Source: Chiloscyllium plagiosum
Lineage: Eukaryota
Assembly (NCBI RefSeq): GCF_004010195.1
Contig: NC_057718.1
Span: 57,241,023 to 57,305,022 of the forward strand
Reading direction: 5' to 3'
DNA length: 64,000 nucleotides
Shown: positions 1 through 64,000 of the stretch, piece by piece
Position numbering within the stretch: position 1 is the stretch's first letter
Layout: the number at the start of each line of letters is the position of its first letter
Translations under genes and position numbers: made by a program
The notes under the pieces: generated by a model
Seen by the model: the letters and a program-made list of their open reading frames with translations, nothing else
Told to the model about the DNA's origin: nothing
Database searches by the model: none

Positions 1-173
1 CACCTATTGCATTTCTGACGCCCCTCCCCCAAGTCCCTCCTCCCTACCTTTTATCTTAGCCTGCTGGACAAACTTTCCTCATTCCAGAAGAAGGGCTTAT
101 GCCCGAAACGTCGATTCTCCTGTTCCCTGGATGCTGCCTGACCTGCTGCGCTTTTCCAGCAACACATTTTCAA
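1..173 (+). mobile_element. Penelope-like element terminal repeat with degenerate hammerhead (85-112)
   Basis: CAGAAGA-A-GGGC-TTAT-GCCC-GAAA-C-GTC followed by GATGCTGCCTGACCTGCTG; same repeat as 7786, 54700, 62400 and 63600. Confidence 0.7.
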
Positions 174-199
174 TCCTAAACATGCGCCCAGCCCAGCAG

Positions 200-2040
200 A
201 GTTGGTGTTTGAAGCTTATGGTCTCGACAGTGGTGCTATTGGCTGCTTAAAGGATATTGATGTTAGTATGCCTATCCTTCCAGCTGATATTGAGCATTTG
301 TCTTAAATAACACTGATGGTACTCTCCTCAAGGGCATTAAGGAGGCATCAATATGGAGTCCAAGTTTCAGAGCCAAATAGAAGAGTCGGAATGATTGCTG
401 CCTTATTCACAAGGATCTTGGTATCAGGATAGATGTCACTGTCTCCAAAGAATCATCTTTAGGCATCTGAAAACAGCATTTACAAATTGGATGCAATGTC
501 GAATCTCTACATCATTGTTAACCTTGGATGATAGGAAGTAACTTCCCAGATAGAGGAAATGTTCCATGTTTTGGAGGATTTCTCCATTGATCTTAATGGA
601 TAGATGGACTGGTAAAGGTCCAGAGACCAAAATAATGTTGTCCTAATCAAAGTAATGATCAGTGCAGATGACTATTGGACAGACCGCCAGCTCATCCATT
701 CCTCCATGTCCCTCAAATGTGTCCAGAAGCAGCTGAGTGTGAAAAGGAAATTCAGCAAAAGGCTCAGCATTGAGTGACTTCAAGAGCTAAGCAGACGAGC
801 AAACTTCTAACAGTGTCTTTCCCAAAATCTTTAAACAGTTCATTTCAACAGACTGGAGGAAATCTGGAAAGAGCTGAAGACAGCCACTATCTCATGCTGT
901 AAAGAAATAATTAGTTGCAAAAGCAGGAAACTCCAAGACTGTTTCAATGAGAATGACCACATTATCCAAGACCTCATTGACAGAAGAGAAAACTTCTCCT
1001 TGTTGATAATACAGTTGGTTCTGATAATAACGCGATAGTTCCATTCTTTTACGATCTTGTGTTGTAAGAAAATCACGCAATAGCCCTGCCTTTTAAACTA
1101 ATGGGGCCAAAATTGCATTATAGCCAATAGAGGTAAGGAAAGTTCAGTGGAACAGTGGAAACCCGTCAATCACATTAAAGCCAATTGGCGCTGAAGTAAT
1201 GCGCATTATAGCAGAACCAACTGTACAATATCACTAGCAAGGCAAAGAGGAGAAACCATTGAACAGCTAACTCAGAGTACAAAGAAGGATGGAAGTCAAG
1301 AAACAGTGGTAGACTGAGAAAGAAGCTGCAACTCCTTGCCAACAAGTATGACACCCTGGGTTCCTCCTGTGCCACCGAGGCAGTCCTCGGGCTCCTCCTG
1401 TGCCACCGAGGCAGTCCCCGGGTTCCTCCTGTGCCACCGAGGCAGTCCCCGGGTTCCTCCTGTGCCACCGAGGCAGTGTATGGATCCATCATCCTTGGCC
1501 TCAAACTAGTGCGGAGTAAGAATTGAATACTTCTGAGAGACAGAGAAAGCATCATCCCCCACTGCAGAGTGCACTTTAAAGATCTCAAACTGTGAAACAA
1601 TCGTTGCCATGGATGTGTTGAGAAAATCCCCAACTCCCCAAAGTTGATCTTGGGCTCCCACCAGTGTGGCAGAAGTTGAATTGCCATTAGACATACGCAG
1701 AATGAAAAAGCCACAGGACTGGATGGAATTCCAGTAGAAATTTTCAAATTTGGAGGAGCTCAGTTTATCAGCTCCATCAACTGTTCCTGAAAATCTGGGA
1801 CAAAGAAGAAATCCCTGCTGATCTCAGAGATGCTGCCATGTCTGTTTTCAAGAAAGAAGACAAAATGAACTGTAGAAACTACTAAGGAACCTCCTACTCT
1901 CCATCTCCAGGAAGATCATCATCCGAATCTTCACTATGCGGTTTCTTTGAGACTCTGAGGCAATCTATTCTGAAAGCCAGTGTGACTTCTAAACAAACCA
2001 TGGAACAATAGACATATCTTTATCATGTATATCATTCACT
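200..2040. mobile_element. Decayed RTE-clade LINE in two opposite-orientation pieces (about 200-630 minus, 720-2040 plus)
   Basis: Minus: HFLYLGSY..SSKVNNDVEIRHCIQ (late RT); plus: EKATGLDGIPVEIFKFGG, IWDKEEIPADLRDA, FKKEDKMNCRNY (pre-RT and early RT) with stops and frameshifts. Confidence 0.7.
1354..1477 (+). repeat. Minisatellite, 4 x 31 bp (CCCCGGGTTCCTCCTGTGCCACCGAGGCAGT)
   Basis: Four contiguous near-identical units starting at 1354, 1385, 1416 and 1447, no spacers. Confidence 0.95.
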
Positions 2041-2044
2041 GAAA

Positions 2045-2570
2045 GCAAACATGTACCTAGAACAAACAGTTAAGTAAGCAAATGGTGTATTGGCTTTTAT
2101 TGCAAGGGGATTTGAATACAGGAGCAAGCTGCAGCTTAGAATTTGGCGAGACACACTTGGAATTGTGTGTCCAGTTTTGATCTCCTCATCTGAGAAAAGA
2201 TATATTTGTCCAACAGGGAGAGCAGGAAACATTCATCAAATTGATTCCTGGATTGGCAGATATGTCACATGAGGAGAGACTGGGTCAACTGGGCCTGTAT
2301 TCACTGAAATTTAGAAAAATGAGAGGGCACCTCACTGAAAATGTAGAAAATTTTAACAGGCTCGACAGACTGATGAAGGGATGATGTTCCCCTAGTTTGG
2401 GACAAGCCTCAGTAAACAGGGAAGAGCATTCAGAATTGAAATGAGAAATTTCTTTGCTCAGAAGGTGGTGAACCCATGGAATTCTCTACTGCATGAGGTA
2501 ATGGGGCCAAGTTGCTAATATATTTAAGAAAGAGGTGGATTTGCAGAGTCCAAGGGAGTAAAGGGCTTAA
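2045..2570 (+). mobile_element. CR1-like LINE 3' fragment
   Basis: KANGVLAFIARGFEYRSK-type RT C-terminal coding remnants. Confidence 0.7.
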
Positions 2571-2572
2571 AA

Positions 2573-2891
2573 AGATCAGATTAGATTCCCTACAGTATGG
2601 AAACAGGCCCTCCAGCCCAACCAGTCCACACCGACCCTCCGAAGAGTAAGCCACCCAGACCCATTTCCCTCTGACTAATGCACATAGCATTATGGGCAAT
2701 TCAGCATGGCCAGTTCACCTGACCTGCACATCTTTGTACTATGGGAGAAAACCAAAACACCCAGAGGAAACCCACGCAGACACGGGGAGAATGTGCAAAC
2801 TCTACACAGACAGTTGCCCGAGGCTGGAATTGAACCTAGGACCCTGGTGCTGTGAGGCAGCAGTGCTAACCACTGAACCACTGTGCCACCC
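2573..2891 (-). mobile_element. HE1-type tRNA-derived SINE
   Basis: Head GGGTGGCACAGTGGTTCAGTGGTTAGCACTGCTGCC with B-box GTTCAATTCC, core TGTAGAGTTTGCACATTCTCCCCGTGTCTGCGTGGG, TCTAA tail. Confidence 0.85.
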
Positions 2892-3139
2892 TGAGCACAG
2901 GAGTACAGCAATGAAACAGAAGGTCAGCCATGATCATGAATAAATGACAGAGAAGGCTCAATGGGTCAAATGGCCTACTTTTGCTATTATTTTCTACATT
3001 TCAGGTATACCAGGTGTGATCTAAAAAAAAACAGTTCAACTGCTTCAAAACTCTGATCTCACAAAGCCTGTGCAATAAAGGCTAATTCCATTAGTCTTCC
3101 TAATTACTCCTTCTACACTATATTTTGTGATTTGTGACA

Positions 3140-6100
3140 CTTGCCAAATGGTAGAAGCAGTATGAAATAGTTGGGTCACAATGAACAATTAGATCCAGGC
3201 TCTGCAACCCTATCACATCCAGTCGTGATTAGTGGTGGACAAATAAACAGGTAGTGTAGTTTTCACAAATACTCCATCCTCAAAGATCAGTGCAAAAGCC
3301 AAAGCTGAAGTATTTGTATCAGCCTTCAGCCAGAAGTGTAGACTGGATGATCAATCTCACCCTCCTCCTGTGGTTGCTTTTATCACTGATGGGAATCCGG
3401 TTATTTCAAGAAGTGGCTGAAGGCACTGCATATGCAAAGACTTTGGGTCCTGATAACATTCCAGCAACAGTACTGAAGACTTGTGCTCTTCAGCCAGCTA
3501 CACTTCTGGTCAAACTGCTTCAGCACAGCTACAACATTGGCATCTATTCAACAATGTGGAAGATTGCTCAGATAAATACACCAAAAGCAGAACAAATGCA
3601 GCCTGACCAGTTATTGCCCTAGAAATCTACTGTCTATCATCAGCAAAGTGATTTAAGGGTTCATCAACAGTGATATCAAGCAGCCTTTGTGGAATGGGCA
3701 GCTTTGGTTCCATTAGGGGACAGACCTTCTGATATCAACTGACCCATCGGACTTCACAATCGATACAACTGGTACTGCCCATTCCGCAAACTAGATTAGT
3801 TTGATGATTCCTTTGCTTTCTAGTTTTTTGATTTCTGCCTGTACTTCTGTCCATAAGGCAAATGACATTGGGTGGGCCTTGACATAATCATGGAATTGCT
3901 TTCTGGTCAACATGCAAGGTGGTCATTGCTCCTTTGACAGTCCGTAAACCTTTCTGAAAAACCTCTAGGTATTTAATTAGGACTTTGGTCAGGCAATGTG
4001 GTGAAACGGTTAAAAATTATGTCCCAATACGTGTGAATCTAACCGGAATGGAGGTGTTGCTTAGTCCCGTGTGAATCTTATTACACACCTCCAGGCAACC
4101 ACTTTCTAATCAAAAAAATGTTGAGCTAATCTGGGTGAATCTTTCAACAAATTACACCCCATCAAACTTGGGCCTGAGCTTTGTACAACAATCAATGGTA
4201 ATTGAACCAGGTACTTCTCAAAGGAGACTAGAACCATAAAGGTTCCCTAGTATAGGTTCTCAGTCTAGCCGAGATCTTTCACAAACCTAAGGGTTCGAGT
4301 CCAGAGCAAAATCTGTTAAAGACTCATCCTGTGATCACTGAAATGGATGCACCGGTATTGACCTCCATTGGAGCTAGATGACCGTTTAACCAGATGTTTT
4401 ATTAGTTCTGATTTGGATGTTGCTAAGCGATTTATCTGATCCAAACCAGATGTAGGTGGACTTTGCAGAGTGTGCACTCTCCTGGATATCGGCCAATGAA
4501 TTCTCTTACTCAGTTTAGGTATAGTGTGATTCTTTTGTTGTCTCAAGTCTGCAACAACTACAATGGTTTGCTGGCCTGGATCCTGAAGAAATTCTAATTG
4601 CTTGGCTTTGCTTTGGGATTTTGCTGTGGGCTGACCTAGACAGACCAGAGTAAACGATGACATATTATTATGTTGAGCAAGAGTGATTGTCCTGAACAAA
4701 GATCGCCAACAGATACTGGCTGAACTCCACTAGGGTCATCCAGAGGTCTTCAGAATGAAGATGTTGGCAAGACGTTATGCCCGATGGTCAGGATCAGATG
4801 CAAACATAACCGCAGTGAAGCAGTGCTCAGAGTGCCAAATAGGACAAAAACGACCACCAGCAGCTCCTCCACATTCATGGGATTGGCCAGGTAAACCGTA
4901 GACTCCATTACACAATAACTGTGCAGGTCTTTTCATGGGCTCAATGTTCTTAGTCATTAATGAGCTCAATTGACAAACACAGAGACAGTGATAGAAAATC
5001 GGTGCACATCCTTTGCGATTTATGAGCTCCGAGAAGTGTTGGTCACAGATGAAGGGCCAGCAGGGAGTTTGAGTATCTCTTGAAGTTGAGTGGTGTTTTG
5101 ACAAATAAAGACAGCTCTATACCATCCATCATCCCATGGTCTGGCAGAAAGAACAGTACAAGCTTTGAAGGCAGGCTTAAAGAAATAGCCTACAGTTTCA
5201 CTAGATACCAAATTGTCCCTGTTCGGTTAGGACTACCCCTCATGAAACTACAGGGATAGCTTCAGCAAAGTTGATAATGGGGAGAAGAATATGATCTTCT
5301 TGGACCAGGAGGGGGCAGAAGAGGGAAATGGCATCAAGAACGCAAATACCAGACACAAAATTCCTTTAAGTGACAGTTTACTTGAGGAGACAACATTTGA
5401 TGTAGGAACCATGGGAATGGCCCAGCACGTAAGGTCAGGTCCAGTAATGTACAAAATTCAGATAGGTGGCAATGATCCTAAACAAGCACGTGGACCATAT
5501 GAAAATTGCAAACTTACAAATGGTGCGAGAGCAAAGCATGCCTGGCTCAACAACCTTTCTGACTGTATTGGAACTTGTGGGGCTCCCCCTCACTCTCATG
5601 CATTAAAAATCCCTAGAATCTGAGGTGGGACTGAGCAGATGTCACCACCTTGATGCATTTGCCACCTGAAGAAGAGATTGAATTTCTTCCGAGATGCTCT
5701 GGGCACCCGTATCAGAGGCAGAGTTGGAGGAACCTGACCTGGTGCTAAAATGCACCATGAGGAACTACAACAAAAAAATAAATCAGCCTATGTTCTCGGA
5801 CCCGGGGGTGGGAAGATATAGTAATTGCAATGAATTCAGCCAGCTGGACCTCATCAAATGAATGGCCCGATTGGGGTTGTTAACCTGGTCCAAACAGGGA
5901 GCCCTGGCTGACAGATATAAACAAACATGTCAGACTTTCTATTCAATCAAGAGCTGGCTCTGAAGGAGCTGGATCAGCATCAAGGACTCTGCATGTGTAA
6001 ATAAAGGGTGATTTAATGACAGGATACCAGCTTCTCTGGAGTTATTTAACTCCTCAGATTACATATTTTCTAATCAACCTGTTAAGAGAAGCTATTACAC

Positions 6101-7045
6101 ACTTCTGGAGCAGGTGAGATTTGATCCTCTGTCTCTGTCTCAAAAGGTAGAGACAACAACCCCAGTTCCCCAGAGTATTAACCTCGGCACGACCATCTTC
6201 AGCTGCTTCAATGACCTTCCCTGCTTCAAAGGCCAGAAAGTGGGATAGTTTCTGATGATTACACCATGTTCAGCACTATTTGTGACACCTCAAGATAGTG
6301 AAGTAGCCATTGCCTATATATGGCAAGATCTGGACAAATGCTTGTTATTTATCAACTAAAGAGCAGACAGTGTTCACAGTACATATAGGACAGTGATCAT
6401 CTCCAACAAAGGGGTATCTAACTATTGCTCCATGATATTCAATGATGCCACCATCACTGAATCCCCCATCATCAAAGCCCGGTGTACGAATTAGCCATAA
6501 AACACTGCAGCTACAACAGCAGGTCACTAAGGATTTTGCAGTGAGTAATCTTTTTTCTAACCAATGCCAATCAACAGACGCAAGAGAGGAGTATGATGGA
6601 ATGATCTCCACTTGCCTGGATGGTGCAGCTCCATAACACTCAGGAAACTTGACACTATCCAGGACAAAGCAGCCTGCTTGATTGACATTTCATCCACCAC
6701 CTAAAAAATATTCACCCCTTCCCTGATGGTGCACAAGATGAACTATAGTAACTGACCAACGATTCTTCAAAAGCACCTTCTAAACCTGAAACTTCTGCTC
6801 CCTCCACACAGGCAACAGATACACTGGCACACCAACTTAAAGTTCTCCTCCATAGAACTTCTTTGCTTTCAATGTTACTGGGTCAAAATCCTGGAAGCCT
6901 TTCTAAAAACACTGTGTATGACCATACACCCAAAGGATTCCAGCGATTCAATAATGGCAACCCACTGCGGCCTTCTCTAGAGCAATTAGGAATAAGCAAT
7001 AGTGGCCGAGATAGTGATGCCTATATCCCATGAATGAACAAAAAT
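3140..7045 (+). mobile_element. Old CR1/L2-like LINE split by the Gypsy remnant (pieces about 3140-3690 and 6170-7045)
   Basis: KTLGPDNIPATVLKTCA...MWKIAQ before the Gypsy, RT-core and 3' tail (ATCCCATGAATGAA) remnants after it. Confidence 0.6.
3715..6048. mobile_element. Rearranged Ty3/Gypsy LTR retrotransposon remnant
   Basis: Minus 3715-4640: protease LNGHLAPMEVNTGASISVI and RT start EIKKLESKGII..FAEWAVPVVSIVKSDGS; plus 4640-5500: integrase QILAELH*GHPEVFRMKMLAR..CSECQ and WDWPGKP; purine tract about 5804-5816 then LTR-like sequence with TATATAA-like box and AATAAA. Confidence 0.8.
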
Positions 7046-7736
7046 GCACAAGGACACTCACATCCCACTGTATTGCAACATTCTCTTCCCCATTTCAATA
7101 GCTTTCTTACTCTGCCTGCCCAAACAGAAAGTGTTTTTCCTGAAGTATACTTTGCCAAGTATTTCAAACTAGATCCTTTTATAGACTCCTTTTACCCTAC
7201 CTGCGAATTTGGTTACAGTACAATTCAGTTCTTTCATCCAAATCATTAATGCAGGTTATAAATAGTTGAGATATCAAAGCAATTGCCAATTTGATAATGC
7301 CTCATTTATTCCACTGTTAACTGATAATAAATTTGCCAGTTTTCCTTTCACAAATTGCAATTGGACATGGTCAACATGGTTATGATTTCATATATGTCCT
7401 GCTATTATCTCAATATTATAATATAGCATTTCCCAAAAGCACATCTGGGTAATTCTCGTTTCATGCTTTCTCTTCCTTTCCTGAAACATGGTATGAAATG
7501 TGTTTTCCAATTTGCTGCAACCTTTCCAAACTCAAGGAAATTTTGAAAATTTGCAAACAACGCATTCTCTAATTCTTCAGCTACCTACTTTAAAAAAATA
7601 CTTTTGCATGCTGGCAATTAGAGTCCTGGAGACTTATTCACCCGTAGTGCCAGGTTTTCAGTGTGATTGCTTTAGGTTCCGAATTAGTGGCGCTGGAAGA
7701 GCACAGCAGTTCAGGCAGCTTCCAAGGAGCAGCGAA

Positions 7737-7770
7737 ATCGACGTTTCGGGCAAAAGTCCTTCATCAGGAA
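7737..7770 (-). ncRNA. Minimal hammerhead motif on the opposite arm of the palindrome
   Basis: CTGATGA-A-GGAC-TTTT-GCCC-GAAA-C-GTC; one stem II mismatch. Confidence 0.55.
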
Positions 7771-7782
7771 TAAAGGCCTTTA

Positions 7783-7816
7783 TTCCTGATGAAGGGCTTT
7801 TGCCCGAAACGTCGAT
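7783..7816 (+). ncRNA. Minimal type-I hammerhead ribozyme motif, intact core
   Basis: CTGATGA(7786-7792)-A-GGGC-TTTT-GCCC-GAAA-C-GTC(7811-7813); stem I is short and imperfect. Confidence 0.7.
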
Positions 7817-7934
7817 TTCACTGTTCCTTGGATGCTGCCTGAACTGCTGTGCTCTTCCAGCACCACTAATCCGGAATCTGGTTTCCAGCATCTGCAGTCA
7901 CTGTTTTTACCTGCTTTAGGTTCCTCCCTCTCTT

Positions 7935-8265
7935 GCATAGTGTGGAAACAGGCCATTTAGCCCAACAAGTCCACACCAACCCTCTGAAGAGTAACCCACC
8001 CAGACACATTCTCCTATCCAATTACTCTACATTTTCCCTGACTAATGCACCTAACCTACACATCCCTGAACATTATCGAAAATTTAGCATGGCCAATTCA
8101 CCTAACCTGCACATCTTTGGACTGTAGGAGGAAACCGGAGCACCCAGAGAAAGCCCACATAGACACAGGGACAAATGTACTAACTCCAAACAGACAGTGG
8201 CCTGAGGCTAGAGGTCTCTGGCACTCTGGGGCAGAAATGCTAACCACTCAGCCACCATGCTGCCA
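7935..8265 (-). mobile_element. HE1-type SINE
   Basis: Alignable by eye to 2573-2891. Confidence 0.8.
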
Positions 8266-9440
8266 TAAAATTAATCTTACAGGTTTTCTTTGTTTTTTTT
8301 ATCATGAAAACAAACAAAATATTTGTTCAAAGTCTCTGCCATTTGCTTGGGTCACATTACTTGCCCCCCCTTTAAGGACCAATGCTCATGTTCTATATTT
8401 TCCTTCACACTTTTACTGAATGTGTGAAGTTTTCAAAACAAAAATAAAATTACTAGTTTTCTGTCAAAACAAAGAATACATTGAGTTAAAACATCTGTGA
8501 CCAATTTCACAATCACATGGGCTACCACTAATCTTTGCTGCATTGTACATATGACACCATCATTAGGTTGTGTCACTCCTGATGGAATATCTGAATGCTG
8601 TTTTGATTCAATCACCAAAATGGCCAATCATTTTGTACTACTATTCAGAACAGAAGGGAGACTTGCACCAGTTTTTTGTTGAACTCAAATACATCTTTAT
8701 TTTAAAACAATACTTCTAAAAATAACAAAATAGTTCACAACCAAGTTATAATAGAACTGCATTTCTTTGGAATCCCAAAATACACTTGCAGAGATCAAGT
8801 TTAAAAAAAACAAAAGCCCACTCTTGCATGTAAAAAAAAATTGTTGACTGCAGTTCACGTGGTATCTTGTTGACTAAAATCTGTAGATTTACTGATCAAA
8901 GATCTTCAGTTTAGATTGTCAGCCAACTTGGTTTCAGTCTTTAGAAAGTGACTACAGTTCAGATTCAAGATTTATAAAATTGAAAAACTAATATGTAAAC
9001 ACCTTCAGGTTACCAACGATGCTGAGACATATAGTCTAAATTTCTCCCATACTGACCACTTAGGCTTGTGAAAACAGAAATTACATATCATAAATGATTG
9101 CTAGGTAACCATCAGCACAGGCCTCTTGTATAGTCCTCTTTTTTTCCCAAAAGCCAAGTTTCCCAGCATTTAAGGATGATAAGTTAAATCTCTCTAATAG
9201 CTTTCCCCATCTCTTCAAAATCAAAAGTAACAGGTAATTTTAACTGTTGACCTCATTTTCTAAACAACCACATGGTCAAGAATCATTTCCAAATTCGAAA
9301 CTATCCATCCAATTTCTTTCACTTTTTCCACAGCTTGTAATATAAATATGTATTCCCAATAGTACCTATTACAATAGCATCCACTATAATCTTCTGCATA
9401 GAATTGTTCCTGAATAAATACAGCTGAAAAACATAGTACA

Positions 9441-9690
9441 GCATGGTCACTCAGTGGTTAGCACTGTTACCTTACAGCACCAGGGACAGTCTCTGTGGCG
9501 TTTACACATTATCCCAAACGTCTTTGTGGGCTTCCTCCCATGGTTCACAGATGTAGTTAGGTAGATTAGCCATGGGAAATGTAGGGTTACAAGGACAGGG
9601 TTGAAGTTAGGTCTGGATGGGATGCCCTTTGGTTGGTTGGTGTGGACATGATGAGCTGAATGGACTGTTTCCACACTCTAAGGATTCTAC
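9441..9690 (+). mobile_element. HE1-type SINE, degenerate
   Basis: CAGTGGTTAGCACTG head and CTGTTTCCACACT tail region. Confidence 0.7.
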
Positions 9691-11689
9691 AATATGCAAG
9701 TTGTTACCTCAGTAGCTTGGTTTGCTGTATTCCTTCCTTGGCAGGTTTGAAGTGCTTCCCTTTTAGGCAGTCTCTCTCTTAACCCCCTTGAAAACCCATT
9801 GTCTGACTTTAAAACCCCACTTTGAAACAGTTAGGCAAATGTCCACCTCAGTAAACAAGTTTTCAACTGCCATTACTAGATTTGACAAATATGTGCTTCC
9901 AGTATGGATCCACTTACCAGCCTCAACAAATTAGTTTCACACTGATTTTATTTACCGGGCAATGTTTTCTCTAAGTGGTCAACGATTGTATTTTCCCGGG
10001 CGATTTCGGGTGAATTCGGTGCCCCCCCCATCCCCACTTGTTTTGAGTATTGTGGTAGTACGTTTCTTACATGCCCCTATTATTCATTATTTATAACCTT
10101 ATTTTCTTTTCTGCAGTAATATAAAGCATTGTGATTTTTTCTTTTAAAACAAAGTTCCCTACAAACTGATTCTACTTTTCCTCTGAACCAAAATCACTTT
10201 TGAACTGATAACTTCCTTATTCAGAGCCTTCCCACTTCCCCTTTCCTTACAATCCTTCCAAAACGTCAAGTAATGCTTTAAATATTCATACCCGAGCTGT
10301 GCTCACTCCAAAACCATGTTTCAGAAAAGGATATCATACCTATTTGAAAATATCCTGTGACATCCCAAAAACACACACAGTTCACATGTGCAAAACGTTA
10401 ATGCCCTGCCAGTGACTTGTACGGTTCACTCATATTTATTGCATTTCTTTGCGATCCATGTTTCTTACTGCTGGGCATTTCACACGTTTGTGCAGAACTT
10501 TCTGCCAGTGCAATGTGCCTTTCGCAGGTGCCAGGAAACACAGCCCATATTGGTTGGGTCATCAATCTATCCTTCTTGTTACTGATACACAGCCTTTCAC
10601 TCTGTGGAAGCATGATTATAAAGGGACAATGACATTAACTCACACAAGTGCACCAGTGAACGTATGCCCTCCATTCCTATATTGACCAGGTCATCACCTG
10701 GTCCTTTCTCCAGTTCCCAAATCCCCTCTCTCAAACTCAGACTTTCCCCAAATCTACTTTAAAATACTCCCTATAGCCCTAGTTCTATCAATCATTCTTT
10801 CTTCTCTATGGTTCTAATATGGTTGCAGTGAGGACCATCCAAACAGTTCCCCTTCATTCCGATATTGGTGCCACTGCCCATGAATCAAGACCCACTTCTC
10901 CCATTCCAATCTTTGAGCCACAGACTCAACCCTCATCTTACTTAACCAATGCCAGGCAATTTCCTTTTGACTCAGAAATCCAAAGATTACATTTAGGGAT
11001 GTAGAAACAGGAATAGGCCATTCAGTCCCTTGAGCATGCTCCACTATTCAATGAGATCATGGCAGATCAGTGGTCCACTTCTGCCTTTGGCCCATATCCC
11101 ACAATACCTTGCTTAACAATAATTTCTCTCTCAGATTTATAATCAACTACTGATCTAGCATCCACTGCCAATTATGGAAGACAGTCTCAAATCATCTACT
11201 AGCTTGTGCTTGTAGGTGCATTTCCTAACATCTCTTTTGAATCGTGTGGCTCTAATTTTAAGACTATATCCCCCACTCCTAGAATCTCCAACCAGTGGAA
11301 ATAGTTTATATACCATGTTTTTCCTGATAATATCTTGAGACTTCAATCAGCCCACCCCTTAATCTTCTAAATTCTTGAGAAATAAGGCCTAATTTGTATA
11401 ATGTCTCCTCATAACTCCTGAAGGTATGTGGTTCAGAATTTCTGGTCTTATTGTAAATATATACATTTCCCTCATTATACAACCTGCTCCAAATTCAATT
11501 ATATTATACTCGAGAGAACGGCATAATTAAGTGAAGAATTATATTTTCCACCAGGGAAATTAACTTTTCAAAAGTATATAAATTGTGACAGGTAACAATA
11601 CTTGAAGACTCTACTGGAATCTAGAAAAAGGTTCATGAACTAAGCATATTCTCAGACATACAGCACAGGAACAAACTTTTTTGTTCAAC

Positions 11690-12085
11690 TCATCTGCACT
11701 GAGCAGACCTAATCTGACCTAGTCCCATTTGGCCCATATCCCTCTAAACCTTTCTTTTTCATATACCTATCTAGATGTCTTTTAGTTGTTAGAATGATAC
11801 CTGCCTCCACCACATCCTCTGGCAGCTCATTCTATACACTCACTATCTACTGCCTGAAAATGTTGCCCCTCAGATCCTTTTAAAAATCTCCCCCCTCACT
11901 TTAAACCTCTGCCCTCTAGTTTTGGACTCCCCCATCTGAGGAAAAAGATCTTGGCTAATCACTCTAAACATGCCCCTCATGATTTTATTACTTGTTAGCC
12001 TTCGACGTTCCAGGAGAAATGTCTCCCAAACCCTACTGTCCCAGCAATATTCTTGCAAATGTTTTCTGCACCTTCTCAGGCTTAA
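11690..12085 (-). mobile_element. CR1 LINE 3' fragment
   Basis: GESKTRGQRFKVRG motif; reverse complement of the 12700-13300 region. Confidence 0.75.
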
Positions 12086-12849
12086 CAACATTTTTCATAG
12101 TAGTACATAATGGAAGGTATTCAAGTACCTTCCTCTGGGACAGCAGTTTGTTGAAGGAAATGTTAAACACAACCAAGCGAACGATGTATTGCTTCTGTGC
12201 CTCTAAATTACTGCTTGACAGGAACATATCACACAGCATCGAAGTGCACTGGGTCCGATAGCAAGTTTAGAAATATGATTTTTCCTGAGTCAAGCTTCAT
12301 ACTATTGCCCACTTTAGATTGCTGAATCTACAATATATTTGCAACTTGCTTGCAATGCAGGTCATATTCAGGATGCAGAGTAGCAGATGGAGTTTAATTT
12401 AGATAAATGTGAGGTGCTGCATTTTGGGAAAGCAAATCTTAGCAAGACTTATACACACTTAATGGTAAGGTGCTAGAGAGTGTTGCTGAACAAAGATACC
12501 TTGGAGTGCAGGTTCATAGTTACTTGATAGTAGAGATGCAGGAAGGATAGTGTAGGCGGTGTTTGGTAAGCTTTCCTTTAATGGCCAGAGTATTGAGTAC
12601 AGGAGTTGGGAGATCATGTTGCAGCTGTACAGGACATTGGTTAGGCCACTTTTGGAATACTGCACGCAATTCTGGTCTCCTTCCTATCGGAAGGATATTG
12701 TGAAACTTGAAAGAGTTCAGAAAAGATTTACAAAGATATTGCCAGGGTTGGAAGATTTGAGCTATAGGGAGAGGCTGAATTGGCTGGGGCTGTTTTCCCT
12801 GAGTGTCCGAGGCTGAGGGGGTGACCTCACAAAAGTTTATAAAATCATG

Positions 12850-13033
12850 GTCGGACCACTGCAGCGGACAGCTGGAACTGACAACCGGAAGCGGCAGATT
12901 CAAACCACTACAAATGCCGGAGGAAAGATCACAGAAGCGCTTCACAGGAGGCTCCCAAGCACTGAGGATGTCACCTTGACAGGGGACGAAACGTCTGCAA
13001 AACAAATTCCCAGCTCGGTGAACAGAACCACAA
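12850..13033 (+). mobile_element. Penelope-like element 3' end fragment nested in CR1
   Basis: Near-identical to the reverse complement of 42920-43100; replaces about 16 bp of CR1 sequence. Confidence 0.85.
12959..12998 (+). ncRNA. Minimal type-I hammerhead ribozyme motif, intact
   Basis: GCA-CTGAGGA-T-GTCACCT-TGAC-AGGGGAC-GAAA-C-GTC^TGC; stem I GCA/TGC, stem II 6 of 7 paired. Confidence 0.75.
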
Positions 13034-14464
13034 AAAATAGATAAAGTCTTTTCCCTGGGTTGGGGGAGTCGAGGACTAGAGGGCATAGGTTTAGGGTGAG
13101 AGGAACAAGATATAAAAGAGACACAAGGGACAACTTTTTTACGTAGAGGGTGGTACATGTATGGACTGAACTGCCAGAGGTAGTGGATGAGGCTGTACAA
13201 TTGCAACGCTTAAAAGGCATCTGGATGGGTATATGAATAGGAAGGGTTTGGAAGGATATGGGCCAGGTACTGACAAGTAGGAAAGGATTAGGTTGGAATA
13301 TCTGGTCAGCATGGACGAGTTGGGCCAAAGAGTCTGTTTCCACATTGTACATCTCTATGACTCTATGACTGTGTATGTGCCTTAAAGATGAGGTGACTTC
13401 AATCAAATGAATAGTTTGCTGCTTCTGTGAATTAGAACCTTTACATTTTCTCATTAGCATTTACAAATGAACTGTTGCCATTAACTATGTAAACTTACTG
13501 ACTAAATTTCCTGAGCAACATGAACTAGGATAAACATTCACAGGGGAAAATTTGAAATCCATGATTCCTAAAACAAATCATGCAAAAGCACCCAATATAG
13601 TAAATTATACTGATATTCTACACATTATACCAGGTATCTTTGGCCTCATAAGACTATCAGAAAGACCATAAAATAACTAATTGAGTATACTTATTTGTCA
13701 AAGAATGCAAGCATCCTATATATTTTTTAAAAATAGTGCATCTTTTCTGCAACATGCTAATAATGCATTTTCAAACATTTGAAATGCAACATGTAAATGC
13801 ACATTTTCATAAATTTTAAAAGTAATGAGTCTTTCAGGTATGTTTATGAAACAATTTACTCAAATTTAATAAATTGTTTTAATTAAATTATTCTTAATTT
13901 AATAAAAATCCCTACAATTGTTAGATTGGCACTGTGACAGCAAAAAGTAATAAAATCATTTAATGAAGAATATTTAACAGGCAATTCTAAAAAGGTAGCA
14001 CTATAGTACAACATCCCAAAACAATTACAGGTACTTAGGCTATAACACTTTGAGGTTAATTGGATTATGCACAACATTTTGTTAAATCTAAATCAAAAAC
14101 AGAGCTAAAATTTCAAATCACTGCTTAGATTTCAACATTCTGACTTGCTTTAAACAAGACAAACTATAAAGTAAACAATGCTCACAAAATCCCTCCAATA
14201 AAGTGCAGTGATTCTGAAAGATCAATGTAAAAAGTAGTTTTACACTGGAATGCAATGGGAAGTGCAGTGCTCAACTCAACTTTTACAATTCCTCCAAATA
14301 CTATTCATGAAACATTGCAATGAGTCTAGCCAAATAAGAACAGCAATGAGGATTCTTCTCTTTCAACTTTTTCCATTCCAGACCTGGCTACATGATGAGT
14401 TAGAATTGCATTTAAGCCTATTTAATTAGTCCTAGGACTAATTATAACAGTTACTGAGAAACTA

Positions 14465-14590
14465 ACATTAATTTTCATAAAAATCTATCTTGTTCACTAA
14501 TGTCCTTTAGGAAAGTAAACCTGTCATCCTCAGCTGGGCCGACCGATGTGACTCCAGACCCACAGGAATGTGGATGACTCAACTGACTGT
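14465..14590 (+). mobile_element. SINE-like repeat fragment (family also at about 27070-27230 and 28945-29100 minus, 57490-57760 plus)
   Basis: Shared GTTCACTAATGTCCTTTAGGAAAG...GTGACTCCAGACCCACA motif. Confidence 0.55.
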
Positions 14591-15208
14591 CAGTGACACC
14601 AGCAGGAAAAACAACAAAATCAAGCAGCTTAGGTAGAGGAATTTCTAACATCAGGCTTATAATTCAACTGAATAGTTACTACTTAACTGCTGTTCACAGC
14701 AGCGTCCGCAACAACTGGTGTGCAGAATCTCTCAATGCAACAGGTGCTTGAGAATCATTCTACTTTGGAAATGATAAAGTGCATTACCTAAATGATAACT
14801 ATTTTTTGTACGTCTGAAAACTATGATGTTACTGACCACTTGACAAATTCAACTGATGCCAAGAAACTCAAATTATTCAAGGTTAAATCACTTGAAAGAC
14901 GTTAGCAAGTGAAGTAGTGTGACACTAGTCAAAAGGACCAAAAGGTCAACACAAAGAGAAGCAACTGAGGTAGGCAGGGCACATTTTTTCATCTGGAAAC
15001 ACCCTTCCAGAGTGGCACTGAATGGACAGCACCAGATGCAACATGGTATGGCAGAAAAGACTGACCTGGGGAACTAAATTTAACGAGAATTTTCAAGCGT
15101 GGGATACCACCTGGGCTCAGTGAAAGAGATTGTGATGGACCAGGGCCAGTGCACATAGGTCCTCCAGTCACGTATAGCAGGAAGATAGGAAAGAGAGACA
15201 TGTTAAAA

Positions 15209-15377
15209 GTTTGAGAAGATTTGTAGCTTGGGTGCTCGTTGTTGTGGTTCTGTTCGCTGAGCTGGGAATTTGTGTTGTAGACGTGAGAAGATTTGTAGCT
15301 CGGGTGCTCGTTGTTGTGGAGGTGCTCGGGTGCTCGTTTGCAACACAAATTCCCAGCTTGGCGAACAGAACCACAAC
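15209..15377. mobile_element. Miniature rearranged PLE terminus with 15-bp target-site duplication
   Basis: AGAGACATGTTAAAA at 15194-15208 and 15378-15392; interior is tandem plus inverted copies of the PLE end seen at 42880-42955. Confidence 0.85.
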
Positions 15378-15904
15378 AGAGACATGTTAAAAATGCCATG
15401 TTCACCCAAACTAATTGAAAATCTTGGATTATCAAATTATTGCTTGAAAAAAAAGTTAAAATTATCAAACAGATAAATGCTGAATAGGTAGAGATTAAAA
15501 ATTTCTACCTTGTATTTAAATCACAAGCAGCAACAGTTGATCACAAAAATCACTCATTTCAAAACTAACATAGTTACATAGTTACCTGTATGGTAGGATG
15601 CAGGTGATATGTAGGTTCTAGCTTTTGTTACACTGAATGTTTGGTACAGCACATGTAAATCTGTTTGAGGGAGGAAAGTTGATGTAGTTCTGCATAGTTT
15701 AAAAGTTTAATGCTCATTTGTGGAAGGGTTCATGGTTGCAGGTATATCTTCTAAAGCGAAATGCAATGAATGTCAACATGTCAATGAGAGAAAAAGACCA
15801 AAATACATGTTAATTACACACTTCTATACAAAGTAACTCCATATTAAGACAGTAATTTAATTAACCCAAATGACAACTGAAAATCAACTCTGATTAGCAC
15901 GACA

Positions 15905-17560
15905 CATTTAGTTGCTGCTTTGGTTTATTTTTAAAACATTGTGCGTAATCCTATAAATAAAACTAAGCCCTAAAACAAACAATTCAATTGATCAATTGGT
16001 TGATTCTCAGTTTACAATTCAGCACCTTTAAAATTAAAGTTCTGACCTTTACCAGAAAATAGACACAACAGCATTCTGTTTATGGAATTACAGGGTCACA
16101 TTTTAATTCCTGAATCTTACATTGCTTCATTAATATCAACACGTATACAAACAGTGTAAAATAACAGTTACAGTGGTGGTTATTCATCCATACAAAATAA
16201 ACTTCTGTTTTATGGAAAAACTATACTTCATATCTACATGACAGACGGCCCATTTTTTCCAAAGAATATTTAAGTTGAGCTACAAAACCTCCAAAATACC
16301 AAGGGATGCAGATGACTTCAAAAAAAAAGCTTTAAAAAGTTTTGATTTCATTTTGTAACACACAGATTGCCAGTTGGCTATTTGGCTACAGCTGGTTTAA
16401 CAACCTGCGTTAACCACTGTATTAAAAATGAACCAGAACACCACACTGTGCAATAAAAGCATCTGGAACCTAACTTGAGCCTTCTACTGTGCTTAGATCT
16501 TAACTACTGCACAGAGATGACTGACTGACTGTCTGAGCAAAGGCAGACTAGTTAAGACTCATTTGTTGCAGCTGGTACAACTCCCCAGTGTTACTATCAG
16601 TCAGTTGTTAAAATTAGTGTTCCCTAAAAGAAACTTGCCTAACAGTTATAATGATATATTAACCTGCAACAAAATACCCCAAAAAAATATATAAATCAGA
16701 TTGGGATGATGTTGTTTTTGTTAAGTGGTACTTTTGGCCTGGGGAACTGCCACAACATATAACAGTAGATGAGATAAAAGCAACAGTCTTGCTCATAAAC
16801 CACTCTTGCTGCAGTCACCAGCATCAGCTTTTACACATAGACTATTTCACAAGCCTATCTGTAGTACAGCACATGACTGAGGTGCATATACTTCTGTGCT
16901 TTTCCAACCATTCACCATTTTGATTAGAAAATGCTTAACAGGCCCATTGGATGCTCAAAGATCCAGTGAACATGGTGGCAGTCTCATCATTATGGTCCCA
17001 GTAGTAGGTTGAATTCCTCTGCTTAGATTTTGACAGGTTTCCTTCTCTCCAATTTAAAACTTGGAATTGGAGGCAAACTAAACAAAAATGAGGATTAACA
17101 CATGGGACAGCACCTAATTCATTTCAGACTGAAAGGATTTTCAACTGATACTTCGCACGCCTATTCCAGTTTTTGTTTCCTGGCAAAGAATTCCCAAACA
17201 TCATTTTTGTGCAGTTCCTGCTCCCTTGCTCAAGCTTTCCCTAGCCCGCCCCAAATCTGAATCTCTTCCCCATTTGGGAAACTGTCAATCAGGTTCCCAT
17301 TCACTAACTGCTAGCCCTGCCAGCCTGATTGGCTGGTTTTCCTTTCCAAGTTTGTTCCAGAGAGGTCCAGTTCCCCAGTGGCATAGTGCTGCCACACAGA
17401 ACTCAAGCCCTCTAGTTGAAACATTGGCACACTGTTTGCTACTCCTTGCATTGCATCTTCTGTAATCACAGTGAAGCAGCCATTCCTGATTAAGACCCCA
17501 AGCTTAAGGAACAGATGCACCATTGTATCAGACCCCGAAGTCATCCATCACATGCGTCAA
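15905..17560 (-). other. PPP4R3B: Predicted PPP4R3B 3' UTR (about 1.65 kb)
   Basis: Follows the stop codon, no recognisable TE, ends at an AATAAA signal; end point is inferred. Confidence 0.6.
15924..15929 (-). terminator. Polyadenylation signal AATAAA
   Basis: Minus strand AATAAAccaaagcagcaactaaa followed by a GT/T-rich downstream element (tgtgtcgtg...gttgattttcagttgtc). Confidence 0.6.
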
Positions 17561-17656
17561 TTATGAGCCTAGACGAGGTCGTTTTCTTGGTGATGCTTCT
17601 TCTTCCTCCTCCTCTTCCTCATCATCAGGATAATCTACAAGTCCCACTAGACCTCC
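17561..17656 (-). CDS. PPP4R3B: PPP4R3B terminal coding exon, 96 bp to TAA
   Basis: GGLVGLVDYPDDEEEEEEEEASPRKRPRLGS*, the characteristic PP4R3B C-terminus; tttag acceptor. Confidence 0.96.
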   Translation of the reverse strand, partial: GGLVGLVDYPDDEEEEEEEEASPRKRPRLGS

Positions 17657-18092
17657 CTAAAGAAATTCAGGAAAAACAAAACTTTAAAGAAGCATGTAGC
17701 TTTCCTACTGAAAACATATTAAAACATCATTGGCAAGGACACAATTTGAAGTAGATCATTTACACACAATTTAAGTTGCAGTACAACTCTACAGCAACAT
17801 GTATAGCATTTTCACTACATTGCGCTAAACATTTGTTTGAAATAGTTCCACAAAATTAAAAGCAAAGTCAAAAAAAAAGTTAACAAAACAGTACTACCAA
17901 AATTAGCCTACTGGAGATTTTGTTCAAGTTTGATCAAGAGTTCAAATCCTTGCATCCAACTGTATGTAAAACAAGAATCTAAATTCATAGTCTAGAAATA
18001 ATTATCAGATTCCAAATTTATACTTGAAAAAAATTAAACACACTACATTAGACTGACTTGAAATAGACATTTGAACACAAGGTAACCCAAAC

Positions 18093-18298
18093 CTTTGCTG
18101 TCATTGCAGCAGATGAACTGGTATGCTTTGCAGAAGAACTAGTGGAACTGGCTGGAGCGGTCTGAGCTGCCGTTGATTTACTATTAGTGCCATTTGTTCC
18201 ATTTGCTGCACCAGATGCACAGGTATGTGAAAACGTAAATTTGAAGCTTGGACTTGAAGAACGTTTCGGAAGGTTTTCCTTGTCCTCACTTTCTTTAG
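18093..18298 (-). CDS. PPP4R3B: PPP4R3B coding exon, 206 bp
   Basis: AKESEDKENLPKRSSSPSFKFTFSHTCASGAANGTNGTNSKSTAAQTAPASSTSSSAKHTSSSAAMTAK; tttttag acceptor, gtttgg donor. Confidence 0.92.
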
Positions 18299-18651
18299 CT
18301 AAAAAGAAAACATTTAAGGGCTCAGATTACACCGAATTAAAGTGTTTATCTCAATTAAACAGTAATCTTAAGTTTTATACGTCAGCATCTATATAGATTG
18401 GCACTCCTCGGCTTTCTAGGTAAAATTTACATGGGTACATGCATAACATGCAGGCTGCATTCAGTGGCAGACTTTCCCAAAGAGAGTTTGGAATTAGATC
18501 TTTCAATAAGAACACAAACATAGGGCGTTTTAAAAAAAAATTAATACTCTGCACCAACTTTGTAATGTAGCTGGTACGATGTTCAAGTAGTGTGTTTGCA
18601 AAATCATAGCCCATGGAGTTCAATAGATTGTAGAAGGATACAAAATGAGAT

Positions 18652-18820
18652 ACAGAAATTGCTGGAAAGGCTTAACAGGTTTGGCAACTTCAGTGGAGAG
18701 AAATCAGAGTTAACATTTCAGGTCAAGTAACCCTTCCTCAGAACTCAACCTGAAATGTTAACTCTTGATTTCTCTCCCAAGATGCTGCCAAACCTGTTGA
18801 GCTTTTCCAGCAATTTCTGT
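18652..18820. mobile_element. Palindromic PLE-derived element (another family) with hammerhead motif at 18709-18744 minus
   Basis: Arms ACAGAAATTGCTGGAAAGGCT.../...AGCTTTTCCAGCAATTTCTGT; minus GTT-CTGAGGA-A-GGGT-TACTTG-ACCT-GAAA-T-GTT^AAC. Confidence 0.7.
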
Positions 18821-21381
18821 TTTTGCTTCTGCAAACCCAGCTTCTTCGGTTTTTACTTAAGATACAAAGTATATTGGATGTACGGTTTGTTTCTCAGACT
18901 CAGGTTAAGTGGACAGTGGTTTCCCCTAAAGATCAGTGTTATGATTACCACACTTTTTGACGTATTAATGATTTGCGCTTCAGTATACAAAATATAAAAT
19001 TTGATTATAACACTTGGAAATGTAATATATTTTTGAAAATAAAACTAAGAGGAGGTGGTCATTATACCCAGAGTCTTTTCCATCGTTTAATGTGATAATG
19101 GCTGATTGGACTGTGACCTCAACTTCCTTGTTAATCAAAAATCTAACTCCACTTTACAGCTCTGTGGGGAGAAGAATTTCCTCTTTGCCCTGGTCTTAAA
19201 CATCTGTCCAGCATCTACCCTATCAAGGTCCATCAGAATCTTGTGTTTTAATAATCTCATCTTTCAAGAACATGAACACCCAGATTCTTCTGCACAGGGA
19301 CATTTGGAAGTTTCTCTCCCATTTCAATAACATTCTGCTTTTCTGATGGTGAAACCCATCTTCCCACATTTGTAAATTTATGTGCCAACTCACTGAACTA
19401 TCTATTGCCCTGAAGACTGCCCTCCCACCTCTCTTTATATCAGCAGCAAATTTGGTTACAATATAGGCAAATCCCTTCACCCAAGACTGATAGTAAATAA
19501 TTGAGGACCCAATACAGATTCCTGCAGCAATCTGCTTGAGAGTTTGCTGACCTGAAATGACCCATTATAATGCAGTATCTGTAATTCAGATCCTGTCTCT
19601 GGGCCAGAAAGTCTGAGTTAAGTCCGGTTTACCCCAGAGGAGTGCCATTCCCTGTCTGAACAAGCTGATTAAAAATTATTCTAACTTTTCAGTTGGTTAA
19701 CCAACTCTTTTTCCATACTAATCTGTTATCATAACCACTGAGCACTTATCTTGTGCAAAGAGCTTTTATGAAACTGTATCGAATGACTTTGGTCAATCCA
19801 AATTCAAAACTACTACTTGGTTTCCCTTTATCAAATCTTATTTCTTCAAAGTCACCTAATAAACATAATGATATGATTTTCTAAATGTCCTGATACTCTC
19901 TCCTTCAATAATGGATTCTAGCATTTTCCCCAATGTCAGATGTTAGATTAATTGTCCTATGTCAATTACTGCAGTGCATCTCCCTCTCTTCTTGAATTCT
20001 GCTGTTTTTTTTAAGTTTCCAATCCAGAGAAGTCTTTACAGAATTTAAAGGCCTCCACCCAAAACAACTCCACATTTTTATCCTCTGAACTATCAATTCT
20101 CACTAAATTGATTTGGCTTTTACTAAAGGAGCCACCTCACCACTTCGATTTCCACCACTTTTATGATCTAAAATTTCAAATACCTTTGAATAGTCATGTG
20201 GGCAATAGTTGCTTTGTAACTTGTCTCTGTAATGCCTAATATATCATGCTCATTTACTTATGTGTTATTAATTCACCCATCTTGTTATACATGCCGTATG
20301 CATTCAAAATAACTTGCACTTTTTTTACAATTTTTCTCTAGATCACTATGTGGCCTTGTTTGCTGCTGCATGCTGTGTTTATGGTACATCATTCTCTGAT
20401 TATCTATTTTGGAATACTTCGCAAAATCTCCCTTGCTAACCCATTAGCAAGGGCACAAACTGAAGAATTCAGCAAATATTGACAATAAAATTTAATTGTA
20501 GATAAATTCTGTCAGTTACAAAAACAGCAGTAATCTAATGATTCACACAATCAATAATGCAAGAAATTCCATTTTTAATCTGCTTGCACAATTAAGTACC
20601 ATAGATTTTTGACATTTAAACAGTCGGGAGGCAATATTTCAATAACTTCAACTTATTCAAAATAATGCATTAATACTTACTCAGATTAAAGATTTTAAGG
20701 CAAGAAATACCAAAGACATGCTGTAACACCTTGTAAACAAAAAATATGATAGGAATGCATTTCTATCAAAAGGTTAGAATGACAGATTTTTACTTCAAAA
20801 TTTAAAATATATGATTTTGATTTTATTTTAAAACATGTTTTTTTAAAATTGCCACCAATGACTGAGCTTTCCCAATTATTTAACATTGCCAAAGGTTTGG
20901 GAGGGATATGGTTCAGGACCAGGCAGGTTGGACTGGTTTAGTTTGGAACTATGTTCGGCATGGACTGAAGGATCTGTTTCCGTGATGTATGACTCTATGA
21001 TTCTGTAAATTTGCAGAAAGTTATATGATAGAAGATTCAGTTTGGAAGCCAAGGACACTTCAACTATTTAATATCTAAAATTTCATGGACAATAATTCTC
21101 CATGTTGCTTTCTTGGTTTTATATTTCTAAGCATTTATGGACAGTGACAGGCTGACAGATATTCACAACCAAATGGAAATGTTCAAACACTAGCACATTA
21201 ACTGTATACTGCTAACAATGTGGAGGGTCCAAGACCAACGATTTGGAAACGGCAAGACAATCAAATGCACACAGAAGCAGCATGTGCAACAACCTTTTCT
21301 ATTGGTATTTAGCATTCAGATTTTAAAACTCAAGTACGGTATAACAAAAATGTATTGCTAAATTGCTGAAAATTACAGTAC

Positions 21382-21569
21382 CCTTTTTAGTTTCCAGAAA
21401 TTTTCCATAACTGTCTGGATAATCATCCTCTGATTTGGATTTCTCTACGTGCGGTACCAGAGCCTCTCCTTCTTCGTCGTCCTCATCCTCATTAAACCAC
21501 ATCTCTTCATCTTCCTCCAATGCACGTGCATCTCTCCGGTACCGATTATTACGTAATATGGATGGTACA
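21382..21569 (-). CDS. PPP4R3B: PPP4R3B coding exon, 188 bp
   Basis: [63 protein letters not shown]; ttcag acceptor, gtactg donor; phase 2-1. Confidence 0.94.
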
Positions 21570-23801
21570 CTGAATTGAAAAACATTATAAACCATTGGTC
21601 AGCAAGTTTTACAGGAAACAAAAAATTGTTATTTGGAATGCTGAATTTCTTTTCGACTTCCAAACTGAGGTAGATATATATTGTTTATAGACAGACATTT
21701 TACAGTCACATCAGCTAACCTGAGTTATGCAAATTGTCAAGCCCCAATTTTATTCTTCGTACAATCCTTTCATCATTTTCTCCTTCTCCTCTTCCCTCCT
21801 TGCTCCCTTCGCCAGAAGGTGCTGATCTCTACTGGTAGCTGGCTTGGCTTTGTGGATGGCTGCAGCCCTCTGACACATTGCCCAAGTCGTCATACTTCAT
21901 GCATGAACCTAAACAGTATGCGTTGGCAAACATTCTATTACAGGAGGCATCAGAGCCAAGTCTGATCCTTGGTTCACCTGATGTTGACAAACAAGCACTT
22001 TGCAGCTTAAATTCGTAAGTAGATTGAGAAGCAGAAACGCTTGCTGGTTTGACCTGAAAGCCAACTGAACCATTCCAAAGTTGATTCTGCTGAAATCAAT
22101 TGATAAATAGAACTGGAAATCGAATGTATAATTCATAATTTGCATGAAATACTACACAAGATTGCAATTTCATCCAGTAAAGAGAACACCAACACTGTCA
22201 AGTTTGTTTAAATATTTTATACAATTTTGCTGTCAATTATAACATCCGGTCAAAGACAAGTTTTCGTAAATACTGTATATATTAATACAGCATTATCTAA
22301 AGGAATGCAAACCAACACTTCCCATTTTCCTTAGAAAACTCCACAAACATAAGTGCATAGTGAAGTCCATTTCCCTACCGAGACTTTTATTATAAAATAC
22401 CTACACTGTTAAATTTCAGTACAGCACTGTCATGGACCAGTATCTGGCATGTTCACCCAAAAACAAACTCCCCAAAACAGAATAGTAAACACTAGAAGCG
22501 GTTACTTAAACATTTCCTCCACAAACTAAATATAAATGTGAAAAGAAATATAAAAAATTAATCTCAGCAGAGGTCTGTATTCAATCCTGATGAAAATACT
22601 TTCCCTCACCAAATAAGAACATTTTCAGTTAGAGAGAAAATTCTTCACCAAAGTGTTATCAATTGCCCTATGCTGATATAATTTAAAAAGCCTTACTAAT
22701 AAGTCACTGTAGCACATATTGCTAATTTATGGAACCAAATTGTAGGTAGTTCAAGGTGCTTAATTTTTAAAATATCGTCATTTGACAAGAACAAGGTATC
22801 AACTCCAACACCAATCCAAAATTGTGGAATACCAATCCAAAACATTAGCAAACACCGGAGCAAATCAACAGTGATAAGTTAAATAGTCCCAAGTTGTAAA
22901 TCGTAAGTGTTCATTGCAAGTCTGGACAATCAGTATGTGACATTAAAATCTCCGTCTTTTGGTATCAAATTAAAATATATTCAATCTGTGACATTTAAGT
23001 ACAACACATGAAACTCACAATATATGCAATAGCTGTGCATTCTCAGTATTTTCTCAATTAATTTCAACATATAACCTTCTCCCAGCTCCAACTGAGCTAT
23101 ATAGTTTTAAAAGTACAAACACTATATGCCTTGCCATTTAATCGTTGCCCTCTGCTGTCAAATTAAGGACTTCCTAGATCAGCAGGAACTGTGCTCTGAC
23201 TGAAATGAACAAATTTAAATTAGGAAGCATTCTGTTTTTGCATATTGTTACACAACAATGTTTTTATTCACTGGTTAGTAGGCACTTACCAATCAAACAT
23301 CAGGTTTATATAGATTTTATATAGATTTAGTTGGCAATTTGACAAAACACAAAATGCTTGCCATGCAGCCAGCAAGATCACTGACTGAGAATAGCATATT
23401 GAGAGTTGTGAGCTAGCAAATATTCTTTGACATAGATGCAGTAATCCAAACCATTCTTCTCCATACTACACCTGCAACTGGTCAGGTTTAAAACACCCTG
23501 AACAAATCTTTGCTCATGTTCTTATTCCTACCTTCAGCTCCTCTCCATTCCAAATGGGAACTCTGTTCTATTCTTCAAGTCAGATCACAGTCTGAGAATC
23601 TCAAAACTAATATTTGATTACATGCCTGGTGAGAATAAGTCTAATAATTTATAACATATACTGTTTGTATCATACAAGCCATATACTAGAGTATACACAA
23701 ATATTGAACTTGAACTTTTTTTTTTAAGATTCAACACTTTTAAGCAATGATCTGTGAAATAGAGTTGAACATGTATTAAGGAGCTTCAATTGATTCTCCT
23801 A

Positions 23802-24023
<222 letters not shown>

Positions 24024-24073
24024 TTAATGAGGAATTTCTATAAATATAAATTTTAAAACAAACTATTACACTA

Positions 24074-24280
<207 letters not shown>

Positions 24281-26479
24281 TTACTTAGATCTCAGTACTT
24301 CTCACTAGTTTCAACTACTTCCAATATAGCTTGTTTTGCTCTGTGGTCAAATCCTTCAATTACACCAAAATTCACTTCAACTCCTCCCAGCAGCCCTTCA
24401 AGGTTTAGTCTCCAGTGTGCCATACTTTTTATCTTTGCACACAATCTCCCTTTTCAATTGCATCTCTCTAAAACCTAACATTTACTTGTACAATCTGCTC
24501 CTGAGCAGTTTTTGCTTGGCCTCATGGTTACCAACATCATCTGTATCCTACAGCACTTGCCCCATCTTTACTTCCTTCAAAACCATCAGTCCCAGGTTCA
24601 TTTCCAATTTCTCTCAGACTGCCTTTTCTCTCAAAGTTCCTTAAAAGCATTGTCATTCAATTACACATTCAGCATGTACTTCTCTGATCCAGCTTGCACA
24701 TCATTCAGCCTAAAATTGTGACATTCTTGAGGCTGCTAGGTTACGGTCTCTCTTCACCTGTGTGATGCTATTTTCTGTTTCCCAGCATTTTCTTCTCAGC
24801 ATCTTTAGTGCACCTCATCGTTGTGGTTAGTCTATTACTAATGCATAACTCAAATTTCTCTTCCTGAGTCACATGTTTATGCATTGAGCTTGAATGCATT
24901 CTTGATTCCTGATATTTATTGTTTAAACAACAACCTTTAGCAACATTATCTTTAACAGGATCAGCTTCCATATATATACTGATTACACAAAGCCCTCCCA
25001 TTACTAACAACTCCAAAGCTTTTAAATTCTCTGACTACTTAACATCAAGGGTCAGATGACTCAGGATTCCTTTAAGCTCGATACCTCTAAAGCTGGAAAC
25101 TGCTCTTGACTACATGTAGCATGAGCAACAATTTCAATATCACTGGCTGCCCACTTAGGACAATTTCAGTGGCGAAGAACTTTAAGACCTTGCTTAACAT
25201 CTAATCACATTTCCTTCATCCCTCCCTTTTCCATTAATAGCACTTTTTTTTAAACTCAAACTCTGTTTACATATTATTAGCTTAGAAATGTTTCATGTCC
25301 AAGAATGTCCACAAAAGGCAAGACAATGTCAACCAATTTACACTATCAGCAGCAAAATGATGCTCAGTGATTAACGGTATTGCCTAATGGCAGTTAGTCA
25401 GCAATAAACTGCCCACAAACTCTCTCTGGATTTGGGACTTGATGTGAAGCAGGCAGTAACATTAATTATGAACTTTGCCATTGCTAGCAATGGCAGTCAG
25501 AATTGTGCGGTTGTTGATCTTACATATAATGTTATCAGTTTGGATTCTGTCAAGGTCACTCAGTCAATGCCTTGGAAAAAAACATGGACAAAAAAGCTAA
25601 ACTCCAGAAGCAAGGCAAGAATGAATCCCTTGACATCAAGGCAGGATTTGATGGAGTATGACGTCAATGTCCTTGCAAAACTGGAATCAGTGGAGAACAG
25701 AGAGAAAACTCTCCAATGGCTTTGGTTATTGGAAGTCAAACATCTCAGTTCTAAGATACAAATGCATCAGTTCTTCAGCTATGTGGGGTAAGATCCTTGG
25801 CCAACCAATGATATTCTCTTCTTCATAAAAGGTTACAAGTGGGATGCGCAGTGATGCTTGAACAATATTCAGCACCATCCTCGTGGAGGGCATTATCACC
25901 ACTGAATATCTCAATATCTCCTGTAAAGTACCACTGATTAGAAACTGAACTGGATTAGCCTCAAATACTGGGGCTAGAAGGGCAATTTACAGACCAGGAA
26001 TTCTACAGTTTATGCACGACCTGACTCTTCAATTCCTGTCCACATCAATAAAGATTAACTTAGGAAATTGATGAAATTTGCCTCTTGCCTGGATAAGTGC
26101 AACTCCAACAACACTGAAGAAGCTTGACACCACAAAGCAATCGAGTGATTGGAAACCTACCCACCACCTACACCCAGTTGCAGCAGTGCATACCATCCAC
26201 AAAATATACAGGAACAACTCACCAAAGCGCCTTTAACACCTTCCAACACAAACCATAAATGTTAATCAGAATATAGTGGTAACTCCCCCACTCTTCATCC
26301 AAATAATGCCACATGATCTGTACGCCCACCTAAACAATCTCATTTGAAAGACAGGTAAGTCATTTTTGATTTTTGTGGTCAAGTCCTGATTTTAATTTAA
26401 TCCTTGGAGTCTAGGCATAATTCTGATGTACTCCACTACATTAAGACTCATCATTCACAACACAGGAGACAGCCCATTG

Positions 26480-26580
26480 TGGATGTAGGCTTGCACGCTG
26501 AGCTGGAAGGTTTGTTTCCAGACGTTTCATCATCCTAATAGGTAACATCTTCAGTGGGCCTCTGGGCGACAGTGCCAGCC
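26480..26580 (-). mobile_element. PLE terminal fragment with hammerhead motif at 26518-26557
   Basis: Minus CCA-CTGAAGA-T-GTTACC-TATTAG-GATGAT-GAAA-C-GTC^TGG then AAACAAACCTTCCAGCTCAGCG, similar to the sequence after the 12959 motif. Confidence 0.65.
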
Positions 26581-27237
26581 AAAAATGAGTCCCGCAGCTT
26601 AATCCCACATTCCAACTCTTAAGTCTGTGTAGCCCTGTGGTTTGCAACACTTAAAATGCATCCAGGTGCTGTTTAAAAAGTGGTGAGGGCTTCTGCCACA
26701 ACCACGTTTTCAGCAGTGAGTACCAACATCTGGAGGAAAGTAAAAATTTCAATCCCCTCTAGTCAATCTAATTATGTAAAACCGAAGCTCAATGGGGGAC
26801 TGACTTGTATTCTCAGGTAAAAAGAAAAACTTGTTCATTCTATGTAGGCCCCTCAATTGTTTTATAGTTTTGCTGGTTTCAAAGAAAACAGACCCAACCC
26901 ATCCAATCAGAGCGACAATTCTCTATTCCAGAGTACAGAGAACTGGCCTCTAATCTCTTTAGTACAACGCAATTTCTGAGAGATCTGTTACTTTAACTGC
27001 AACCTAATATACTTTTTAGCATAATTTCCTTTTTATACTACCTCAGCTAATACAAGTATCCTTTTTTAAAAAAATCAATTACAGGATGCAGGTTATCATT
27101 GAATGGGCCAGCATTTATTTTCCATTCCTAATTGTCAAAACAGTAGTTAAAGGTCAATCACATTGCGCAGAGTCTGGAGTCACATGTAGACCAGGCAATG
27201 ACAAAAGTTTCCTTTCCTGAAGTATACATTGGAAGCT

Positions 27238-28942
27238 ATTTTGGGGTAGAAGTGACCTGTACAAGAAGGACAGATTGCACCTAAATTGGAAGGGGACTAA
27301 CATACTGGCAGGGAGATTTGCTAGAGCTGCACGGGAGGATTGGGGGGGGGGGGGGGGGGGGGGAGGAGGTGGATGGGTTTGGGACCCAGGAAGATAGTGA
27401 GGGAAGAGATCAATCTGAGACTGGTACAGTTGAGAACAGAAGCAAGTCAAATAGGGCAGGCAGGGACAAACAAAAGGTAGGACTGAAATTAAACTGCATT
27501 TATTTCAATGCAAGGGGCCTAACAGGGAAGGCAGATGAAGAAATGTGTCCAATGGTGTCAACATTTAAGAAAGATGGTAAGGACAAGCCAGGGAGCTATA
27601 GACCAGTGAACCTGACGTCGATGGTGGGCAAGTTGTTGGAAGGAATCCTGAGGGACAGGATGTACATGTATTTGGAAAGGCAAGGACTGCAACATGGCTT
27701 TGTGCATGGGAAATCAAGTCTCACAAACTTCATTGAGTTTTTTGAAGTAACAAAGAGGATTGATGAGGCCAGAGTGGTAGATGTGATCTATATGGACTTA
27801 AGTAAGGCATTCGACAAAGTTCCCCATGGGACACTGGTTAGCAAGGTTAGATCTCATGGAATACAGGGAGAACTAGCTATTTGGATACAGAACTGGCTCA
27901 AACATAATAGACAGAGGGTGGTGGTGGAGGGCTGCTTTTCAGACTGGAGGCCTGTGACCAGTGGAGTGCCACAAGGATTGGTGCTGGGTTCCCTACTTTT
28001 TGTCATTTATATAAATGATTTGGATGTGAGCATATGGTTAGTAAGTTTGCAGATAACACCAAAACTGGAGGTGCAGTGGACAGCAAAGAAGGTTACCCCG
28101 GATTACAGTGGGATCTTGATTTGATGGGCCAATGGGCTGAGGAGTGGCAGATGGCGTTTAATTTAGATAAATGTGAGGTGTTGCATTTTGGGAAAGGAAA
28201 GCCTTATACACCTAATGGTAAGGTCCTAGGGACAGTTGCTGAATAAAGAGACCTTGGACTGCAGATTCATAGCTCCTTGAAAGTAGAGTCGCAAGTAGAT
28301 AGGATAGTGAAGGCAGCATTTGGTATGCTTTCCTTTATCGGTCAGAGTATTGAGTACAGGGGTTGGGAGGTCATGTTGTGTCTGTACAGGACATTGATTA
28401 GGCCATTTTTGGAATATGGTGTGCAATTCTGGTTTCCTTCCTATCGGAAAGATGTTGTGAAATTTTTCAGAAAAGATTTCCAAGGATGTTGCCAGGGTTG
28501 GTGGATTTGAGCTATAGGGAGAGGTTTAATAAGCTAGGGCTGGTTTTCCCTGGAGCGTCGGAGGCTGAGGGGTGACCTTATAGAGATTTATAAAATCATG
28601 AGGGGCATGGATAGCATAAATAGACAAAGTCTTTTCCCTGGGGTCAGGGAGTCCAGAACGAAAGGACATAGGTTTAAGGTGAGGGGGGGAAAAGATATAA
28701 AAGAGACCCCTATGGGGCAACATACTCACGCAGAGGATGGAATGAACTGCCAGAGGAAGTGGTGGAGGCTGGTACAATTGCAACATTTAAAAGGCATCTG
28801 GATGACAATATGAATAGAAGGGTTTGGAGGGATATGGGCCAGGTGCTGTCAGATGGAACAGATTGGTTTGGGATATCTAGTCGGCATGGACAAGTTGGAC
28901 CAAAGGGTCTGTTTCCGTGCTGTACATCTCGATGTCTCTATA
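27238..28942 (+). mobile_element. CR1 LINE with ORF1 end, internal deletion, RT and 3' tail
   Basis: WGRSDLYKKDRLHLNWKG (ORF1 esterase-like end); CIYFNARGL; YRPVNLTS, DLSKAFDKVPH, SGVPQG, KFADNTK. Confidence 0.9.
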
Positions 28943-30613
28943 TCAGTGAATTACATGGGTTTTTAATGACGAATCAACAAAACACTATGGTCATCATTAA
29001 AGTGAAATCTGGAATTAAGAATCTAATGAATTCAAATTCCACCATTCAAATCTGGGACCCCATAATATTACCTGGATATCTCATTGTTTCCAATTCTGTT
29101 CCCTTAACCACATTATTTACTTGTTTGGCTATCTTCTCCCCTGAACATTTCTGACATACACATTTGTACTGTTTGTCAAGAGCAGGTGTATTTACCACAA
29201 TTCTCTGAATTGAATTTCATTTGTCACTTGCTGCCCACCTGACCAGGTTGCAGTACTCTTCTTCATGAGCAAGCACCTTTTTTTTTAAAAACCACATGCA
29301 AACTTCTCAAGCTTGCCCCCATATTTAATCCTACATCACTGATATGTGCCAAAAAAAAATGGAAGCAGTCTTTTAGTCACAAAAATATCTGGTAACTATT
29401 ATTTTTTGGTCTCAGACAAACAGAAGCAGCCTCTCATCAATTGGGTTAGCACTAACCTACCTATGCAAATTCCACTTTTCAGCATTTGGCCCATAACACT
29501 GATTGTATGACATTTCAAGTGCTCAACCACAGCCTTTTTAATAGTAATGAGATGTTACTCTTCCAGACAGTGCACTCCAAATCCATAACACCCTCAATGA
29601 TATTTTTCATATATCCCCTCTAAACCACCTGTCCTTCATCTCAGAATTATGTCCCCTCATTATTGACCCTTCAACTAAGGGGAATAGCTGCTTCTTATCC
29701 ACCTTCTTTATTAGTCTCTATGTGGGACCTTGTTAAAGGTTTTGCTAAAAAACATATAAAATGCATCAACTGCGCTACTCTCATCTACACACCTCATTAA
29801 AAATTGCTCTTCCTTATTATTTTGACTAGGTTGCCGCAAAGGTCCCGCTAGGAATTTTGCACCTCTTACATTTATTTCATCCAACATTTTACATTCAGCT
29901 ATAAATATCTATGTTGTTTTCCACTACATGCCTTGAATGCATATTTTATCCTGACATTTAAATGATCTTTTCCATCTATCAATCCACCAAGGCCATTGTG
30001 TCCTAAGCTTTGGTTCCAGAACTGCTCAAAATTCTTTAGGTACTGTCTAACCTGAGCACTGATGGTTAAAATATAATTTCTTATGCTTGATTAAGCATTC
30101 CATTCTTAATCTTTTTCATAACATTCTGCAGGAATGGAGTAATTATAAAGTTCTCTGTATCATGACCGCCAATTCTCTTTGAACCTTTTTTGTTTCTAAA
30201 TTTAGACTATTTTGAAAGCATCCTAGTCTAGCTTTATTAGGTGTACAGAGAATACCCTATTCTGGGGGCAATAGGAACAAGTTGCCATCTCCACTGTATC
30301 AGAGTGAATTATGAAAACTGCTATATCACAGAAAAAAGGACGCTGGCCTAGAAGGGGACTTCCAATCATAGTTTTGACTGAGTAACCTAGTTATCTTGGA
30401 CAGCCATAGAATTTGCTTTTCAAATTAATGTAAGAGATGAAAATCTGATAAGCTATTAAAGAACAAGACAAAATAAGTGGCAAACACTGGTTAACATCTA
30501 GATGGTCAGCATCGATGTGGTGAGCTGAAAGGCCTGTTTCTACACTATATGTCTCTATGAATCTACAAAAGACAAATAAATACCAAGACTGTAATTAGTT
30601 TTAGAAGTGTTCA

Positions 30614-30874
<261 letters not shown>

Positions 30875-32592
30875 TTAAAACTGCATTTAACCTCTGTCCT
30901 TTTGGTTCAAAACCGAACCAGGCTTATGAAATGCAAATCTTTGTTCTTTAGAAGAAAATATGATCCTCAAAGAAATCATCTGCCTGTGTTCGATCTCAGT
31001 GGGAAACTAGGGCAGTCACAAAACAGAAACTAACCTTAAAGTTAAAGTCAGAACACATTTGGATTTTGGCAGTCTCAAACAGTTGAAAAGACACATCTTG
31101 CAAATACGTTTTAGACAGATACAATAGGAGATAGTTTGTTTGACTTCATAACATGTTGGGCAAGTGAAAATTACATTTTACTCTTACTTAAGCTTAAGAT
31201 TGCATTTCATGCAGTAAGGATTAAAGCTATGCTCTCATTAAAGATGCCAACATGATTTTCCTTTCTTCCATTTTCCCAAAGATATTTTTGCAGTGTAGTT
31301 TCAGAAGTACTAGATGCTTTTCAACACATCTTCATTCTTTTCAAAGAGAGTCTGATTAGCAGTACATATTTTACGTATCATATGATAAGAGTAGATCATA
31401 GTACAATTTTGAAGGAAGAATAGATAGAGACTCAAGAAAGTATGTGAACAATCTTTGAAGATGCCAAGACAAATTCAAATGGCAGTTTAAGTATACAAGA
31501 CATGACTTCATTAGCTTGTGGAAAAGCATAAACGTTACATAAAACCTTTATAAACCAGATGCCTCATTTAGAAAATGGTGTTCAATTCTAGGCCTCACAC
31601 GAAAAAAAATATTTAAGTTCACAGGAAAGAATCAGAAAAGATTTCCTATAATGAAGTGAGGAATGGCAGACCTGACGCATATGAAGAGGTTACAGTTGCT
31701 GTGACTTTATCCTTTAGAGTGCAGAATGTGAAGGGGAAATTTGATAGAATAAATGAGAAGACTGTTGTTGGTGGTAGAAAGTTCAGTGATCAGAGAATGT
31801 AAAGTGTAAGTTTATTGACAGAAGAACCAAAGTTCCTCAAAAAAACCCAGCAAACTATGATCTGAAATTCACTATCCAAAACAGGTGGATGAAAATAGAT
31901 TCAATAATAACATTTGGAAATACCCAATTTACAATAATGTACAAGGATAAAGAATCAGAATTAAAGACAGCCAACCAAAGTATTTGCACAGGCATGAAGT
32001 GCATCCTCCTATGGTGTATCATTCTATGATCTGCCTAGCACCACACAAACATGAGCACGTTTTCATGCAGGTGAAAGATAACAATCAAGAGGAAGAGCAA
32101 TTAGATAATTCTTTGCTTACATTGTTCAAAGTCACTGAAGCTAAATATTAGGACTCCAAAAACATGCTAGTTACTGTCAGTAACTCTACACAGCTCATCA
32201 GGCCTCATCCCTACAAAATGCAGTTAATTACAGTCAATCCATGCTATCCAACAAAACATGAAATCAGAAGACTGCTTTAAAATCAAAATACAAATTTCTT
32301 GCTGTTTAAATTTAAGTGCCAACATGAGCTAGGTGGCATAATAGCTGAAAACTACTTTCTATAAAACTAACTACATTGAAAATTAATCTACAGATGTTTT
32401 ACGAAGGCAATCACTAATTATGATTGTTTAACAGCTGCTTTCAAGTGGGCTCATCAATAGCTACCCAGGTACTTAACACATTTCTTCCAAAACAAAGCAA
32501 GAGTTTTCAGTAATTTTACTGTTTAAAATCCAGATGAGACACCTTTCACTTACATAAAATACACGAGTTCAATAAATAAACATGAAACTTAC

Positions 32593-32637
32593 CAGAACAA
32601 AAAGCAGTATTCCTATTGGATTCATCTATTCCTGCAT
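32593..32637 (-). CDS. PPP4R3B: PPP4R3B small frame-preserving exon, 45 bp
   Basis: (D)AGIDESNRNTAFCS, position and composition resemble human DNIVGSNKNNTICP; tag acceptor, gtaagt donor; phase 1-1. Confidence 0.75.
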
Positions 32638-33572
32638 CTAATTAATAAATCAAGTACAGGATAAAGTTAAAAACATTTATTGTTAATACAGTTCAATACT
32701 AAATTAGGAAGCTATTCAATCCTAGTTCATTAATTTAGAAAACACTGAAGGTTCCCACACTGTAGTATTTATTGTTTAAATTATTTCAATTTTTCACTTT
32801 CATATCTCTAATCCTTGTGATGTAAAGGCCAAATTACTGCAAATTTAATATTGCTCTGAATTTATTTTGTTAATTTGAAATATCATCTCGAGAAATCAAC
32901 ATACTTCCCAAAAAAACAACTTAAAACCTTTCAGCAGTAATAAAGCATCACTAACTACTTAAGTTAAAAACGAGCTACCATCATTTAGATCATTTCAGTG
33001 GCCTCATGTGCCAAATGAGGGTAGAACTGCCAACAGACTCCTCGCTATGTTAAATCTGCAGATAAATTGTTCCATCCTTAAATTAACACTAGCATGTGCA
33101 AGTGCTGTTTATGCCAACTTTGTTAATAGTTGCCAACAAGGCTAAGACACCAGGCCATTGGATTTTTGCTGCTCCCTTCCAGATTGATATACAATCTGTC
33201 AATCTAGATTACTTTGAAAAGACAGCAATAAATTCAGTGATGTACTAAAGCTCAAGATTCAAGATACTTAATCTACCCTGAAGTTCTACAACAGGTATGT
33301 AAATTTACCAATCCACTACTAAACATTGAGCTCTAATCTTAACATTTCTCATTGCAAAGTCATCAAGAGCAAAGATTTTTCAAATATTACTTTTGGAATG
33401 GGCTCCACGGCCTAATCTCAGGACATTTTTTCTACAGACACTGGTCGAAGAAGAGCCTTTGACCAAGATAGACCAATCAGTCTAAAGAGCTCAGCTGTTT
33501 TGAAGGGCAAGCAGAGATACATAAGAAAAGCCTCAAACCATTTTCTATATACAATAATACGTATGGTAGCTA

Positions 33573-33746
33573 CAGAACAATTTCAGTTATCCGAACATCA
33601 ATTATCTGAATTTCGGATTATCCAAACAAGATCTCAAGGTACCATAAATGCTTCCTTTGTTTGGATACCTGATCTGATTGTTTACCATCAGTTATCTGAA
33701 CAAACTACACCCTGCCCGTCTCGTTCAGATAATCGAGGTTGTTCTG
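33573..33746. mobile_element. Tigger/pogo-like MITE
   Basis: Imperfect TIRs CAGAACAATTTCAGTTATCCGAAC / GTTCAGATAATCGAGGTTGTTCTG, TA on both sides, internal TTATC(C/T)GAA repeats. Confidence 0.7.
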
Positions 33747-34194
33747 TATGTATTTAGGAGCATTTGGCAAGTGGATAAACAGCTACAGGCTTAAAGACTA
33801 GTAAAATATGCCCTGGAAAGATATTGCTAGGTATCTAGGTTCAAGAAAAGTAACTGCCCAATTCCAGACTTAGGGGACTTTTGCAAAATGCTAATTAAGG
33901 TACTATAATAAGATATTAAATGGATAATTTTAATCTCATCTTTTCTAAATTTAATTTGCTTAGAACCATATGCGAGTCTAAAAATATTGATATTGCAATT
34001 AAATGTTTAGCTCCATGTTCAAATTTGCTCTCAAATGTAACAAATGCTGATCTCTTAAAAATACTTAAAATATCCATTGAACTTAAGGAAAAATGTGAAT
34101 TTTTAAGAAAGGTATGTTGAATTCTTCAAACACCTGCATTCAGAGTAATGCCTGTGTGATCCCAGATGGCCATAGGAGAAAAACAGAAAGAAAT

Positions 34195-34352
34195 CCAAAG
34201 ATGTGCAGGTCAGGTGAATTGGCCATGCTAAATTGCCCGTAGTGTTAGGTAAGGGGTAAATGTAGGAGTATGGGTGGGTTGCACTTCGGCGGGGCGGTGT
34301 GGACTTGTTGGGCTGAAGGGCCTGTTTCCACACTAAGTAATCTAATCTAAAT
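34195..34352 (+). mobile_element. HE1-type SINE 3' half
   Basis: GATGTGCAGGTCAGGTGAATTGGCCATGCTAAATTGCCC...TAATCTAATCTAA tail. Confidence 0.8.
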
Positions 34353-36156
34353 CCATCAAAGTGTTAAGTGGCAATCTTTAAACACCTTTCCGAGGGGCTC
34401 ACAGAGAAGAAACACAAGCAGTAAAGAGCACAAAAGGTGCACAACGAAGCAGAGAAAACTGTGTGTGTTGCAAAGCTTTTAGGGCTCAGTTTATGTTTAA
34501 AAGAAAGTGGAAAAAACCCAATAGGGTTCTTGAAAATTCTGGGAACAGAGACTCCGAGGTGTGCTTCGCTGATTATATAGAAACGCTGCTGAAAGACAAT
34601 CTGAGGTTTCAAGCTAGCATAGTGAAAAGAGGTGAACGCTTGCAAAAGAGCTAGGAAAGACACTGGGACCATTCATCTGATGCTACATATTTTTCAGAAG
34701 TATTACAGAGAACAAAAGCACTTTGTAGGCTATATTTGTCAGTCCATTAATGCAAAATCTTAACTCATCCTTTAGGCTTAATAAACTGGTAGCTCATTCA
34801 CAAATGTTTAATCTACTAGTTATAGTACAAATCCTAGATTAACTAGCTACAGTACAAATCCTAGATGGTGAAATCTTGTCCATAAGTTAACTTAGTTGGT
34901 AATGCAGGGGTTCCTGTTTTCAAATAAGTTATCAGTTTCCATGGGGGTTGCAACGCACAGTCTTGTGTAATTGTATCCAACTGAAACCGAGGGGTCGAAT
35001 TTCTAGTCAGTTGCACAGATCTGTTCACACGAATTCAGCAGAGCATTGAAAAGATTCCAAGAATTAAGTAAATCAACTTCTTCTGTAGCTGAGCCCACCT
35101 AAAAACTAAGCACACCCTCAGTAAGAAATCATCATCATTTGGAATTTGTTAACAGCTTGCCTGTAGGACTTTGAAGAAGGTCTATAAATTAAACTTGCCC
35201 CTTTGGCCACTAATGAACATAATTAGCCAAGTCTTAAAAACTTGATAACAAATTAAAGAAACCATCTAAAATTCCCTAATATAACTAGCAAATTGCTCAG
35301 TACTTTAAAATTTTGCAGATGGGATTGACATGGATTAAAAAGCTGGTTACAACAGATAAATCAATTTTCAACTCAATTAGTCGAAGTTACTACTCAAACA
35401 AATCAAGGATCTAATTTTTAAAATCAAAATGGTGAATTTCTCAGATGTCTAAGTTCAGAGTAATGCCCATATATTTGCAGATTATCAATTTAGTTTGAAA
35501 GTATTGCCTGTTTTCAGGTTTACAGTAGAGTTTGCATCTCACAGTATGGAAATGGGTTTGAGAAGAATTTTGGTGGAGGGCACACTTCTGAAAACGGGCA
35601 CATTTGACCTCGATCACTAATTACACTGAATGTTGAAAATCTACTCCCAAGTGTTTTAAAATCACTGCATACCTGAGCACCACAATTCCCAGACAGAATA
35701 GAGAAGATTGAATTATTTCCTCCAACACATCTGGAGGCTGCAATGTCTTGTGACTGGGATGGACAATTCTCATGCAACTATCCTCCAGGTACCACAATTA
35801 CCTGGAGAAATTGCCGCATTTTTATTGAGAGGAGGTAATGAGTTCCGTTGACTGCAGTCTGCGGAGTCTCTTTTTATTCAAACAGCTTCATTTGCTCAAG
35901 TGAAATTTTGGATTGTTTTGCTATTCATGTAAAGTATGCGGTAGCCATATGTCCCACCTTGCCTCCAATTCATTGGCTGACAGTGGTGTCAATCAACACT
36001 CCAGTTTTTAAGTAGGGAAATGGCAGAATTACTGGGCTGGAAAATGTGTCTAAAGGCTCAAGAGGTCCAAATGGAAAAACTAGTGCACCACCTACAAATC
36101 ACACAGGAAATAACAAATGTCATGAAGTATAGGCACAAGCAACATTCTGAAGTTCA

Positions 36157-36318
<162 letters not shown>

Positions 36319-37655
36319 CTAAAAAAGATTAGATTAGATTACTGACAAGATTACATAGAGTCATAGAGATGTACAGCATGGAAACAGACCCTTCAGTCCA
36401 ACCCGCCCTAACTATTAGATTATTGAAGTTCTGAAATTTTAAAAATTGAATATCGATACTTTGATATTATGCAATTGCACAATCCAACTTCTGAATTCAA
36501 ATCGAGGTTCAGCACACAAATAAGATAAACCTTTGTAAATACTTCAATTCCCAAGTAAGGAAAATATTTGAAAAATAGATTTAAAACCTTCAAAAATCAA
36601 AAGCAGAAACAGTAGTGATAAAATATCAGTAATCTGTAAAAACTAGGGCTCAATGAACATACATGAATTATATCACGTAATAAGTTAATCTTTGCTAAGC
36701 CTTCTCCAGCAATAAACACCCAGTGCTGTACGTTTAACATGTTCTGTTATGTTAAAGGGACTATACTATTGCAAGTTGTTTTCTAAGATTCAAGGGTTTT
36801 GAGAAGTAAGATTTGATAAGTAGCCGAGGGCTAACATGAAGGTGCAGCAAGCAATTAGGAAGTCTAATGGTATGTTAGCCTTAATCACAAGAGGACAATG
36901 TCTTAATTTAATTGTAGAGAATCTTGGTTGGATTGTACCTGGAGCACTGTGTGCAGTTTTAGTCCCTATACCTGAGCGAGAATATTACTCACATGGAGGG
37001 AGTGCAAGGAGGTTTGCAATATCTGTTCCCAAAGTAACAGGATTGTCCAATGGAGAGACTTTGGGGAAACTGGGCCTGTCTAGAGTTTTGAAGAATGAGT
37101 GGTGAATCAATATAACCTAAAAAATATACTGAATTGTGGAGCATGCTTGATCAGACTGAAGGCCACTCCTGTTCCTGTGTTCCACTGAATGAACAGGGAG
37201 TAACAGAGCAGTCTTGATGAGCAACACTGACAAAAGGAATTTAAACTAAAGTGTGAATTGGAAATAACTGGTGAAGAGTTCAAAGGTAGTTGTTGGAAGA
37301 GGTGGTATTTTGTGGAGAGGTGTAATTGGAGGATCAGGCTTCAGCAAAGGGAGTACATCAATAATGCCAACAAGACACGGGCGAAGAGGTAAATGAGTAA
37401 TCAAGAGTTTAAGACTCAAAGGCTCTTTCAAACACCAACCTCAACTGCTTTTAAAATAATTGATTTTCTAAAATAGAAATACATAGCAACATATCATACA
37501 AGTGCATTCTTAATATGAGTACTATTATCTTCAAAATCAAATTAGTAAATGTGTTTGAACTTTAATTTTAGAAAAACAGTTGGAGGCACAAGGTCACTAA
37601 CAGCAAATCAAATTATCCCAAAATGCATACAGTGTTCATATTTACAATTCTATTA

Positions 37656-37886
<231 letters not shown>

Positions 37887-38009
37887 CTAGTATCAAAATA
37901 AAGCCCTAATTGAAATCACACGGGAAACATTTCTCATTTGATCACATCCTTCCAAAATACCAACCATTTTTAATCATATTCATCCAATTCTTAAAATGAT
38001 CTTGGCCCA

Positions 38010-38095
38010 CTAACCTGATGAAGGAGCAGCGCTTCAAAAGCTTGTGCTTTCGATTAAACCTGTTGGACTATCCTGGTGTTTTGTAATTTTTAAAT
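38010..38095 (+). mobile_element. PLE terminal fragment (further family) with degenerate hammerhead
   Basis: CTGATGA(38015-38021)-A-GGAGC-AGC-GCTTC-AAAA-GCTT-GTG; GAAA changed to AAAA. Confidence 0.55.
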
Positions 38096-38954
38096 TTATC
38101 ACTTTATCCTAAGCCTCACTTTCACAATTTTTAAATCTATGCCCTTTTGAAATACTCCCTAAGCACAGAAAATTATTATTCAAGAGCTATTCTTTCTATT
38201 CCATTACAAATCGTATGTACTTTGGGTTCACTGCTCAATCTCAGGATATCTCTCAGTTGATTCCTCTGTCACGAACAGGCAGTCTCCTTAGAGCTTAATC
38301 ATTGTGATCGTGAACACATATACACTACTTCAGGTATGATTTGGTTACAGCATTGCATTATATCCAAGCTTTCTGGGTATTGAAGTCAAAATGATTTGAT
38401 AAAGTAATCCAGCATCCTGTTTTCTTTATTATTCTCAAATGTCTAGATTTGATAATCAAATCCTTTGAGACATTTAAAGGGACACTAGATAAGTACATAA
38501 GGAAGAAAGAGCTGACAGGGTTAGATGTAGTAGTTATGAGGTTTGTGGCTTAAGTACTGGCATAAATCCATTTGGCTGGTGGCCACCTTCTGCATTGTAA
38601 ATTCAATGCATCATTGAAACTTACTTTGCCTGATTGAAGACAATAGTTTATGAAAATGTAAATTACTCTGGTCAGCTTCCAGGGTGGCTTGGAAACGTTT
38701 TTGCAAATGGGCTCGCAAAAAGTTAAATGAAATGTGGCTCTTTTGTTGAATCTCAGAAGTTCAAATATAAATTCCATTGCAAATGATACACATTCATTTG
38801 AATAAACAGAATTTCAGAGTAAAACATTAATGTCTATTTTGTCAGTTGTTATTGTCTCTAAATTATGAATTTTAGGGAATGGAATCAGAACTCTTTCTGA
38901 TCAAGTTAACATTTCAACATGATATGACGAGGAAGTGGAATCCAATTTCAGATC

Positions 38955-39480
38955 TGTCAGCTATATCTCAATTGGTAGCACGCTGACAAAACATGAAAAT
39001 CAAAGCTGATACTTCAGGTGGATTGGCAAGGCTAAATTGTGGGGATTTGGAGATATTTGGTTGGAGTGGGGAGGGGGGGGGGCAGTGCTCCTCAAAAGGT
39101 CAGTGACTTGATGGGCTGAATGGTCTCCGGCTGCACTGTAGCATTTTTTCATTCAATGACTGCAATACATTACTGAAGGAGTAATATACTATGAGATATG
39201 ATGCCTTTTCAATGAGAAGTTAAATAGAGGTCTGAAAATGTCCTTTCAAGTAACTACAAGATCCTGACATTACTGTGATGAATAGGTTAGTTATTCTGTG
39301 GCTTGGTAATACCCCTTTCACAAAACAGTGGACTGGTAATTATGACATTTGTTTGAGAAAGTCTGCTTGGTTCAAGTTGCTTTACAATAGTGACTATGCT
39401 TCAAAAGGTATTTTATTGATCATAAAGGGCTTTGAGAAGTCCAGTAGTCATGAAACACACTTTATAAATCTAAGTATTAC
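38955..39480 (+). mobile_element. SacSINE1/DeuSINE-like old SINE
   Basis: tRNA-like head CTCAATTGGTAGCAC and tail TTACAATAGTGACTATGCTTCAAAAGGTA...GGGCTTTGAGAAGTCC...TATAAAT resembling the recalled consensus. Confidence 0.55.
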
Positions 39481-40345
39481 TTTTGAGACTGGTCTTAATG
39501 TGACCAAGCTACATCGAAAATACTTCTGAAGCATGTATACAACTACATTTAAAAAGCAACAGAGTTACATTTAAAATGCAGCACAATTCGACATTTGGTC
39601 AATGACATAATTTAAGAGAATCTGATATCATCAACAGATATGCTGGTTACTTCTGCATGTACCAAAATAACTGTATAAGAACATAAAAGTCAGCAAACCT
39701 TTAGTACAGAGACATTTTGTGATTTGAAGTTACAGTCATATCAATACAGAAGCATGAAAAACTGAAGAACCACTAGTCACAGATAATGTAGTTAGCTCAG
39801 CTGGCTGGACAGCATGATTTGTGGCACAAAACAACAACAGCATGGGTTCTATTCCCACATTGACAGAGGTTACCATCAATGATTCTCCTTCTCAACCTGT
39901 TCCCCTTGCACAAGGCATGGTGATCATCAGGTTAAACCACCACCAGTCATCAATCTCTAAACAGAAAGCAGTCCAATGGTTCAATGGGGCTATGGTTTTA
40001 CTTTTTTTTAAAAAACAAAATGCAACAAAAGGCTGAAAAAATCAGATGCAATTATCACATCACAAAGTAAACCACCAACATTCAGCCTCATTTTATAAAA
40101 AGAGCTTGGGCTTCTGTCTTCTAAATTTTTGCAATGATATTGAAGTCTCAGACCAATTTTCCACACAAACAGTTTAACTTCTGGAAAGTTTTCAAAAGGC
40201 TAGGAACTCTTCAATGCAGTTTCTGCCCAGCATTTGACACATGACAAACACTAAGACATGAATGCACAAACTAGATAGCAAAATCTTATGAACAGAAGTG
40301 TGAACACATCCAAATATTACCACTTGTTTGTTAACAGAAGCACTT

Positions 40346-42808
40346 ATAGTCATCGCGTCATAGAGACGTACAGCACGGAAGACGACCTTTTGGTCCAACT
40401 CGCCTATGCCGACTAGATATTCCAACCCAATCTAGTCCCACCTACCAGCACCCAGCCCATATTCCTCCAAACCCTTCCTATTCATATTCCCAGATGCCTT
40501 TTAAATGCTGAAATTGTACTAGCCTCCACCACATCCTCTGGCAGCCCACTCCACACACGCATCACTCTCTGCATGAGAAAGTTGCCTCTTACGTCACTTT
40601 TATATCTTTCCTCCTCACCCTAAACCTATACCCTCTAGTTCTGGACTCCCCCACCCCAGGGAAAAGACCTTGCCTATTTACTCTAGCCACGCACCTCATG
40701 ATTTTATAAACCTCGATAAGGTCACCCCATAATCACGGACGCTCCAGGCAAAACAGCCCTAGCCTATTCAACTTCTCCCTGTAGTTCAATTCCTCCAACC
40801 CTGACAACATCTTTGGAAATCTTTTCTGAACCCTTTCAAATTTCACAACATTCTTCTGATAGGAAAGAGACCAGAATTGCATACAATATTCCAAAAGTGG
40901 TCTAACCAATGACCTGTACAGCCCCCACAACTCCTGTAGTCAATACTCTGACCAATAAAGGAATGCATACTAAACACCTTCTTCACTATCCTATCTACCT
41001 GTGACTCTACTTTCAAGGAGCTATGAACCTGCATTTCAAGGCCTCTTTGTTCAGCAACACTCCCTAGGACCTTATCATTAAGTGTACAAGTCCTGCTAAG
41101 ATTTGCTTTGCAATATGCAGCACCTCACATTTACCTAAATTAAACGCCATCTGGCACTCCTCAGCCCATTGGGTCATCTGATCAAGATCCCGTTGTAATC
41201 CCAGGTAACCTTCTTTGCTGTCCACTACACTTCCAATTTTGGTGTCATCTGCAAACTTACTAACTGTACCTCTTGTGCTCACATCCAAGTCATTTATATA
41301 AAATGACGGAAAGTAGTGGACCCAGGACCGATCCTTGTGGAATTCCAATGGTCACAGGCTTCCAGCCTGAAAAACAGCCCTCCACCACCACCCTCTGTCT
41401 TCTACCTTTGAGCTAGTTCTGTATCCAAATGGCTAGTTTTTAGTTTAGCTTAGATTCCCTACAGTGTGGAAACAGTCGAACAAGTCCACACCGACCGTCC
41501 GAAGCGCATCCCACCCAAAGCCATTTACCCCTGACTAATGCACCTAACACAGAGCATGGCCAATTCACCCAACCTGCACGTCTTTGGACTGTGGTAGGAA
41601 ACCGGAGCACCCGGAGAAACCCACGCAGACACGGGGAGAATGTACAAACTCCACACAGACAGTTTCTTGAGATGGGAATTGAACCATGGTCCCTGGCGCA
41701 GTCAGGCAGCAGTGCTAACCATTGAGCCACCGTGCCACCCTACAGTTCTCCCTGTATTCCATGTGATCTAACTTTGCTAATCAGTGTCCCATGGGGAACC
41801 TTGTTGAACGCCTTACGAAGTCTGTATAGATCACATCTACCGCTCTGGCTCTTTGTTACTTCTTCAAAAAACTCAATCAAGTTTGTGAGACATGACCTCC
41901 CATGCACAAGGCCATGTTGACTATCCCTAATCAGTCCTTGCCTTTCGAAATACATGTACTTTCTCTCCATCAGGATTCCCTCCAACAACTTGCCCACCAC
42001 CGATGTCAGGCTCACTGTTCTGTAGTTCCCCGGCTTGTCCTTACCACCTTTCTTAAATAGTGGCACATTAGCCAACCTCCAGTCTTCTGGCAACTCATCG
42101 GTGACTATCGATGATACAAATATCTCAGCAAGGGGCCCAGCAATCCCTTCTCACAGAGTTCTAAGATTCACCTGATCAGATCCTGGGGATTTATTCATCT
42201 TTATGTGTTTCAAGATATCCAGCACTTCCTCCTCTGAAATATGGATATTTTTCTGTCACCATCTATTTCCCTACATTCTATATCTTCCATGTCCTTTTCC
42301 ACAGTAAACTGATGCAAAATATTTGTTTGATATGTCTGCCATTGCCTGCGGCTCCACACAAAGGTCGCCTTGCTGATCTTTGAGAGGCCCTATTCTCTCC
42401 CTAGTTACCCTTTTGTCCTTAACGTATTTGTAAAAATCCTTTGGATTCTCCTTAACTCTATTTGCCAAAGCTAACTCATGTCCCCTTTTTGCCCTCCTGA
42501 TTTCCCTCTTAAGTATACTCCTACTGCCTTTATACTCTGAGGATTCACTTGATCTATCCTGTCTATACCTGACATATGCTTCTTTCTTTTTCTTAACCCA
42601 ACCCTCAATTTCTTTAGTCATCCATCATTGTCTATACCTAATGGCCTTTCCTTTCACCCTAACAGCAATATACTGTCTCTGCACTCTCGTTATCTCATTT
42701 CTGAAGGTTTCCCATTTTCCAGCTGTCCTTTTACCTGTGAACATCTGCCCCAATCAGCTTTTGAAAGTTCTTGCCTAATACCGTCAAAACTAGCATTTCT
42801 CCAATTTA
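40346..42808 (-). mobile_element. CR1 LINE ORF2 (5' truncated) with nested HE1 SINE
   Basis: PEDWRLANVPLFKKGGKDKPGNYRTVSLTS, KFADDTKIG, LYRSLVRPLLEYCMQFWS and CR1 tail. Confidence 0.9.
41440..41740 (-). mobile_element. HE1-type SINE inserted in CR1
   Basis: GGGTGGCACGGTGGCTCAATGGTTAGCACTGCTGCC head; CR1 sequence resumes on both sides. Confidence 0.85.
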
Positions 42809-42879
42809 GCTTGCACCTGACAATATAATTTAAGAGTAGATATTTTTCACAATGCCAATGAATCATGTACAAGTATTCA

Positions 42880-44310
42880 AAGTTTGTGAGAAGATTTGTA
42901 GCTCGGATGCTCGTTGTTGTAGTTCTGTTCACCGAGCTGGGAATTTGTGTTGCTGACGTTTTGTCCCCTGTCTAGATGACATCCTCAGTGCTTGGGAGCC
43001 TCCTATGAAGCGCTTCTGTGATGTTTCCTCCGGCATTTATAGTGTTTTGTCTCTGCCGCTTCCAGATGTCAGTTCCAGCTGTCCGCTGCAGTGGCCGGTA
43101 TACTGGGTCTAGGTCGATGTGTTTGTTGATAGAATCTGTGGATGAGTGCCATGCCTCTAGGAATTCCCTGGCTGTTCTCTGTTTGGCTTGTCCTATAATA
43201 GTAGTGTTGTCCCAGTTGAACTCATGTTGCTTGTCATCTACGTGTGTGGCTACTAAGGATAGCTGGTCGTGTCGTTTCGTGGCTAGTTGGTGTTCCTGGA
43301 TACGGATCATTAGCTGTCTTCCTGTTTGTCCTATGTAGTGTTTTGTGCAGTCCTTGTATGGGATTTTGTACACTATGTTGGTTTTGCTCATGCTGGGTAT
43401 CGGGTCCTTTGTCCTGGTGAGATGTTGTCTGAGAGTGGCTGTTGGTTTGTGTGCTGTTATGAGTCCTAGTGGTTGTAGTAGTCTGGCTGTCAGTTTAGAA
43501 ATGTTCTTGATGTATGGTAACGTGGCTAGTCCTTTGGGTTGTGGCATGTCCTCATTCCGTGGTCTTTCCCTCAGGCATCTGTTGATGAAATTGCAGGGGC
43601 ATCTGTTTTTGGCAAATACATTGTAGAGGTGTTCTTCTTCCTCTTTTTGCAGTTCTGGTGTGCTGCAGTGTGTTGTGGCCCTTTTGAACAGTGTCTTGAT
43701 GCAACTTCTTATGTGTGTGTTGGAGTGGTTGCTTTCGTAGTTCAGGACTTGGTCTGTGTGTGTGGCTTTCCTGTATACATTTGTGGCGAATTATCCGTTC
43801 GGTGTTCTCTGTACCATCACGTCCAGGAATGGGAGTTGGTTGTCCTTTTCTTCCTCTCTAGTGAATCTGATTCTTGTGAGTGTGACGTTGATGATCAGGT
43901 GTGTTTTCTATTTCTGTGTTTTTAATTATTACAAAGTGTCATCTACATAACTGACCCAGAGTTTGGGTTGAATTTGCAGTAAGACTGTTTGTATCTTTGC
44001 ATTACAGCTTCTGCTATGAGTCCAGAGATGGGTGAGCCGATGGGTGTGCCGTTGATTTGTTCATATATTTGGTTGTTGAATGTGAAGTGTGTTGTGAGGC
44101 ACAGGTCCAGTAGTTTGAGTATGCAGTCTTTGTTGATAGGTTCCCCGTCTTGTTGTCTGTTCTGTACGTCCAGTAGGTTGGCTATTGTTTCTCTGGCTAG
44201 GGTTTTGTCGATAGAAGTGAACCGTGCCGTTACATCGAATGAGACCAACGTAGTGTACAAAATCCCATGCAAGGACTGCACAAAACACTACATAGGACAA
44301 CAGGAAGACA
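42880..44310 (-). mobile_element. Penelope-like retroelement: RT C-terminal half, GIY-YIG endonuclease and terminal repeat
   Basis: LVSFDVTARFTSI, YEQINGTPIGSPISGLIAEAVMQ (PLE RT); NIVYKIPYKDCTKHYIGQTGRQLMIRIQEH (GIY-YIG); degenerate hammerhead at 42952-42991. Confidence 0.92.
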
Positions 44311-44501
44311 TTCTGACCAGATATTCCTAACCCCATAAAATACCATGGGTGACTTTCACTTACATAAAAAGTGCAGTGAAGGTAACATACACAGACAAAT
44401 GATAAATCATTTAACACCCCAAAAGAAAGTCAACAGTTTAGTGTAGTTACAGCTGTACTGTGAAACAGAATTAGTTTATTTCCAAATGGACAAATACTTA
44501 C

Positions 44502-44618
44502 ATCATCACTCTGCTGAGCTTCCTGCATTACAAACTCACGTACCATTGATGGACTATATTCTACTAGATAAGAGAATATGTCTGTAGCTGCAGTTCGCAC
44601 CTGTGCATCATCCATGCC
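44502..44618 (-). CDS. PPP4R3B: PPP4R3B coding exon, 117 bp
   Basis: [39 protein letters not shown]; tttacag acceptor, gtaagt donor. Confidence 0.95.
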
Positions 44619-45038
44619 CTGTAAAGTAGCAAGATAAATGCACTATTTAATTGAAAATTACAATTACATACCAAGCAGTTAAAAATAGGGCATTCTTACA
44701 ACGAAGTAAACTAATTGCAGAAATGAACTGAAAATACGAAGTGACCTATTCAACAGAAATTACTATTCTTATAACACAATTTACCAAAGAAGCATTTCAA
44801 AGTTAGCAACATACCCACCCCAATAAAAAAAGTGCACCATCCCAACTATACATTGCCATACATGATTCAAGAGCTAAGATACAGCTGCTGTAGCATTTGC
44901 AACACATTAATGTATAATTTCCACCCCCATGACAACAGTGGAAGGTCAAACATTTCCACTATTAGAAGTGAAAAGATGTGACAAATAAAAAAGAACAATT
45001 CAACTACAGCTTCTCACTACCACTATACAAAAGAATAA

Positions 45039-46200
45039 AGTCATACAGATGTACAGCACGGAAACAGACGCTTCAGTCCAACTTGTCCATGCCGACCAGA
45101 TATCCTAACCTAATCTAGTCTCATTTGTCAGCATTTGGTCCATATCCCTCTTAAACCCTTCCTATTCATATACCCATCCAGATGCCTTTTAAATGCTGTA
45201 ATTATATCAGCCTCCACCACTCCCTCTGGCAGCTCATTCCATACACGCATCACCCTCTGTGTGAAAAATTTGCCCCTTAGATCCCTCTCACCCTAAACCT
45301 ATACCCTCTAGTTCTGGACTCCCCCACCCCATGGAAAAGGACCTCACCCTCTTTACCCTATCCATGCTGCTCATGATTTTATAAAACCTCTAGGTCACCC
45401 CTCAGCCCATGACACTCCAGGGAAATAGGCCCAGCCTATTCAACCTCTTTGCATAGCTCAAATCCTCCAACCCTAGTAACAACCTTAAATCTTTTCTGAA
45501 CCCTTTCAGGTTTCACAACATCCTTCCAGTAGAAGGGTGACCAGAATTCCACACAATATTCCAAAAGTGGCCTAACCATTGTCCTACACAGCCGCAACAT
45601 GACCTCCCAACTCCTTTACTCAATGCTCTGACCAATAAAGGAAGGCATACTGAATGCCTTCTTGACTATCGTATCTCCCTGAGACTCCACTTTCAACCAA
45701 CTATGAACATGCACTCCAAGGTTTCTTTGTGCAGCAACACTCCCCAAGACCTTCCCAGTGTATAAATCCTGCTCTGATTTGCCTTTCCAAAATACAGCAC
45801 CTCACATTGTTCTAAGTTAAATGCCACCTGCCACTCCTCTGCCCAGTGGCACATCTGATCAAGATCCCACTGCACTCAGGTAACCTTCTTTGCTGTCCAC
45901 TGCACCTCTAATTTTGGTGTCATCTGCAAAGTTACTAACTATACCTATGTTCACATCCAAATTATTTATACAAATGATGAAAATCAGTGGGCCCAGCACC
46001 GATCCTTGTGGCACACCACTGATCACAAGCCTCCAGTCTGAAAGACAACCCTCCACAACCACCTTCTGTTTTCTATCTTCGAGGCAGTTCAGTATCCAGA
46101 TTGCTTAATCTCCCCGTTTTTCATGAGATCTGACCTTACTAACCAGTCTACCATGAGGAACTTGGTTGAATACCTTACTGAAATCCATACATATAGATAG
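45039..46200 (-). mobile_element. CR1 LINE 3' portion
   Basis: SGVPQGSVLGP, NFADDTKI and CR1 tail. Confidence 0.88.
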
Positions 46201-47789
46201 AGCTCCAGATATAGATTCTCTAAATGGTTCCAAACCCTGGATGAAGTGACAGGAGAGAATATATAACTCAAAGGACCTGCATAACCTAATGATCCTGAAG
46301 TAAAAATATTTTTAATTGCTTACAATTTTAAAAGGAAAGGCAGATTTTCAATTCCATATTGACAGATGTTAACAGTTACTCAATTCTGCTCATTTGCCAA
46401 AAGGCTTTTCAGGACTTCTTAATCAACTGATCTCCTCGAACAGATGAGTAGCACTTCCACTTTCACCATTTGTTCTTCTGAATGTTACTGCAGAAAATGT
46501 AATGCATTTTGCAGCAAAACACATCAACTCACTGACATAAATCAAGCAGTGCAACATCAATGTTAGACTATCCTAATTTGCTACTTTAACTTTAATACAC
46601 TGTTCTTAACAAACATGCTATCCAGCTTTTCAAGAAATTTGTTAAGCACTGAGCTTTTCTGGATTTAATATATACACATTATAGAAAGAGGGATCCAAAA
46701 ATAGAATCAATATCCCATTAGTTTTAAATTTGTCAAGGTGCTTCACAGTTCTTGATGCAGTTATTGATCAATCCATTAATGAACACCAGTAGGAATACTT
46801 TTTAAACTTCTGAACTCAAATTTCAAGTGTAAAACCACGATGTACAGAAAAACAGATAATCTTCACAGTGATGAGCATCCTTGAACATATGCCCCAGAGC
46901 TTATTGGCTACATGATCCAGGACTGGCACGGCACATCCAGGCTGCCATTACCTCTGCTAAAATGTTAAGGAAATCACACAAAAGAATCGAGTGCCATCCA
47001 GTACCTCTGCCAAAAATGCATAAATATTGAACAAATTTGTACCACAAAGCACAAAACTATTACTGAGTACAATAATGTTGAAAATAATTGATTATTTTTG
47101 AAGAAATGTTAACAAGGTTTGACATAACAAAAGTTTGTAATAGCATACATCCAAATGTTCAAAAGTCTGTAGACCAACCACATCAAATGCGACAGTTCGA
47201 ACATAAGTATACAATGTACAAAATATACTTGAGAAATAAAGTTGACTCAGTAAGAACACAAACATTTAATGCTTCAAAACAATTGTTAAGGGAAATGGGT
47301 GACAAAGTTTGCACAATCTCACACAGAAGTGCTCATAATTTAGCAAACTGGTGATCTTGCTTAAAAGCCCCAACAATGACTGGAATAGAAACAAGTAATG
47401 CAAAAGTGCAACGTGGCATTTCTTGCTAAAACACACTGTTAGGATGAGGCAAAAAAACTGATCTGACCAGTATTGATGCAATAAAGCTTTAAGAGTAGCG
47501 TTCCAGCAGCTAGATGTATAGCAGTTAGATAGAGCCCCCATTAATTGTGTGCGAACTAAGAGCAGAGATCCATGCTAAATGCAAAAAGATGTACAATGCA
47601 TAAACTAATTTGTCCTCTGCCATATCTATTGATCTCACCAAAACTCACGATACTAAGTTTCCCAAACTTCCATCGCAATGATACAACTCCATCCTGAAGA
47701 TCACTTACTGATGACAAAATTGTATTTCCTTCCTCTCAAAATAAACAAACTTTTGGAATCACCTAACCACTTCTATAACAAAATAATGA

Positions 47790-48580
47790 GCTGTGGTTGC
47801 TGGAGATCTGAAACAAAACCTGCTGGTGAAACTCACCAGGTACAGCAGTATCTGTGATAAGAAAGCAGTGTTCACACCGAGTCCAGTGATGCTACCAGGC
47901 AAAGATCTCAGAGAGTCTCTCTCCCACTGCAATCTCCTGGTCATTGCATCCATCTTGTCACCCTTCCCACTGACAAATCACAATCTGCATCCACCCATCA
48001 TCCCACTTATCTTTCCCCCCATCTCTCCACCCTACCTGTATTTATTTCTCAGCCCCCTTCACAACCCTGGTGAAAGGTCCCAACCTGAAATGCCAACTCT
48101 ACTGCTCCTCTAATGCTGCTTGACCTGCTGTCCAACTCTACCCTTTATCTAATCTGACTTTCCACAATCTGCAGTCCTCGCTACTTCCAAGTTGCTGAAA
48201 ACCTTACTGGGAAGCCTCTGCAAAGGATGCCCACTTTGAAGAAGTTTTTGCCCTCCCACTGCAAAGATCTCAGTGGGTCTCTCTCTCCCACTGCAACCTC
48301 AATGGTCATTTCCTCGGTCCTGCTACCCTTCCCACTGACCAATCACAATCATCTCCTACCAGCATCCATCTATTGCCATCCCACCTATCTTTCCTGCAGC
48401 CCTAGTAACCCCCCCACCGCCATTTCTCAGCCCCCTTCCCCCTCTCCAATCCAGGACCAGACACTCCTGCACCTCTGATGTTGCTTGACCTGCTGTGCTT
48501 TTATCAGCTCCACAATTTATCAACGGTGATGCAACCAGACCTGTTGAGCTTTTCCAGCAATTTCTGTTTTTGTATCTGAC
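47790..48580. mobile_element. Old PLE terminal/5' fragments in tandem
   Basis: Similar to 62400-62680 (ATCTGCAGTCCTC, AAGGATGCCCACTTTGAAGAAG) with GCTGCTTGACCTGCTG repeats. Confidence 0.55.
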
Positions 48581-49499
48581 CATTTCTTCCTGCTCTACTT
48601 TATGTATTTTTAATTAGCATTATCTCATAGGCCATTGCTGAATCTAATCTACTTCACGTGGGATAACTACTTTTAATATTTTTAAGAAGTTGTGCAGATT
48701 CAATGTCTAAGTCTGCTTCCATGTACTGAAAATGTGCACAAAGCTTAATTAACCTTTCCTTTGAGTATTGTCTAGCAATTTGGTCTTTTAATACGACTTG
48801 TTAAACTTATGTACAAATTATAACTTTGATTGAAAACAACTGATGCAACTTACTGGCAAAGCCCAACCAAATGCAGATACTGCAACCTGATTCATGTATG
48901 GACCCAAGCATCATGTCAAACAAATTACCCTGTCAGTTGCTGAAAAATCTCTAAACTCTGAGGCGAACACAATGCAAAAAAACTGAAGAGAAATAATTAA
49001 TTGATATCAACTAATTGTTCCTGGCTGAAAGACAAAAAGAATACAACACAGGAATACTTCATGTGAGTGCTGAAATGGCTTAGTAGATGGCTTACATGCA
49101 AACTACCAGAAGATCAAGGCAGCTATGATCTATTCTTTGATCTTTGTAGTTAACCAAAAACTGCAATACTTCAGGGCTTCAGCTCCTCATTTACAAGTAA
49201 TTTTGGAATTAAGTAAATTGCTGGTCTAAAGAATGAAAAGTACAATGGAAAATAATGAATAATACCACTCCCTATGAAGCTCTAAAATTATTTGTGCACC
49301 ATAATGCTGGTGATCATTTTGGAGGCCCAAAATCTCACTCCAGTTTAAAAAAAAGCATTAAATCACCTAGTTTCTTTCTAGAAAACTGAAGGCAAACACC
49401 TGCAGAAATGAGGAGCAAACTTGAGGGGCTCACCAATCAAAGATCAAACCTCAGCAAGTAACTAGCAAAATAGTAAGTGTCCCTTTGAAACTGCTCTGC

Positions 49500-50450
49500 C
49501 ATTCAAAAAGATCATTTTATTTGGTTATGATTAGGGATCCACCTTTTTGACTGCACACCATAACTCTCAACTCACTCGTGTATTAAAAATTTAACTCAGC
49601 CTTGAATAATTTAATGGCCCAGTTTCCACAACCTTCTGAGGAAGAGAATTTCACATGCTAAACTCCCTCAGAAAAAAACCTCATGTGTCCCTATGGGAGA
49701 TCTCACACTTCAAATATGCACCCTCATTTGAGTCTCTTCCATGAAAAAAGGAGATACCCTAACAAGTTCCCTCTGGATCTATTAGTTCAAAATCACTTTT
49801 CATTCTTCTACTCTTCAATGGGTATAGACCTAAACTTACTCAATCTTTTCTCATAAGATAAACGCATCACCCCAGAAATGAGGGCAGTGAACCTTTTCTG
49901 AATTTGTACAGCAATTATCTTTTTCTCAAATGAGACCAAAATTGCTACAGAGCTCCAAATATGGTTTCACCATTTCTCTGCACAGCTGCAGTAAAGCTTC
50001 CCTGTTTGTATATCCCAGTCTCTTTGCAATAAACTTCTTAGTGTACTTGCATAGTAACTTTGTGATTCCTGTACAAGAACATCAATATCCCTTTGCACAA
50101 AGATATGTAATCTCTCCCATTTTAAAATACTACACTGTTTTTCAATTCCATGTGCCAAAATGGACAAGTTCACACATACCTACATTGTACTCCATGTTCC
50201 AAACATTTGCCCACTCATTTAACCCATCTGTATCATTTTGCAGACACTATCTCCGCTTAACAACTTGAGTTTAGAATTGTGTTTCTTTACCAAATTTACA
50301 TACCCTATATGTGGTTCCCTCATCCAAATCATTAATAGATTGTTGTGAGCACCCTGAATAATCCCTGTGCAACTCCTCTCAATACAGGTTGCCAATCTGA
50401 AATAGACATATATCTTTATTCTTTGCTTCCTGTGATCTAACCAATCATTC
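49500..50450 (-). mobile_element. Old CR1-like LINE fragment
   Basis: Decayed similarity to CR1 RT and 3' region. Confidence 0.5.
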
Positions 50451-50832
50451 ATCTGAAAAGAACCATGTGAAGTTGTATGAACACAAATTGCCTTTTCCAC
50501 ATTCAAATCAAGGACCACAATTACGTTTTGTGATAGTCAAGGATCAGATAGCAAGATATTCAATCCTAATTTCTAAGAAGAAAGAGGCAAGCATCTTCGC
50601 CTCTTTCTTCTTAGGGAACACCAATGTTCTTATCAATATGGGCACCACCAAAAGTCACATATTGAGGGGAATCAAGGCTTATATACTGCTGAGCAGTCAA
50701 AATTGCCCAGTGATTTTTTTTTGATAAAATAACACCTGAACAATGAGGGGAGTAGAGGTTCAATTCTGAGAAAGACAACAAATAACTGCATGGATACTTC
50801 CTTTTCTCCATGTTTTAATGAAGTGATCACTA

Positions 50833-51036
<204 letters not shown>

Positions 51037-51052
51037 TCAACAGTTAACTTAC

Positions 51053-51130
51053 TAATTCACGCCTTTTGTCATCATCCGTTGCTTCATCTGTTAACTGTGC
51101 AAAGAGTTCAGTCAAAAATTTCTCATCTTC
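51053..51130 (-). CDS. PPP4R3B: PPP4R3B coding exon, 78 bp
   Basis: [26 protein letters not shown]; ttttacag acceptor, gtaagt donor. Confidence 0.95.
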
Positions 51131-53947
51131 CTGTAAAAAAATAAGTTTCAGTATTTCAATTTTACCAGTTGTAGCTAGCATAAAAGTCTATATATTTGAA
51201 TAACTTGTGAATTTACAGTTTAAACACAACAGGTCAATTATTTGAGCTCCCCAACAAATGTGAAGTAACTTTTAAGAACGTTGTATCTTTTAGTTTTTTT
51301 TAATATCAACATTTTTCAACACACCCGAAAAAGAAATTAGATTATTCTCAGGTATGTCAAGGGAAGACCTCAGGAAATGTGGAAGAGTAATTTGGTTATC
51401 CATGACCATAAATCTCAGGTACAGAAAGTAATCAAACGGCAAATGGAACACAAGGGTTGAAACACCAAAGGGAGCAATGTTTCAGTTGTACAGAACTTTC
51501 ATTACAGCCCACTTAGAGTAATGAACTCAGTTTTGGATGCTGCAACTCAAGAAAAATATATTAGCGTTAAAATGACAAAGCATATTTAAGGAACAAACAC
51601 TACACATATTTTAGGGATTCATTTTTCTATTCATTCCATCCTGGTTACAGTCAATAACTAAAATTTTCATGACATCATTTTCTTATTCCAAAAATCCTGG
51701 ATTTGTCAGTAGCTTTCTGTCCAATTAAGGTTCTAGCACCACACTAATGTAACAATTTTTTGTTTATCTTTCATTTCTAGCCATATCACCACTGTCACAT
51801 ATTCTCAACAGCAAGCATACCATCTTTACTAATCCAGTCATTTTCGGGTGCTTAATGATCCTTTTACTTGTCTAACTTGTTTCCCTTCCATCCTGATCAC
51901 TGCAGTACACACACTCCACCTTTTTTCCCTGTATTTAACACTTTCTTGAGCATTTTTGCTCGACTTGTGTTGCCTTCTCCACTGTCCTTATTCCTAATGC
52001 ACCCTGTCTTTACTTATTAAGCTCAACTATTTCAACCTTCCTACTTTGTTTTAATTTTTCCAATTTTCCTTCCAAACTGGAATTAGTTTGTTTTCCTACT
52101 CCTCACTTGGGCATTGCATTTTGTAGAATACCTCCCACCTTTCCAGATTTGATGCTAATTCCCCATGAAATTGTAATTTTCTTTCTAATATTATTTACTA
52201 TTGTTGATCTGACAATATGCAGCTGGAGGAGTATCCAGAATTTATCTTCTTTCGATTCATATTCAAACCTAAAATCATTTTTATGGACTTGGGCCATTTC
52301 TTTACTATTTTTGGCATTCATATGGATAGGATGGCTGACTTGCTTTCCTCCACGTTTTTCAGTCTTTCCAACATATCACATACTTTAACAGATATGTGTG
52401 CGCGTTTGGAAAAGAATAACTTACTGTATCAATGGATAGCAGAGGTATCCGTAAAAAAGTAATTGTACATGCAACATGAAGTACAACCACCAATAACTGG
52501 GAAGTAGGGAGTGGTACATTTTCCTTCGGTTGATACAAATTTGGAGCGAAATGACTTACTTCTCCGATATAAACGTCATGACTAACTTATTTATCCACCT
52601 GCAGGCAGCCCATCCACTTCTCAGTAAACCACAAATACAATGGTCACTGATCTAAAAATTGATATTTGCAGGCCATCATTTAGATCTTAATAGTCTGAAG
52701 ATACGTTAGTTACCACTCTTCTGACTTCAAATCATCTTTTCAGTTAGACTGTTGCACTCTTTTATAGTTTGCATTAATTTAATCCAAAAGCAACCTTAGA
52801 CGCATTTAAAAATTATATTCCGATAAACATGGTATTTCCATCAAAACAAAATCAGGAGTTTTGCTCAATTTCTCAGATGTAATTTAGCTGTCACAAATTC
52901 ATGAAGATTGTCCTTAATTAACCAGTATTTCTAGCCTGGATTCTATGTGGCAGAAGCTTACCCAAAGTTAAAATCAGACAATACAAACCCCTTGACATTC
53001 TGACAAAATTTACATATGAAAGAAGATCTGAAGATTGTTAGAACCTCTTGATATTTGATCTCCCAGTTTTGCCAGCATTGATGGAACAGGGTGCCATCAA
53101 TTATATTAATTTTTCTTCAACACTACTGCCATATCGAGATATCAAATTGGCCATTTCCTTCTCTTATGTCCATTTATTTGTACATTCTGGAAACTTAGGT
53201 AAAATGATAATTTAATATTACTTCTATTTAATGTTCATCTTTATTTGACCTTGTTCATAGATTATGCATAAAATTATTTTTGCCTAGGTTTCTCAGAAGT
53301 ATTTTTAAAATTGTGTGTATACCTCATCATGTCTTGCTTACATATCTCATTATTTGTACTCTTATTTACCGATTTTTCTCGACTGGTGCACTTTTTAATC
53401 TGTTGAGGCCTTTTTCCTTATTGAGAACATTTAGGCCGAACAGAACACTCCTAAATAACTGCCGTGATCATTCTCCAAATGTTCACCAGCTATATTAGTT
53501 AATCTTTCCACTCCCTCAATCAAGATTAGATTCAATATGGTTTTTGCCTATACATTTCAACATTTTCTAAATACAAATATCTGAAAGGGGAATGTACTGG
53601 GAATGTGGGAGAGGGCAAGTGAGTGACAATTACGTGAATTGCTCCTCAGGAGAGCAAGGAATCAATGGACTAAACAGCCTTTCTTTATGCTGTATTGACT
53701 ACTGAACTAAAGATAAGAACAATTTAGAAAAATACACCAAGTGGGATTTTATGCTGAACTGGATAAGTCCAAGAATTTAAGGAGATTGAAAATAATAAGA
53801 GGCAGACTATATGGCTTCTTAGGAGTGCTTTGTCATTCATGATGATCATGGTTGGTATTCTATTTCAATTCTCCACTCTTGCTCTACATGAACATAATGT
53901 AGCATCCACAATCCTCTGGCACAGAGAATTTCAAAGTTTCACAACCA

Positions 53948-54330
53948 CAGCATGGAAACAGACCCTTTGTTCCAACCAGTCCATGCCTAACATAATCCCA
54001 AACTGAACTAGTCCCATTTGCTTGTTCCTAGCCCATATTCCTCTAAACCTTTCGTATTCATGTAGTTATCCAAATGCCTGCACCCTCCACGTCCTCAGGA
54101 AATTCATTCCACATTACCCACAGTGTGTAAAAAAATTGCCCCCATGTCTTTTTAAAACCTCTCTCCTCTTAGCTTAAAAATATGCACCCCTACTCTTGAA
54201 ATCCCCCAACCTTTGGAAAAGATACCCATCATGATTTTATAAACCTCTAAAAGGTCACCTCTCAGTCTCCTATGCTCCAGTGAAAAACGTCCCAACTTAT
54301 TAGGCTTGCTTTATAACTCAAACGCAGCAA
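53948..54330 (-). mobile_element. CR1 LINE 3' end
   Basis: CAGCATGGAAACAGACCCTT tail-proximal motif shared with other CR1 copies. Confidence 0.75.
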
Positions 54331-54593
54331 CATCTTCGTAAAACAACATACAATGAAATTCCATAAAACTGAAACAAAATTAAGTTGTATAAAAGGCAAC
54401 ATATTGATACCACGATAGGAACTACCAATCTTAGAGGATATGACAGACATTGCATCTTTCCAATGTAGAAATGAATACAAATCAAAATGTTTGATAGATA
54501 TTTGCCAGTTAATTAAATGCTAACTTAAGAAAGGTGCAAAGCTAATTAAGTTTAGAATTAAATAAATCTTGTGAACTGTTTCAAAGTTTCTTA

Positions 54594-54791
54594 ACTGCAG
54601 AAGCTGGAGATTAGAGTCGTGCTGGAAAAGCACAGCAGGTCAGGTAGCATCTGAGGAGCAGGAAAATTGATGCTTTGGGCAAAAGACCTTTACCAGGAAT
54701 CCCCGATGAAGGGCTTTTGCCTGAAATGTCGATTTTCCTGCTCCTTGGATACTGCCTGACCTGCTGTGCTTTTCCAGCACTACTCTAATCT
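54594..54791. mobile_element. Palindromic PLE-derived element with two decayed hammerheads
   Basis: Arms AGATTAGAGT...CAGGAAT / CCCCGATGAAGGGC...ACTCTAATCT; same family as 7681-7911. Confidence 0.8.
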
Positions 54792-55139
54792 TGAATGCAA
54801 GACAGATCAGTCTGGAAGTAATAGCAGCATTACTAATCATACTGACCTTAGTGCTTTTCTAGTTCACCTGATGTTACCATTTCTGAAAATAAAGGAGCTG
54901 AACTCAGCTTACATTGAAAATGTGTTAAATTTAGAAGGTTGAATGCATAGAGAAACGTGTCCACTTTCTAGCGTCTGCTCTATATCATTGTAAAAGCAAC
55001 CAAGAGTCCAACTCACTGACGTGACATGTTAATATTCAATTACTCAGAAAAGGTACAAACATATTAATTATTTGCCATATAGGTAAAGTTTTATAAATCG
55101 TCACCTTCAACTATTATTGCTGTCTACCTCACAGATACA

Positions 55140-57365
55140 AGATGATGCCAGGGTTGCATGGTTTGGGCTTTTGGAAGGGGCTGAATAGCCTGGGACCTTT
55201 CTTCACTGGAGCACAGGAGGCTGAGAGTTGATGTTCTAGAGGTTTATAAAATCATGAGGGGCATGCACAGGATAAATAGACAAGGTCTCTTCCCCAGGGA
55301 GAGGGAGTCCAGGACCAGAGGGCATTAGTTTAAGGTGAGAGGGGAAAGATATAAAAGGAACCTACGGGGCAACTTTTTCATGGAGGGGATGATGCATGTA
55401 TGGAATAAGCTGCCAGAGGAAGTGGTGGAGTCTAATACAATTATAACATTTAAAAGAAGGAAATTTGAAAAGTACAAACAGAAATACAGGCAAGCGGCAA
55501 GACAGCAGGATAAAGTTCACAGCTTTTTCAAAGAGCATTCAGAGACAGGATAGTCCAAATACTGCTCCCCAATTTGTGGTTCTTTGACTGATACCAATAG
55601 TCATATAGCATGGAAGCTAGCCCTTCAGTCCAATATGTCCACGTTGATCAGGTTTCCTCAACTAAACTAGTCCCATTTGCCTGTGTTTGGCCCATAATAC
55701 TTTAAACCTTACCTATTTGTGCACTTGCCCAAATGACTTTTCAATGCTGCAATATGTACCACTTCCTCTGGCAGTGCATTCCACATAGGAACCATCCTGT
55801 GTGAAAAGGTTGCCCCTCAAGTCCATTTTACATTTAGTTTTGAACTCCCCTACCCTAGGCAAAAGATTTTGCTATTCACCATGTCCTGCTAACATCCTTG
55901 CAAATCTTTTCTGCACCTTTTCCAATTTAGTAATACCCTTCCTATAGAAAGGTGATCAGAACTGTTCACAGTACTCTAAAAGTGGCCTCACCAACACCCT
56001 ATACATCTGCAAAGTGACATCCCAACTAATATACTAAATGGTCAGACCAATGAAAGCAAATGTGCCAAATGCCTTCTTTACCAACCTGTCTACCTGAACC
56101 CCGAGGTGTCTCTGCTCGACAGCACTTCGCACAGCCCTACCACCAACTGTACAAGTCCTGCTGTTGCTCCTCTTAACAAAATGTAACACCTCACATTTAT
56201 CCAAATTAAACTCTATCTTCCACTCTCTGCCCACTGGCTCAGTTAATCAAAATCTCTGTACTCTTAGATAACCTTCTTCACTATCGACGATACCACCAAT
56301 TTTGGCGCCATTTGCAAACTTACCAACTACACTTCCTATATTCACATCCATCTAAAATACTGGCCGACTGATGCAGCGTATATAAAATGTGAACTGCCGT
56401 TCTTGGTGTATGTAGCCCTCTTGTTTTAAAAATGTGGGTGCTATTTTTAAAAGTAAATAATAAAACAAGAGATTTTGCTAAAATTATACCAGAGGTAGGA
56501 GAACGGGGGTTGAGAAACACAGCCATGATCAAATAGAGGCATAGACTTGATGGAGCAAACAACCTAATCCTGTTCCTGTCTTATGTAAGGCACTAGTCAG
56601 ACCACAGGTGGAATACTGTGAATCTAAGGGAATATACAGGACGCTTGCATTGGAGGCAGTCCAGAGAAGATTGACTAAGCTCATATCTGCTATGGAGAGG
56701 CTGTCTTGCAAGGAGAGGTTGAGTAGATTGTATTGTAATTATTGGAATATAGAAGTCTGAGTTGCAACCTTATTGAAACATACAAATGTGCTTTAGTCCA
56801 TTTTTGGTTGTTAGTCAATGTTCCATATGCCTGCTGACAACACAAATGTGGATAAAGAAAATCACAGTCAAACAAATGGAATAAAATGTAACAATCCTGG
56901 TCAGATATTTATAGATAATCACCCCAAATTGATCCCATTGTTTCACTGCTATTATGCCCATCTTCTGATGTAAAACTAAGAAAAATCATTAAAACTGAAA
57001 GAAGTTTGAAAAATTATGAGGGGCAAGGATAGAATGGATAGTCTGAGTCTTTTCCCAGAGTAGAAATGTCAATTACTTGGGGACATAGGTTTAAAGTAAA
57101 GGTGGAAAGTTCAGAGGAGATATGAGAGACAAGTGCTTTTTTTTTAATTTACAGAGGGTGTAAAGTGCCTGGAATTTGCTGGTAAGGTGGTGGTTGAAGC
57201 ACATTAAAAAAAGTGACGTTTAAGAGGGATCTTGACAGATATATGAATAGGCGGAGAATAGAGAGATACTGACCATGCAGAAACAAGAGGTTTTTAGTTT
57301 AGAAGGGCATGTGTCATTGCAGGCTTGGTGAGGTGGGTCTGATCCTGTGCTGCACTGTTCTTTGA
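55140..57365. mobile_element. Cluster of CR1 fragments (55140-55455 plus, 55600-56350 minus, 56580-56785 plus, 57010-57365 plus)
   Basis: RGNFFMEGMMHVWNKLPEEVVE; EWKIEFNLDKCEVLHF; CR1 tails. Confidence 0.75.
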
Positions 57366-58484
57366 AGACACTACCTAAGACAACGAATGTTCAACATAGC
57401 CTCACCATGAGCAGCAAGATTATGACCTCTGACCATCTCTATGTTTGCTTGGGCTGCAAGTTCTGGAAATTTAAGGGGAGGCAGTGTTGAAATGATTGAA
57501 CTCAACCAGTAATGGAGAGGCTCAGGCAAATGATCTGGCGACAAGGGTCCAAATCCCATTGTTAAATTTATTCTATTAAAAATTTGGAATTAACCCTAGT
57601 CCAAGGATGACCGTGAAACCATTATCAATCAGTACAGACATCTGGTTAAAATATTTCCATGGAAATCTATTGTCTTTACTTAATCAGGCCTATGCGACTC
57701 CCGACCAACACTCATGCACCTTACTCTCTCATGCCTTCTGAATTAGCCCAGAAAGGTATTTAATTGTACTAAACCACTGAAATATTTCCTAAAAGGATTA
57801 AAATGGACCGACCAGCCAGCATCAGCTTAAGTACCAGAAACAAAAACAACCCTTCCCAATCAACCCTGCAAAGCTGGCTTTAAGATCTGAGGGCTTGTGC
57901 CAAAATTAGGTGTCACACCAACAACCTGACAGTAGCAGCAGTGTACAATAAACACAATACACTGCAGCAAATTCATCAAATGTACCTTGCAAACAAGCAA
58001 ACTCTACAACTTGGTGAAGGACACGAGATACATGGGAAAACCATCACTTGCAAGTTGCCCTCCAGCCATACACCATCCAGAAACTTTCTTCCTAAACCCT
58101 CAAGTACCACAGTGGTTCATCTCTAATTGCCTTTCTCAAGAGCAATTATGGATTGACTTAACCAACGAAATCCACATTCTATAACAAATATGCTTTTAAA
58201 TTTTAAAGACTGGCATCACAGCCAGTTATACTTTTTTTCTTGATCAAGTCACCTGCATAACAGCAAGAAAGGGCAAGGTAAATATAATTGCATTTTGGAT
58301 AGATTACAGTTCACAGAAAATGGGAACGCATTAGAGTATTCATAGAGTGTACTTAATACCACGTGGTCTCTGATGGATAAGAAATGAGATGCGATATTAA
58401 AGTATGAATTGAAAAGGACACCAGTGTTTCACATGGTCTGGTTCAACCTGTTTGTTGCTGAGTGTTCGATACATGTCATAGATG

Positions 58485-58775
58485 ATAGAATCCTTACAGT
58501 ATGGAAACAGGCCATTCAGCCCAACAGATCCACACCAACTCTTTGAAGAGCACCCCACCCAGACTCATCCCCCTTCTCTATCCCTGCATTTCCTATGGCT
58601 AATCCACATAGCCTACACACTATGGGTAATTTAACACAGCCATCTTTGAACTGTGGAGCAAACACATGCAGACATGGGGATATTGTGCAAACTCCACGCA
58701 GTCGCCCAAAGGAAAACTGAACCCAGGTCCCTGGTGCTGTGAGGCAGTAGTGCTGACCACTGAGTCACCATGCTG
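58485..58775 (-). mobile_element. HE1-type SINE
   Basis: Alignable by eye to 2573-2891. Confidence 0.8.
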
Positions 58776-59349
58776 TTCTGTGAATGCTGACAACACCTAA
58801 AATTTCTTATCACCTGATGCAGCTCCATAGTCAGGCAACCTTTCTGATACAAAGTCATTGAAAACTGCAGATCATCTGACTCATCAAGAAGAACAAAAAT
58901 ATTATTTAAGCCCCCAACATAAACTGTGGTCTCATCAATGGTTGCATTTTACTTTGTAACTATGCACTTAGGTTAATATATATGTCTTTCACCAGTATGC
59001 TCATCACTATAGATATGATTACTCTAATGTACTTCTTGCTGTTCACATCCTCTACAAATTAAGATGTTCCCAAGCATAGCTACCAGTAGCTAGATTTCAA
59101 CAGGGTCGTACAACTCATCCTAATTAGGCTACATTATCAGTTTTTTTTTAAAACTTTCCATCACACTAAATGTGCATCCTGTATATAGAATCAGACTCCC
59201 ATCATCTGCGTCAACATGAAGGTTAGGAAATTCATTCAACTACTGCACACTTTTAAACTGACATGGAAATCAAATTAAGAGCATTTAGATAGGGTAGGCA
59301 TTAACAACACCATTAAACAAACAAACTTAGCATTAAAACAATCAATAAA

Positions 59350-59540
59350 ACCAAAATACTGTAGATGCTGGAAATCTGAAACAATCAGAAAATTGTGGAG
59401 AAACTTAGTGTATTTGGGCAGCATCGTAGAGAAAGAAACAGGTGTTAGCTTTGAGTCCATTGCGAGTTTTCCTCTGAAGAAGTCACATCGCACTCTAAAT
59501 GCCAATTCTACTTCTCACTCCATCGATGCTGCTAGACTGT
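59350..59540. mobile_element. Old palindromic PLE-derived element
   Basis: ACTGTAGATGCTGGAAATCTG end, GGCAGCATC / GATGCTGC inverted arms, CTGAAGA remnant. Confidence 0.5.
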
Positions 59541-60212
59541 GTGGTGAAGTTGCGCACTAAAAAGTAAATTTGTTCCTGGAAAGGAAATTCAAGTTTCAGC
59601 CAGGTAATGTTAGAAAGGAAAAACAAAAATGGACAAAAAAACCCAACAAATTCTGGAAACCTAAAATAAAAAAAAACTACCCAGATAATTCAGGATCTGT
59701 TAAAAAAAAAGTTTTAAATGTTTCAGCTATCTACTTTTCATTCATATATAAAGCCTGCTTGTAACCTACACTAGTTTCTGGTCTCACCCAAATAAGGTAC
59801 AATTCAAGACAGGCTGCTGGAACTGCATTTTCCATTGTAAAACCTTTTAATGTCAAATACATTTGGATTGAATCAATTTTTGATACACATCCATAGCTCA
59901 AAATTTCCCAAATCTAACTTGACTAGCAACCAGGAAACATTGCTCTGAAACACTCCAACTATGTTAGTAGAGGAAAGTTAATGTAAACAAATCTCAACAG
60001 GAGGTAAGGCATAAATCACTCAGAGCATAAAGGTAGCAAAAATAAAGTTCCGTTTTTATTGCACGATCATCTTTCATTTCCAAAGCGTACTTTATTCCTT
60101 TACATAAGGGGGAACATGCTGGCTTCTCTGTCTGAATCCAGAGCAAGGTCCAATCTTGCTATAGATGAGACATTAAATCTGCAAATCAAATTGTTAATAT
60201 CGCTGAAAATTA

Positions 60213-60863
<651 letters not shown>

Positions 60864-62345
60864 TCAGTTGAGATTTATCCTATTACTGCAACCTGCAAAT
60901 TAAATGTATTTAACATTTATCTATTGTTCATTCCAAACCTGTCAGAAAGAATGCTTAGGGGCAATTAAGATCAAAGTATGCAGGATTTTTATAATATTTA
61001 ACAATGTTTCTTTTCAAAGAAATTATAAGCAATTTCTCAAAATGTAAATACAATAGACCATGTACAGCAATCTCAGATGCTTTATACTTAGACGACAGGT
61101 TTTTGTCATTAGATGATTTAATTTAAAATAACCAGTACATTGCTATGTTGTCGTCCACGGTCATTTGTACAGTCCACAAAAGTTGACTGGCTAGAGCACA
61201 GCACACCTTAACAGTTAACATATGTTTACAATACCATACTATAGCAAAATGCCAACAAAAATGCAAGGTATAAACCACCTAGCAAGGCTTTTCTTTTAAA
61301 TAGCTTTGCATGCCGCTCAAATGACAAACTCAATCACATCTGATATCAGAAAAAGAGAGCAGCAGTAATAATAAGCCAAATGATATCCCAACCTATTTTG
61401 CTATTAGATGCATGGTTATCTTCTGACCCAAAAATCACTTTGGCCTTGAGCATTTAGTATCAAAAAATCTGATCTCTGTCAAGCAATCAGTCTAGTGAAC
61501 TTAGGAAAAGCTCCCTTTTGTTTGGTGAACCAACCTGTACACAGCATTTTCGGTGTGGTCTTACCAAAGCCCAATGTAATAGCAATTATTGATTCCTTTA
61601 CTTTTAGATTTCAAGAGAAAAGGATTGAATTATAATACTATTTAGTTCCCTAACTGCTTGCTGTTTATGCATATTTACTTTGATTTATACACAGGAAACC
61701 AGATCCTTCTGCATAATGTTTATCTTCCTTGCATTGGTAACTTCATGTTTTCAACATCATAATCATCTGCTACATTCTTAAATATTCACTTGTATAAATT
61801 ATTTTGCAGCCTCTGCATCCTCCTAAATCTTATTTTTGCACTTAACTGAACCACCAAATGTAAATATATATTACACTTGACCCCCAAAAAAGTCAGCGAA
61901 AACTATAAACAGCTGAAACACTAATTACAGTCTATGAACCAAAACGTCAGTTGTTTATTCCAGTTTTTGTCCATTAACCAATCCTCAATGCAAGCTCACA
62001 GCCCAATTGGGTGTAACAGCATTTACTGCACATCTCAAAAAGAAAGACTTGAAACATTTATAGACCTACTTCACTCCTGCACTTTGGGGAGGTTCAAAGG
62101 CAGCTAAAAGAAAATTATGACTTCAATGGTATAAGTTCTGGCAATATTTTTTCATTGTGACTGCAAAACTATAAAATTGTTCTCTACCAGATTGCATTAA
62201 TATAACAGGTAAGCAGTCTAGCAGGTCTAGAGCCATGTAACTGTGCAATAGTCTGGAAATTTCCACGCAGGCTGTACATAAGTTGGCCCCTTCAAGTTAT
62301 CATGCACTTGTTACCATGCAAAAACTTAATGGGGAGAACATGATG

Positions 62346-62870
62346 ACTGGAGATCAGAGTCAAGAGTGTGGTTATTTATCTGTCAGTCCACAAGCCTCAT
62401 TCCTGATGAAGGGCTTATGTCCGAAATGTTGATTCTCCTGCTCCTTGGATGTTGTCTGATCTGTTGTGCTTTTCCAGCACCACACTCTCGATTCTGATCT
62501 ACAGCATCTGCAGTCCTCACCTTCTCCTAGTTGATTTCAACCTGGCTGCGAAGTCTCTTCCAAGGATGCCTATCTTGAAGAAGTTCTCCTACTCTCTCTC
62601 TACAAGGATGCGAGTGAGTCTCTCTGTCACTGCACCTCCCTCACCTCCTTCCCCCCAAACCCTCGGTCATCTCCTCTGCCCTGAACCTCTTCAGCCACGT
62701 CCTAAATCAGACTCACTATCATAACCACACCTCCTTCCTCAATGCCTGCCTACGGAACCGACTGATCCCATATGGACTCCATTCCTGATGAAGGGCTTAT
62801 ACCCAAAAAGTTGATTCTCCTGCTCCTTGGATGCTGCCTGATGTACTGTGCTTTTCCAGCACCTCACACA
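62346..62870 (+). mobile_element. PLE 5' region: terminal repeat, ORF N-terminal remnant, second terminal repeat
   Basis: CTGATGA cores at 62403 and 62785; HTSFLNACLRNRLIPYGL at 62726-62779 resembles the PLE N-terminal motif. Confidence 0.7.
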
Positions 62871-63467
62871 ACAAAAATTTAATAGTGCACGCATTCCATA
62901 AAAACAAGAGCAAACACTAATTCAAATCCCAAAAATGAAAATTTCAAAATTGTAGGTGCCAAAATTGCAACATACTACATACTTTTCTAGGAATTTTGAA
63001 GCTTTGAGCCTCAGATTTTCATTCTATATATACCATTAATAACTGGCAGTGTACACAAAGTTTGCCAGCTATAATAACTTGAGTTTCCCTTGAGTAAGTG
63101 ACAGTATTTTGAAAATTAGGATTGGGGCAAGAGGAAGATGACAGGCAAAAGTGCTAGTATTAGCAAGGGATTTCACACTGGTGAGTTAGATAATCACAGC
63201 TTTGAAGCATGCAAAATGATGCATGTCTGGATCAAATTTTAAGATACTCGGAGGAGCCGTCATTTGTGTCACTAATAACTGTCGTCAAACAGCAAGGTCT
63301 TTTAAAATTAAAAGAACGTTTAATGGGGATAATATTGATAAGTTAATGAGGCCCTTAGTCTTTTGAGTGGCATTAGGTTAAATTTAATGTTGTTTTCTAT
63401 AAGATTTGATTGCTGCATTTTTGTAGTGGCCTCTCCCCATGCCTCTCATTCCCTGTCTCACCACTTG

Positions 63468-63690
63468 GGAGAAAGCGAGGACTGCAGATGCTGGAGATCA
63501 TAATTGAAAAGTGTGGCGCTAGAAAAGCACATCAGGTCAGACAGCATCCAAGGAGCAGGTGAGTTGATGCTTTGGGCATAAGCTCTTCAGCAGGGATGTG
63601 ACAAGCGCTAATGCCCAAAACATCGACTCTCCTGCTCCTTGGATGCTGCCTGACCTGCCATGCGTTTCCAGTGCCACACTTTTCGATCCT
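63468..63690. mobile_element. Palindromic PLE-derived element with 12-bp target-site duplication
   Basis: TCTCACCACTTG 63456-63467 and TCTCACTACTTG 63691-63702; inverted arms GAAAAGTGTGGCGCT / AGTGCCACACTTTTC. Confidence 0.8.
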
Positions 63691-64000
63691 TCTCACTACT
63701 TGCCCCTCTTAGATTTGTGCTCCCTTTCAAGATCCAGGTAAGATTCAAAGCTGTAGAATTCCCAGCTGGGCATGTATAGTCCATGTTTTTAAAACAAAAA
63801 ATTCAAAGTTGATCCTGTCTCAATGCTCTTCTTCTGAATCCTTACTAACAGCAAGTAGGAGCATTTGAAAAAAATGGATTGTAAACCCTCCCGCTCAGCA
63901 CTTCTAAAGTTTTAGGATTCAAACCTCCGCAACACTGGAGCTTTGCCTCCAGAACAGATAACCAGGAAGGAATTGGCAAGTGTGAAAACCACCGAGTGGA

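Follow-up and report, generated by a model that had tools for sequence, protein, structure and literature searches.

A palindromic hammerhead-bearing unit in a shark genome, most likely an old insertion by-product of a Penelope-like element

The 64-kb stretch of DNA analysed here (the window) contains an exon of PPP4R3 (SMEK) on the minus strand at 60210-60863 (Pfam PP4R3, E = 4e-75) and a plausible last coding exon of this gene at about 17560-17640 (minus), which ends near 17560, some 10 kb from the palindromic unit considered below. Much of the window is probably intronic to PPP4R3. The repeats of the window have protein relatives in Chiloscyllium, Hemiscyllium, Stegostoma and Rhincodon, which makes a carpet shark the likely host. 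Directly to the right of the unit lies a SINE-like repeat (7940-8265), presumably resembling shark HE1, with an inverted partial copy at 9439-9487.

A first-pass annotation of this DNA had described a 231-bp palindromic unit with a perfect 13-bp target site duplication (TSD), and this description is borne out at the coordinates given in Table 1. The two 13-mers are identical and 231 bp apart, and no further copy of the 13-mer exists in the window on either strand, the chance expectation for a 13-nt match being about 1e-4 over the 61 × 61 position pairs around the unit ends. The inverted repeat (7674-7776 and 7777-7879) is 93% complementary and has zero spacer, so the arms do meet directly as had been claimed; within the unit they differ by six mismatches over 96 bp (7681..7776 compared with the right arm), and the whole-unit RNA folds at -193 kcal/mol (z = -24.8). 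The symmetry that had been described holds for the inverted arms but not for the full unit, because the right arm extends for another 32-39 nt (7873/7880-7911), a tail that the earlier description lacked. Where the left arm ends on its outer side is ambiguous, because the last 7 nt of the left TSD copy (7674-7680) are complementary to template-sense 7873-7879 through six Watson-Crick pairs and one G.U pair. Two open reading frames of 139 and 77 aa over the unit had been set aside as artefacts of its symmetry, and we likewise reject them as genes: both exist and mirror one another, and a Pfam scan of the 140-codon plus frame is blank. An AATAAA hexamer stands just before the centre on each strand (7769-7774, plus; 7779-7784, minus) and could signal polyadenylation of transcripts that read through from one side or the other. 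The arms overlap at the centre by a self-complementary GC. In non-palindromic copies, seen as loose ends in runs X1, X14 and X21, the sequence beyond 7777 is a common upstream parent sequence, and the junction can therefore be described as a 2-nt GC overlap located 10 nt upstream of C3 of the hammerhead. The parent sequence upstream of the arm was not found in the 64-kb window.

Table 1. Features of the palindromic unit and other self-inverted matches in the window
Feature	Position	Strand	Remarks
Left TSD copy, 13 nt	7668..7680	+	exact match to 7912..7924
Short tail-less inverted arm, hammerhead-bearing repeat end	7681..7776	-	read on the minus strand
Minimal type I hammerhead motif; 7757 is mismatched in stem II	7740..7767	-	minority letter at 7757
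Centre	7776..7777	no strand	both arms end at one site of the parent, which lies 10 nt upstream of C3 in the hammerhead
Body of the long arm, the same repeat end in sense orientation	7777..7872	+	
Minimal type I hammerhead motif, intact core	7786..7813	+	predicted cleavage after C7813, given folding and dimerisation
One-sided tail, 32-39 nt by choice of short-arm end	7873..7911 (or 7880-7911)	+	matches tails of related window copies
Right TSD copy, 13 nt	7912..7924	+	exact match to 7668..7680
Head-to-head repeat end (the unit)	7674-7879		self-BLAST; symmetric centre, GC overlap; 13-nt TSD
Head-to-head stub	15240-15378 (unit 15209-15377; wider 15194-15392)		15-nt exact TSD, tail on left, complex centre, no hammerhead core
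Head-to-head stub, related family	18652-18820 (wider 18646-18866)		asymmetric centre
Head-to-head stub, related family	54608-54791 (wider 54594-54791)		centre probably symmetric, putative AT overlap; no convincing TSD
Head-to-head stub, related family	63503-63687 (wider 63456-63702)		asymmetric centre
Unrelated 42-bp imperfect palindrome	50573-50614		sixth self-inverted match; outside the five-unit count

Each strand of the unit carries a hammerhead motif, intact on the plus strand and with one stem mismatch on the minus strand, as had been proposed. The catalytic core (CUGANGA, GAAA and NUH) is present in both arms. The plus motif also has an extra base after position 9 and ahead of 10.1 (A7793), a G10.1-C11.1 pair (G7794-C7805) and a palindromic 15.2-16.2 stretch without a helix III loop, in which ACGT at 7809-7812 stands for stem III, and the mirror arm has the same three properties. 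Stem II forms four of four pairs on the plus motif and three of four on the minus motif; the letter at 7757 that breaks the latter is a minority one, with the pairing base accounting in run X1 for 4.16 million of a summed depth of 4.45 million. Stem I is weak, comprising three standard pairs in its first four positions (C-G, U-A, U.U, A-U), with the U.U interrupting. A strict scan for the hammerhead motif returned three sites in the window and none in any of 100 shuffles. A covariance check with Rfam Hammerhead_1, which the first-pass annotation had suggested, gave no match: no Rfam hammerhead family reaches its gathering score in the 64 kb, and none appears at E values up to 10 in 801 or 140 bases. 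Additional minimal-hammerhead motifs with unrelated stem II sequences are located at 12962 (plus) and 26554 (minus), both of which pass the strict scan, and in decayed form, recognized by eye, at 38015 (plus) and 48077 (plus).

The unit's own architecture is predicted to keep these ribozymes from folding. For the right arm alone, the computed probability of stem II is 0.93-0.96 and imposing the ribozyme fold takes 4.2 kcal/mol. The computed stem II probability drops to 0.00 for the complete plus-strand unit and for each of the six transcription prefixes tried, and in the complete unit the ribozyme fold carries a penalty of 56.7 kcal/mol. Folding was computed on the plus strand, and an equal outcome on the minus strand is expected by symmetry. 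Because of the head-to-head order, the antisense arm is transcribed first on either strand and is predicted to pair with the ribozyme arm. According to these models, no self-cleavage is expected from a whole-unit transcript, in which the ribozymes are predicted to be sequestered in the hairpin. The idea of an ambisense-ribozyme hairpin resembling retrozymes or viroid-like RNAs is not supported, given this predicted sequestration by the antisense arm and the lack of a tandem arrangement. A raw RNA run (X21, a poly(A) single-cell library, of which about 2% was read) showed no pile-up of molecule ends and no unique-flank read and is uninformative on expression or cleavage.

Palindromes of this build are not restricted to one place or one family. 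Self-BLAST of the window returned six self-inverted matches, five of which are head-to-head repeat ends, all with different centres. A TSD candidate lies beside a one-sided 31-39-nt extension in four of these five units (13, 15, 12 and 9 nt, the last two with one mismatch each), 54608-54791 being the one excluded from the count. The four additional palindromes come from at least three repeat families. In the stub at 15194-15392 the centre holds extra pieces of the stub's own tail sequence and the arms stop short of the hammerhead core. Arms and tail of this stub are matched by the terminal part of an RT/GIY-YIG-type ORF (43997-43086) that aligns at 54% identity with P0005, a protein with RVT_1 and a weak GIY-YIG match. 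Several families therefore produce this build, ribozyme-bearing or not. The ORF (wider region 42872-44300, minus) is 5'-truncated and frameshifted and ends in a decayed minimal hammerhead followed by a tail, with a 57-bp inverted piece at 44244-44300.

The parent of the unit's own subfamily is less directly visible. No RT/endonuclease ORF could be tied to the subfamily of 7681-7911, Pfam and atlas comparisons being blank. A related arrangement at 62347-62870 consists of a short inverted arm, a hammerhead arm with a tail, about 250 bp of ORF N-terminus and then a second arm in direct orientation. The frame that follows the tail of this related copy (62666-62785) matches N-terminal fragments from carpet sharks and matches a known PLE-type protein weakly (E = 0.032), and no RT-bearing full-length relative of this N-terminus was found in protein relative searches. 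Membership of the unit's subfamily among Penelope-like elements (PLEs) is nevertheless the most likely assignment, judging from the motif, the architecture and the parallel RT/GIY-YIG family in the window. Long pieces of these retroelement ORFs are also carried by the annotated shark proteins P0004, P0017 and P0029 (a MAP3K7 isoform, an acid phosphatase-like protein), where they may be annotation artefacts or exonised repeats. Exact-pattern scans of the unit gave zero loci in metagenome contigs and zero in prokaryote genomes; a single viral-contig match was rejected as a chance match of 18-22 nt that does not continue into the ribozyme.

Whether the centre recurs among copies was examined with contigs or reads of four sequencing runs (X1, X14, X16 and X21) aligned to 7480-7800, an interval that covers only 24 nt to the right of the centre and in which only junctions ending at 7777-7783 are seen. 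Summed depth, which is not copy number, reaches 5.7 million on the arm versus 8.4 on the flank in run X1, reflecting a huge arm family. The depth at 7782, past the centre, relative to that at 7773 is 1.6% in X1, 1.7% in X14, 0.07% in X16 (a run only guessed to be RNA, in which hairpins may be under-read) and 2 of 105 reads in X21. Of the arms that reach the centre, no more than about 2% cross it (1.6-1.9% in organisms A and B), and this share is an upper bound because 1052 X1 contigs fit two places and may sit to the right of the centre without spanning it. Depth past the centre is about 500-900 times the flank depth in organisms A and B and about 20-fold lower in organism C. Among the 12 joints listed, 10 are other head-to-head junctions represented by one contig each, and nine of these 10 are near flank depth, with shorter sides of only 20-24 letters. 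A second contig in X1 spans 7703-7800 with 11 other letters and three gaps, and a 1-nt deletion at 7782 is present in 7 and 4 contigs.

The starting points of the arms bear on how this recurrence should be read. By eye, seven of 10 arms begin 4-10 nt upstream of the core, one begins inside it and two begin further upstream. Because the 5' ends of arms cluster just upstream of the core, the same junction can reform, and centre sharing among copies, which had been put forward as a sign of a replicating family, does not discriminate such a family. With few junction positions available, one given centre can therefore recur without any master copy, and the recurrence of the same centre, which may amount to some hundreds of cases, is probably due to a hot spot for junctions and not to a family that copies itself. 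It had been expected that a centre unique to each copy would speak against the hairpin proposal; strict uniqueness is not established, as this centre may be crossed by as many as about 2% of arms. The five units of the window have five centres.

At all six arm mismatches one of the two arms carries the commonest letter of the family, with four changes in the left arm, including the stem II break, and two in the right arm; the margin is modest at 7733, a CpG site, where it is at most 47% vs 14%. Compared in this way with the family, all six arm differences look like decay after insertion, and no arm-specific difference inherited from a master copy is apparent in this one copy. An organism B contig covers the flank, the TSD and 27 nt of the arm, with 11 other letters and two gaps in 226. 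Since organism B is filled at the same site, the insertion predates the split of A and B; both species examined are filled and no empty site was seen in them.

Taken together, the unit is very probably the dead-end product of one PLE insertion, composed of two head-to-head copies of one repeat end with a one-sided tail of 32-39 nt and a 13-nt TSD. The link to PLEs with minimal hammerheads drawn by the first-pass annotation is supported by the motif, the head-to-head arms, the one-sided tail and the TSD, and the first of its two alternatives, a recurring PLE insertion product, by the architecture, the other units of the window and the other junctions. Each arm carries a hammerhead because the end of its parent does. 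Counting against the dead-end reading are that the subfamily has no tied RT/endonuclease ORF, that no empty site was seen and that the depth past the centre also fits a multiplied subfamily. Within this reading we commit to two-sided priming, a mechanism that we consider moderately probable. The PLE protein would cut both target strands 13 nt apart, as the length of the TSD suggests, and each cut end would prime reverse transcription on the element RNA, the distal start site giving the long arm with its tail and the proximal one the short arm, where priming may be helped by seven possible base pairs between the target end and the RNA. Both cDNAs would terminate at one shared position, 10 nt upstream of the hammerhead core, and would be joined via the self-complementary GC. 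The unit would have decayed later, in line with its six arm differences and with the filled site in the second species. The proposed pairing at the short arm counts against the mechanism when compared with passages of PMC11167929 in which RT starts at sites without homology to the cut DNA.

The same dead-end product could also have been formed by fold-back, in which the cDNA primed on itself, copied itself into the mirror arm and was captured by the second target end via the match at 7674-7680. We regard this origin as possible and hold it only tentatively. Palindromes at inverted junctions are interpreted as self-priming in passages of PMC3846280, and the 7-nt match at the outer end of the short arm equally fits microhomology capture; however, a centre with zero spacer has no room for a fold-back loop, which applies here and probably also to 54608-54791 with its putative AT overlap, and in different families the short arms fall 31-39 nt short of the tail end, for which a fixed second RT start site is a better fit than random stopping. 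The zero-length loop and the steady 31-39-nt offset therefore lead us to favour two primings somewhat over fold-back.

Multiplication of the palindrome itself, the second alternative of the first-pass annotation, appears improbable. Under that explanation, a self-propagating non-autonomous family of carpet sharks would have spread some hundreds of GC-centred copies in two species from a master hairpin RNA that was bound by PLE protein via its tail and re-inserted whole, its ribozymes silenced by the mirror image. The past-centre depth of up to 1.6-1.7% of the arm, or about 500-900 flank equivalents in A and B (0.07% in C), is compatible with this, as are the second X1 contig and the contigs sharing the deletion at 7782, and pLTRs alone are described as mobilisable in trans in part of PMC3846280. 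The depth is nevertheless an upper bound, given the two-place contigs and the nature of summed depth, and repeated junctions are expected anyway when most arms begin within a few nucleotides of each other and few junctions are available; moreover, this copy has no arm-specific fixed difference and the five units of the window have five different centres. We consider it highly improbable that this copy, whatever its origin, was kept as a functional hairpin RNA (a substrate for small-RNA production or editing) or as a polyadenylation signal working in both directions. Its very stable fold, the AATAAA on each strand and its presence at the same site in two species would be in keeping with retention, whereas the six arm differences are uncompensated, one of them breaking stem II, and the orthologous piece in organism B has itself diverged, as noted above. 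Rfam miRNA matches were rejected, since all of them fall far short of their gathering scores and stem from the hairpin alone.

The unit is thus most likely an old, ordinary PLE insertion by-product, a fresh example of an already known type of insertion. No report of shark palindromic PLE stubs or of a self-propagating palindromic hammerhead element was found in a literature search of titles and abstract openings, with subscription papers and repeat databases outside its range; the supplements of PMC4209133 and of the preprint 10.64898/2026.07.22.740005, in which one cartilaginous fish was sampled, may list this motif. The single locus matters little, being one of very many stubs. As a class, these stubs record how PLEs insert, which is called unresolved in passages of PMC3846280, PMC8557442 and PMC11167929, and the choice between two-sided priming and fold-back could be settled by the exact centres, one-sided tails and target-template matches of thousands of shark copies. 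If the shared centre did mark a multiplied subfamily, it would represent a hairpin-shaped non-autonomous retroelement without precedent in the literature searched.

Several known systems resemble the unit in part. Viroid-like circular RNAs carry ribozymes in both polarities, and a ribozyme motif can likewise be read on each strand of the unit; in contrast to them, the unit is chromosomal DNA with a TSD, found at the same site in two species, and its second motif is an exact mirror of the first rather than an independent one, with neither predicted to fold. A MITE was rejected by reasoning, because no sequence separates the inverted repeats at the centre and an additional tail is present at one end. 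Non-LTR retrozymes are likewise short, non-coding, hammerhead-bearing and PLE-related (Cervera and De la Pena, 2020, PMC7229834; Li et al., 2026, 10.64898/2026.07.22.740005), but in the portions of these sources that describe them they are direct tandems with same-strand ribozymes that release monomers and circles, whereas the unit is inverted and has a single ribozyme per strand, which its complement is predicted to sequester. Within 6500-9000 the arm has no direct repeat.

The likeness to PLEs extends from the ribozyme to the architecture of the insertion. Metazoan PLE minimal hammerheads, as described in parts of PMC4209133, combine the core, an extra nucleotide after position 9, the G10.1-C11.1 pair and a palindromic 15.2-16.2 without helix III, all of which the unit shares, although its stem I is weaker than the 4-5 bp helix I given there. 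Opposite-strand motif pairs 100-700 bp apart are noted in Schistosoma in the same source, where most motifs are truncated solo copies, whereas the two motifs of the unit are only 18 nt apart; sharks are unnamed in these main-text parts. Low self-cleavage rates are published for PLE minimal hammerheads (passages of PMC4209133 and PMC11167929), and the same general picture of PLEs and hammerheads is given in portions of PMC6765202 and PMC8969392. In sections of PMC11167929 (Frangieh et al., 2024), both target strands are cut and extended in vitro by a lizard PLE protein, the tail corresponds to the interval separating two RT start sites, and the hammerhead cleaves only with the protein present, cleavage being dispensable for insertion. 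Compared with full PLE insertions, both copies are here reduced to about 100-135 nt, there is no ORF between them and the junction is exactly symmetric, and compared with the rotifer examples, with their TSDs of 8-10 bp, the TSD is 13 nt long (PMC3846280, in part). What the unit shares with published PLE insertions, as far as the relevant passages describe them, is the head-to-head inverted pLTR, the junction palindrome, the 30-40-nt tail at one end and the short TSD: rotifer insertions have inverted, mostly head-to-head pLTRs, a palindrome at the junction and, on one of the pLTRs, a tail of 31 bp (Arkhipova et al., 2013, PMC3846280), and PLE tails are 30-40 bp long and often present at one end only (Craig et al., 2021, PMC8557442).
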